DNA of 63,948 nucleotides, the filler included, from Welwitschia mirabilis (Eukaryota): assembly GCA_051453625.1 (NCBI GenBank). It is 7 parts of one record of this genome, joined end to end, with 100 filler letters (N's around TTAATTAATTAA, not from the genome) between each part and the next. Parts side by side here need not be neighbours in the genome. Positions count along the whole stretch, not along the records: positions 39,854 to 55,255 come from JBOZIK010000001.1; positions 55,356 to 59,392 come from JBOZIK010000001.1; 5 more parts are not named here. One strand, 5' to 3'. The notes below the pieces were generated by a model, which saw only the letters and a program-made list of their open reading frames with translations, was not told the origin of the DNA and ran no database searches. The position numbers and the translations under genes were made by a program. Positions 1 to 63,948 of the stretch are shown in pieces. Each line of letters starts with the position of its first letter. Within the stretch, counting starts at the first letter, position 1.

Positions 1-86
1 CATAGGAACTAGGCATTTATCTATTAGTTTATCTACAAAACAACTCAAAATACCCTATTAAATACACTTAAGTTGGCGTCGCAACA
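1..86 (-). mobile_element. End of a gypsy-type LTR (minus-strand start TGTTGCG) inserted into a copia pol gene
   Basis: Ends ...GTCGCAACA directly before the copia DANWAG motif; the LTR at 14035 has a similar ...TTCGCAACA end. Confidence 0.45.
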
Positions 87-540
87 GATGCAAATTGGGC
101 TAGATGCAAAGATGATTGCAAGAGTACAAGTGATGAATGCTTTATCTTTGGAAATTATCTCACAGCTTGATATAGCAAAAAACAATATTCTATATCTTTT
201 TCTACTACTGAATCTGAGTACATAGCCATTTAAGCATTTTGTATTCAAACCTTGTGGATGAAAGAGATCTTAAGAGACTATGGGATAAACATCACAGAAG
301 TATCAATTCTTTGTAATAACTCAAGTGCAATTCAAATAGATCATAACTCAATCCAATACACTTGCACCAAGCACATCGATATCAGGTACCATTTTATTTG
401 TGAATTGGTATAAAATAAAATAATTTCATTAGAGTATGTATGTATAGAAGATCAATTGGCTGATATTTTTATAAAACCTTTATCTTCAGATTATTTTTTA
501 GCCCTTTACTATTTTCTGAGTATCAGTTCAAAAAGGACCT
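87..540 (+). pseudogene. Ty1/copia (Sirevirus-like) RNase H remnant
   Basis: Decayed D(A)NWA-CKDD-KSTS, STTESEYIA, NSSAIQI, TKHIDIRYHFI and EDQLADIF-KPL motifs, with stops and frameshifts. Confidence 0.9.
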
Positions 541-1130
541 GTCACACCCAGCCTCATCTAAATAATAAAATTCAGTGAGGGGGTCTAAATTTTTACTTAT
601 TATATATATTTGAACCTCGATTGATCTCTTTTCAAAGTAGGGCAACCGCTTTCTCTTAGTTTTCATATTGTTAAACTTTTCGTTTTATTAGATTGACTAA
701 AACATTCTGTAGGGTCAACTAGTTTAGTCTTAGTTTTTATTGTCAAATCCTGTAGCAACTAGGTTAACCAAAAAATTCATTTTAGTCGACCTCTTTTAAG
801 TAATATTCCCAATCACATCAGGTCAACCTCATCTTTTACCTAGATCAATTAAGTTTTATTCAGACTTCAACTATAAAATATCATCTTGTAGGGTTGACTA
901 CTCTATTCGCTGGGTTAATTACTACCTTACTATTAGGTTTTTAAAATTTTACATGGGTTGACTGACCTTTCGATCGGTAGCCTACGTTTAAGGTGGTGCG
1001 CTGCGGATTTTTAAAATCCACATGTCCTTTTCTTTTCTTATCTTTTTGGCGCCTCTTTTGTCATTTTCTGAGCTTTTGAGGGATCCTCTTCCACTTTTTC
1101 CATGTGATTTTTCTTAGATCTAGGCTTAAA

Positions 1131-2040
1131 ATGGAATCTTCTTAGCTAGGAGAGGGATCCAGAAAAAGAAGAAAGAAAGCTGATATCAAACCTCTAGGAT
1201 GAGCACTAAACAGTTGAGGCATTTTGAAAAGTACTTTGAGACTAGCCCATATCTCTAGAGAGAACTTATGAGCTAATGTAATTTCTAAGCCTAAGAAAGA
1301 TCCAAACCCTGCTAGAAGAAGTCAAATGGGATTACTTTCTTCACATTTCTGGCACCTGCTATCCTTTAGTAACTCAGTTGTTCTATTCCAATGCTAGGCA
1401 TGATGCTTCTTAGTTAACCTTCATTATTATAGTCTTTGGTTAAAAAATACATATTACTGCAGATCTCATAGCTTTCCTTACTGGCCTTCCAAGAGGAAAC
1501 TAGGGTGAACACTGGTCCATGGCTAAGTCTCTTAAAGAGAAGGATGTAACCACTCACTATATGTGTGGCACATACATCACTTGAAAGAAGATCCTTAAAG
1601 CTTCCTAGCTTCTTTCAAGATTTCATCTTCTGCACCTCATTATGTTTTACAACTTTCTTCTAGTTGTTGGGCATAGAGATGAAATCTCCATCTATTGGTC
1701 TTTCTCCTTTATACATCGGACTAGAGAAGAGACATAGATGCACTTGGCATAATGCTCAAGCATATGGCCAACTAGCTTCAACTGCACAAACGGCGTGCCC
1801 TGCACTATTCTTTCCTCATTACTTAGATTTGTCATTACTTTGACATTCCACATCTCATTAGGCAGGAAATCTAGAAACCAATGGGACCTATCGATCATGC
1901 TACATTATCTAGGATGCATATTTTTGAGAAACCAGCCACTCCTTCTTGGCCTAAGATTAAGGTTTCTTAGACCTTCGAGATCCTCCATCTTTTGCATTGG
2001 ATCGATTCATGGACTCATCACATCAAAGAGGCACTGATTG
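1131..2040 (+). pseudogene. Sirevirus-like extra ORF (ORF2, env-like / plant transposon protein), decayed copy 1
   Basis: Downstream of RNase H; reads ...CYPLVTQLFYSNA...HITADLIAFLTGLPRG...; homologous to 2706-3680, 22733-23120 and 39230-39753. Confidence 0.7.
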
Positions 2041-2705
2041 TAAGTGGTACTCTAGTTGCTGACACCTCTCAGAGTGAGGGTGTTAGTCTTCTAAATCCTC
2101 TGAGTCCGATTAAGTCTAGTTATTTGTCATTATATCTTCTAATCTGTAGTTGTCCTTCTTGTCCTTGATTTCATCAAAAAGGGGGAGAACAATTTATACT
2201 GTTTTATCAATTCTTTTGTCACTTATTTGTATTGAAAATTGAGAAAATGTAACTNNNNNNNNNNNNNNNNNNNNNNNNNNNNNNNNNNNNNNNNNNNNNN
2301 NNNNNNNNNNNNNNNNNNNNNNNNNNNNNNNNNNNNNNNNNNNNNNNNNNNNNNNNNNNNNNNNNNNNNNNNNNNNNNNNNNNNNNNNNNNNNNNNNNNN
2401 NNNNNNNNNNNNNNNNNNNNNNNNNNNNNNNNNNNNNNNNNNNNNNNNNNNNNNNNNNNNNNNNNNNNNNNNNNNNNNNNNNNNNNNNNNNNNNNNNNNN
2501 NNNNNNNNNNNNNNNNNNNNNNNNNNNNNNNNNNNNNNNNNNNNNNNNNNNNNNNNNNNNNNNNNNNNNNNNNNNNNNNNNNNNNNNNNNNNNNNNNNNN
2601 NNNNNNNNNNNNNNNNNNNNNNNNNNNNNNNNNNNNNNNNNNNNNNNNNNNNNNNNNNNNNNNNNNNNNNNNNNNNNNNNNNNNNNNNNNNNNNNNNNNN
2701 NNNNA

Positions 2706-3680
2706 CATCTCCTTAGCTAGGAGAGGGATCCAGGAAAAGAAGAAAGGAAGCTACTATTAAACCTTAAAGTTATGTATTCTCCAGGATAAGCACTGAGTCA
2801 CTGAGGCATTTTGAGAATCACTTTGAAACTAGTCTCTAGGTTTGGAGAGAACCTGTGAGCCAATATAATTTTTAAGCCTAAGAGAGGTCTAGACTCTACT
2901 AGAAGAAGTCAACTTAGGTTACTTTATTTACATTTTTGATACTTACTACCCTCTGGTAACTAGGTTGTTCTATTCAAATTCTAGGTATGATGCTTCTTAG
3001 ATAATCTTCATTACTTTAGTCTTTGACCAAGAAATATGTGTCACTGTAGATATGATAGCTTTCCTCGCTGGCCTTTTCAGAGTAAACTGGGATGAGTACT
3101 AGTTTATGACTGACTCTTTTAAAGATAAGGATGCAGCCACTCACAATGTGTATGATACATACATCACTTGGAAGAAGACCCTTAAAGCTTCCTAGCTTCT
3201 TTCAAGATTTCATCTTCTACACCTTATCATGTCTTACAATCTCCTTCTAGTTGCTGAACATAGAGATTATTTCTCTAACTATTGGGTCTTTCTCCTTTAT
3301 GCACTAGATTGGAGAAGAGACATAGATGCTCTGGACTTAATGCTCAAGCATATGGTCAACCAGCTTTAGCCACACAAATGATGTACCTTGTCTTATCCTT
3401 TCTTCATTGCTTAGATTTGTTATTACTTTGACATTCTACATCTTATCAAGTAGGAGATCTAGAAGCCAATGGGGTCTATCAACCATACCACATTGTCTAG
3501 GATGCACATTTTTGAGGAACTGATCGCTTCTTCTTGGCCTAAGTTTAAGGCCTCTCAGACCTCAGAGATCCTTCATCTTATACATTAGATCGATTCATAA
3601 ACTCATCACATCAAGGATGCACTTACTGGAAGTGGTACTCCAGTTGCTGACACCTCTCATAGTAAGGGTGCTTAATCTTC
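2706..3680 (+). pseudogene. Sirevirus-like ORF2, decayed copy 2
   Basis: Colinear with 1137-2100 but with many substitutions; followed by several AAAGGGGG-type PPT motifs (about 3761, 3945, 3994). Confidence 0.7.
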
Positions 3681-4002
3681 TAAATCCTCTAAGTCTAATT
3701 TAGTCTTTTTGTTTGTCTATATTCAAATTTTAGCTATTCTCCTCGTCCTTGATTTTATTAAAAAGGGGGAAAACATTTTGTAACTTTTTGTCACTTCTTT
3801 GTATTACAAATTGGAAAAATGTACCTTTTACCATGTAATGAAATTTTTTTAAGTAATATAAAGACAATTATTTTTGTGAAAATTTTTTTGATCTTTTTGA
3901 TACAAAACTTATTTAAATTTAATCTTATTCCAAGATAAATGAGTTAGGGGAAGAACCCATATGTCAAATTAGTACTTTTCCTCAATCAATGACAAAGGGG
4001 AA

Positions 4003-5374
4003 GTTTTTTGAGAACCCTTTATCATTGGTTAATTTAATAAGTTTTTGTAGTTAGTCTTTTATGCAGGTATTTCTCAGCACTGAGTGACCAACTTATAATG
4101 TTAGGTGACTGACTGTTAAAGAACTGTGACACTCCTTTAGGATCAAGAAATCACACATGTAACACTAGGTGATTGAACTAACACAACTTAAAGAAGACCG
4201 GTTCAAACATGAACAACTCCTATTCATACACAAGCGACCACATTTCATGTAGTGAGATCTAATCTAATAGCTAAATGGGTGATTGACAGTATTCTTATGG
4301 GTAATCACATCACACACAGTAAGATCCAATCTGATATTAGGATGGGTGACTGACTGTATTCCTATGGGCGACCGAATCACATGCACTAAGATCTAATCTA
4401 ATAGCAGGACAGGTGACTGAAAGTATTCCTATGGGAAACTGCATTACACACAGTAAGACTCTATCTAGTAGCAGTACAGGTGGCCAACAATATTATGATG
4501 GATGACCATATGACAATTGATAGAATCTAAATCTGTAATTATAAGGTTGACCGAAGAACATGATAACAAGCAACCGCATTCTGCCCAAAATCTTCCCTCA
4601 TGAGGTCGACTGAATAAAAATGATTAGGGAAACCTATTTAAGGTTGATTACTTATTGACATAAGGGCAACTAAATTTGCTCCTATTCTATACTAAGAATC
4701 TATGGTAAGCAAGGACGACTAAATGGTATAATAAGGGCAATCATAGAGGCGTCCCACCGAGTCTCACATAATGTTGACTGTACGATGGAAAAATATAACT
4801 GTTATGAATACAATGATTTATTAGAAAAAGTGTAATGGTTCCTTTAAAAGCATAATGATTCACTACTTCCCATGAAAACAGTTACGTTGTATGTCTTCAG
4901 TATAAAAGCTCTCCTCTAATTAATAGAGGATAATACATTGATTGTAAAATGCAATATTGAAAAGAAGAACTATTATACTCTCTCATAGTACATCTAAACA
5001 ATCTTTAAGATCAAATTTCTATTTTGCTTGTATCATTGCACCTTCTTTAGAAGAAGAGATTGTTGTACCTTATAGAAGATATCTGTGCATTTGTGCATCC
5101 TTCTTTCTTTCATTCATCTATGATTGAGGATAAGCCTTAAAATCCTCTTTGGTTATGAAAGGTTATTTGGTAAGCTTGAAAACCATTCTTGGTAGCTAAT
5201 ATATGCCAGCAAACATAAGGAGTCTAGAAAGCTAAAGGGTGGTATCTATCCATCATTAAATACCTTATTTTTCGTATTCTTTTAAATTTATCATATTTGC
5301 AGGTTGTAAAGAATAAGGAAACATGTTTTAAAAGACCTATTCAACCTTGTCTAGGGTTGATCCTTGACTTTTAC
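4003..5374 (+). mobile_element. Sirevirus-like 3' LTR
   Basis: Follows the PPT AATGACAAAGGGGAAG; TATA-like TATAAAA at about 4901; Sirevirus-type end CTATTCAACC...TCTAGGG at about 5337-5357. Confidence 0.7.
4254..4520 (+). repeat. About 67-bp tandem repeat x4 inside the LTR U3 region
   Basis: Unit is approximately AAGATCTAATCTAATAGCAGGACAGGTGACTGAAAGTATTCCTATGGG...CACACAGT. Confidence 0.8.
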
Positions 5375-8300
5375 TTCTGTATTATTGTCCATTTCTAGGT
5401 AAACTTCCCTTAATTTTTTATATTCTCCATTAATATAAACTTTTAGTCAGAAATCATTAGATTCTTCTATTGTTAAAACCTTAGCTTCATCATCATTAGG
5501 ATCATTTAAAAATGTAGATATAATATTGAATTATTTTCTTTCCTATATTTTTATAGAAGTATCTAGTTATTTTATAAAATTCTTATTTAATTGGTTATCA
5601 ACTAAAGGATAATAACTTGATTATATTTTCAACATAAATATTTTGTCATGATTCTTTTATCATTTTCTATTCTTGAAAGATTTATTTTACTTACTCCTTT
5701 TTTAAATCTCTTTTCTAAGTTTGATAAAATTCTATCTACTATTTCTTTAAATAAAGATGACATTATCACAACACAAAATGTTTAAAGATTTATCTTGTTA
5801 AAAGGTATGTTATATGATTTTTTTTAAATAAATATAAAAAACAACTACAAAAATAGTCAGCTATCCTAAATAGACTTAACTATAACCTTGATAACTTGAA
5901 GACATGCCCTTCTTCTTGTACCAAATTGATGGAATGAGAGATTAAGATTATTTATGTTGATTTATAACATCAAACTATGTAAAAGATGGAATAATACATG
6001 TTGTTACAATCTCAATCTCATAGAGCTATTATAGAGATATTTTATTTCAGAGAAGGCCTTAAAGGATCTAGTTTAATTAAATATGAAGTCTATGTTTAGG
6101 TTTATTATTTAGATTACTGAAGATAACTTCTTGTAGAAATTAATGATTCTATAAAACTTGTAAAGATTATCTCTTAGAATAGTAAAATACTTTGTTAATT
6201 TATCCAACTAATTATGTTCATATAATATCAGATTAGAGGTTTATGTAACATAAGGTAACAGAATAATGATGGATAATACCTATTTTTAAGCAATGTTATA
6301 TCCTAAATACCTAATTAGTAATTGATATAGGAGAAAGAGAGAAGAAAATCTTACTTTTTTAAGTTATATAATAGGTCACAATACCTTTTAGCATGCAAAC
6401 AAACCAAAATAGGATTCTAAAAGATAATTTTTTAGTTTTAAAATATGTAATCAATGATAAAATAAAATCATAATACAACCATAATTATTTTTAGAAATGT
6501 AATTCTTATACTATGACAAATAAACTGATTATAAATAGTGTTTTCTTCATAGGTCACAGCTAAAATAAATAAGAGTGCTTCAATGGTGATCCTATCTTGA
6601 TATCATTTTTGGGTGTTATGCAAAAAGTGCCAAAAATCCATCTAATGATAGCTATAGATATATTCATACAAGTTCTAAGTTTTGAGAGGAAGGACACCTA
6701 TACAAAAATGAGCAATAGCTATTCCTATATTAAGGAAGTGCATTGCCACTTGTTATGCATGAATTTAGTGGATTTTAAATAGATTTCCCATAATTATCTC
6801 CACTTCTAATGTGACATTTACATATAATGGATTTGTTTTTCTTCTTTCCACAATGATTTGCTATCATGTTCCAATCTTTAAACTATAAAAATTAGCCTAA
6901 GAATTATTAAATAAAAGTAAATAACATAGTTAAATTTAATGTCTTCTATGTAAAAGGAATCATTATAAATGGCTAAATATTTAGAGGTGATAAAAGTTTT
7001 ATCCTGATGTTATTCTTTGGATATTAATTCTAAATATATTATCTTGATTAAGTTACAATTAAATTCCTCTTTCTTATCATGATAAAAATAATGGCATGCT
7101 ATTGAAAATCTAAGCATTTATTTCTTGATTTTATGAAGTTATCAGGAATGATTATTTTTGGAATTTGAATAGACTATATATTATGACTAACTTGTCTTCT
7201 TTTTGCTTATGTTAAAGAACTTAATTCTTATATGCATCTTTTTAATAATTATTACTTTGCAAATAAGTTATTACTATTTTAATGAAATATTATGTAGCCA
7301 GTGGCTAGATAAAATAATGATTTAAGAATATGGAATTATTATCACTTTTTTTCATGATGGTGTCTCTTTATATTCTTGTATCTCTTCACACCCTCACATT
7401 CTCTTACTATAAATAGGACTTCCTTCTTCTCTCATTTTCACATATTTGACAAGTCTTTGTTATTAAATCTTGACTACTTTAAACTTAAAGCTTAAGAAAC
7501 TTTAGAGCTTTTAACTCCTCAAAGAGATTTGAAGTCCTTAGAAATTACATCTAAATTTAGGTATGGTCACATTTAGTTCTTGCATCCTTGAGTGGTCCTA
7601 TTATTTAATGCATTTTTAATGTATAGTTATGTTGTTTGTTCATTTTCTTAGAATCATCTTAAGATTATTTAAAAGTACATCTTACCACTTCTTAATGAAT
7701 TTTCTATCTTTATCATGAGTTATAATTTCTATTATCTTCTTGTAAAATTATTAGAAAATTGAATGAAAATGTAATTCAAGTTATTATTTTTGAGGATCTA
7801 CACTTTTATTAATATATCTTACTTATACTTCTTATGATATCTTGGATTTTTATGATCTGATATAAATGAGTATTTCATAGATTACCAAATGAGGTAGTGG
7901 AATTAACAAAATCACAAATTGCTAAATGATGTAGTGGGATCCGTAGATCACCAAATGAGATGATGGAGTAAGAGAATATAATAAATTCACAAATTGCTAG
8001 ATGAGGAAATAGACCACATAGATCATTGAATGAGGAAGTGAAGGGAATTTAAAAAATACATATATGAGAAATTTATAGAAAAACTAGTTATTCTCATATC
8101 ATTTCTATAAGATTATCATTAAAAGTCTTGATTCTTACCTTATCAAACAAAGTGAAAGAGGACTTTGTGATGCGAAATTAATTGGGAAAGGAAAACTTAA
8201 AAATCAAATCAGAAAATTACATTACATGTTTAGACAAATTAGTAATTTAAGATAAAGAAAAGTAATTATTAATACATAATTATCAATTTCCAATTTTAAA

Positions 8301-10119
8301 AAAGAAAAACATGTGCTTAAGTACAATGATAAGAAAGAAACATAGTGTTCGTAAGACTCAGAACTACATCAATAGTCATAGGTCTCTGTGTGGAGAGGAC
8401 CAGAACTCAACCTCCATTTCAATATCACCATTGTCACCTATCTCCAGTGGTGGATTAATGATAGCCTCATTAACCTATGAAAAGAAATAAGATATANNNN
8501 NNNNNNNNNNNNNNNNNNNNNNNNNNNNNNNNNNNNNNNNNNNNNNNNNNNNNNNNNNNNNNNNNNNNNNNNNNNNNNNNNNNNNNNNNNNNNNNNNNNN
8601 NNATCCATAAATTACTAAATGAGGTAGTGAACCCATAGATTCCCAAATGATGTAGTGGAGGAAAATGAAAAATATATTAAACATTTATAGAAAAATAGCT
8701 TATTCTCAAATCATTTCCATAAGATGATCATTTGAAATTCTTAAATGATCACCATTTCTTGGAAATTCTTGATTCTTGTTTTATCAATCTTAAGACTTGG
8801 GATCCTTTAATATTTATCTTGTCTTGACTAGACCATACTAAGAGCTATGAAATTTTCATGGTTCTTACTTCATACTTCTTATTTGAATAGTTGGAAAAAC
8901 TAGAGCTTAGTTTTTTAGGAGGGCATAGAAAAGTGAATATTATCATTCTAGTTTATGTTGAAAAATCATTTTGAAGTGAAACTTATAGTTCTTTTATGTA
9001 TCTTGAAATTTTAGTGATGAAATTATTGTGATCTTGATAATACTTCCCAAACTAAAGTATGTGTATTCTTGATTAAACCTTTTTGAATTTGTAATAGAAG
9101 ATGTGATCAATTCCGATTTTCTTATTAAAAATTTCTATATTTCATTATTGATTTTCTTGTTAAAGACTTCTATATTTAGATCGTTGAATCTTTAATATAA
9201 TCTACTAAAATAATTATTGATTTTATAGAAGTATCATTATCCTATAACTTTAATTATTGTTGAATTAATCATTTGTATAATAGGTTATTTTTATTTGTTT
9301 AATGATAGAATAAATAAAGCATCATGGAGGAGAGGATCATATTAAGAGGAAAGTTATAATGACCTTCAGAAGATTTCTTTTCACAATAGAATAGGATGGA
9401 AGTAAACTATTTTAATGAATCAATATTTTATTATTTAATAAATATAACATTTTAAGGATAGCTAGAAGTTTTACATAGAAATTACTAGTAGAAANNNNNN
9501 NNNNNNNNNNNNNNNNNNNNNNNNNNNNNNNNNNNNNNNNNNNNNNNNNNNNNNNNNNNNNNNNNNNNNNNNNNNNNNNNNNNNNNNNNNNNNNNNNNNN
9601 NNNNNNNNNNNNNNNNNNNNNNNNNNNNNNNNNNNNNNNNNNNNNNNNNNNNNNNNNNNNNNNNNNNNNNNNNNNNNNNNNNNNNNNNNNNNNNNNNNNN
9701 NNNNNNNNNNNNNNNNNNNNNNNNNNNNNNNNNNNNNNNNNNNNNNNNNNNNNNNNNNNNNNNNNNNNNNNNNNNNNNNNNNNNNNNNNNNNNNNNNNNN
9801 NNNNNNNNNNNNNNNNNNNNNNNNNNNNNNNNNNNNNNNNNNNNNNNNNNNNNNNNNNNNNNNNNNNNNNNNNNNNNNNNNNNNNNNNNNNNNNNNNNNN
9901 NNNNNNNNNNNNNNNNNNNNNNNNNNNNNNNNNNNNNNNNNNNNNNNNNNNNNNNNNNNNNNNNNNNNNNNNNNNNNNNNNNNNNNNNNNNNNNNNNNNN
10001 NNNNNNNNNNNNNNNNNNNNNNNNNNNNNNCTATTTTAATGAATTAATATTTTATTACTTAATAAATATAACATTTTTAATTATAGCAATTAGTGGAAAA
10101 GTGATGTGTTTAGAATATA

Positions 10120-10330
10120 TGAGATTCAAACCCCTGACCTTGTACTTAACTACTCTCCTTCTTTATCATTACAGCAATAAGCATATGTTTAAAAAGAAAT
10201 CATTTCAAATGTATTTAAGCTTGTAGTGATAGTTTATAATTACATATAATGTTTAAAATAAACTGTAATGATTCAAATTCAAATCCCAACCTTTTCCTTA
10301 ATTTTCCACTTTCTTTATCATTACACTATC
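10120..10330 (-). repeat. Two degenerate tRNA-derived (SINE-like) units
   Basis: Minus strand has an A-box-like GCTGTAATGAT and a B-box-like GGTTTGAATCTC; a related unit occurs at about 10270-10330. Confidence 0.35.
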
Positions 10331-11124
10331 CAAGTGGACATTAAATAAAAGAAGTCATTTCAACTTTATTACTCTAGCACCATCCTTATTTAAGTAAAAA
10401 GATTAAACCGTGAAAAACCAATACCATAATTGTGAATTTACATGGGATGGCTAAGGATTAATAATCTATTTCTAAAATAGATCTTAGACATTATGTTACT
10501 AATTAATAGATAGGGTTAATTCATTTTTCTTAGTGTTTCCCTTCCTCATTGATGTAACCATGTGAATAAGATGGAGGATAATCATTTAACCCTATTCTTT
10601 TAGACTATTCCAAATATCTTCATGGTGCATTTTTATTGAAGGGCATTAGACGATGGACTTGATTTGAAGCAATGTTTTGGTTTTACAATCCATAATGCAA
10701 TCCACTAATGGATTAGCCCTGCATATCACCAAGGATCTCACAGAGGTTAACAAAAGAGCATAAGGTATAAAACATACTATAATCACATACTAGAGGCTCA
10801 AACTTGATAATTTGACCAAAAGTACTCTTGAACAGTGATGAAAGTATAAGAGGATTAAAAAGCAAAGAAAAATATTCCACAATGAATGATTGCATTCTCT
10901 ACATCAACATAAGCCATTTCATATTTCAAACCCTATTTTTAGTTGCTTAAAAGATGAAGATGCTTTTGCCCTTCCATATGGCTTTTCTCTCTAATGAGAT
11001 TAAAAGAATTAGTTTTATGCTTAAAGTTGAAACTCTATCATATGAATTTCTATAAACTCTTACTTTACGAATCTGGATATCAGTGACCTTTCTGAGGGCC
11101 TTTGTTTTCTTCTGAGTTGGGTAA

Positions 11125-11580
11125 AGCACTTTGAATTTATCATCCAATAAAATGTTAAATGGCTTAACATATCTATGAATTATGCATGGATTATAATCAT
11201 GTGAAGATATTCTAATCCTTGTGTAATGCTTAAAGCAATCTTTAATCGAGTTATTCAAGCTTAACTTTTCCTCAATGATTCTACATAAATAAACTTATTT
11301 TAAATAATTTGCACTTAAAATAAGAGAACTAGAAAGTGTACTAGTACCTGCATGTACATATGCAAAATGATATTATCATAGAAGTTGTGTATCATAAGCA
11401 TTGTAAAAGAGGTCTTCTTTTATATCTGCGATGAATAAAAATATGTGAATACACGAGGTTAATTCTCATATTTGTAAAATCCTTCAAGGATGTATCTTTG
11501 CAAGTGATAACTTTCAGCTTCTTTACCTCTTTTATTTTACTCAAATAGTACCTTTGCTCTTCTATAAGCAAAGCCTTTCT
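11125..11580 (-). pseudogene. Receptor-like Ser/Thr kinase pseudogene fragment with intron remnants
   Basis: Minus strand reads [40 protein letters not shown] (catalytic-loop HRD changed to HRY, frameshifts); upstream VKKLK...KDFTN; AG/GT-bounded pieces. Confidence 0.8.
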
Positions 11581-11689
11581 ATTTTTTAAAATAACAGAGT
11601 GATATAAAGAAGAGTTAAAAGTGAGTAATGAAGGAAAGAGATGTAGTTCAATGATCCTTTCACTACAATGTATAATATTCTAGTTTCAA

Positions 11690-11775
11690 CCAACCAATAG
11701 GTTGGCACAGTGATCATGTCAGTCACTTATTAATAATGCGGTTATAGGTTCAACTCTAAGAAAAAGTAAAAACTT
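11690..11775 (+). mobile_element. tRNA-derived SINE remnant
   Basis: A-box TGGCACAGTGA and B-box GGTTCAACTC at tRNA-like spacing, followed by an A-rich stretch. Confidence 0.45.
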
Positions 11776-11889
11776 AATTTTTGTATACTGAATTAAAAAT
11801 TTCGAGTTGAAAATTTTCGTATCCTCCTACTTATGAATTCCTTGCATATAAATATTATATATTAAATATTATAACTAAGATATTTTTAA

Positions 11890-12088
11890 TGTTATACCAA
11901 CTCATAGAAATACTTAAGCCTGTATATCTTTAAATGTTATTTGTAATCTAAGGTATATAGCATGTCATTTATATAAATATTTAAGTCTTGGATTTAATAG
12001 TCTCTATTAATCAATAATGGATTTATTCAAAAATCATAATCCTTGGTTTAGATCATTATAAGCTAGTTATATAAATATGTGTGTGTGT

Positions 12089-12163
<75 letters not shown>

Positions 12164-12318
12164 TGTGTGTGTGTATGTGTGTGTGTGTAAAGTTTTAGAC
12201 ATAAGATATTTTGAAATCTTATAAGAAAATTATTATTAATAAATATGAGTCTTACATAGAGAAATTTAAGTATTATTTTGTTGACAAATTTTTAGTTATT
12301 TAAAATCTAGGTATTACA
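11890..12318 (+). mobile_element. Short LTR of a Tekay/chromovirus-like gypsy element
   Basis: Inverted ends TGTTATACC...GGTATTACA; tRNA-iMet PBS TGGTATCAGAGC at 12322-12333. Confidence 0.65.
12078..12188. repeat. (GT)n microsatellite, about 55 units, interrupted
   Basis: Direct reading of the sequence. Confidence 0.98.
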
Positions 12319-12539
12319 TTTTGGTATCAGAGCTAAGTTTGCAAACTAACTGGGCATAATTACTATCAGTTTGCAAATTCACTAGGAATAACTATTGTTA
12401 AACTTACAACTTCACTAAGCACAACTATTATTAAAGTATATGTTGCAATTCCACTTGGCTTAACTACTATTAAAGTTGTAAGTTTTAACATGGAAATCTA
12501 GGTTTATGATATGTGTAGTTTGATTTTCACAAGATTGAC

Positions 12540-12835
12540 ATGGCCCCAAGAAGAGCAGTATTGACTAATTAAAGTTCCAACATTAGTAAATATAGTTAAC
12601 AACCTAGTGGATGAACTTCATAAACATAGCAACAATAGGGAGGATGGTGATTCTTTGATGAAAATGATGATGCAATTTAAAAGGATGAATCCTTTAACTT
12701 TTGAAGGTATCTACAATGTAGCTGATGTAGAAGCGTGATTGACTTCTATACAAAGGGAGTTAGAATTATTCAATACTACTATCAAACAGAAGTCGATACT
12801 AGTAATCCATCATCTTGTTAAAGGAATAGCATTAT
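12540..12835 (+). pseudogene. Tekay-like gag 5' fragment
   Basis: MAPRRA...QFKRMNPLTFEG...DVEA(W to stop)L; interrupted by the next LTR. Confidence 0.7.
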
Positions 12836-15800
12836 GTTGTATTATGATGCATATTTTTGCTTCTAATTCCAATATCCTAAAGATCACATTTAACTTGCAA
12901 CACATAAAAAGATGATAATCTAAGTGCATATAGTACACATTTGCATAATGGGATCAACCCAAATGTCATACACTTAGAGAAGACTTCTAAAAGAGAATTT
13001 GAAAAAATGATTTTAGAAAGATAAGAAGAACATATTTTTGAATTTTTCTTTATAGGAAATGAAATTAAACAATTTAGGGATAAAGACTAAATGCAATGCA
13101 ATGGAATGAAATGAAATGAAATGAAATATAGAATGATTGCAAACCTAATGCAATTAATTAACCAAATTTTCAATCTATTGTAACTTAGATTGATCCTTAT
13201 AGCCTATATCAATTACAAATTCATGTGTCTTTCATTTTAATTAAGATAAGAAAGAAATAAGAAATTATTTAAAAGGAATTCCAATTAAATCAATATCTTT
13301 ATCAACTAAATAAAAGTACTTCCACTTATAACAACAACTTCTCAATCGAATATTTACTACGTAATACTAAAGTAGTCCTTCTCATAAGTAGGATGGATCT
13401 TTTTCCTTCCAATGATCTCCAATCATCATAAGAATTTAGATGAGAAAAATGATATGGAATAAGGCCCAAAAGGTCTTTTTATAGTTTGGAATGAAGAATT
13501 AAGGGTCATTAAGTGGTGTAAAATGAAAAGGTATGCTTAGGATCTATACTTTCATAATAATTGGACTAGATTTTCAAGATATTCTATTTGTCATACTTTA
13601 TGTTGTTACCACAACATAGTGGATGATCACTCTAACTATAAACTAATGCTAGACACATCTCAACCATTTAACCTTGCTAACTATCATCCTATCTATCATC
13701 CCAATGACATAGGGAATGACCATCACAACCTGTCTAATTATTCCTATTGTATGTTATTCTATAATGATCATTCCAAAAATATATGAAACAACTATCTTTT
13801 TTCATAAGTTGTCCCAACAACATAGTAAATGACTAGTTTTCTTACTTAACTCCATCTTGATCATCATACTTTAGTCCATCATCATGTAAAAATAGATTCT
13901 TGTGTTGGAAATTGTTGTATTTCATGACCTATATGGGTGCTTTACATAATTTGCATAAATCCTTGAAAACCCTATCAATAGAACCTAAAAATATGCTTTA
14001 CAAGTTTTCAAATAGGTTAATTTGGGTTCGCAACATACCCCCCACCTAGCATTTATTAGTTCCTAACAACGTAAGTGGATAATAAGTCATAGACCAACTG
14101 ACAAAATAAGTGAGAAACTAAAAATAGACTTAAAGTATGTATATATCATTAAGTTTTGAATAGAAAATTTGAAATACATTGTATTTGTTAAAAAGCACAA
14201 GTGAAATAGATGTATATTATTAAGAATTAGTTTAACATCATCACATATATTTATATTAAGTAAGGCTAGATGAAACATTTGAGCTCATAAATCATGTAAT
14301 ATATGTGTCTACCCCCTCAACTAAATGTGTAATTCATCTCAAGCTGCATAAACCATGAATAAAGAGAGAAGAAATTAGTTTAGATTTGAAAAATTACCCA
14401 ATATGAAAATTCAAGGTATCCATGGACTAGATCCTATGAAAGAATGTTTTTAAAGCACTAAAAGATGGTAAACTATAGTAATATCGTATGATTACAAGGT
14501 TAAGTGATAGGAGAGATTATAAAAAAGAAATACTAATAAGAAAAGAGTTAAAAGGAAGAGCATCAATGCTATCATGCTAAAGGACGGTCAAGGTGGAGAT
14601 AAATTTGATTTTATGCATAATAGTAAAGTAATAAAAAATGTTACTAGTAGACTAGAAATTGATGAATTCTAAAGAATTATTTTAGAAAAGGTAAGAAAAA
14701 TAACTTTCAGAAGACAACCCAAGAAATTAAAATAAGACAAAAACAAAAATGGCTAATATAGAACATCAATAAGATTAACTTTTTACCTTAAATTCTAATC
14801 TGGTAAAATGTCTTAGTAAAGGTTATAAAGCTACTTGATATAGAAATTTATGATTCAATGTAAAACATCATAGAGTACCATTGAAAAGGGTAGTGATGAT
14901 GACAATATCTAATGGTTGCTTTTTCAAAGTATCAAGTCATATTTGGATTATAATTCAATCCCTCTTTAGCTATAACAACCATAGTACTTTGATAAGATAT
15001 CATCCAATGATTAATATACTCATATGCTCATGAATTCTATGCCTCTAAGTAATGGGCATTTTTAAGTCAATGGGGTGTTGAATAACACCATTCATCATGA
15101 TGATGGGAGTTCAACCTGCTAAGAGAATAAGGACCTACAATATGAAGCTATATCATGGCCAACTAATCCTCTGGTAGAGATTTCACAGCTATCATATTGT
15201 ACTTCCAAAGAGCCCTCTTAGGAAAATTTACCCTAATAGGCTTGCGATAGTACATTATGGTATAATTACATGAGGGTGATCCATCTATCTCTTTTTTTTT
15301 TTAATATTTTCCTCTTGCTTTTCATTTTTTTTATTTTTCATTAACTTAGATTTTGCCTTTTTGAAATCATTAATTAATCATCAGAATGATGAAGTAACAA
15401 AGTGTATGGCTGAAAATAAGCATCAAATTAACCTAATTGATACTTTGAAAAAAAATAAATAAGGATATTAGTTAAAGATGTTGAAATATCCTACTATTAA
15501 TTGAATTAAATCTTTACCATATAAAAACCCAAAGTAAAGAATTATTTAATCATTGTGACACCTATGGAAATCAAATACAAATCAAGTTAAAGATGATTAA
15601 GGAGTATCATAACTTAAACTAAGGAATAAGGCTAAGAAAGAATTTAGTAGATGACCAAGAGGAGATCCTCCTTTTTGCAAAAGAGGATCTTCCAAGTTAA
15701 TTACTTTTATCATGTTCAAGGTATAAGAACAATCATCTAGAGATGTATAAAGTTTTAACCTTTATCCATTTACTTTATGGATTTCTTAAGTTTGAAGGTT

Positions 15801-16391
15801 AGAGATCTCAATAGAGTTATTAGAATGTACTCTTTCCACATAAGAAGGATCAAGCCATTTAGATATCAACTTGTTGTGTAAAATATATACTTACATATGA
15901 TACAAAAGCATAAATTGACTTAATTAAAAGGATTTATGGAGAATTTTTTTATCATGGTGAAATTTAGTTTGGGCTCTCTAGATGAATTATCTATGGATAT
16001 AACTCATTCTTTTCTCATTAAGGTATTAAAGTTGTGCTAAACTATAGTGAACACTCTCCTCATGGTTCAACACATTAAGTTTATGGGTAGTATAATTAGA
16101 GTTGTAGCAAACATTAATAGCTAGAACATAAGTTTTTTCATATACAAATTCATAAGTTGAAAAATCCAAGTGGATTATGCCAAGTAGTATGGTAATTCCA
16201 TAGCACATGATTTAGTTTGAGAGACCAAGACTTCTTATTTTGAAAATTAAATTTCTAAAGAATCTTCTTAATCTCTCTATTAGCATTTTTAGCTCAATCA
16301 TTTGTTTGAGGGTGATAAGCATTTGTAATTCTATCTTTAATTCCTATAAAAAGGAGAAGTTTCCTAAGAATATTGTTAATGAAGTAAGTAC
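12836..16391 (-). mobile_element. Gypsy (Athila/Tat-like) 3' LTR (about 12836-14035) plus 3' non-coding internal region
   Basis: Minus-strand PPT GCTAGGTGGGGGGTA abuts TGTTGCGAACCC at 14035; left boundary approximate. Confidence 0.55.
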
Positions 16392-17762
16392 TATTAAATT
16401 ATATTTGCCAATTGATATCAAACTAATTTCTCTTGTGTAGTACAAATTGTTACATATTGTGTGTAGATGATATTAAGTTTTGTAGGTGAAAGAATTAAAT
16501 CAAAATGCATTAGAAAGAGTACTTAGTTATGTTTACCTTAAGTGGGGTTCGATCAGATTCTAAAGGAGTTGACAACACCTGAAGCGGTCACAAAGAAATG
16601 AATTAAACATAGAGGGATCGACTAGATTCTGAAGAGGTCGATTGACCTGTGATCTCAAGAGCTAGTATCCCTAAACCGAATGGAAAGAATTTGATTGGAT
16701 AATCATGGGGTCAACCGAAATTAACTAACTGATAGGTAATAGTCCTAGACTGAGAGGAAAGGGGTCAACTAGATTTTTATGTGGTTGACTAGACCTGAGA
16801 AGTTGACAGTCCATAGTTCCAGACTGAGAGGTAAGGGGTCGATCAGACCCAGGATGGGGTTGATCGAGTTCTCATGGAATCAACTGGATTTTTATGGGGT
16901 CTATCAGACAGTGCAGAAAAGCACAAGTTATAAATGTTATGTATTCATTACCTAGCTATCACCTAGTATTTTCTAATTATTTATAGTCATTGAAGGTACA
17001 ATTTATTTATAATAAAACCTAATAACCCCCCATTATAAGTAGCTAGGTAATAGATGAACTAGAGATCTTTTGGAACTATTCTAAATTAGCATATTCATTG
17101 TGGATCTTAAAGATTAAGTGGTATTATCATTGTCCTATCATTAAATTGCTTCATATTTAATTAAGGAGATCCACCCTTGGCAAAAGAACTATACTAAAAA
17201 TCAGATCTAAAAGATTTTTCATTATGATCTATTGGAAAAGAGATTCATTCATTATATTAATACTAAAAGTGTGGTATCTGAGCTACCAAGGTGGCATTGC
17301 ATCATATCTATTGATTTTAGAGGTTAAGACTTAGCCTATAAAAGTACATCTTTAAAGGTTGAGATTTGGCCTATAAAAGTCCATTGTTAAAGGTTGAAAC
17401 TTAGGCTATAAAATTTTGGTGTTAAGGTTAATACCTAGCCTATAAAAATCTACTTGTAAAGGTTACAGATGAATCTAGAAAAACCTATGGAATAAAAGAG
17501 ATCTATTGGGAGAAGCTGATCATTGAGAGTGAAGTAGGAGAGTACCCAAACCATTATAAATCCTATGTATATCTAAATTAGTAGTTTATGGTTTTCTGTC
17601 TTTTGATTCTCTACATTTAATTTTTCATTTCTTATATGCACATTCTTGATTTTTTTATTTTTACAAGCAAATAGTGATTAGATAACTTTAATTTATTTTT
17701 AAGCTTAAGTTTTTAAAAGAACTATTCACCCCTTCCCCCCTCTAGAATTTTCGATTCTATCA
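16392..17762 (+). mobile_element. Sirevirus-like 5' LTR
   Basis: Starts TATTAAATTATATTTGCCAATTG, matching the 33088-34590 LTR; GGTCGA-type palindromes; ends ATTCACCC...CTCTAG...TATCA; decayed iMet PBS follows. Confidence 0.8.
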
Positions 17763-17827
17763 TTTATATCAGAGCTTAGGCTAGTCTTTGAAAGATTTTC
17801 ATAGATCTAGACTGTAGAACCCTAAAA

Positions 17828-18503
17828 ATGAGTAACTTAGCTGATGGATTTTTAACTAGTCATTCATCCATATTCGATGGTTCAAACTATGCCTATTGGA
17901 AAGCTAGAATGAGAATTATTCTTAGATCCCTAGATGCTAATGTAAAAGAAGTTATATACAAAGTTCATATTGTACCTATGTTAACCAAAATAGATGCAAA
18001 TGGTAATACTATATTAGTCCCCAAATCCAAAGACTAATGGACTCCCACAGATAAAACAAAAGCTATCATAGATGCCCATGATCTTAATGCTATTTTTTAT
18101 GCAATTTGTACAGATAAATTTAAAAGAATTGTAAACTGTAATCATGTAAAAGAATCTTGGGATATTTTAGAAGTTACACATAAAGGAACATTCACTATTA
18201 AACAAGTAAAACTATAAATGCTTATTTTTAGATTTAAAAATATTCATATGGATGATGAAAAAACCTTGCAAGAATTTTTCGCTAGACTTACAGATAAAGT
18301 AAAATCTATGGCAAGCCTCAGAGAATGCATGAAAGAAAGTAAGGTGATAAGGAAAGTGTTGAGATCCCTACCTAAGAGATTCAAACCAAAGTTAATAGCT
18401 ATCAAATAAAGCAAAAACAATAGTGTAATGGCATTGGAAGAACTTCAAGGTAATATTCAAACCTATGAACTTAAATTTACTAAACATAGAAGAAAAGGTA
18501 TTA
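17828..18503 (+). pseudogene. Copia/Sirevirus gag, interrupted
   Basis: FDGSNYAYWKARM, W-ILEVTH-GT, KVIRKVLRSLPKRF, LEELQGNIQTYE. Confidence 0.92.
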
Positions 18504-18603
18504 NNNNNNNNNNNNNNNNNNNNNNNNNNNNNNNNNNNNNNNNNNNNNNNNNNNNNNNNNNNNNNNNNNNNNNNNNNNNNNNNNNNNNNNNNNNNNNNNN
18601 NNN

Positions 18604-19147
18604 AAGATCTTCATCATTATGATCTATTAAAGAAGAGCTCCATTTATTGTACTGATATTAAACATGTGATATCTGAGCAATCAAGGCATCATCATATCAC
18701 ATCCATTACTTTCAGAGATTGAGACTTATCCTGTAAAAGTCCGTTGTTAGAGGTTGAGACTTAGCCTGTAAAAATCCATTGTTAAGATTGAGACTTAGCT
18801 TGTAAAAGTCCACTTGTAAGGGTTACAGGTAAACCTGAAAAAAATGATGGAGTAACAGAGATCCAAGATCAAGCTTGGGAGAAGCTGATCATCAAGAGTG
18901 GAGTAGGAGAGTTCCTAAACCATTATAAATCTTGCGTGCATCAAAATTAGTAGTTTGTGTTTTTCTGTCTTTTGATGCTTTACTTATAGTTTTCCATTTT
19001 CATATGCACATTCTTGATTTCATTATTTTCATATGCAAACTGTGATTAAATAGTTTTAATTTTGTTTTGAGCATAAGTTTTTTTTCTCAAAGAACCTGTT
19101 CACCCCTCCTCTCTAGGGTTCTCGATCCTATCATTTGGTATTAGAGC
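18604..19147 (+). mobile_element. 3' part of a Sirevirus-like LTR (to 19133) plus PBS (19136-19147)
   Basis: Homologous to about 17200-17762; PBS TGGTATTAGAGC. Confidence 0.8.
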
Positions 19148-19199
19148 TTTGGTTAATCTTTGAGAGATTTTTACAGATCTAGACTTAAGAACCCTAAAA

Positions 19200-21440
19200 A
19201 TAAGTAACATGACTGATGGATTTTCAATTGATTATCTACCCATGTTTGATGATTCAAAATATGCCTATTGAAAGCTAGGATGAGAGTTTTTCTTAAATCC
19301 CTAGATGCCAATGTAGAGGAAGTCATATACAAAGATCATACCATGCCTATGATAACACAAACAGATGCAAATGGCAACTCTATCTTAGTTTCTAAATCCC
19401 GAGACCAATGGACTCTCACAGATAAAACAAAATCCACCATTGATGCATATGCTCTTCATGCTAATTTTTGTGTAGTATGTGCAAATGAATTTATGAGAAT
19501 TATGAACTGTAACCATGCAAAGGAAGCTTGAGATATTTTAGAAGTTGCACATGAAGAAACATCCACTATTAAATAAGCAAAACTACAAATGCTTATTTCT
19601 AGATTTGAAGATATTCATATGGATGATGAAGAAACCTTACAAGAATTTTTTGCTAAACTTACAGATATAGTAAACTCAATGGCAAGCCTTGGAAAATACT
19701 GAAATAAAGTAAGGTGGTAAGGAAAGTATTAATATCCCTACCCAAGAGATTTAAAACAAAGGTAATAGCCATCGAAGAAAGCAAAAACATCAGTGCAATG
19801 GTGTTGGAAGAACTTCAAGGTAATCTTCAAACCTATAAACTTAATTTAGTAAAGATAGAATATGTGCAAGAGAATTACAGATCTAATAAGTCAGATGAAG
19901 AACTCGATGATGATGAAGTGGCTCTTCTACCCAAGCATTTCAAAAGATTTCTCTATAAGAAAAAGGAAGGAGAATTGAGCAGGAATCTAAGAAGAAGCAA
20001 TCCAAAACAAAGAAAAGAATAAGATAAGGGAAATGAAATCTAGTGTTATTCATGCAAAGGGTTTAGACATATAGCCAATGAATGTTTTAATACTAGAAGA
20101 AAAAGTAGGAAGCCTAAAAACAACTCATTCCTAGTAACTTGGGATAATTAAAATGATGAAGATGAAGAAAACTACTCAGATCATGGATTAGATAGAGAAA
20201 GGAGATTATATTTCATGGATCTAATATCATCACTCAAGAATATTCTGAATACTTTAATGCTAGATGACTTGGATATGATTGATGAAGAGAAAGAAGAGTT
20301 AGAAGAAATTTGTCAAGATTTGTATGAAGAAGATGAGAAGCTCACTAAGAGAATCAATAAGTTAACAAAATGGTAAAGACCATTAAAAAAGAAAAGGAAA
20401 AAGTGGAAGAGAAGTGTAAATTACTCGAAGTCAATAACTTCATATTAACTACCAAGGTAAATAATCTTTTATTCTTTATAAATAAGTTTTCTGATAGTTT
20501 ATCTAAATTGGAATAGATTCTTAGAATACAAAAGGAAAATGAAAACAAATCAAGTATTGGTTTTGAAGCACAAATATCAAGAAAATAGGTAAATCAAACA
20601 AGTATGTGTCTAATATCTTGTATAATTTTTGTAGTAGATTTGGTCATTCTAAACTATTTTACAAATTTATACATATAATGTTTACTTCTAAACATGTAAA
20701 CACTTTACCATTTAAATTTATTCCTAAGAAGAATACACCACCTAAGTTAAATAAAACTAAGTAGGTTAAACCTAATAATCTTTAAAGCTTTGTGACATAG
20801 ATAAATTGTAGAGAATCTCATTTGAATAGTTGGTATCTAAATAGTGGTTATTCAATGCATATGACAAGAGATAAATCAGGCTTTTAGAACTTGAAGAGCA
20901 TTAACAGAGAAGAAGTCATTTTGAAAACAACCAAATAGAAAAAATATAAGGTACAGGAAGCATCAAAGGAGGTATGTCATCTAATCTCAATAATGTTCTT
21001 TATATGAATGGTTTACAACATAATTTACTAATCATTAGTCAACTTTATGATAAAGGATATAGAATAATCTTTAATAAATCAAAATATATAGTTGAGAATG
21101 AGAAAATAAATGTTTTTATCTGTAGTGTAAAATGTGTTNNNNNNNNNNNNNNNNNNNNNNNNNNNNNNNNNNNNNNNNNNNNNNNNNNNNNNNNNNNNNN
21201 NNNNNNNNNNNNNNNNNNNNNNNNNNNNNNNNNNNNNNGAGAATGAGAAAATAAATGTTTTTATCTGTAGTGTAAAATGTGTTAATAATGCTTATAGATT
21301 AGATGTTAAAGCCCTTGATCAATAAATTCATGTAAATTAACATTTTAGGAAATATTATGATAAAACTAAATGTCATTCTGTCAAATCTGATGTAAACTTC
21401 AATTCTTGTAATCAATTTATCTTTCATGGAAGTGATCTGA
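19200..21440 (+). pseudogene. Gag-zinc knuckle-protease of a Sirevirus-like element, ending without integrase
   Basis: Gag motifs, CYSCKGF-HIANEC knuckle, WYL(N)SG-SMHMT protease motif, NVLYMNGLQHNLL-ISQL; same terminal sequence as 36807-38913. Confidence 0.88.
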
Positions 21441-21612
21441 AGGTGAGTACACCATCCCTTGGCTGATTGTAGGGCAGTCAACTAGATCTATGATTCAGTA
21501 AACTGAATGTAGNNNNNNNNNNNNNNNNNNNNNNNNNNNNNNNNNNNNNNNNNNNNTTAATTAATTAANNNNNNNNNNNNNNNNNNNNNNNNNNNNNNNN
21601 NNNNNNNNNNNN

Positions 21613-22190
21613 ACATCTTATAGCTACAAAGAGAATACTAAGCTATGTGAAAGGTATTCTAGATTTTAGTTTATGGTTTTCAAATGATACTTCTTTAAGT
21701 TTAACAGGATATAGCGATGCAAATTGGGTTGGATACAAAGATGATCACAAAAGCACAAGTGGTGGCTATTTCTTCTTTGGAAATTGTCTCATAGCCTAGT
21801 ATAGCAAGAAATAATGCACTATATCTCTCTCTACCACTAAAGCTGAGTACATAGATGCTGGAGCTTGTTGTACTCAGACCTTGTGGATGAAAGAGATCTT
21901 GAAGGACTATGGGCTGAATATCACGGAGGTACCAATATTGTATGACAACTCCAGTGCTATTCAAATAACTCACAACCCAGTACAACATACTCGAACCAAA
22001 TACATCGATATCAGGTACCATTTTATTCATGAATTAGTAGACAAGAAAATCATATCTTTAGAATATGTATGCAAAGAAGATTAATCGACTGATATTTTTA
22101 TGAAAACTCTATCTTTAGATCATTTTTCCATTCTTCATTATTTTCTAGGTATCAAGTCTGAAAAAGACTTACCTCACCCAGCCTCATCTG
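21613..22190 (+). pseudogene. Copia RT C-terminus and RNase H
   Basis: KRILSYVKG, GYSDANWVG...DHKSTSGG, YDNSSAIQITHNPVQHTRTKYIDIRYHFI. Confidence 0.92.
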
Positions 22191-22732
22191 AATAATAAAA
22201 TTTAGTGGGGGGTTCAAATCTTTTAAATTCATATATGTTTGAACCCCGGTTAACCTCCTTTTTAAAAGAGGGTGACCACTTTTCTCTCAAATTTCTTAAT
22301 TGTTACATTTTCTGCTTTTTGGGTCAACCATACGTTAAGTTAGTTTGACTAGTTTAATCCCAAGTTTTCCTGTAAAATCCTATAGAAACTAGGTCGACTA
22401 AAAACTTAGTTTTGGTTGACCTCATTCTGATAATTATGTCACATTAGGTTGACCATGTCTTCTCTTTAGGTCTATAAATTTTTTTCTTGAAGGATCAACT
22501 GTTCACACATTTAGGTTGACTGCTACTTTACCATTAGGTTTTAAAATTTTTACATGGGTCGACCGACCGTCTGATCGATCGCCTACATTTAAGGTGGTGC
22601 ACCGCAGATTTTTAAATCTGCCTATCTTTTTCTTTTTTCTTATTCTATTTGGTGCCTCTTCTGTCATTTTCTGTGCTTCTGGTGGATCCTCTTCCACTTG
22701 TTTTACCTTTTTTTCTTAGATATGGAATTTAA

Positions 22733-23120
22733 ATGGCTTCTTCTCAGCTAGGAGAGGGATCTAGGAAAAGAAAAAAGGAAGCAGCAGTCAAGCCTCCAAG
22801 TAATATGTTCTCTAGAATGACCTCTGAGTAACTTACTTATTTTGAGAAGCATTTTGAGATAAGTCCTATTGCACCAGAAAGGACTTGTAAACCTATGCAA
22901 TTTCTTAGCCTCAGAGAGATCTAGACTCTGATGGAAGAAGTGAACTGGGGTATTTTCTTCACGTTTCTGGTATATGCTACCCTTTGGCTACCAAGCTATT
23001 CTATTCGAATGCCAGGTATGATGCATCCTAGTCCATGTTCATTACCACTGTCTTTAGTCAAGAAATACATATTATAGCAGATCTGATAGCTTCCCTCACT
23101 GGTCTTCCAAGAGGAAACTT
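22733..23120 (+). pseudogene. Sirevirus-like ORF2, truncated
   Basis: MASSQLGEGSRK...CYPLATKLFYSNA...ADLIASLTGLPRGN. Confidence 0.7.
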
Positions 23121-24600
23121 CCTCTTATTTAATCATTACCTAACGCAATCATGACATAACTCTTCAAGCCTTTCCTCGTCTATAGAAGGGCCTTAAACAT
23201 CCGCTGTAAACATAGTTTGGTTGGCTTAACATGGGGAATACTTAGATGCTAGGAGGTTATGATGCTCTGATACTCTTTCTTCTCCTCCTCCTCCATTGAT
23301 GTAATGTATATTTATTTCAGATTTCAATATAAGAATTGTTTTTAATACTTTTATTGTTATTACACATTTCATTTAGCATTAGCAATATTTAAGTAGGGCT
23401 AGTTCTAGAATTAATCTAAATTCTGTCATTATTATTGCACATTAATTTGGAATTAAAAATATTTAGATAAGACTAATTCTAAGTGCATTTCATTCTTTCA
23501 TTATTATTATACAATCATTTTAGCATTAACAATTGTTAGATGGAACTCACTTAATCAACAAGTTTTAGGATACAGGAATCACTGGAGCAAAGGTAAAGAG
23601 TTGCATAGGTTGATTAGATCCTTGAACATTCTCATTTCCTTACATCACTAATTAAAGATCAATTTTCCTCTTAACTTCTAAATTTTCTATTGTTTGATTT
23701 TTATTGTAAGTTGTAATAGTCATGTTCCTTTTGTAAAAGTTATTACATATATCCATGTTGGAAAATGATAACTAAGTGCAAACTTATTTTTAAATTCGGA
23801 TTACTAAAAAGCTATGATTACCATCCTATGTAAATTTCAAAACATTTACAAATTTAAAGTGTGGGATGTAGCTTGAAATAATCTAATTTTCTCATGCAAG
23901 AATTACTTTTCATCTTTAGTATTCCAATGATTAGGTGATTTATATCTACTAAGATAATTAGACATATTAGCATTCTAAGGTTCTTATTTTAAAGCTAAAA
24001 GATTTTCATGAGGAAAAGTATCATTATTTAGTATAAAATATAAAGAAAATAAGAAAAGGGCATAATACATGATAGATGAATAGCGATAACATTTTTTACA
24101 CTTTTATTATTTTTAATCTCTAGAATAAATTATTATAAAAGAAAAATCTATCTAACAAGTCCAGATTTGAATATTTCTCAGTCATAGAATATTGAAGAGC
24201 AAAATGGTTAATTAAATAATAGTTTTGAATCTAAAGAATATGATCTAAATTTCTTTGAGAAAAAACTCTAGCTAACAACCCTTTTTTATTTGTTGTATAA
24301 TTTAACTGAGAACATTAAACAACTTTACTTGCATGGTAAATTACATAAGGTTTTACATCTCTTCTTTATCCTAAGATAGCTCCTACACTATAATCACTAG
24401 TGCCACGAAGAAGTTTAAACTTGAATGACTAATCATGAGGTTGTAAAATATCAATAAATGTAAGAAGAGATTTTATTCTATAACATATTTGGGAATATGA
24501 AGATGAGTAATAAGTTAAACTTTAGAAGGGTCTATTATGTGTAATTTTTAAATATAACATGTCCTAAAATAATGACCTTAGTAATTATAACACAACATTT
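23121..24600 (+). mobile_element. Athila-like 3' non-coding region and start of an LTR
   Basis: GAAGATGAGTAATAAGTTAAACTTTAGAAGGG at about 24500-24530 resembles the Athila pre-LTR/PPT motif. Confidence 0.4.
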
Positions 24601-27446
24601 CTCCCAATTAAGAATAAGATTTTTATTTTTACAACATGTAAGATGAATATTAAAATGATTTAGTAGGATTAAAACTTTTTATACATAAGGATTATGCATA
24701 AAAGCTTCTATAATTATTTTAATCATATTAGAGAAATTACTTATCATGTGATGTTAAAAAGTAGTTGGGGAATGACATAAATCAAATGAAATAGGTTTGT
24801 AGGAAAATTTTTCAAAAGAAATGTAAATTTTATCTTTTCTTGATCTTTAGATAAAATTTCTATGTATTTTTATCCTAAATATTCATCTAAGAAATGGTAG
24901 CACTCATAACTACCTAATCTTTCTAAGATTTAATCAATAAAGGATAAGAGAAAGTGACCTTTATGAATTATAAAGTTAAATTTTATGTAGTTAATGTACA
25001 TTCTTCATTTTACTTTTAATATTATCAAAATAAGATCACTATTTGTATTCTTAATCATGGTAATTATAGGCTTCTTAGAAATGGCTTAAGTAGGACTAAC
25101 CACTGACTATCAAAGATTGGGTAGATAGTACTAGCATTTAGCACCTTAAGGTCCTAGCATTAAGTCTATGTTAAGTTTCTATAATACCATTACCACTTTA
25201 TAAGAAATGAATTCTATACATATCTGTTAAGAGTAATACATTTTAAATAAAAATTATTTGTCCTATAGCTTTTCTATGCTATTTTATCAAAGAAATTAAA
25301 ACTTATTCTTGTGGTGTAAAACGTTTAATGTAAAGAACTATAGAAAATGAATTTTTCTTCCTAAAATTGAATACTTCAAATATTCTAGAAGATGTTTAAG
25401 TTAAACAATTAGAGTATACTCTTTATGCAAAGGTTTTTTTTGTGGTAGACATGGTAATGTAATGTTTCATATCTAGGACTCTCATATAAAGATAGTTCTT
25501 AAACATTATATGGCTCAAATAATGGATAACTTTCAATAGAAGATAAGAACTTAAAAATTTTATTTTTTTAAGCAACTAAGTCTACATCTTTAACATCATT
25601 CATGTGGCTCTTATTTATAGCATGAAAAACTTTTGACTTTGTATTCATGTTGTAAATAACATCTTAACTATGCCATTTTAATAGTTGATTAAAGTGTTAG
25701 TAGTAGTAAGAAATGGTCTATTCAAATAAGTGGAAATCCTATAGGATAATCTTTAATTTCTAAAATACCAAAGTTCACTGGAGAGTAAAATCTATTAACT
25801 TACACTAAAACATCTTTCACTACTTCTTTAAGTATTTTTATTAAATGATTAACAAGTTGCAAAGTTATTTTAGTTTTATTTAATCCTTTTAATTCAAGTT
25901 CTTTACAAATTAAATATGTCAATAAGTTTAACCTAGATTCCAAATTTAATGATTCTTTCTCTATTTTTTCTATTTTCAATGATACAAAAAATAATTAGAA
26001 AATAATAATATCCAAAATTATGTGGAAGTTTTTTGTAAATAATATCACTTACTTGTTGAGCTAGAAAAGTGTTATTTTTTACAATTATTTTTTTCTTCAC
26101 CATAAATACATTTTAAATAATTTTACATAAGCAAGTATTTATTTGATAGTATATAAAGTGGAATGTTAATTTTTAATTTTTAAAATGACCTTATGAAATG
26201 TTAATTCTTAAGTTTTTTAAAGACTTCAAGCATTTTTCTTCAAGTTGCTTCTTCTTCATTTATGATAAATGTTTAGAAAATAGCCATTTTTAAAGTTCTT
26301 TATGTTTATGCTATTTCATATTATCTACATCATTCTTATCATGATCAAGTATAGACTAAGGTTTAGGGTTGGATGTAGAAAGTTCTTGTCTAGATGGTTG
26401 GACATTTTCATTAATTTGCATATCATTTCTAAGTGAAATAGCGTTTACACCTCTTACATCTTCTCCATCTTTAATTTTATTGATTCCTCTTAGATTGAAT
26501 ATATGTTAAGTTGAAAGCTCATCTTTTTCTATTGGATTAATTGAAGTATTTTGAGTGAGGTATTTACTCCTAAATCTAAACATTGATGGTTGTGCATTGT
26601 TTATTTACTAATCATGGCTTATTTATTATTCATAAATATTTGTCTCTTAAGCATTCATCAATGAAAATATCTTCACTTTATCAATTAAAATTATAATCTT
26701 ATACATGATACATGATAGTATAGGATATAATAAAAATTTCATAAAACAGTGACAAAAACAAGAAATGTTATAAGATTAATTCATGTGGAAAGAAAGGCAC
26801 ATCATTATGCTTGGTATTTTTAATAACTAAATAAGAAAATCAGTAATGCAAATGATGAGATGGAATGGAATGTAATGGTAGTGAGCATGAAATGGAATGT
26901 AAATAAAATGTCCTAGATTCAATTAATTAGTCAATTTACTAACTTCTTATCATTCAATTTAGTTCTTATGCTTTATATCAAAATCATATTTAATCTAGAA
27001 TAGTATTAAATTAACATTAACATAAAAACATAAGAAAGAAAGAGAGCAATAATTTGAAAAAAAATACATAATTGATTTTATAATCAATTATGCTTTAAAT
27101 ACATCCACTTATAAATAGTGGTAGGTAGGTGATAAGTAAGTAGTAGATGGATAGTAGATGAGTGGTTGTAATATTTAGTAAGAGATGTAATAACTATTCA
27201 TTGATTACATAAGAAAGATAGAGAGAGATAACTTGAGAAAAAGTACAATTGATTTTATTACCAGTTGTACTCCAATACATCCACTTATAAATAGCAATAG
27301 GTGAGTGGTAGGTAAGTGGTAGGTGTGCAGTAGATGAGCAGTGGATAGGTGATATGTAAGTGATAGGTGAGTAATATATGGGCAGTGATTGCATAGCAAG
27401 AGATTGGTTGGTAACTAGTAGATGGGGTTAGGTGAATAATTATAAT

Positions 27447-28205
27447 ATTTTTTTTAAAGAAAGTTGTGTTTTCATTTTATATATAAATCAGTTTATGTAT
27501 AAACTCCTCAAAAACAACACAGTAAGCTAATTATAGCCAAAACCATAGTTTTTGCTCAAGCTTGAACTAAGGCTAAATGAACATAAGCTTACACCAAATC
27601 ATGTTCCTGCTATTCCTCTTCATTTTAGTAATCCCTACTAATTTTAGCTTCAATTGAAATCTGAATTCAGCTACAACGTCTTGTACATCAATAATCTGAC
27701 ATCTAAAAACTGCATGATTTCTGACTCTCCATACTAAATAAGCTAGACAAGCAAAGCAAGCTTTGATGATCTTGTCTATGGTGTTGTTACTGTCATATTC
27801 ATCAAGTAACAAGCTACACAACGCATTCCATGAACATTAAGGAGGAGAGATATGCAACAAACTCATAGCTTGGCATAGCAAATTAATGGAGAATAGGCAT
27901 TCAAAAAAGAGGTGATCTCTAGACTTCACACACATGTTACAGAAAGGGCACAGTGCACTATCAATCATATTCCAACTAAAAATCTTCTCTTTAGTCATGA
28001 TTTTATCCAAGCAAGTAAGCCAACATATAAACCCATGTTTAGGAATCACAAACTTACCCTAATAAAGTATGGTCCATCTCTGTCTGATCCTTAGAGTTCT
28101 GATAATAGAATATGTTATAGCAGTAGTGAAAGGAACATCTCCCGCAATCCAAATTAGGTTATGAGATGGCTGCACACACTTGAGTGCTTTATTTCTGCAT
28201 TTTAG
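27447..28205 (-). mobile_element. 5'-truncated L1-type LINE with zf-RVT region
   Basis: IPKHGFICWL...CPFC...DHLFFEC and YLVWRVRN motifs; A-tail at about 27448-27455; 13-bp TSD GAATAATTATAAT at 27434-27446 and 28206-28218. Confidence 0.9.
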
Positions 28206-31051
28206 GAATAATTATAATGCTTAGTAATAAATCTAATAATATATTCATCAATTGCATACCATCGTCCAGTTTCTTTATCTAAATAAGCTAGGGAAATAAT
28301 TGTCCATATGTAATCATCCACTAACTTTCCACCATATCAGCCTCTACAAATCTTGTTAGAATGTGCTCATCTTGTACTTTTTCTAAATAACTAAGAGGTG
28401 AAGAATGCTTCAAAATCATCTATTATCCTTTGAACAGCCCTCATTTAATCATCGAAGTGAGTTTATAGCTCCAAATGCATCCATAACATCTTTAAGGCAT
28501 CCTTGATGATTATGTCAACTCTAGTAATTAATGTGTCAACTCTAGTAATTTATGCAAGGGTATTGTCTTAATAGCTCATAATGTTATTAAACTTTATTAT
28601 CATCTCATCAATTACCTATTAAATATCTACCAATGGCATCATAAATGGATCATACTTAGATAATCATCTAGAAAGTGTTAAAAATTCTAGAAGACAATGC
28701 CAGATGGGCCTTAAACCAACCAAATGAGCCTTAAACATACTCCAATGATAATGGTAGAAACAAAAAATTTGGCCTCATAATATAATCCCCCACTTATCAT
28801 TTTTTAAGTCTTTGATGAAGTAAATGGATAATAAGTAGTTAGTAAAACTAATAAAGTAAATAATATAAATTAAACACTAAAATGTTAGGCATTTACACTC
28901 TAAGTTCTCAATTCTAACTAAGAAAGAAATATCTCAAATAGTTAATATGGACGATGGTTTTAAATGCCAAGTTTTCCAAGAGATACTAACTTTTTATCCC
29001 TTTGGATCATAACTCACTTACATTATACATGAAAGACCTATAGATTTTCCTTGAATAATCACTAAAAGAGAAATCATTAAATGATGATGATTTTGTTATG
29101 TTAGCCTCCCACTACATTTGCTAAGAATGTAATAATAAGACAACAAATGCTTAAAGTAAGTAGAAATTACACTAGAAACTCAAAGTATCATGTATTGACA
29201 TCTCATAAAAAATCATGCTTTAAGTACATAAGTAAGTGATTCAATGTACACAAGTTAGTAGTATCACTATAACCATAATGTTATCATTAAAAATAAAAGA
29301 CTCAATTATGATGTGGCAAATCTTAGACTACATGTTTAAGTTCTACGATGGTGGCAACATCTATATGGCCTACTAACAAACACATGTGAAATTCCAAAAA
29401 CCATATACTATCAGGTTAAACATGTGTAATAAAACTTAAAACTATGTAATTAAATTCTATAAAATGTTTCATTAAAGTAAAACTTTTGCCAAATATTCAT
29501 TCCCAAATCAAGAATACATTCCTAGCTTCCACTGAATAAACTAATTTATTTCACACTAGCATGAAAAAAGGAGAGCAAAATAGATTAGTTGTCTCACAAA
29601 TAGATCAATTATTGTAGTACATGAGAAAGAGGCATACTTGAAAGCTCACAATGTAGTAAATGCTTAGTTTTATATGCACACCATGGTCCTAAACCTAAGG
29701 ATACAAGAAAAACCCTGGTGAAACCCTAACAGTGTGCTTGCCTTTATAAGTAAGCTATTTAATGTAATAAGAATGGAGAAGNNNNNNNNNNATGGAGAAG
29801 TATTTTGAAGAAATAAAATTTACTTTTACAAAACCCTGCTCATGATTTATTATTCTTTTGTTTCCCAACAAGTAGTATTAAAGCTTTAGATGAGATCTAT
29901 TGGAGCTTTCTTTGGCCATCCTTAAGCTTTAGAGCTTCTTTTGGCCTCTTTAGAATTTTTTGGGCCATTCTCTGAGGCTTCATAAGCTTCTCTTTTAGCC
30001 CTTCTCCCTCTCTCTTTTTCTCTCTCTCTCTATGTGTGTGTTTTACCTTTGTTTTTAATTATTTTCTTTATTTTTTTTAAAAACCATTTTTTAAAGGAGT
30101 ATTTTTTTTAAAAAGAGGAACTTTTTTTTAAGTATTTTCTTTTATTTTTAAGGAAATTGAAGAATTGTTTAAGAGTATATACTTGTTTTAAAAAAATAAA
30201 CATATTTGTTTTAGAGCCCTCTTTTTTCATGGTTTTTTACTAGAAGGGTTTTGACCCTATTTAATTAGGGATTTTACCCCACTACCTTGTCCTGTCACTC
30301 TACTATAGCTCTAGCTGTCTATAATACCCAAGATCATAACTTATTTAGGATTTTCAATTTTTCCCTTTGCTTTTAGTGCAGTAATTAGATGTCATATAGG
30401 GCTCCTACATACCATACAAATGATTAAGAGAAAAGGTCTAGTGGTATATCTCTTATCCCTTCCTTTATAGAGATGGAATTATATAGATATTCTCGATGCA
30501 AAACATCTATGTAATATACTATAGCAAGAGTAGAATGAACGACATTTTTATAGTGCTTCAACCACTATGCAAAGGGTTCCTCCTTCAAACGATATCCTCA
30601 AATCCCTTGAATTTGCCATTAGAGAAGTAGATTTGGAAGGCCTTTGACTACATAGAATGAATTTTAGAAAATATTTTGGATGTGACCATTACTTTTAAGA
30701 CTCTCCTTGTGCTCGATAACTTTGTCTATCTTTTCTTTATTACTCTTAACATTGGCATCAAGCACTTTTACATGAATATCTATAGCTTTTCCAATAAGAT
30801 TCTTGTGAGATGCGGATCTCTATGATTTGCCTAAGTTAGCAACTTAGAGACATAATGTGTGGATACACATGATTCCAATCCTGGTGTAAACACATATAAG
30901 GCATTTAAAAAGTTCTATGACAGTGTAATGGGGCAGGTAAAATCATTTAAAAAATGAGTAGTGTCTGTGTATCATGCCCTAAAATATGAAATTTGGAATT
31001 TCTCACTCTAGATTATTAAGCATGATGGTTGATGATCCAAGTAGATATACT

Positions 31052-31342
31052 CATTGTTGTAATACTTAGACTTGCCACCTAACTTAGCTAGGGGAAAAAA
31101 CTTATAAGTTGAATCAACTCAGAAGCTAACTTGGCATAGACTCAGGAGATAAAAAGAATCACTAGACAGTTTCATGTACAGACTCACTAAGACTCACCAA
31201 AGCTCACCAAGATTCATTGAAACTCATGAGTTTCAGGAACTGAATTAGACTCAATGATTTTCTACCCACATGACTCACAAGTTCAAAAAAAACACTGGAC
31301 TTAGAAAGTACTCACCATGACGCAGAGAGTTTTACAATAATG
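31052..31342. mobile_element. hAT-type MITE
   Basis: Terminal inverted repeats CATTGTTGTAATACT / AGTTTTACAATAATG (13/15); 8-bp TSD GATATACT / GAAATACT; internal GACTCA subterminal repeats. Confidence 0.8.
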
Positions 31343-33087
31343 GAAATACTATTGTAATTCCCTTGAATGGGGATAGTTACTTGTAAATTCATCACTACTG
31401 AGGAGAGTTAATGATCATCTTATTAGCATTATTTGGCATTTCAAAATTTAGAAACTAAAGGAAAAGGTTTATCCTTTTGTGAGTGACCTGTGTGCATGTA
31501 GTTTATTTTTACTTCTAAAATTCAAGTCTATTTTTATAGATTACCAAGCCAGTGGTAAGTGAATCTACAAAAGAAACATTCAACACATAGTTCCAGAAAA
31601 AAAAAAATTAGGATTATGACATAGATGTTGTATTCATAATTCATGCTAAAAACATTCCAATAGGACCTGTCCACTACAAAACAAAACCTACAACAACATT
31701 AAAAAATGATTAAGCAGATTTTAAATTAGAATGAGATCATATACTTATGCCACAGATGATGGCAAAGGGTGCCCATCTGTGCATTGCATTAAGGAGATGT
31801 TTAAATAGTATTGCAAAACTTATAATGCATAAACTTGAATTGAACATCATTCTATAGTAATTCATGCTAATCCTCTATTGATGAAAATTCTCTATTTAAA
31901 TTAATAAAGGACTTTCTTGAAATGACTTATTTAATGAAGGGCCAAAGGAAATGGAAAAGCAGTTACCTGCACATTCAATCATGTAAGTTTCTCTATAATC
32001 TTTCATAATTTTAATTTATTACAATTCATTGTTATTTTGCATAGCATTTTAAACACTAGTATATAATTCTTACATGTTTATTCTATTAATAATAGCTTGT
32101 ATTTATGGTTGTTTTTATTTTTTTAGTTTTTTTCTTATATGCAAATATCTTTATTTCTAAATAAAAACATAGTTAAAACCCTTTTCCTCAAAAATATTTT
32201 ACTTTTACACCAAATAAAGATACCTAGTAGTGAAGTAAGGGTTTTTGATTTTTACTTCTTTCATTTCTTGATTAAAGCTTTCTTAAAAATTAAAAAAAGA
32301 ATGTATTTGACAACAATAGTGAAGTCTATGTCAATGATTCTTGAGAAGGATAGAAATTTATTGTTTTAAATAAAATTCCTTATTTTTTTTCCCAAATTCA
32401 TACATAGTTCATGTTTAATATGAAATGGAAAATTAAATGAATACTAATTATCTTATGTTCTTTTCCTTTCATTTGGTTATAAACGGAACACCCAATTTTA
32501 ATAGATATACATACTTTATATATGCTTCATAAAGTTACATTTAATTTATATTGGATTACTCTTATTTACAATAAGAAGTAATTTTATTAACTCTAAAAAA
32601 GAAAATTATAATGTTAAATTTATATTATTAAAAAAACATGCATCTTTATGCATAGTAAAATAAGGTTTCCTTTACTACCTCTAATACTAGATGCCGAGGT
32701 GATACAACCTAAAGACCAAGTGAATTTTCAACACTTTTAATTGCAAAGAAAAGACTTGTAAATTCATTCAAGAAAGTAAATCTATTCTAACTTTAGCATA
32801 AACTCTTTTCTCTTATTATCCATCTTGTCTAATGTTAGTGAGTACTTATATGTACCTATATAGTATGTTACGATGGCAAACATCTTATTCATTTATTTTA
32901 TCTTTATTATTATCTAATACATCTTGTCCCCAAGGTAATTTCTAATAATCAAAAAGTAATTTGATTCTAAAACACCCACTTCTTATTTATTTAAGGTTCT
33001 ATTCAACATTTTTCTTGATGCAATTTGAAGTTATCATGTTATTGATAATACAAAATCCTTAATGAGATCTTTTTAGAATTTTGAATT

Positions 33088-34590
33088 TGATAGGATCAAG
33101 AACCCTAGAGGGGGGGAAGTAAATAGGTTTTTAGAAAAAACTAACAAACAATTCACAATATATTAAAAGCTTGGTCAAAATAATTTGCTAATAAAATTAT
33201 GCGTATGAAGAAAAACTAAAAGTATTCAAAGTAATTAAATTGACAGAAAGCATAAAATACTAAATAGATGCACATAAGATTTTTATAGTTGTTTGGAAAA
33301 TCTCCTACTCCACTCTTAATGATCAGCTTATCCCCAAGCTTGATCTAGATCTTTGTTAACTCTTCCAAGTATTACAGGTTCACTTGTAGCCTTTAAAAAT
33401 AGACTTCTGTAGGCTTAGTCTCAACCTTCAAAGGATGTAGTAGTGACGGTAAGAATTCCTTGATGCACAAATATCACTCGTTCTTGATATATTGGATTTG
33501 ATAGAGATCTTCTCTTATAGATATACAATAGATAAAGCACTAGATCTGACCTTGAATGTACAGATAACACAGATGATAGATCTTCTTTAATCAGGAGTAC
33601 AAATGCCAAGATCCAACAGTGAATATCAAAATATTTTAGTACTTTTTCATAAGTCAAAAAGATCATTTCGTCATCTCTCTCTTAGCCATTTATATTATAA
33701 GGATTTTAGGGTTTAGTACATTTGAAAATGCACTTCCAACGGCTATGAATGACAAGAAAAGGGCTATCTAATGGATATATAATAGATACAAAATGGATAG
33801 AAAATTTTAGTTTCATTCCAACTGGTCGACCCCTCAAAAGTCCAGTCAACCCCATCCAGTGTTGTAACTTACCTAGGTCACCCAAGTGAAATTTTCGATT
33901 GCCCTAGTTTCTTATGGCTCCATGTCCAATCGACCCCTTAGGATCGAGTCACCCCTAATCCAGTTTCCCACCATTATGTTTGTTTGCCCACTAGTCCAAA
34001 TAAAATATCATTCTAATTTCTTGCATTAGGTCTAATCGACCCCTTCAGGTATCCGGTTAACCCCATGATAATTGGCTTAAGAGTATCAGTTGCATAGTGC
34101 TCAAGTCCGGTCGACCCCTTCAAAGATCTGGTTAGCCCCTTAATAATAGTTTAGAAGTACTATTCTCAAGTTCACAGATCCAGTCAACCCCATCATAGGT
34201 CTAATGGATTCCTTTCTATTTAGTTTAAGGATATTGTTACCAGATCTAAAAGTCTAGTCGACCCCATAAAGATCTGGTCGACTCCTTGCCATTTTGTTCA
34301 AGGATACTGGCTCTTGCGATTACAGGCTTAGTCAACCCCATCAGAAATCTAATCAACCCTTTGAATTAAGTTTAATTCTGAGTGTCTGCTTTAGGTGCGG
34401 TCAACTCCTTGAAAGTCCGGTTAACCCCTCAGGAGGATAAGTAAACTTGGCAGGTTTCTAGTGATCAGAATTCAATGGTTTTATCTTCATCATTAAACAT
34501 GTAAGTGATTAACATCTTTTGCAAAAATACACAAAATTTATTATATAGAAAACATTAGTTTAACATTAATTGGCAATACATAATCTAATA
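33088..34590 (-). mobile_element. Sirevirus-like 3' LTR
   Basis: Minus-strand PPT AAAAGGGGGAGAT at about 34591-34603; end CTATTTACTTCCCCCCCTCTAGGGTTCTTGATCCTATCA; palindrome-rich U3. Confidence 0.88.
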
Positions 34591-35389
34591 ATCTCCCCCT
34601 TTTATATTGATGGCAAACAATACTCAGTTGTTATAAAAATATTTAGGACTTAGAAAACTCTCCCTCACAAAATGCTTATTATTCTTTATAAAATATTAAA
34701 CCTTTTGAAACCAATTTAAGACATTTTAAATAGTCAAATCTTATGCTTAAAATAAAACAATTTTAAGATTCATATTTGGAGGGTTAAGAACATAAATTTT
34801 ATGAAAAGCACAATGTGATCTCATAAATCATTTAACATATTAATCATTAATACTTTTTAGAGTTCATTTCTAAGATGGAATATCAACATTAAAACGTATG
34901 GGATAACCATTTGAAACTTTGATATTCATTATTGGAAAAATGTTAAGCTCATATGATTTGCTCAAAAAGATTTGAGATACTAATTGAGAATAAGTAAGAA
35001 CATAGAACTAAGTGCATATTAATTCCATTAAATATATGAAAGCATTACAAAATAAAAGTGTTCAAAATAAAAGTGCTCAATAAGAGCATACTACATTTTA
35101 AAGAATAAGCAATAAACAATAACAAATAACTAATTCTCCATCTTTTTAACATCAATGACAAAGGGGAGAATAAAAATACATAATAAAAACATAGAATCAG
35201 AGAATACAAATGCTATAAGACAAATAAAATTCCATTCTGCACTATCAGCTATTACTAAGGATCCTATAGAACTTAGTGATTCTAGGCGACTAGGCCTTTA
35301 TTCCAGTTGACCGACTACATCTAGTCGACTGAATCAAGGATCTGGTCGACCATCCTACAATCAGCCATAGGTTGGAAAGATAACCCCCA

Positions 35390-36565
35390 TTTCATTTTTG
35401 AGATGAAGAAAAGTATCAAAATTCAGGGTTTTTGTAAAAATATCTACCAGCTATTAGTCTGTACTCATAAAATTCATAGAGATGTATTCCTTTCCTACTT
35501 GATCTCTTAGGAAATGATGTCTTAGCTTAATATGTTTGATTCTTGAGTGCTAAATAGTATTTTTTGATATGTTTATAGCACTTGTGTTATTATAAAAGAT
35601 AGGAACTTGTTCAAAATTAATACCAAAATATTTTAGCATTTCTTTCTTCCACAAAAGACAAGTACAACAACTACCTACTGTAATATATTTCACTTCTGCG
35701 ATTGAGAGAGAGAGAGAGATGAAGTTTTGTTTCTTAGTTGTCCATCCTACTAAACATGAACCTAGTAGAAAATAATTTCCACTTGTGCTCTTTCTATTTT
35801 CTTTGCAACTAGCCTAATCAGCATTACTAATACTTGTAAGTTTGAAATGTTTCTCTATATGATACCATAAGCCATAATCACATGTACCTTTTACATACCT
35901 AATTATTCTTTTTACTACTTGTAGATGTGATTTTTTTGGTTGAGATTGATACCTTACACATACTCCAATACTAAATATAATATTTGGTCTACTTGCAGTC
36001 AAATATAATAAACTACCAATCATACTTCTGTAAAGTTTTTGATCCACTAATTTACCATTCTTATCCAAACTTACTTTACATGATGTAAACATAGGAGTGT
36101 CAGTTATTTTTGCATTTTCTAATCCAAAACATTTTATTAAGTCTTTTGCATATTTGAATTAAGAAATAAATATCCCTTCTTTAGATTACTTAATCTATAG
36201 TCTAAGAAACATTTTTACTTCACCAAATATACTCATTTCAAAATGAGTTATCATAATAGTTGCAAATTCTTTTAATGACTTTTCATTTGAGATATCAAAA
36301 ATAATATTATCTACATAAACCTGTATAATAATAAAATACTTTTTTAAGTTCTTTACAAATAATGTTTTATCTATAGTTTCATGAATATATCCATTTTCAT
36401 TTAAAAAAGTAACTAGCTTTTCATGCCAAGCTCTTGGAACTTATTTCAATCCATACAAAGCTTTTTTAAGTGTATATATATGATAGATTTTATGAGGATT
36501 AATAAAATCTTATGGTTTCTCTATATAGACTTCTTCATTTAAAGTATCATTTAGAAAAGAACTCT
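35390..36565 (-). pseudogene. Copia reverse transcriptase and RNase H
   Basis: KALYGLK, QVYVDNIIF, YRSMIGSLLYLTASRP, KRIIRYVKGT, RKSTSG, HHFLRD motifs. Confidence 0.93.
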
Positions 36566-36665
36566 NNNNNNNNNNNNNNNNNNNNNNNNNNNNNNNNNNN
36601 NNNNNNNNNTTAATTAATTAANNNNNNNNNNNNNNNNNNNNNNNNNNNNNNNNNNNNNNNNNNNN

Positions 36666-36754
36666 CTATTTTGAGCTTAAGTTTTTGAAAGAACCTATTC
36701 ATCCCCCGCCCCCTCCCTTCTCTGATTCTTGATCCTATCATTTGGTATCAGAAC
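36666..36754 (+). mobile_element. Sirevirus-like LTR end (36740) plus PBS (36743-36754)
   Basis: ...GATCCTATCA TT TGGTATCAGAAC. Confidence 0.85.
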
Positions 36755-36806
36755 TCAGGTTAGTCTTTGAGAGATTTTTACAGATCTAGAATTAAGAACC
36801 CTAAAA

Positions 36807-38913
36807 ATGAGTAACCCGACTAATGGATTTTTAACTGGTCGTCCACCCATGTTAGATGGTTCAAACTATGCCTATTGAAAAGCTAGGATGAGAATTTTTC
36901 TTAGATCCCAAGATGTCGATGTAGAAGAAGTTATATACAAAGGTCATACTGTGCCTATGTTAACCCAAACAGATGCAAATGACAATACTATATTAGTCCC
37001 CAAATCCAGAGATCAGTTGACTCTCACAGATAAAACAAAAGCCACCATAAATGCCTATACTCTTAATGCTATTTCTTGTGTAGTATGTACAAATGAATTT
37101 AAAAGAATTGTAAACTATAACCATGCAAAAGAAGCTTGGGATATCTCAGAAGTTGCACATGAAGGAACATCCATTGTTAAACAAGTAAAACTACAAAATG
37201 CTTATTTCTCGATTTGAAGACATTCATATGGGTGATGAAGAAACCTTATAGGAATTTTTTGCTAAACTTACAAATATAGTAAACTCAATGGTAAGCCTCG
37301 GAGAACGCATGGAAGAAAGGATGGTGGTAAGGAAAGTATTAAGACCCCTACCCAAGAGATTTGAACTGAAGGTAACAGCCATCGAAGAAAGCAAAAACAT
37401 CAGTGTAATGACATTGGAAGAACTTCAAAGTAATCTTCAAACCTATGAACTTAAATTTACTAAAGAAAAAAAAAAGGTATTACTTTGAAATGTGTATAGG
37501 AGGATTATAGATCTGACAAGTCAGATGAAGAACTTGATGGCGATGAAATGACTCTTCTGGCTAGGCATTTCAAAAGAGTTTTCTGCAGGAAAAAGGAAGG
37601 AAAATCAAGTAGGAATCCAAGGAGAAGCAATCCAAAACAAAGAAAATAACAAAATAATGAAAAGAAAATCTAGTGCTATTCATGCTAATCAATGAATGTC
37701 CCAACACTAGAAGAAAAAGCAGGAAGCCTAAAAACACCTCATTCATGGCAATTTGGATAATGAAAATGATGAAGACGAAGAAAACTACTCAGATCATGAA
37801 TCAGATAGAGAAAGGAGGCTATCTTTCATTGCTCTAGTATCATCACTTAAGAATGTGCCTAGTACTTCAATGTCAGATGACTTGGACATGATTGATGAAG
37901 AGGAAGATGAGTTAGAAGAAACCTGTCAAGAGTTATATGAAGAATGTGAAAAGCTAGCTAAGAAAATCAATGAGTTAAAACAAAATGATAAAGACCATTA
38001 CAAGAGAAAAGAAGGAAGTGGAAGAGAAGTGCAAAATACTCAAAGCCGAGAACTTCATAATAACTACCAAGGTAAATGATTTTTTATTCTTTGTAAATAA
38101 GTTTTCTACTAGTTCATCTAAACTAGACCAGATGCTTAGAATACTAAAGTAAAATAGAGACAAATCAGGTATTTCTTTTAGAGCACAATTATCAAGAAAA
38201 TAGGTAAACCAAACAAGTAAGTATGTTTTTAGTATCTCGTGTAATTTTTGTGATAGATTTGGTCATTTTAAACTATTTACAAAGTTAGACGTATGTTGTT
38301 TACTTCTGAACATGTGAATGCTTTACCATTTAAATTCATCCCTAAGAAGGATACACCACCTAAGTCAAATAAGGCTATGTGGGTTAAAGCTAATAATGTC
38401 CAAAGCTTTGTGACACGGATAAATTGTACAGAATCTCATTTGAACAGTTGATACCTAGATAGCAGTTGTTAAATGCATATGATAGGAGATAAATCAAGAT
38501 TTTAGAACTTGAAGAGCACAAATGGAGGAGAAGTCATCTTTGGAAATAACCAAACAGCAAAAATAGAATGTAGAGAAAGGATCAAGAGAGGTATTTCATA
38601 TAATCTCGATAATTTACTTTATATGATTGGTTTACAACATAATTTACTAAGCGTTAGTCAACTCTGTGACAAAGGGCATAGAATAATCTTTGATAAATTT
38701 AAATGTATAGTTGAGAATGAGAAAACAAATGTTGTTATCTTTAGTATAAAATATGTTGATAAGGCTTATAAATTAGATGTTAAAACTCTTAATCAATCAA
38801 TTTATGCAAAATAACATTTTAGAAAAGATTATGATAAAACTAAATGTCATTCTGTCAAATCTAATGTAAAATCTAGTTCTTATAATCAACTTATCTTTCA
38901 TGAAGTGATCTGA
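36807..38913 (+). pseudogene. Gag-protease polyprotein remnant, with no integrase/RT/RNase H following
   Basis: Gag motifs, (W)YLDS-C--HM-GDK protease motif, LQHNLLSVSQLCDKG, then a short unique tail ending GTGATCTGA. Confidence 0.9.
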
Positions 38914-39229
38914 TTCGACAGGACTGAAAGCTCAGTCGCCTGAACCCCTTTAAGTACTGTAAACCTGCATCTCAACAGGTCAACTGGATGTTCAACCAGT
39001 TGACCAGACCTGACGGATAACAGTGCAGAAGTATAGTCAGTGGACCTAACTTCTTTCTCAAATATGCCCTATTTTCCCCAATCTATAAAAGAACTTGAAC
39101 CCTATCTTGATTCCATCTTATTTTAGTGCCTCTAAATCTTTAGATATAGTGAGTTTCCTTCTAGATTAAGAGATTGTTGCAGCCAGATCCAGTGATTTTC
39201 TTAGTCTTATTTCTTTTAAAAGTCTTAGA

Positions 39230-39753
39230 ATGGTAGCCATCTCTTCCAGGAGAGGTCAAAAGGAAACTGCTTCAAGGAAACCTCCCTACTTCTACCAGGA
39301 AATGTCTGAAGAAGCCATTGATGAGTTCTTTAAAAAACTTAAGAAGAAATCTATATGCCCAGAGTGGTCAGTAGATGCATCTGAGCTTAGAGAACTAAGA
39401 GATGTCATTCAGATCTTGAGGGATCAAGATCTGGACCATTTCTTAGATGTTTCAGGTCTTGCATATAATTTTCTTACTAGAATGTTTTATTGCAATGCTT
39501 CTTTTAATCGTGATACCAGGAATTTAGAAATCCTTGTTTTGGGTAGAAGGATAAGAGTAATAATAGATCTTATTTTAGAGCTGAATGATCTTCCACGGGG
39601 AGACTATGAGGATTTTTAGCCTCTGAGAGACACTATGGAAGATAAGTTGACAGTCACCAGGGAGATTTGCAGTAAAGTTCATACTTGGAAACACACCTTA
39701 TCTACTTCTGTATTGACTCCCAAATATTGCTTTATTCATTTCATCTTTACTTA
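39230..39753 (+). pseudogene. Sirevirus-like ORF2 (env-like / plant transposon protein)
   Basis: 129-aa ORF with AYNFLTRMFYCNA...VLGRRIRV...LNDLPRG; continues past one stop to the gap. Confidence 0.75.
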
Positions 39754-39853
39754 NNNNNNNNNNNNNNNNNNNNNNNNNNNNNNNNNNNNNNNNNNNNTTA
39801 ATTAATTAANNNNNNNNNNNNNNNNNNNNNNNNNNNNNNNNNNNNNNNNNNNN

Positions 39854-40068
39854 TTTTTTGGCCAACATTTTGTCGACTAATCTCCGACTCACCGACATGA
39901 CTTTCATTTTTGAGGTTGCTGGCTTTTTACTTTTGCCGACTTTTTAAACACTGGTTGGAATTGATCCTAGGTTTTGTTGTGCATGTTAGTTAATAATTCT
40001 TAATGTTAAAAAAATTATGCTTAATTAGGATAATTAAAGTCAAGGTGATACATAATGGTATCAGAGCC
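39854..40068 (+). mobile_element. LTR end (40052) and tRNA-iMet PBS (40056-40068) of another LTR element
   Basis: GGTGATACA TAA TGGTATCAGAGCC. Confidence 0.75.
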
Positions 40069-41219
40069 TAGGTCATGTCTATGTTAATTACGTGAAAATA
40101 AATTTAATTATATCCATTATAAACTTAATTACTAATTAACTAGAAAATTAATTATATTCATGACAATCTTACTTTGGTGATAGTCTCATTAATAATATAG
40201 GTCTTAAGGACAACATTCATTAAGGTTGACGAAAGTAGTTTAGAAGTATTTTGTATTACACTATTCGAATTACTTGATAGCCTAAGTTGGTCTCAGTTAG
40301 TAACAGTCTGCCTAACTAATTTAGGTTATACAAGGTCAATCTTCCTGACAAGTCTATTCGGTAATCGAATAGATGTTCATTTAGATTAATTGCATTTGCA
40401 TTGTATTGCATGTTTACTTTCTTGCATTGTTCTTAAATTTAGGATGCAATATTTTCTTCAAAAACCAATTCTCCTTCTTGTCTCGTATACCTTCAACGGA
40501 TTTACAACATTTGGGTCACTTCCATTTATAATAGTTGTTGTATTTTGCAATATATCTATTTTGATTAATAGGATTCAGTAAGACGTAAAAGATTTGCAAA
40601 AATGCGCACTGCAACAGAGGTTATCTAATTTTGAATGTTTGGATAGCTTTTCTCATAAAAACTTTCTAACACAATTATTATCATTTTCATAGTGAATTAT
40701 GAAAATTACAAACTAAGGTTAAATAAAGATGCTATCTTATTTTGACAAGGCCTTTAAGAAGAGTAAATCATCATCTGATTAAAAGTTTAGTATACTTAAT
40801 ATCCAAGTAATTAAGGTTTACAAAGTATAGTATATGACAATAGGGGAAATAGAATAAGTAATAATAAAAAATAAAGAGGTGTTAAGAAAATCTTATCATT
40901 GATAGACCATCTTCTCCCTTCAACAGGAAGACTTTTTAATCTTTTTTTTTAAATAACATCAATAGCTCTTATGTACATTCATTAACTTTGGGTAATCCTA
41001 AACAAGACACCATAGATCGTCATTCCACAATATCCACATCTCAAATTGCCAACAATTGCAGTCTGAAAGTACATGTACAGTTTCATGAAATAATCGATAT
41101 TACAACAAATAAATTACATAAGGAAGAAAGCAACTCTTGCTATAATGATAACAAACCACTGAGTAACATTAAAATGGATTGAGCAAGTATGACATGTGAT
41201 GCAAAAATGCAGGGAGTCC

Positions 41220-41848
41220 TCAGGGACCACTATTGGCTACCCTCATCTTATCAATCCATTGTTTCAGAGAAACTTTAGTGTTCCAAAACCAAACAAAAGT
41301 CAAATTCTTTGCTCTGGTTCATGCAATGCAGAGTCTCCATGCTTGCATTAAGAAGAGAATCAGCAAATATCCAATTAGCATCTTCATTCATGTCTGTAAC
41401 CTGAAGACCATACTTACAGAGAATGGCATTCCATGTGGGGCCTTTATCACGCATGGCCTCGCTCAAACTGAAACCTTCGCGGTCATAGGGTGCCTCATTC
41501 TGAGCCTCGGGAAGTCGTAGCCCAAATGTACTATTCTGCAATAAGTTCGGCCTCAGACATATTAAAGAAGCCATTCCAGCAAGCAGATGCTGTTACCTAG
41601 ATATTTGAAGGCACGACCCTCGTACTTACATGGTAGCATACACAGACAGATTGCTCATTATGTTCACTGTACTCCAACTCTATGGAGAAAATCCCAACAA
41701 GACATTGTTAAGCCTGTGCACGGACCATGTCATCTCCTCCTTTCTGGACGCTGCATCGAAGAGCATATCCTTGAGAGCGTGGTAAAAGTTTCGCAGTGAG
41801 AACAGACGAGGCAGAGGCAGATCTTCCATAGAAGGGGCTTTCGCCTTA
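41220..41848 (-). pseudogene. VEP1: Progesterone 5-beta-reductase/iridoid synthase-like (PRISE/VEP1) 3' fragment
   Basis: EDLP..RL...NFYH-L-D, MTWSVHR, GFSP, VYA-CKYEG, AELIAE, AQNEA, AMRDKGPTW, NW-FAD, MNQSKEF, NT-VSL-QWIDKMR; stops, frameshifts and an internal deletion. Confidence 0.9.
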
Positions 41849-42440
41849 TTGCCCTAAAAATACTTTCATAATCAAAGCCATCCAGTAAAAGCCCTAGAGA
41901 CCTTCTGGTCATCATTTTCACCACTCTACGCCTTACAGACGCAACACGTTTATAGTCGCCAAGAGATTTCTCCAGCGAATGGCTTGTGAAGGATCCATTA
42001 CAAATCGAAATAGGGAGATCTTCATCAGAGTTTCCATAACTGAATCACCCTTGAGATTAACGATCTTCCCCGAATCCCAGCATTCATTCCTTCCTTCACA
42101 ATTCCGGTTCTCCGGTCCCCGAAATCAATTCCTTGTCTTCTTTTGCATCATTCAGCTTACTAACAACGTTCTGCACATAATTGATCCCAAAAAATCGCAA
42201 AAGAAAAATAAACGAAGCGAGTTGCGCATCAATGGCAACAAGCTCCCCAAAACTGACGACATAAAGGGGAACATTGGTCCAAATCTTTTCTCTTGACTGG
42301 TGCATCAGAAAATACGAGGCGCTGAAAAATAGCACAAAGAAAACCTTGTTGAGAAGATTGACGGGCAAAGGCAAAGCATCATATGCCTTGGAATGGATCT
42401 TTTTCGTACTCTTGGATGATGTTAAAGAAGCCATTTTCAT
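41849..42440 (-). pseudogene. HMGR: HMG-CoA reductase exon-1 fragment (membrane domain, linker, start of catalytic domain)
   Basis: KAYDALPLP..L-NKVFFVLFFSASYFLM..REKI...PLYVV, ASFIFLL-FFGINYVQ, SHSLEKSLGD-KR, LDGFDYESI-GQ. Confidence 0.93.
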
Positions 42441-42502
42441 TGTTGCAAAGTCTATGAACAGGCGGACCGATTTGGGGATGGGAAAAAGGCCTTTCCAGTT
42501 TC

Positions 42503-42642
42503 CTCTAAGCAAATTTAGGCACGCCAACTGTGAAGCCAATCATATGCCTCAACGATTCTCACTGAATGCAACCATTTTTCAATACCAATCAACTGTGCAT
42601 ACTTTCCACATAAACATGCAACCTCATAGTGACATGTGTAAA
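42503..42642 (-). pseudogene. HMGR: HMGR exon-3 end, 61-nt intron (42562-42622) and exon-4 start, placed upstream of exon 1
   Basis: LH..VTM..E|GT...CAG| then a decayed VGTVGG and LASQLACLNLL (plant consensus LASQSACLNLLG). Confidence 0.75.
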
Positions 42643-42682
42643 ACTTATTTAAGAGTTAGCAACGAAGTTAATAATCTTATTT

Positions 42683-42695
42683 GGCTCTTATACCA
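42683..42695 (-). promoter_or_regulatory. tRNA-iMet primer-binding site
   Basis: TGGTATAAGAGCC (12/13 match to TGGTATCAGAGCC), 2 nt after ...TCTTTCA. Confidence 0.75.
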
Positions 42696-42697
42696 AT

Positions 42698-42880
42698 TGA
42701 AAGATTTAAGAGTCTTAACAAGAAATGAGCAATGAATAACAAGCAAACGTTCAAATTTCATGTTTAAAATGAGTAGAGTAATTGATGCCCACATTAGTGA
42801 GGTTGTGTATACCGTTAACGTTACATTGTATTTATACATAGAGTCTCATAACTATATTTCATAAATGGCTAAGATAATTG
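42698..42880 (-). mobile_element. Short LTR of the gene-carrying element (remaining bases at 54380-54390)
   Basis: Ends TCTTTCA; TATA box GTATAAATAC near 42830-42839; matching start TGAAAGAC lies on the far side of the Athila insertion. Confidence 0.65.
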
Positions 42881-45800
42881 TGGAAGCATTCTTTTGCAAC
42901 TTGAGTCAATCCATGGAAATGCACAATTAGGGACTGTCTAGTCCTTTATTCAACTTTATTAAATGAAAAGTTAATTGGAAATCCCAACAAGGACTAAGTA
43001 AATTCAGAGTAACAAGCAATTTCAGGTTTTAAGCTATCAAAGGAAATGTTAAACAAACACTAGAAAAACTAGCTAAAGGCAAAGAAAGCAATGCAATATG
43101 CAAAACCTTCCTTTTTACATAGAGATAAGCTCCTGTCCAAGCTTATACTTCAATTGCCAAAATCCTGGTCATAAAGATAATTAGTCTTTGTGAGTGAAGT
43201 CCATGATAGTCTGATTGATTAATCTTTCTTCTACTTACACTCTTTGCAAGGTTTATGAGAAAGCAAACAACTGTAATTAAAAATTTGACATCATAAAACA
43301 ACTTAAAAATCCTTGAAAGTAATCATAGCTTAATAAGCAGTTGCATTTCAAATAAAAGGGAACTTACAAACCCCTTTCTTTTCATTGTCACCAAAAAAAG
43401 CAGTTTCACAAGATGACTTCTTATTTTTTGTTTGAGCTTTTTATTGATTAATAAAAAGAAAGAGAAGACTCCAACAATTTAGCATAGAGCATGGTCTGTT
43501 TTACTAGTTGGTTGATGGACATTTAAGGCTTAACACTAGGCAGTTTAACTGGTCAATGGAGATAGTGTATAGAAATATTGTATATATAATTAACATTCAG
43601 CATATACCATGTTCGTTCCATGGAGGCTAATAAGGAAAATATGGCACTTCTAATAAGAGTCTATAATTCTTCTTCTAGGTTGAATACTTCCTATCCTTTG
43701 CTTTTGCTATTGCGTTTCTTTCCCTTTTAAAGCTTTTCCAACATTAAGGAAAACACCATCATTCACAATATTATAATCTAAATCCTTAATAATCAATTTA
43801 TGGGAATGTTATATCATAAAACGATGCTAAAAACTTCTCTTTTTTTTGCTCTTACACCATCCCCTAGCCAAATCCTTTGACAATTCCTACAAAAAAAATC
43901 AAATTATATAAGGGTAACAGACTATTTCTAGTGCCTATACACATGGTTGGAATTGGAGTAAGAGCATGATTAAAATCATACCAAAATAAATGTGAATATG
44001 TTGCAATTGAGGATTTAAGACAGTACAGGTTATGGTAATAACTATTCAATTACACTCAACCAGTAATACACATGTGCATTCTTAACCACTTAAATACAAT
44101 TTTTTTTTGAAGCAAAAGCACCTGCTAGGATGATATGTAATTTGTTCGTCCAAAAAAAAACAAATGCAATCTAAGCATAATGTTTGAAAATTGCTAGAAG
44201 CATTAAGAAAATGGCAACGATATAAATGTTTTTGCTTAAAGGAAATTTAAAGTTATTATCATCTAATTTCTCTTCAAGAGTTCCATACTTGCATAGAATT
44301 GTTTAATTTTAGAAGGGATAAAGCTACCTCCTACCTTAACAATGTAAGTCCATTTCATTTTTGTTAATTTGTAAAAGATGCCTTGCCATAGTTTCTAAAA
44401 TCTAAACATCATGTCTATTTCCTACAGAAAACCCCAATCTTGGATTTCCAATAGTTTATGTTATTGCTGCTCTATGAGATGAAGCTGTTGTCTTTGTTGT
44501 GTTTTTTATTCTAGAACAGAGGTACGATGCTCTTTAGCCACCTCTCTAATCTCTCTGATTTACTTTAAAGATACATCAAGAATTATTATATGTCTATCAA
44601 ATATGGGCTGACTATCATACACTATCTAGGTAGCCTGTTCTGACGGCATATCCCTAACATCTGCCTTAGTCCTGATCTATTATTATTTAGAATGTTGTGC
44701 CTCATCTAGCATCTCCTATAGATGCTTCTTTACTATCTTTGATTTCATGGTAGTTAGGGCGTCGATTAGCTTTCTCTTCTCTTTAGTAGCTTTCCCAATT
44801 TTTCATTTTGACCTAGTGGAGTTCTTGCTGGCTTTGTTGGTTGAGGGCTCCTTTTGAAATTTTTTTTTTTTTAGGTTGTGGATCTTTGTTAAATGGAGGC
44901 CTTATTTAATTGAACTCGTAGGTGTTTTGCAATTTTCATTTTTGTTATCATTTTCACTAGTAAGTCCTATGTTAGTTCATACCCCTATTGCTCCATTGTG
45001 TTTTATTTCTTACATGTGGAGGGTTCCTTGCATGTTACATTTCTGTTTTGTTGTTGCTTTATCCTTGATTCGATTCTTTTCTTGATTTATTTGGTAGAGG
45101 TTGGTTTTTCCATTTGCTCAAAAAGAATGTCCATAGTGTGAAAATATTCATGATGGATCATGCAAAAGATTACATTCGAAGAAATTGAAGTATGCGAAAA
45201 ATCAAAAACATATTTATTTAAAAAAAAAAAACTCTTCCAGCGGTATATTCAAAAGCTCTTACTAGCAATAGCGATACTAATGCTGGATAGTTTATGTTTG
45301 AGCAATACACCAATGCTATTAAGGGGAAAAATATTCATNNNNNNNNNNNNNNNNNNNNNNNNNNNNNNNNNNNNNNNNNNNNNNNNNNNNNNNNNNNNNN
45401 NNNNNNNNNNNNNNNNNNNNNNNNNNNNNNNNNNNNNNCTAGTGCTATTAAGGGGAAAAAATATTCATGCGTAAAGACAATATAAAGCAGTATACTATAA
45501 ATAAAGTGTGAATAAAGTGAAAAAGAACTTAAGCATTAAGCTTTTAAAAAGGAAAAAGGATTGATTATAAGATAAGTGTTCTTTTGTTTAAACAATCCTA
45601 CTTTCATCGAAGGTATGTCTACTTGAAAATAAGAACTTAAACGAAAAGAAAATGGACTATTGGAAAAAGAGTATTTCGAACATTCGTGATAGCAATGGAG
45701 TGATGAAGTCAAAATGTAGTTCAGTGTGTTGATCCAAAATAACACTAGTAATTTCTAGGACTTAGCACAGTGTGTCTATTTTCTATGGGATGAGTCAGTG

Positions 45801-48800
45801 TTAAAAGGAAGGTTATGAAGTCGACACGTGTAGACATAGTTGACTAGAAATAAAATGAAATTTGATTTTATTATAAACACTTTATTTATCATAAGTATGT
45901 CATGTGGAGGTTCAGTTTTGTAATGCAACATTATATGTACAATGTCAGTTCTACTGCTTGTAATCAAAATAAAGCATAGAGAATTTAAGAAAACTCAGAA
46001 TTGACATTGTACATACAATGTCAATTCCAAAGGTTCTTGGGACATTTAACAGCAATACTTTCATGGTATTAACCTTGTCTTTCAATGTTTTTCTTGTTCC
46101 TTTATGTCTATGACTCTTGGACTCTGCATGTTAATGTTTTAATAAGGTATGAACTGGAATCAATTTCTGTCATTTAGGAAATCATTTAATTACTTAAGAA
46201 ATGGTTAGACTAACTGTCAATTATTCTTAGGCATAGTTAAGCAATCGAAGAATGTGAGTTACAGATATTGAAGATGTCATCACACATCAATCTCATTAAC
46301 CATTGAAATTGTACCCTAAGTAGCCCTTTAACATACTTTAAAAAAAAAAATTTAAAGAGAGTTATCTTATAGTTAAAAATAACAAAGGAAATGATGAAAA
46401 TTAGGGCTATTAAAATTGTAGCTTCAAGAGGACCAGATTGTTCTTTTTGTCTTTTTATGGCTAAAATTCATTTCCAAGTCTAATGCATCTCTATAATAGG
46501 TGTATTTCCTAGACAGAACAATGGATTGTTAGCCAACTGTGCTCCTACTAGATGATACAACATCAGTTTAAACCATCGAATTCCTCCTCATGGAGTTTTG
46601 CACCACACAATTGACATCTGTAAGAATTAATAATACTAGAATCCATCAAACAATTTAACACCAAAATTCTGGATAGTAATTTTAGAAAATCTAAACTATC
46701 CTGATAAGAATTAATAATACTTATCATGGATTGTGAGCACCTAATGCTTCCCCCAAATCTTGAGACTTAAGGATTTTGCCCCTCTTTTCAATTTTGATTT
46801 TAGTTGTATCAGTGTGGAAGATGACTATTATTATATACATATATATATACACTATATACATTATATACACAAAAGCACTTTAAGAGATACTTACATAATA
46901 ACAAATGATGGGAGTAATAATTTTTGCCCTGACTCTCTAAGAAAAATTTCCTCAATTAAATTTAAAGATTGCTTTACAATGTTGTGAGGAGAATAAGACT
47001 TTAGCTGTTGACCATTCACCATAAAAATGTTGTTTCCTTTAAGATTTGCAATTGAAATTGATCCATTAGTGTGTTGTTTTATAACCATGTAGGGGCCTTT
47101 CCACCTTAATATTAACTTGTTATGAATGCTACTCAGTCTAGAATTAAAGAGAAGCACAAATTCTCCTTTTTCAAATGATTTTCTTTTGATGTTCTTATCA
47201 TGATATTTCTTCATTTGGGCTTTGATAATAAGTTTTTGGTTCAATGATTGGGTTCTTTCTCATCTAGTTTATGTAGATATTCTATTCTTTTATCTAGGTT
47301 TTATTGTCCATTAGTAAGATTGATTATGGACAAAGTTTTAAGAGACCTATGGACCAGGCTCCTAGGTAGGAGATATTACTTTTCATGCGTAGGGAGTAAA
47401 ACCCAATGCAGTTTTAACCATAATATGGTAGGATTATAATACCTCATCTAAATTGATACTCCAATTTTTTCTATGAATATTGACCAGTTTTTATAGCATC
47501 TTTTTCAACTCTCTCTTTGTTCTTTCAGTTAAACCATTTGTTTGGGGGCGATATGCATTCACTACCCTGTGTTGAATGCCATTTTTCGTGAGCAATTTTT
47601 TAACTATTTTATTCACAAAATATGTTCCTTAATTAGAAATTAAAATGTGAGGAAATTCAAACCTACTTAGGATATTAGTTTTTAAAATTTTACAAACAAG
47701 TTTGGCATCATTGGAGCTCATTGCTATAGCTTTAACCCATTTTGTCATGTAATCTACAGCTACCNNNNNNNNNNAAATGAAGGAGGAGTTAAAGGGCTAA
47801 TAAAAATCAATTTTATAATAGTTAAATGGTTCACATTCTATTATCACTTAGAATGACATTTGATATCTCCTTGTAATTCCTCCATATGTTGACATTTATC
47901 ACATTTTTTTTTACAAATTCATGAGCATCTCTAAATAAAGAGGGTCAATAAAACCTTGCACATAAAACCTTGATAGCTATTTTCCTCCCATCAAAGGGTT
48001 CTCCATCCACCTGTCCATGACAGAATTGTAATATTTCTTCTTGTTCCCATTCCGGTATGCATCTTCTAATAATGTAATCTACACATGTTTTAAACAAATA
48101 CAATAAGATCCAAAAGCATCTAGGAATTTAGTTTAGATACATTTTTTGTTCAATTGGCCATCCAATATCTAGGAGTGTGATGACATTCTAAATAATTGGC
48201 AATTACAGCATACTAAGGATCTTTAGAGGATGTGTTAGAAGTTTGACAAGAAAAAATGTGTTCATCTAGAAATTGGCCATAAGATTCATCATCCTATGTT
48301 TTAGATTTGATTAGTAAGTGGGAAAGGTAATTAACTACTGTATTATCATTCCCTTTCTTGTCTATTATTGAAATATTAAATTCTTGTAAATGAATAATCC
48401 ACCTCAAAGCTCGAGAATTTAATTAGGATTTAGACAACATATACCTAATGGTTGTATGATCTATGTGAATATTAGTGTGAAAGCCAACAAGATAGTATCT
48501 TAATTCATATAATGATAGCACAATAGCTATTAGTTCTCTCTCAATGGTTGAATAATTGGTTTGATCTGGATTTAGAAATCTATTAAAGTAAGCAATGACA
48601 TGATTTTTCTTGTCAAGTTTCTATTCTAAAATAGCTCCTATTGCATAATTGCTAATATCTGTTATTAATTCAAAATTAAAGTATCAATTAGGACCTTGTA
48701 ATATAGGAGCAATTATCAATTTTTCCTTGAGGTTTCAAATGTTTGTTGGTGATTATAAGTTCATTTAAAAGCTGTGTATTTTTCCTAACAAATTGTGTAA

Positions 48801-51800
48801 GGCTTTACAAATCTTTGAACAACCTTCAATAAACCTTCTACAAAAGCCTACATATCCAAGGAATGATCTTAGTTGTTTGAGAGAGTTGGGAGGCTCTAAA
48901 TTTTGGATTATGTTACTTTTGGAGGGTCTATCTCTATATATTTTTTAGAAACAATGTAGCCTAAAATTACACCTTTAACAAGCATAAAGAAAGATTTTTC
49001 CTAACTTAATTTTAATCCACTCTCAATGCATCTGTTCAAGAAATTTTCTAGGTGTAAAATTGTTTAGTCAAGGAGTCACCTCATACTAAAAAATCATCCA
49101 TAAGAACTTCCATAAAATCATCAAGCATATTTGTAAAAATACCTTACATAGCTCTTTGAAAACTTCCTAGAGCATTACACAATCCAAATAACACCTTCGG
49201 AATGCATAGGTGCCAAAAGATAAAATGAAGATTATCAAAGCTTGATCTTTTAATGTAATGTGAATTTGGTTATAACCGTTGTACCATCTAAGAAACAGTA
49301 AAAATTATGCCCTTGTGTTTTATTAAGTACTTGATCAAGGAATGGTNNNNNNNNNNNNNNNNNNNNNNNNNNNNNNNNNNNNNNNNNNNNNNNNNNNNNN
49401 NNNNNNNNNNNNNNNNNNNNNNNNNNNNNNNNNNNNNNNNNNNNNNATGCCCTTATGTTTTATCAAGTACTTGATCAAGGAATGGTAGATGGTCTTTATT
49501 TGTAACTTGATTGAGTCTTTATAATATTATACAAACCCTTCATTTATTCTTTCTCTTAGGGGCAACTATTATTAGACTTACCCACTCACTATCAGCAATG
49601 GGATAAATGATTGATATTTTCATCCATCACTGTTAATGATCTCTTCCTTCACGACTTGTTTTAAGACTAGATTTAGTCTTTTTTGGGGTTCATGTATAGG
49701 TTTTACCTAGATTTTGTGTTATACTAGATGTGGAGGAACACCTACTAGGTCTCTATGAATCCAAAAAAATGCATGATATTTCTTTTATAGTAGTGAAATA
49801 AGGTTCCCTTCATATTTAGCATTTAATTCTAAATTAATCACTAAATGTTGAGTTATGTTCTCTTCCATAAATACATATTTAAGATGCTATAGTAATTATT
49901 TCAACTAAAATTCTATTGGTCTCTTTTCTTGTTGAATTTTTAGATCTATGATTTCTCCTTCCTTACTTAAATACTAGGTAGATTTTGAAAGGCCTCTTCT
50001 CATATCCTTCATGGAAATTATTTTAAAGGTTTGAATAGATTCTTGCTTTTGTGTATTTTCATCTCTTAAATCACAATTTATCTCACATGGGTCAAATGAA
50101 TATAGGTAGTTTTTAAGTAGTTATAATTATAAAGATGTCCAACAATAAGAATTTGATTCCCCCATTATTCAGAGAAGTTCCTCTTTGCTCTTATTNNNNN
50201 NNNNNNNNNNNNNNNNNNNNNNNNNNNNNNNNNNNNNNNNNNNNNNNNNNNNNNNNNNNNNTCTTGAATGTTTTTTAGCTACATTGTAAACCTTTATATC
50301 AAACTTTTCACTCCCAAATTGCAAGGTGAGGATGTCATTTTAGGTATTAACAACTCCATTTGCAGTTGCTAATCATGCTCTTCCTAAGATTAAAGGATAA
50401 CCATTGCTTTTTGTTACTTCTAGCATAACAAAGTCTATTAGATAGAATCCTCTATCAACCTAAATCACTAAGTCTTTTATCATGATTATATCTCTTTTCA
50501 AAGAGTCATCTTTCATTTCTAAGACAACAATAGTAGGTTTAAGTGGCTTTATAGTTTAAGTGTTTTCATAATATGTTCGAGCATCATGTTTATACTTGCT
50601 CCCAGATCTACTAAACAATGTCTCAACCTAACAATGCCCTCTAAAATAATAGTTAAGGTTGTTGCCCCTAGATCCTTATACCTCGGGCTTTGATGCTAAG
50701 CTACAAAAATCATTGATCATCCAAATAAATTCTTTTAGGAAGTTTTCTTTTATGATTTCTCTTTACTAAATCTCTAAATGCCTTCTCATACCTTTTATTA
50801 TTCCTCAATAGTTTTGAAAGAGGCATAGGTAAAGATGCTTATTTCAAAAAGGTTTCTAACTCAAAACTCAAATCCTCTTTATTTCTTCTTAATCTTTTAG
50901 CAAAAGGTGGTTGTTCCATGGCTGGCATTGTTGTGTTTTAGCATTCCAATTTTTCTTCTTGGATATTTTTCTTTTTTCCTTCTAATTATTGATTTTTTTT
51001 TACTTCTATTTCCTTCCTTAAATCACTCCCTATCCTTACTCTATTTATAGTTATGGATTTTAAATCTTTGATTTGATTTGGATTTGGGTGGCTTATTGAA
51101 GGTAAGATCCCTGCGTTTCTTATGTTGGAGTACAATGTTTATTACATTAATCCTACAAGCTTATTTAATTTTTCATTAATGTGCGTCATAACTTGCCTCA
51201 AATTAGTGAAAATTTTTTTCATGTTTTATTGCAAGAACTCCAAGTTAACTAGAGGAGATTAGGTAGAGGTTGCAAAGTAGAAGTAGTTGGTTAACTATAA
51301 GATGGAAAGGTAGATGGGTTTGGGCTTATCAATAATCTCATGTATTATTTCTAAAAAAGATAGCCCCATAAGGTTTTTAGAATCTATTAAAATTAGTTTT
51401 AAGACCTTGGAAGGCATTAGGCTATGGATTTTGATTTATGTTATTAAGTGCACATAATTCCTCATAGACATTGTTCTAACAGAAAGGAAGAGCAGGGCAT
51501 TTTTCCACCTCATGATCAAGATCTTGAGAAAGTAAGCACTTTTTTTTCTCAATAACAATTTCTTCCTTTGTTTTTTTTATTAGTTTTTTTTTACTTCAAG
51601 TTCTTTATTGTAAGAGCTACCTTTTCCAATGTTTTTGTCATATTTTTCAAAGGTTCATCTAATGCTTGTTTGATTACAAAGACTTCCTCACTCAACTTGA
51701 TGCTTTTCATTTGTCTCAATTACTTTCTTAGCAGGGGTAGTTCATTCTTTGTTGTCTGCCATGATTTAATCTATTCTGGTAGTGATTATAATTTTGATCA

Positions 51801-54379
51801 ACATTGATCTAATGGAACTTTCATAATATTCCCCCCATAGGCACGATCCATTATTTGTCGAGTCTTTGGCAAAGACCTTCTATAAAGTAACCTACTAACT
51901 TCCAGTATTCAATATTGTTTACTGGGTATATAGTAATGTAAGAGGAGAATCTCTTAAAGGATGTGACATAATCCTCCTCTTTTAGCTATCTAAAACTAGT
52001 GATTCTTTTTCTAAGTCTTTGAACTTTGGAGTTGGTAAGGTATCTGTTAAGAAAGGCTCTTTCCATTTGATCTTGCGAAGAGATAGAATGATGGACAAGA
52101 TGGTAGAACTACTTTCTCATATTTTCTATGAGTGCCATTTTAAATACCATCAAATAGAGTCTATTAATGATCGATTTTCCTAATGTGTAAAGAAATGGGT
52201 CAAGATCGATTAGGAATTGTAATGGATCATTAATGTGTCTTTCCCATTGTATTTAAGCTATGCACTTAATTTTTTTATCTCCACATCCTCTTCATCTTGC
52301 AAATTTATTGGATTGTAAATTTTCCAATTTCTTCTTTTTAGAGCATTTATCAAAGTTCTTAGAGCTGGAGGATTACCAACCATTTTGTGAATACTTTCAA
52401 TCTTAAGTTTAGATTCTTCTTTTACCTCCAATTTGATGAGAAATTCCTCAATGAACTTGGGATCCCTTAATGATAAGAAAGAAGACTAAAGGATTTTGGG
52501 AGTCCCTTCTTNNNNNNNNNNNNNNNNNNNNNNNNNNNNNNNNNNNNNNNNNNNNNNNNNNNNNNNNNNNNNNNNNNNNNNNNNNNNNNNNNNNNNNNNN
52601 NNNNNNNNNNNGATTTTCCTAATGTGTAAAGAAATGGGTCAAGATCAATTAGGAATTGTAATGGATCATTAGTGTGTCTTTCCCATTGTATTTAAGCTGT
52701 GCACTTAAATTTTTTATCTCCACATCCTCTTCATCTTGCAAATTTATTAAATTGTGAATTTTCCACTTTCTCCTTTTTAGAGCATTTATCAAAGTTCTTA
52801 GAGCTGGAGGGTTACCAACCATTTTGTGAATACTTTCAATCTTAAGTTTAGGTTCTTCTTTTACCTCCGATTTGATGAGAAATTCCTCAATGAACTTGGG
52901 ATCCCTTAATGATAAGAAAGAAGAATAAAGGATTTTGGGAGTCCCTTCTTCAGACTCTAATTTTATTATTTCATCAGGGGAGAAGGCTACTTTTAGAGTA
53001 TTACTTTGTGAGCCTGATACTGATTTTCCACAAGTTACATTTATGATCACTTGATAAGATGAAAAGGGAAAGTCTTGCTTTCCAAAAAGTGTAGGCAAAT
53101 TGATTTTTTTTTTTTGGTTTTTACATAATGCGTTTGTACTCTTAATAATCAAAAAGACCAATTTTTATGTTTTCTCTAATAAATTTAAATTCTTTAGTTT
53201 CTCATTTCTTTGACATATAAAAGAAAAAAATTATTCTACATTACACTTAAGTAAAATGCAATTGTCAATAAAAATTATTGCAAAGGGGTAGAAGTACTTA
53301 GATGTTGAATTGACAAAAAGAAATAAAGAAGACCAAAATCCTAAACAGACTGATACCTCCCCGATAACGACATCAAAATTTGGAAGCATTCTTTTACAAC
53401 ATGAGTCAATTTGTGGAGATGCACAGTTAGGGTCTATTTGACCCTTTATTCAAATTTATTGAATGAAAACTTGATTTAAAATTCCAACAAGGACTAATCA
53501 AATCTAGAGTAAATAAGCAATTTCATGTTTTTAGCTATCAAAGGAACAATTAAATAAATACTAAAAAAACTAGCTAAAGGCAAAAAAAGTGATGCAATAT
53601 GCGAAACTTTTCTTTTTATAAAGAGATGATCTCCTATCCAAGCTCATACTTCAATTGCCAAAACCCTAGTCATAAAGATGATTGAAGTCTTTTTGAGTGA
53701 AGTTCATAATAGTCTAATTGATTAATCTTTCTTCTATTTACATTCTTTGCAAGCTTTATAATGAAACAAATAATTGTAATTGAAAATTTGACATCTTAAA
53801 ATAGTTTAAAAATCCTTGAAAATAATTACAACTTAATAAGCAGTCACATTCCAAATCAGAGGGAATTTGCAAATGCCTTTCTTTTCATTATCACCAAAAA
53901 AAGCAATTCCACAAGATAACTTCTTCTCTTTGTTTGAGATTTTTATTTATTAAGAAAAAAAGAGATAAGATTCCGATAATTTAGCATAGAGCATGGTCTA
54001 TTAAACAAGTTAGTTAATGGGAATTTAGGACTTAATACTTGGCAGTTTAACTACTCAATGGAGACACTTTATAGAAGTAGTATAAATACAATCAACGTTC
54101 AACATATACCGTGTTCATTCCATGGAGACTAATAAAGAAAATATGACACTTTTGATAAGAATCTCTAATTCTTCTTCTAGGTTGAATACTTCCTATCATT
54201 TGATCTTGCTATTTCTTTTCTTTCCCTTTTAAATCCTTTCCTACATTAAGAAAAATGCCATCAATTAGTCTATTGTAAGTATCATTTGCAATATTATAAT
54301 CTGAATCCTTAATAATTAATTTCTGGGAATCTTACATCATAAAACAATGCTAAAAGCTTTTCTTTTTTATGCTTTTATA
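42881..54379 (-). mobile_element. Full-length decayed Athila-like gypsy element (about 11.5 kb)
   Basis: LTRs at 42881-43856 and 53381-54379; PPT GGCTAGGGGATGG next to 43856; decayed tRNA-Asp PBS TTTGATGTCGTTATCGGGGA at about 53358-53377; flanks ATTG(T)/ATAGT. Confidence 0.92.
46891..53161 (-). pseudogene. Athila gag-protease-RT-RNase H-integrase, heavily disrupted
   Basis: Gag at about 51.5-53.1 kb; protease LVDLGASIN at about 50.6 kb; RT SEWVS, FGLCNA, MDDF; RNase H NYSTIERELIA; integrase C-term MKKYHDK...VLLFNSRL...WKGPY...VNGQQLK. Confidence 0.92.
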
Positions 54380-56810
54380 ATAGTCTTTCATCAGAATCTC
54401 ATAGATACATGGATCATTCATGTACCTATACAAGCTCATCCTCTCAATTCAATAATGAATCTAACTTTATTGAGAATGTTGGCATTACATTGCTATCACC
54501 TCCTATGTTTTATTTGTATTTTTGAACTTGTGTGCAACGTCTTCCCATAAAAATGTTCTCTAACCTATGCCATCACTTGACCCTTATTTTTTCTACTTTG
54601 AACCCAACAGTCATAATTCTTTTGAGTCTTTATTTTAACATACCATTAAAGAAAGTCTTAATAGTTAAAACATGAATTGGTGAAATCATTTCATAGGAGA
54701 ACAAGTGTTAACCAAAGATGTTATTCAATCATTCCCTTAAGCCTCTTTAATTATTCACGTCATTCAATCATTCCCTTAAGCCTCTCTAATCATCCATGAC
54801 ATTTTCCAATAATCCCATTAAGCTAGTAAATCATCCACCCTCACATTGACTTATGAGTTTATGAGACTTACAAACCTAGGTTAATGGCCTTTAATAAAAA
54901 TCCATAATAAGCAATTTTGCNNNNNNNNNNNNNNNNNNNNNNNNNNNNNNNNNNNNNNNNNNNNNNNNNNNNNNNNNNNNNNNNNNNNNNNNNNNNNNNN
55001 NNNNNNNNNNNNNNNNNNNNATTCCCTTAAGCCTCTCTAATCATCCATGCCATTTTCCAATAATCCCATTAAGATATTAAATCATCCACCCTCCCATTGA
55101 CTTATGAGTTTATGAGACTTACAAACCTAGGTTAATGACCTTTAATAAAAATCCATAATAAGCAATTTTGCTATCATTTTAAGTAATGGTTATGATTAAG
55201 TGCACTTATGGGTTTTTGGGAAAAGTTACACCCACTTTAAGTATGATTATTAAAGNNNNNNNNNNNNNNNNNNNNNNNNNNNNNNNNNNNNNNNNNNNNT
55301 TAATTAATTAANNNNNNNNNNNNNNNNNNNNNNNNNNNNNNNNNNNNNNNNNNNNCATTCTAGGGTGTCAATCCTAGATTCAAAAGCAATGGATTCGTCT
55401 TAGGTAGGCGTAACATCTTGGGTGGCACATGATTGTGGAAGAAGCCTTCCTTAGCTGTAGTGCGGTTTACAACTATGGACATTGACCTTCCAAAACAAGA
55501 GAAGTTAGCCCTGTTTCTCATTACTATTTGACATGAAGTCTTGTACCTCCTGAACTCAAGTGAAGGGCAACTGCATCAACGGTTTCTAGTTCCTGGGCAT
55601 CTGTGTTGTTTTGTTTATTATTTATGAACATTGTATCATCTTAATTCTTTTAATGATAAGAGTTACAACATCATCTTTGGCCAGAAGGTTGGCAATTTGA
55701 TTAATGGCAATTTTACACAATCCCTGGACAAAGGCAACCACTAAACTCAGACATTTTTATCCTATATATCCTATCTTTCATATAAAAGTAACTGATCTCT
55801 TTTTAATATTCACCTTCCACATAAATAAAATAAGATTTTGTTTTGGTTGGCAACAGAATGTCATATATTGATTGGTGAAAAACTTACTTGTGATGGCCAG
55901 GATCATTCCAAAGTGGAAGAATAAAATTCATCATTTGCAAACCAGCTAACTTGTTTTTAACTTTTTATTCAGAGCATGAATCAAATCACCTGAATTACAA
56001 TTTGAATTCCTAGTCAATTTTTGCTTCTATGCTCAGTTCCCATTCTTTCTTTCTGAACTGTGGGAATAGTTTTAATAGTTAAATTGCATTCCATTGTAAT
56101 CAAACCTCCTCAGGTTCCCAGCAGAGAATAGACTATTGTTCACATTATTGATCTTTTAAGCTTATTCCTTATCAAAGAACTCCATTCATTTTGAGTTATT
56201 ACACAGAATGGAAAGTTATTTCTTTAACTTGTAAAATTGTGCGCACAATATTTGCTTGGTCAACAGGATCCCCAAAAATAATTTATTTTTGACATGTCAT
56301 TTGGACTTAATTGCATTGATATTTTATCAATCTTGAGATGCTAAGTTGTAACCTTTTCATTAGATATGTTTACATACCATACTGCTATCCTTAGCTGAAA
56401 TGCTTGTTTCTAGGTTGTGAGAAACACCATTTATTATTTTTGTTTGTTTTTTTAAATTCCTGTTAAGTTTTACAATGTCACCATCATCATCGTTCTAGCT
56501 GTTTATTCCATCTACAAGGAATTGTTGTGTGATTCCTATTTTTCTATTTTGTAATTTAAAACTATATTTTTCCCCTGGTTGTTATGCTGGTTTTATGTGG
56601 ATAAGATGTTTGCATTTACTGTTTTGATATTTTGTTAATTCTTTCATTGTGCGTTTTCATCTTCTAGACTTTATGGATGTGCGCTATTGAGAGATTTCCC
56701 CCTCAATAATGTTCATAATTTTAGAGTCCTCGTCTTGCAAAGCTTGCCTTAAACATGGATGGTTTCTGTTCATATTACATTGCTAACCATTCAATTTTAT
56801 TTCATTATAG

Positions 56811-56982
56811 GTCCAGTCATTACGAAAAGAAATTGCATCAGGTCTTATTCCCCTAGAAGAAACATTTATTGCATTAAACCGACTACTTGGATCTAAAGGA
56901 AAGATTCTTAGAGGAGAAGAGGTTCTTGGAGCTATGGAGGATTTGAATTTGGACATTTCCAAAGCTTGGCTTGTTCTTATTG
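56811..56982 (+). CDS. PTAC3: Plastid transcriptionally active 3 (pTAC3), internal exon
   Basis: AG|VQSLRKEIASGLIPLEETFIALNRLLGSKGKILRGEEVLGAMEDLNLDISKAWLVLI|GT; open frame, phase-1 end. Confidence 0.9.
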
Positions 56983-57137
56983 GTACAGAAACTATATTAC
57001 TTGTCCAGCTATTTTGTTAAATCTTATAGTGGTTGAAGCACATGTGGAGTTTCATGTTTATCCTTTCGTGATTTTTTCCCTTCTGAAATGTTCTTTTAAA
57101 CATAAATAGAATGTGAATTTTTGTTCTTTCAATGCAG

Positions 57138-57355
57138 AACAACTTTTTAAAAACGGTTACCACAAACAAGCAAATGAGGTTTTTTTAAAGGGGGCAAAAG
57201 GAGGACTAAGAGCCCCTGATAAGATTTATGACCTACTGATTGAAGAAAATTGCAAACTTGGAGATCATTCCAATGCCATTGAAATTGCTGAAAATATGGA
57301 GTTTTATGGGAGAATGGCCACTACTTTTCATTATAATTGTCTGCTCAGTGTGCAG
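57138..57355 (+). CDS. PTAC3: pTAC3, next exon
   Basis: AG|...ANEVFLKGAKGGLRA-DKIYDLLIEENCK-GDHSNA...GRMATTFHYNCLLSVQ|GT; splices in frame across a 155-nt GT-AG intron. Confidence 0.93.
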
Positions 57356-58230
57356 GTACAATCATGCAATTATTAATATATGTTTAATTTTATTTTAGTC
57401 ATTCCATTCAGTTTGCTTCAATTCAAATTATAATAATCTAGCAGATCTTGATAATGCTATTAACTTAATAATGCTAGCCACCTACTTGACCCTAGATCCA
57501 TAATGTATGATCAGAGTACAACTATCATTAGTAGTAGCAAGTTGATTGTGTTATTTTTCTCCTATTGCTATGAGATAAACTGAGTTTTGAATGTTTGCTA
57601 AGGAACTTTCTTTTATTCAAATTGTACCTGCTTTCATGTGACCCTTAAAAATTGAAGAACTTGTATTAAATATCTTTGTTTATTAGTTTGACTTGTTTCA
57701 TGTCCTGATTTCAAGGATTCTTTTAGCTTATTTTATGGTCCAGTTTTGCGGCATTCTTCCTATTGCCTTTGGTCCTGTACTTGTTGGCCAAATTCCTCAA
57801 CCTTTCTTTTACATTAACATGATTTTATACTGCATTATCCTTGGTGTCTTAAAATACATCTTGTATGTTTGTGTAGCATTTTATTTTGTTGTCATTAGGG
57901 CATTTGAAGCATAGTTCTTGATATTGTTGTCATGTGTTCTGCTTGATGACCTTTTAACCATGATTTCCTTAGATTAGGGTGCGAGAGTTGTATGGAAAAT
58001 ATTATGTTGTGCACAATGATATCTTTTTATTGGTGATCTAAAATTTCACCTTGTCCTATTTTACATAGAATTCCTTTTAAAATAATGACATAACATATTT
58101 AACAAGTCTGAACTTTTATGTCAAAACATAAAATGTAAGAGAACATAGGTGCAGTTTGGTTTGCAAGTTTTAACTTTAGAAGGTAAATGTTTAATATGTT
58201 TTTAAGAAAAGATTGTTTTATTTCATAGTG

Positions 58231-59392
58231 TATTAAGTTTGGTTTCATCATTAATGTTGACTAATTGCCGTGTCTTTATAGCAGTTTTAAAGGTTCCAAT
58301 GATGCCAAAAGCATTGTCAGTTGGTCTCCTTGTATTTCTTGGGTGACTATGGATTAGTGTGGGTGACTATGGAATCCAAGTTTAATTAAGTCAAAAGCTA
58401 GGTGCAAATTATGGGGACATCCCAGTTTTTTTGTGGGATGTTTGAGATTTTTTAGGCATAGAAACAGGCTGAATGGGACCTCGGATGTCCCCTATTTTTG
58501 GTGGGAGATCCCAAATTTTTTTGGGGACTTCCTAGACTTTTTTTGGGACATCCTAGACTTGGGACATACCAGATTTTTGGTGGGACGTTCGAAATATGCA
58601 AGCAGAAAACGAAGATAGGGCTAGGATGTCCGGATTTTTAAGTGGGACTTCCCTGATTTTATGGAAGATTACCGAAGCATAGTTGGGACGTCCAAGATTG
58701 ATTTGTGGGACGTTCGAGGCATGGAACAGAGTGAACGTTGGGCAGAAATCAAAGTCAAATCAGAAAGGAATAAAGGCTTATCTAATCTTAACGGTCACTA
58801 GACATGCATAGGCATCTCAAAGGTTGAGAATGACTACCTTCTACCTCTGTCTTCAACAGTTATGTTCGTGCCCTCATATAAAATGTGGTGATTGGAACCA
58901 TATTGAGGCAAAACTAACCTGTGTATAATCTATATGTAAAACAAAGCTTCTCCTTCTTTATCTTTGATTCTACATTGGCATCTCGAAGGTTGAGAATGAC
59001 TACCTCCTACCTCTGTCTTCAATAGTTATGTTCGTGCCCTCATATAACATGTGGTGATTTGAATCATATTGAGGCAAAACTGACCTGTGTATAATCTATA
59101 TGTAAAAGAAAGTTTTTCCTTCTCTATCTTTGATCCTGCATTGTATCATCTCATTGAGAGATTGTTGTACTACATGTTGGAGTATTATGCATGAAAGGCA
59201 TGGAAATCATTAGGACTTCTATTTGATTGATCCTTTGTGAGTGCTCATTGCATTGAGCAAGCTAACCCTCGAAGAAAAGGGTGTTGTAACGTGACCCTTC
59301 GTAAAGGGTGGTGTAAGTGACCCTTGGAGAAGGGTGTTCTAAGGAAGCCATGAGGCCAAGAGCATGTTGCTACCCCCTAAGAGTGGAGTAGG
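58231..59392 (+). mobile_element. Sirevirus-like LTR downstream of the pTAC3 exons, truncated by a gap
   Basis: GGGAC(A/G)TCC motif cluster at 58413-58715; AGAGTGGAGTAGG motif shared with the other LTRs; start approximate. Confidence 0.65.
58811..59142 (+). repeat. 166-bp tandem duplication within the LTR
   Basis: GGCATCTC-AAGGTTGAGAATGACTACC...CATT occurs at 58811-58976 and 58977-59142. Confidence 0.9.
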
Positions 59393-59492
59393 NNNNNNNN
59401 NNNNNNNNNNNNNNNNNNNNNNNNNNNNNNNNNNNNTTAATTAATTAANNNNNNNNNNNNNNNNNNNNNNNNNNNNNNNNNNNNNNNNNNNN

Positions 59493-60523
59493 AATGAGAA
59501 GTATACAAATGGATCCATCAAAAATTCAAGTCATAACCAATCTTCCACCCCCTTATAACATAAAATAACTTAGATCATTTTTGGGACATTATGGATTTTA
59601 TCATAGATTCATTGAAGGATATGCAATAATTTATAAGCCACTTCATCAACTTTTAGAAAAGGATGTTAAATATGAACGGAGTGATAAATGTCAATAAGCT
59701 TTTGAGAATCTTAAAATTGCCATTACTAATGAATCCATAGTGAGTGAACTTTAGAATAAGGACTTTAAGTTAATGTGTGACACTAGTAATCTTACTGTAG
59801 ATGGGGTGTTAGGATAAAAACATAAGAAAGAAATGAAAGTCATTAGCTACATTAGTAGAACCCTTTCTGGTGCTTAATGCAACTACACCACTACTAAAAA
59901 GGAGATGCTAGCAATTATCTTTTTTCTAGATAAATTTTGACATTACCTCCTTGGTTTTCACACATATGTTTACATAGATCATGCAGCCATTAGATATTTA
60001 ATGATAAAGAAAGATTCTAGTGCACAGTTGATTCAATGGATACTTTTGTTATAAGAATTCAATTTAACGATAGTAGACAAGACAAAAAAAATAAAATGTA
60101 GTAGCTAATCATCTCTCTAGACTTCCTTATGATGCTTCTCCTAATTCTATTCAACCTATTTATGATGACTTTCAAGACGAACAACTTTTTATGATTGAAT
60201 AATTTTATGAAGTATCTTTAAAATGACCTGCTTCTTGATACATTGATATCGTAAATTATCTTGTCACATCTCAAACACCTTCTTATTGGAATATAAACCA
60301 ATGAAAATCTTTCCTTCATAGGATAAGTGATTATGAATGGATTAAACCTCATCTATATAGGTGATGCAAAGATCAAATCATGTACAAATGTATTTCGAAT
60401 GGGAGCAAAAAGATGTTCTTCTTCTTTGTCATGGCAAAATTTTTGAAGATCATTTTAGTGGCCAAAAGACTACTATGAAAATCTTACATTCATGATTCTA
60501 TTAGCCCTCTATATTCAAAGATG
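59493..60523 (+). pseudogene. Athila-like gypsy RT end, RNase H and integrase zinc-finger start
   Basis: DPSKIQVI, LRSFLGHYGFYHRFI, LMCDTS, NYTTTKKEMLA, DHAAIRYL, WILLL-EF, HFSGQKT. Confidence 0.92.
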
Positions 60524-63185
60524 NNNNNNNNNNNNNNNNNNNNNNNNNNNNNNNNNNNNNNNNNNNNTTAATTAATTAANNNNNNNNNNNNNNNNNNNNN
60601 NNNNNNNNNNNNNNNNNNNNNNNACTTCTGAATTTATTATCTTTAAGCATTTTGTTATGTATATTTTTTACATTAATTAGTCTAGCAATTATCCTATGTA
60701 GGTCTTATTAAGTTGGCACCTAGAATACAAAGGACCAACTTTTTTCATATCCTTTAAATCCATTTCTTTCATAATTTCATAGTTAAGTGAAAAATTCTTA
60801 AAATCAAATTGCATTCTCTTAAAATTCTTGTTGGGTTTAATTCTTTAGCTAAGTCAAGTTATCTATCATGGACTCTATGCATTCTATCCTTCAACTACTG
60901 GCCTTGGAAAGCATTCTAAACATGCTAAGGTTCAAATTTATGCATTTCAAAATTGTAATGTCTAGTTTATATCTTTATCAACTCATGACCCATTTTTACC
61001 TCAAATTTCTATTGTACCTAACATTGGTTAAGCTTTTCTAATATTCATATGACTGCCCCACCTGAAATTCTGAACCTATCTTTTGAATTTTGCATTAAAA
61101 GAAGCTGTCATTTTAACTATCATTTTCACGACCATGACCAAGACATCTGTAATTCCCTATGTTATCCCCATAACACCTGAGATGACATTAAAACTTAATA
61201 TATGACAAATTGATTACATAATTCATGATCCTAACCCTCCTCTCAGCTATAAAACATGATGTCACTTTAATTCGGATGAGTATAACCTTGAGAAAATCAC
61301 TAAAATATAAAAATTTTTTTGGACATTCTCGTTAGACCCCTTTAGATGCTATCTTTAGCTAATTGGAAAAATTGAGTCTTGTCATTAGATTCTTTATAGA
61401 TCACTAATTCAGGATCCATGATTTATTTTCAATTTTGAGCCTAATTTAATAAAAATTTTAAAGCCTATCTTCATCATATAGGCATTTCCACAATTTCTGA
61501 TCACAATATCATATTTCATAGAGATTAAATTAATGATAGAAATGCCCTCTATGCTTAAGGTATATCATTAAAATCTAGGCTCAATTTGAATTAGAAAAAA
61601 CTATCATTTTGTATGTCGTTTCAAAAATAGTGGGGACGATAATTGTGCATTTTCCACTTGGCTGGTTTATATGGTCATGTCCTTTATCATTGGCACAGTA
61701 GTCCAAGTGATACATATGTCGTGTAAATGTCATGCCTATGACACTAGGGATGGCAATGTGCTAGTTTTCCTATAAAATCCCTTTTCTCCCTCATTTTCAT
61801 ACCAAATCTTATTCCATTTTTATCCTCTGACTTCTCTCAGGTGCCTCACTCATCTTTTATCTTTAGAGCTATTAATTTCAAGTAATTCAATCATATTTCA
61901 TTAAAATGAGATAATTATTCACTTTTCCTATGGTCTAAATTTTTGAATTTTGTTCTTTTCACTCATTGTAAGCCATATCAGATGATTTCTCTTCAAACCC
62001 ATCTATATTTTTGGCCGATCTACGCTTAGAAACTTATAGAATCGAATTTGGTTAATTAAATTCAAATTTATGAGTATTTTCTCCTAAAATTTTAAGTTTT
62101 TNNNNNNNNNNNNNNNNNNNNNNNNNNNNNNNNNNNNNNNNNNNNNNNNNNNNNNNNNNNNNNNNNNNNNNNNNNNNNNNNNNNNNNNNNNNNNNNNNNN
62201 NATTTTCTTAGACATCCTTGTTAGACCCCTTCAGATGCAATTTTTAGATAATTGGAAAAATTGAGTCTTGTTATTAAATTCTTCATAGATCACTAATTCA
62301 GGATCCATGATTTATGTTCAATTTTGAGCCTAATTTAATAAAAATTTTAAAGTTTATCTTCATCATATAGGTATTTCCACAATTTCTAATTACAATATCA
62401 TATTTCATAGAGATTAAATTAATGATTGAAATGCCCTCTATGCTTAAGGTATATCATTAAAATATAGGCTCAATTTAAATTAGAAAATACTATCATTTTG
62501 TATGTCGTCCCAATAATATTGGGGACGACGATTGTGCATTTTCCACTTGGCTGGTTTGTATGGTTACATCCTTTGTTATTGGCACAATAGTCTAAGTGAT
62601 ACATATGTCATGTAAATGTCATTCCTATGACACCGGGGATGACAGCATGCTAGTTTTCCTATAAATTCCCTTTTCTCCCTCATTTTCATACCAAATCTTA
62701 TGCCATTTTTATCCTCTGACTTCTCTCAAGTGCCTCACTCATCTTTTAGCTTTGGAGCTATCAATTTCAAGTAATTCAATCGTATTTCATTAAAATGAGG
62801 TAATTATTCACTTTTCCTATGGTCTAAATTTTTGAATTTTGCTCATTTCACTCATTGTGAGTCATATCAGATGATTTCTCTTCAAACCCACCTATATTTT
62901 TGACCGATCTATGCATAAAAACTTATAGAATCGAATTTGGTTAATTAAATTCAAAGTTATGAGTATTTTCTCTTAAAATTTTAAGTTTTTTACTTTTTGG
63001 ATTTTTTTCACTCATTATGCACTCAATTCATAGTAGTTTTTACCATGTTAGATATCAAATCGATCCTTGTATTGTTAGCTTTGCTTTAGTTCTTATGGGA
63101 GAACATTTGGTTGTCTATAAGCAAAGTTATGAATTTTTTCTCCATTTTCTCTTAAATGGCACATATTTATTTTTGTGAATTTTCA

Positions 63186-63948
63186 TGCAGTAACATAGGT
63201 GCATTCTCTTCTTGAACCCGTACATGCTCTAGCACTACCCAGGTAGCAGAACAATAGGAACAAGAGGCTTTTATCTAGGAGTGAAGGCATAGCCTTACTT
63301 CTACCATTTACCAGAGGGAGATGCATTTTGGTGATTACATTCAGAGATTTGAGCCTGACTTAGACCATGCACTGGAGGAGCTTGGTATTTAAGAATGGTT
63401 ATTACATATTCATGGCTCTCACTATGAGATGGAGATTATTCAGTTCTATTAAACCTTTAAGATTATCTCAGCCATCAGGGAGGACGACTCACGTTGTGAC
63501 CAGCTTAGAGCCACTGTAGGAGGATGATGCATATATATTAATCCACAACATATTGCAGCCATTATAGGGCTTTCTATAGATGGGGAGAGGATTAATCTTG
63601 GTGGGGGAAAGTTAAAGAAATAAACTTATGTCATCCAGCTAGATTTACCATATTATGCAGGTGATGATCGGTAAAGAGTCACTATGACATATCTACCTTC
63701 TTATTACCACATCCTTCATTAAGCCATGATCTATAACATAACTCCTATTTGTCATGACTCGCATGTTATGATTGCCCATATTTAGATTCTATCCCATATT
63801 CATCTAATAGGGAGGATGGATTTAGCTACATTCATCTAGTACCAATTGAGATGGATGAGCACCTAGCGTCGATTTTTTATCATTGCTTATCCTTGTCTAC
63901 TAAGTTCTCTCTTCTGACAATTTGAGATCTACATTCTATCATATACTC
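63186..63948 (+). pseudogene. Athila-type ORF2 (env-like / plant transposon protein) remnant
   Basis: HYEMEIIQFY-TF...RATVGG-CIYINPQHIAAIIGL...YNITP...MDLATFI...IAYPCLLS. Confidence 0.6.

Follow-up and report, generated by a model that had tools for sequence, protein, structure and literature searches.

A truncated short-LTR element with HMGR and PRISE fragments in Welwitschia mirabilis belongs to a multi-copy, enzyme-less family

Organization of the locus

The window, that is, the whole 63,948-nt stretch of Welwitschia mirabilis DNA to which the coordinates refer, contains a short-LTR element that is read on the minus strand. This element is real, and it is a member of a multi-copy plant family of enzyme-less short-LTR elements. 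The features of the locus are the following:

54503-54499, minus: outer flank of the 5' LTR, GGAGG
54380-54498, minus: 5' part of the 5' LTR, starting TGATAGC; covers positions 1-119 when aligned with a complete family LTR, and is matched by copies L022-L040
42879-54379, minus: 11.5-kb LTR retrotransposon nested inside the short LTR, recognized by direct repeats and flanks
42698-42878, minus: 3' part of the 5' LTR, ending TCTTTCA; aligns to positions 116-300 of the family LTR
42836-42831, minus: TATAAA in the 3' part of the 5' LTR
42683-42695, minus: PBS TGGTATAAGAGCC, with a 2-nt spacer from the LTR and one mismatch to the family 29-mer
42554-42682, minus: non-coding 5' leader of the family, 76% identical to the L046 leader; aligned with L045, L046, L047 and L050
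42508-42553, minus: 46-nt piece of the last HMGR exon, 80% identical to L049:6509-6554
41848-42491, minus: decayed HMGR 5' piece (upstream flank, membrane region, linker and about 30 catalytic-domain codons), 549/650 identical to L049
40957-41865, minus: 3' two-thirds of the PRISE/VEP1 coding region plus 3' UTR, with an 81-bp deletion, 764/899 identical to L048
40931-40950, minus: A-rich tract that separates the PRISE 3' UTR from the family arm, with A9 at 40950-40942
40840-40930, minus: first ~90 nt of the family 3' arm (~730 bp), matching arm starts in L041, L042, L043, L045, L046, L052 and many more places
40073-40839, no strand assigned: unrelated repeat of high copy number, bounded by LTR-like ends, at which the element is cut off; DNA word depth of hundreds to tens of thousands

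The copy is truncated at about 40840, and its sole surviving LTR is the 5' one. Neither the rest of the arm nor a PPT, a 3' LTR or a matching TSD was found for it. A search of the 50 kb lying left of the stretch (L053, L095-L098), a region with N gaps that include 1558 N at the stretch edge, detected no family LTR or arm. No tRNA was detected in the window by ARAGORN.

The two LTR pieces align to one and the same complete family LTR, and together they form an LTR of about 295 bp (54498-54380 plus 42878-42698) interrupted by the nested element. Nineteen family copies align over about 54460-54499 down to 54380-54390. The preliminary description of this DNA had proposed an LTR of about 190 bp starting at 54390, with the 7-bp inverted ends TGAAAGA/TCTTTCA. 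As the family copies align beyond 54390, to about 54499, and the two pieces fit the complete LTR, TGAAAGA is internal to the LTR, whose true start is TGATAGC. The LTR end TCTTTCA at 42698, the TATA box and the PBS 2 nt past the LTR had been recognized correctly; the PBS is presumably of the initiator-Met type. A 29-mer formed by the LTR end and the PBS gave 48 genomic matches with two mismatches or fewer, and its reversed control gave none.

A nested LTR element does split the short LTR, as had been proposed, with an extent of 42879-54379 instead of 42881-54379 and with the Athila label unconfirmed. Its own LTRs are direct repeats of about 1 kb (822/973 identical), and its flanks are ACTAT (54384-54380) and ATTAT (42878-42874). 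A weak integrase match was found inside it (47646-47497), and its two longest clean ORFs had no retroelement Pfam match.

HMGR and PRISE pieces of the window copy

The presence of HMGR and PRISE/VEP1 pieces was borne out, each of them being about 85% identical to an intact gene elsewhere in the genome. The HMGR piece differs from the intact gene L049, which matches Pfam HMG-CoA_red (PF00368), by 5 indels at 84.5% identity, and the PRISE piece differs from L048, which matches Pfam PRISE (PF22917), by 8 indels at 85.0% identity. Location of both parents had been suggested as a check, and they were found on contigs C2 and C14, the window being on C1. The HMGR region originally delimited at 42642-41849 consists of HMGR at 42553-42508 and 42491-41848, whereas 42682-42554 is the family leader. 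No retroelement coding sequence had been recognized between PBS and PPT, in agreement with the result that none of the four longest stop-free cargo segments matched any Pfam family.

The cargo is decayed, with 13 indels, many stops and a dominance of G>A and C>T changes. HMGR and PRISE are joined out of frame, and the chimera lacks the greater part of the HMGR catalytic domain as well as the N-terminal nucleotide-binding motif of PRISE. In joint windows picked by eye ahead of the microhomology test, the HMGR/PRISE joint showed an 18-nt microhomology, the first 18 nt of PRISE overlapping the HMGR match (5 of 5000 random pairs were as good), and the leader/HMGR joint one of 11 nt (24/5000); the joint between the HMGR last exon and the HMGR 5' piece was not significant (519/5000).

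The HMGR-PRISE chimera was found at the window locus only (1 of 40 scored matches; 48 candidates). The PRISE end recurs in several insertions, siblings join it to expansin and GRAS, and the cargo copies were not resolved as one clade in a PRISE tree. A meaningful fusion of two isoprenoid genes is not supported, given this single occurrence, the frame break at the joint, the other partners in siblings and the lack of a pathway theme in the other cargo. With a pairing seen at one locus, out of frame and decayed (85% identity to the parents), the terpenoid theme of the cargo looks accidental. The pair likely makes no protein, and its two members likely came together by chance.

A family with a fixed frame and a variable middle

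First-look searches for the family LTR gave 428 and 1038 candidates in the genome. Two LTRs are present in 36 of the 44 annotated elements, and these paired LTRs are 77-92% identical (median 82.3%, 33 elements), with ends TG/TA...CA/TA. A 5-bp TSD matching at four or more of its five positions was found in 19 of 29 placed copies, 8 of them perfect, compared to 32 of 812 mismatched pairs. Elements with two LTRs measure 1.6-8.7 kb, with a median of 3317 bp (n = 36). The fixed frame consists of 300-bp LTRs, PBS (in all copies), leader, the ~730-bp 3' arm (in most copies), PPT and 5-bp TSDs, and the middle varies.

The sequence TGAAGGGAGAAG at 40911-40922, previously taken as the PPT, is the start of the family arm; the true purine tract, AAGGGGGTGAT, lies in family copies at the far end of the arm, abutting the 3' LTR. 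No coding remains were detected in the arm by Pfam (0/21 segments, from 26 extracted). The A9 run had been correctly noted, and the A-run and an identical PRISE switch point are shared by the window copy, L081 and L055, the A-run being absent from the parent L048. The 20-nt tract could be placed in 17 of the 44 elements and is strong in eight, with at least 11 A in 8/17 versus 0/17 in a control window. The tract at 40931-40950 is likely a poly(A) remnant or a capture site.

Host-gene Pfam matches (expansin, GRAS, sugar transporter, P450, kinase and others) were found in 17 of the 44 middles, a biased rate because several of these elements came from cargo searches. The other 27 had no Pfam host match, and many are AT-rich and decayed. 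Four further cargo kinds were detected behind other PBS matches. Middles of different copies have pieces in common in a mosaic pattern, and no pathway theme unites the other cargo kinds, which number at least 20. The cargo includes a glyoxal oxidase in antisense (L042) and the plastid-derived Ycf9 (L122). Methyltransferase and RRM pieces read by eye in L046 were unconfirmed by Pfam and are not counted, and a YpmT match in L237 (E 2e-4) was set aside because it is likely a chance match.

When segments of the 44 middles and 21 arm segments were scanned with Pfam, no gag family was detected. Pieces of pol appeared in three of the 44 middles: L043, L045 (in antisense) and L112. The one in L043 belongs to a nested Copia with its own LTRs, and that of L112 to a large family, which we take to be SIRE, five checked relatives of which lack the short LTR. 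Other candidate partners were also discarded: L088 and L116 had inserted into other Copia elements, L278 is an LTR of the sister family inside the LTR of another element, the 256-aa frame of L247 has no Pfam match and no pol after it, and L249, with a gag-like match (DUF4219), lacks the family LTR. No autonomous Copia partner was present among the 30 best loci with PPT plus LTR, of which 28 have the arm upstream and two are 5' LTRs. The 5S rRNA-like mark of Cassandra gave no Rfam match at gathering score in four LTR-holding loci.

These data support the assignment of the window element as a non-autonomous LTR retrotransposon that carries captured gene pieces in the manner of Bs1.

Origin of the cargo

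The GT-AG intron of the expansin genes L187 and L188 is missing from the cargo of L041, and introns 1 and 2 of the sugar-transporter gene L222, a 70% relative of the L087 cargo and not a proven donor, are missing from L087. Introns are therefore missing at the three positions examined. The window cargo spans no intron position, so that an RNA route for HMGR rests on its siblings. Missing introns and microhomology at the joints are among the features that the accessible text of PMC5131818 gives for LTR-mediated retroposition, and the pattern seen in our sequences fits such retroposition by template switching.

It is highly probable that the window copy is a 3'-truncated, decayed member of a family that lacks gag and pol, has a variable middle made of host-gene scraps, likely mRNA-derived via template switching during reverse transcription, and likely spread with the borrowed enzymes of some autonomous element. 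Element RNA and host mRNAs would have been packaged together, and the reverse transcriptase may have switched, at the A-rich edge of the arm, to the tail of a PRISE mRNA, giving rise to a PRISE-bearing lineage that would comprise the window copy, L041, L081, L055 and L084. A later switch would have set the HMGR pieces ahead of PRISE in the window copy, a place occupied by expansin or GRAS in its siblings. After insertion, another LTR element would have landed in the 5' LTR and divided it; the element would also have lost its 3' end.

An improbable alternative is that the family is real and that the HMGR and PRISE pieces entered it as DNA, through microhomology-guided break repair or replication slippage copying genomic DNA. 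Microhomology is as compatible with DNA repair as with reverse transcription. The accessible text of PMC13477047 likewise regards the two signals as hard to tell apart. The lack of a spanned intron position in the window cargo and the antisense orientation or plastid origin of some family cargo are also in line with DNA entry. Against it, three introns are precisely absent from sibling cargo, and an A-run absent from the parent marks the end of the PRISE piece within the 3' UTR.

This same end bears on a still less probable route, in which LINE-made processed pseudogenes landed at an A-rich target in existing elements and were then carried passively. A 3' UTR followed by an A-run, together with 5' truncation, is a classic LINE signature, and the PRISE piece bears it. 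However, the HMGR pieces have neither a 3' end nor an A-tail, the middles differ wholesale between copies with pieces common in mosaic fashion, and the joint alignments, inspected by eye, show no duplication flanking the cargo.

Transcription of the HMGR-PRISE pair is low, on the basis of two raw-read runs and one presumed-RNA contig set. Reads from two studies fall on the cargo but not on the adjacent repeat, with a depth of about 1-5 for a quarter of each run, and the HMGR/PRISE joint is spanned by one contig. No reads were found over 42584-43000, and the libraries look unstranded. The insertion is also present under a second organism label, X5; none of its indexed holders is recorded as RNA, which says nothing on expression. 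These reads, the contig and the presence in X5 would suit a chimera selected as a new terpenoid-pathway gene or as a regulator of its own parents. Such a role is very hard to credit given the out-of-frame joint, the stops and indels, the loss of most of the HMGR catalytic domain and of the PRISE motif, the low RNA depth and the many other cargo kinds with no pathway theme.

Finally, a deletion at one of the parental loci, HMGR or PRISE, with the LTR adjacent by chance, would agree with the single finding of the chimera, but this reading is already refuted and its probability is negligible, as the parents are intact on other contigs and the cargo has the family leader on one side and the family arm on the other. 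The preliminary description had named as its refutation a short LTR that never occurs with PBS, PPT or TSDs elsewhere and a single-copy chimera with flanks syntenic to a parental locus; this refutation fails, since many loci combine the LTR with a PBS, a PPT and TSDs that differ between them, and the parents lie on other contigs.

Comparison with known systems

The mechanism is already known from Bs1 and gene-carrying TRIMs, and the unusual part is the cargo diversity within one family. In the chimeras of Tan et al. 2016 (PMC5131818), as far as the accessible text describes them, partial mRNA copies also replace the LTR-to-LTR interior with microsimilarity at the joints, and several parental genes per locus and further rounds of non-autonomous movement are likewise reported. 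Those are individual young animal loci, described there without poly(A) tails, whereas the present one is an old plant family with many mosaics, a fixed leader and arm and, in the PRISE lineage, a 3' joint marked by an A-run. Maize Bs1 is also a plant LTR element with fragments of several host genes but, in the accessible parts of PMC13317346 and PMC5131818, it has 1-5 copies, identical switch points and a translated chimeric gene; the full copies of our family number dozens at least and differ in their cargo, and the window chimera does not keep the reading frame.

Gene-carrying TRIMs (Gao et al. 2016, PMC4717578) are similarly non-autonomous, with short LTRs, 5-bp TSDs and exon-only fragments that share more than 70% identity with host genes and in some cases derive from two genes or more. 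According to the main text of that paper, whose supplementary Table S12 may show more cargo variety, they comprise 30 elements in 7 of 289 subfamilies, of 1172-1449 bp, the TRIM mean being 685 bp. In contrast, our family has a median of 3.3 kb, 300-bp LTRs and host pieces common in one family. The earlier assignment as a TRIM/Bs1-like gene-carrying element is thus kept for the non-autonomous short-LTR nature and the Bs1-like gene capture, but not for a TRIM size, as all 36 two-LTR elements measure at least 1599 bp. Pack-MULEs and other Pack-type DNA transposons share fixed ends and a variable mosaic of host fragments, but in the accessible parts of PMC13317346 and PMC4717578 they have inverted termini and keep introns, whereas our family has direct LTRs, PBS and PPT, and lost introns at the three positions tested. 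No paper naming a Pack-LTR class was found in a search in which subscription journals were mostly outside, which is not proof that the family is undescribed.

Sister family and implications

A sister LTR family carries a separate clade of HMGR fragments. Seven of the 18 HMGR-like loci examined have sister-family modules and are element cargo, not genes, and counts of HMGR or PRISE gene families in the Welwitschia genome would therefore be inflated. None of the 18 has the LTR of the window family, leaving the window copy without HMGR siblings there.

A broader reading, somewhat doubtful at present, is that of a 'Pack-LTR' lineage of hundreds of enzyme-less elements, in which two sister families sharing the PPT region may act as a standing vehicle for exon shuffling. 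The A-rich arm edge might hook mRNA poly(A) tails, cargo might be traded between copies over many rounds with favourite donors, such as one HMGR gene, being recaptured, and some products, including HMGR-PRISE, would be transcribed and could feed small RNAs onto their parents.

Gene capture by LTR elements is usually documented element by element. A single family that combines mosaic cargo and known donors with dozens of insertions that can be dated makes the template-switch model testable by counting intron loss, joint microhomology, use of the A-rich entry site, donor bias and capture order. The sister family itself was reached through L013, which matches just the last 75 nt of the arm.

Structure of the window element

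The element, on the minus strand within the stretch 39854-55255, maps to contig C1 (G000) near 29.95 Mb in this 6.27-Gb plant genome. The positions assigned in the preliminary description to the LTR end, the PBS, the TATA box, the HMGR and PRISE pieces and the A9 run were all confirmed on the sequence. The LTR had been rebuilt as ~190 bp with an inverted end at 54390; as family copies align to the window at ~54498 to 54380 and then 42878 to 42698, it is ~295 bp long and the 54390 end is internal. The nested insertion is present, flanked by ACTAT/ATTAT, although it spans 42879-54379 and the bound placed at 42881 was off.

What had been taken for the PPT belongs to the beginning of a ~730-bp 3' arm shared across the family; complete copies have their purine tract at the arm's other end, against the 3' LTR. 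The window copy retains ~90 nt of this arm before an unrelated high-copy repeat cuts the element, and no 3' LTR was found in the 50 kb to the left, a region that includes gaps. At window:40050-40839, an LTR-like high-copy repeat directly abuts a PBS that belongs to a third element and lies in reverse orientation, an arrangement suggesting that the 3' end was lost by deletion or recombination.

Copies of the family

First-look candidates from two genome searches with the family LTR numbered 428 and 1038, of which 40 were scored in each case, and a 29-mer joining LTR end and PBS occurred 48 times at two mismatches or fewer (control, 0). Forty-four elements were annotated, 36 of them with two LTRs and a length of 1.6-8.7 kb (median 3.3 kb). 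LTR pairs were 77-92% identical (median 82.3%, 33 pairs measured), and a TSD matching at 4/5 positions or better was present in 19 of the 29 elements with placeable ends (7 more were not placeable), being perfect in 8; mismatched pairs reached 4/5 in 32/812. The family copies are old, independent insertions. Two near-empty members, L204 and L211, have middles of 874 and 262 bp and may provide a baseline for the leader-arm frame. Tandem forms were seen at L146:1683-6104 (three LTRs, two arms) and at L018, a locus with modules of a sister family (two HMGR-plus-middle units), both possibly assembly artefacts given the N gaps between units.

Cargo of the middles

Stop-free middle segments were scanned against Pfam (for the first 29 elements, 323 of 382 extracted segments; for 15 more, 129 segments), as were short X-read pieces. 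Host families were matched in 17 of 44 middles (weakly in one, L104), a fraction that is indicative only, because the other 27 gave no Pfam host match and several elements were reached via cargo searches.

Host families in the middles (Pfam)
EF-hand, expansin, GRAS, PRISE, glyoxal oxidase, A1 aspartic protease, kinase
GDP-mannose dehydratase/epimerase, SAM synthetase, GH9, sugar transporter, P450
annexin, GT47, IRX15

PMEI was an additional match in L055, and DUF604, UDP-glycosyltransferase, SOR/SNZ and plastid Ycf9 were found behind further PBS matches (4 of 19 loci). No gag was found in the scanned segments of the 44 elements, and the pol pieces in three middles were all nested or foreign. 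The middles have pieces in common in a mosaic pattern: the 5' part of member L041 recurs in L102-L104, its expansin-GRAS-PRISE block in L081 and L084, and its GRAS piece in L042.

At L122:1073-1261 (L145), a family-type PBS is followed immediately by a plastid psbZ/Ycf9 piece; the arm lies ~3 kb on, and the LTR position is inside an N gap. In the family element at L112:2357-9181, a GH9 piece is joined to the 3' part of an unrelated high-copy Copia, from the integrase to the 3' end; matches to five relatives of this Copia begin at the same point.

The HMGR-PRISE pair and related fragments

Both intact parents were located, HMGR with introns on C2 and PRISE on C14. The window pieces are 84.5% (HMGR, 5 indels) and 85.0% (PRISE, 8 indels) identical to them, with mostly G>A and C>T changes, and their reading frames differ at the joint. 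When the genome was searched for the chimera, whose recurrence had been proposed as support, 1 of 40 scored hits (48 candidates), the window copy itself, carried HMGR-PRISE. The pair had been described as a fusion of two isoprenoid-related genes; since the family holds ~20 unrelated kinds of cargo, the pairing is best read as chance, and co-expression of the two mRNAs could still lie behind it.

The 18 HMGR-like loci examined include the parent and seven loci (L005, L006, L009, L013, L015, L018, L019) with modules of a second, sister element, which has the same PBS type as the window family and an LTR with 2183 first-look candidates.

L260:4020-6320, G000:C17 near 66.40 Mb, sister element, ~417-bp LTR, same PPT region

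The sister family (L260; also L005, L006, L009, L015, L018, L019) has multiplied a 5' fragment derived from the HMGR parent gene. The seven loci and L016 form one clade (99/98) with the window copy outside it. The window fragment stands closest to the parent gene (84%), which suggests a separate capture from the same donor, though the otherwise star-like tree keeps this tentative. A third group of HMGR fragments (L004, L007, L008, L010, L011, L014, L017), free of modules from either LTR family, have nearly coincident ends at about position 1065-1077 of the parent slice. The fetched flanks of four further PRISE fragments (L082, L083, L063, L054) contained neither LTR nor arm of the family; the first three group together as a clade beside the parent.

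Route of capture

A GT-AG intron of ~97 nt in expansin genes L187/L188 is missing in L041, with the exon ends joined, and L087 lacks introns 1 and 2 found in L222, a sugar-transporter gene (a 70% relative). The PRISE 3' UTR ends at an identical point in L081, L055 and the window copy; next to it comes an A-run, which the parent L048 does not have. An A-rich tract before the arm also occurs in members without PRISE: at least 11 A in the preceding 20 nt in 8 of 17 placed members (control window, 0/17; 27 not placeable).

At the HMGR|PRISE joint, the two parents have an 18-nt stretch in common (5/5000 random window pairs as good), and the leader|HMGR joint lies on 11 nt (24/5000); at the joint between the two HMGR pieces, microhomology was not significant (519/5000). 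Partial mRNAs, microsimilarity and multi-gene chimeras mark template-switch retroposition in the portion of PMC5131818 consulted. Element RNA and host mRNAs would have been packaged together, and template switching would have followed.

In the portions of the sources consulted, LTR gene capture is widespread in plants (PMC3726574, PMC8764390, PMC13477047), and the family works like maize Bs1, gene-carrying TRIMs and animal LTR retrocopies. It lies outside the TRIM size range and shows no 5S sequence. The manner of capture is already known; in contrast to those systems as there described, a single family here combines a constant frame with cargo that is highly variable and traded. Searches of the open-access literature turned up no paper that names a gene-carrying LTR class of this kind.

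Expression of the cargo

Two RNA-seq runs, each from a different study and sampled to about a quarter, gave 48 and 35 reads placed on the cargo at ≥95%, 24 and 15 of them, respectively, only partly, and some clearly parental. Among the other fetched loci (254), none reached ≥95% over 100 nt of cargo (best 91/100). RNA depth was ~1-5 over 41219-42478 and zero, in the same portion of the runs, over 40274-40903 and 42584-43000. The lack of RNA reads over the 40274-40903 repeat, where DNA depth reaches the thousands, speaks against DNA carry-over as the source of the signal. A contig of 949 nt crosses the HMGR|PRISE joint; its source run is guessed to be RNA. The locus is also present, with few differences, in a DNA run labelled as a second organism.
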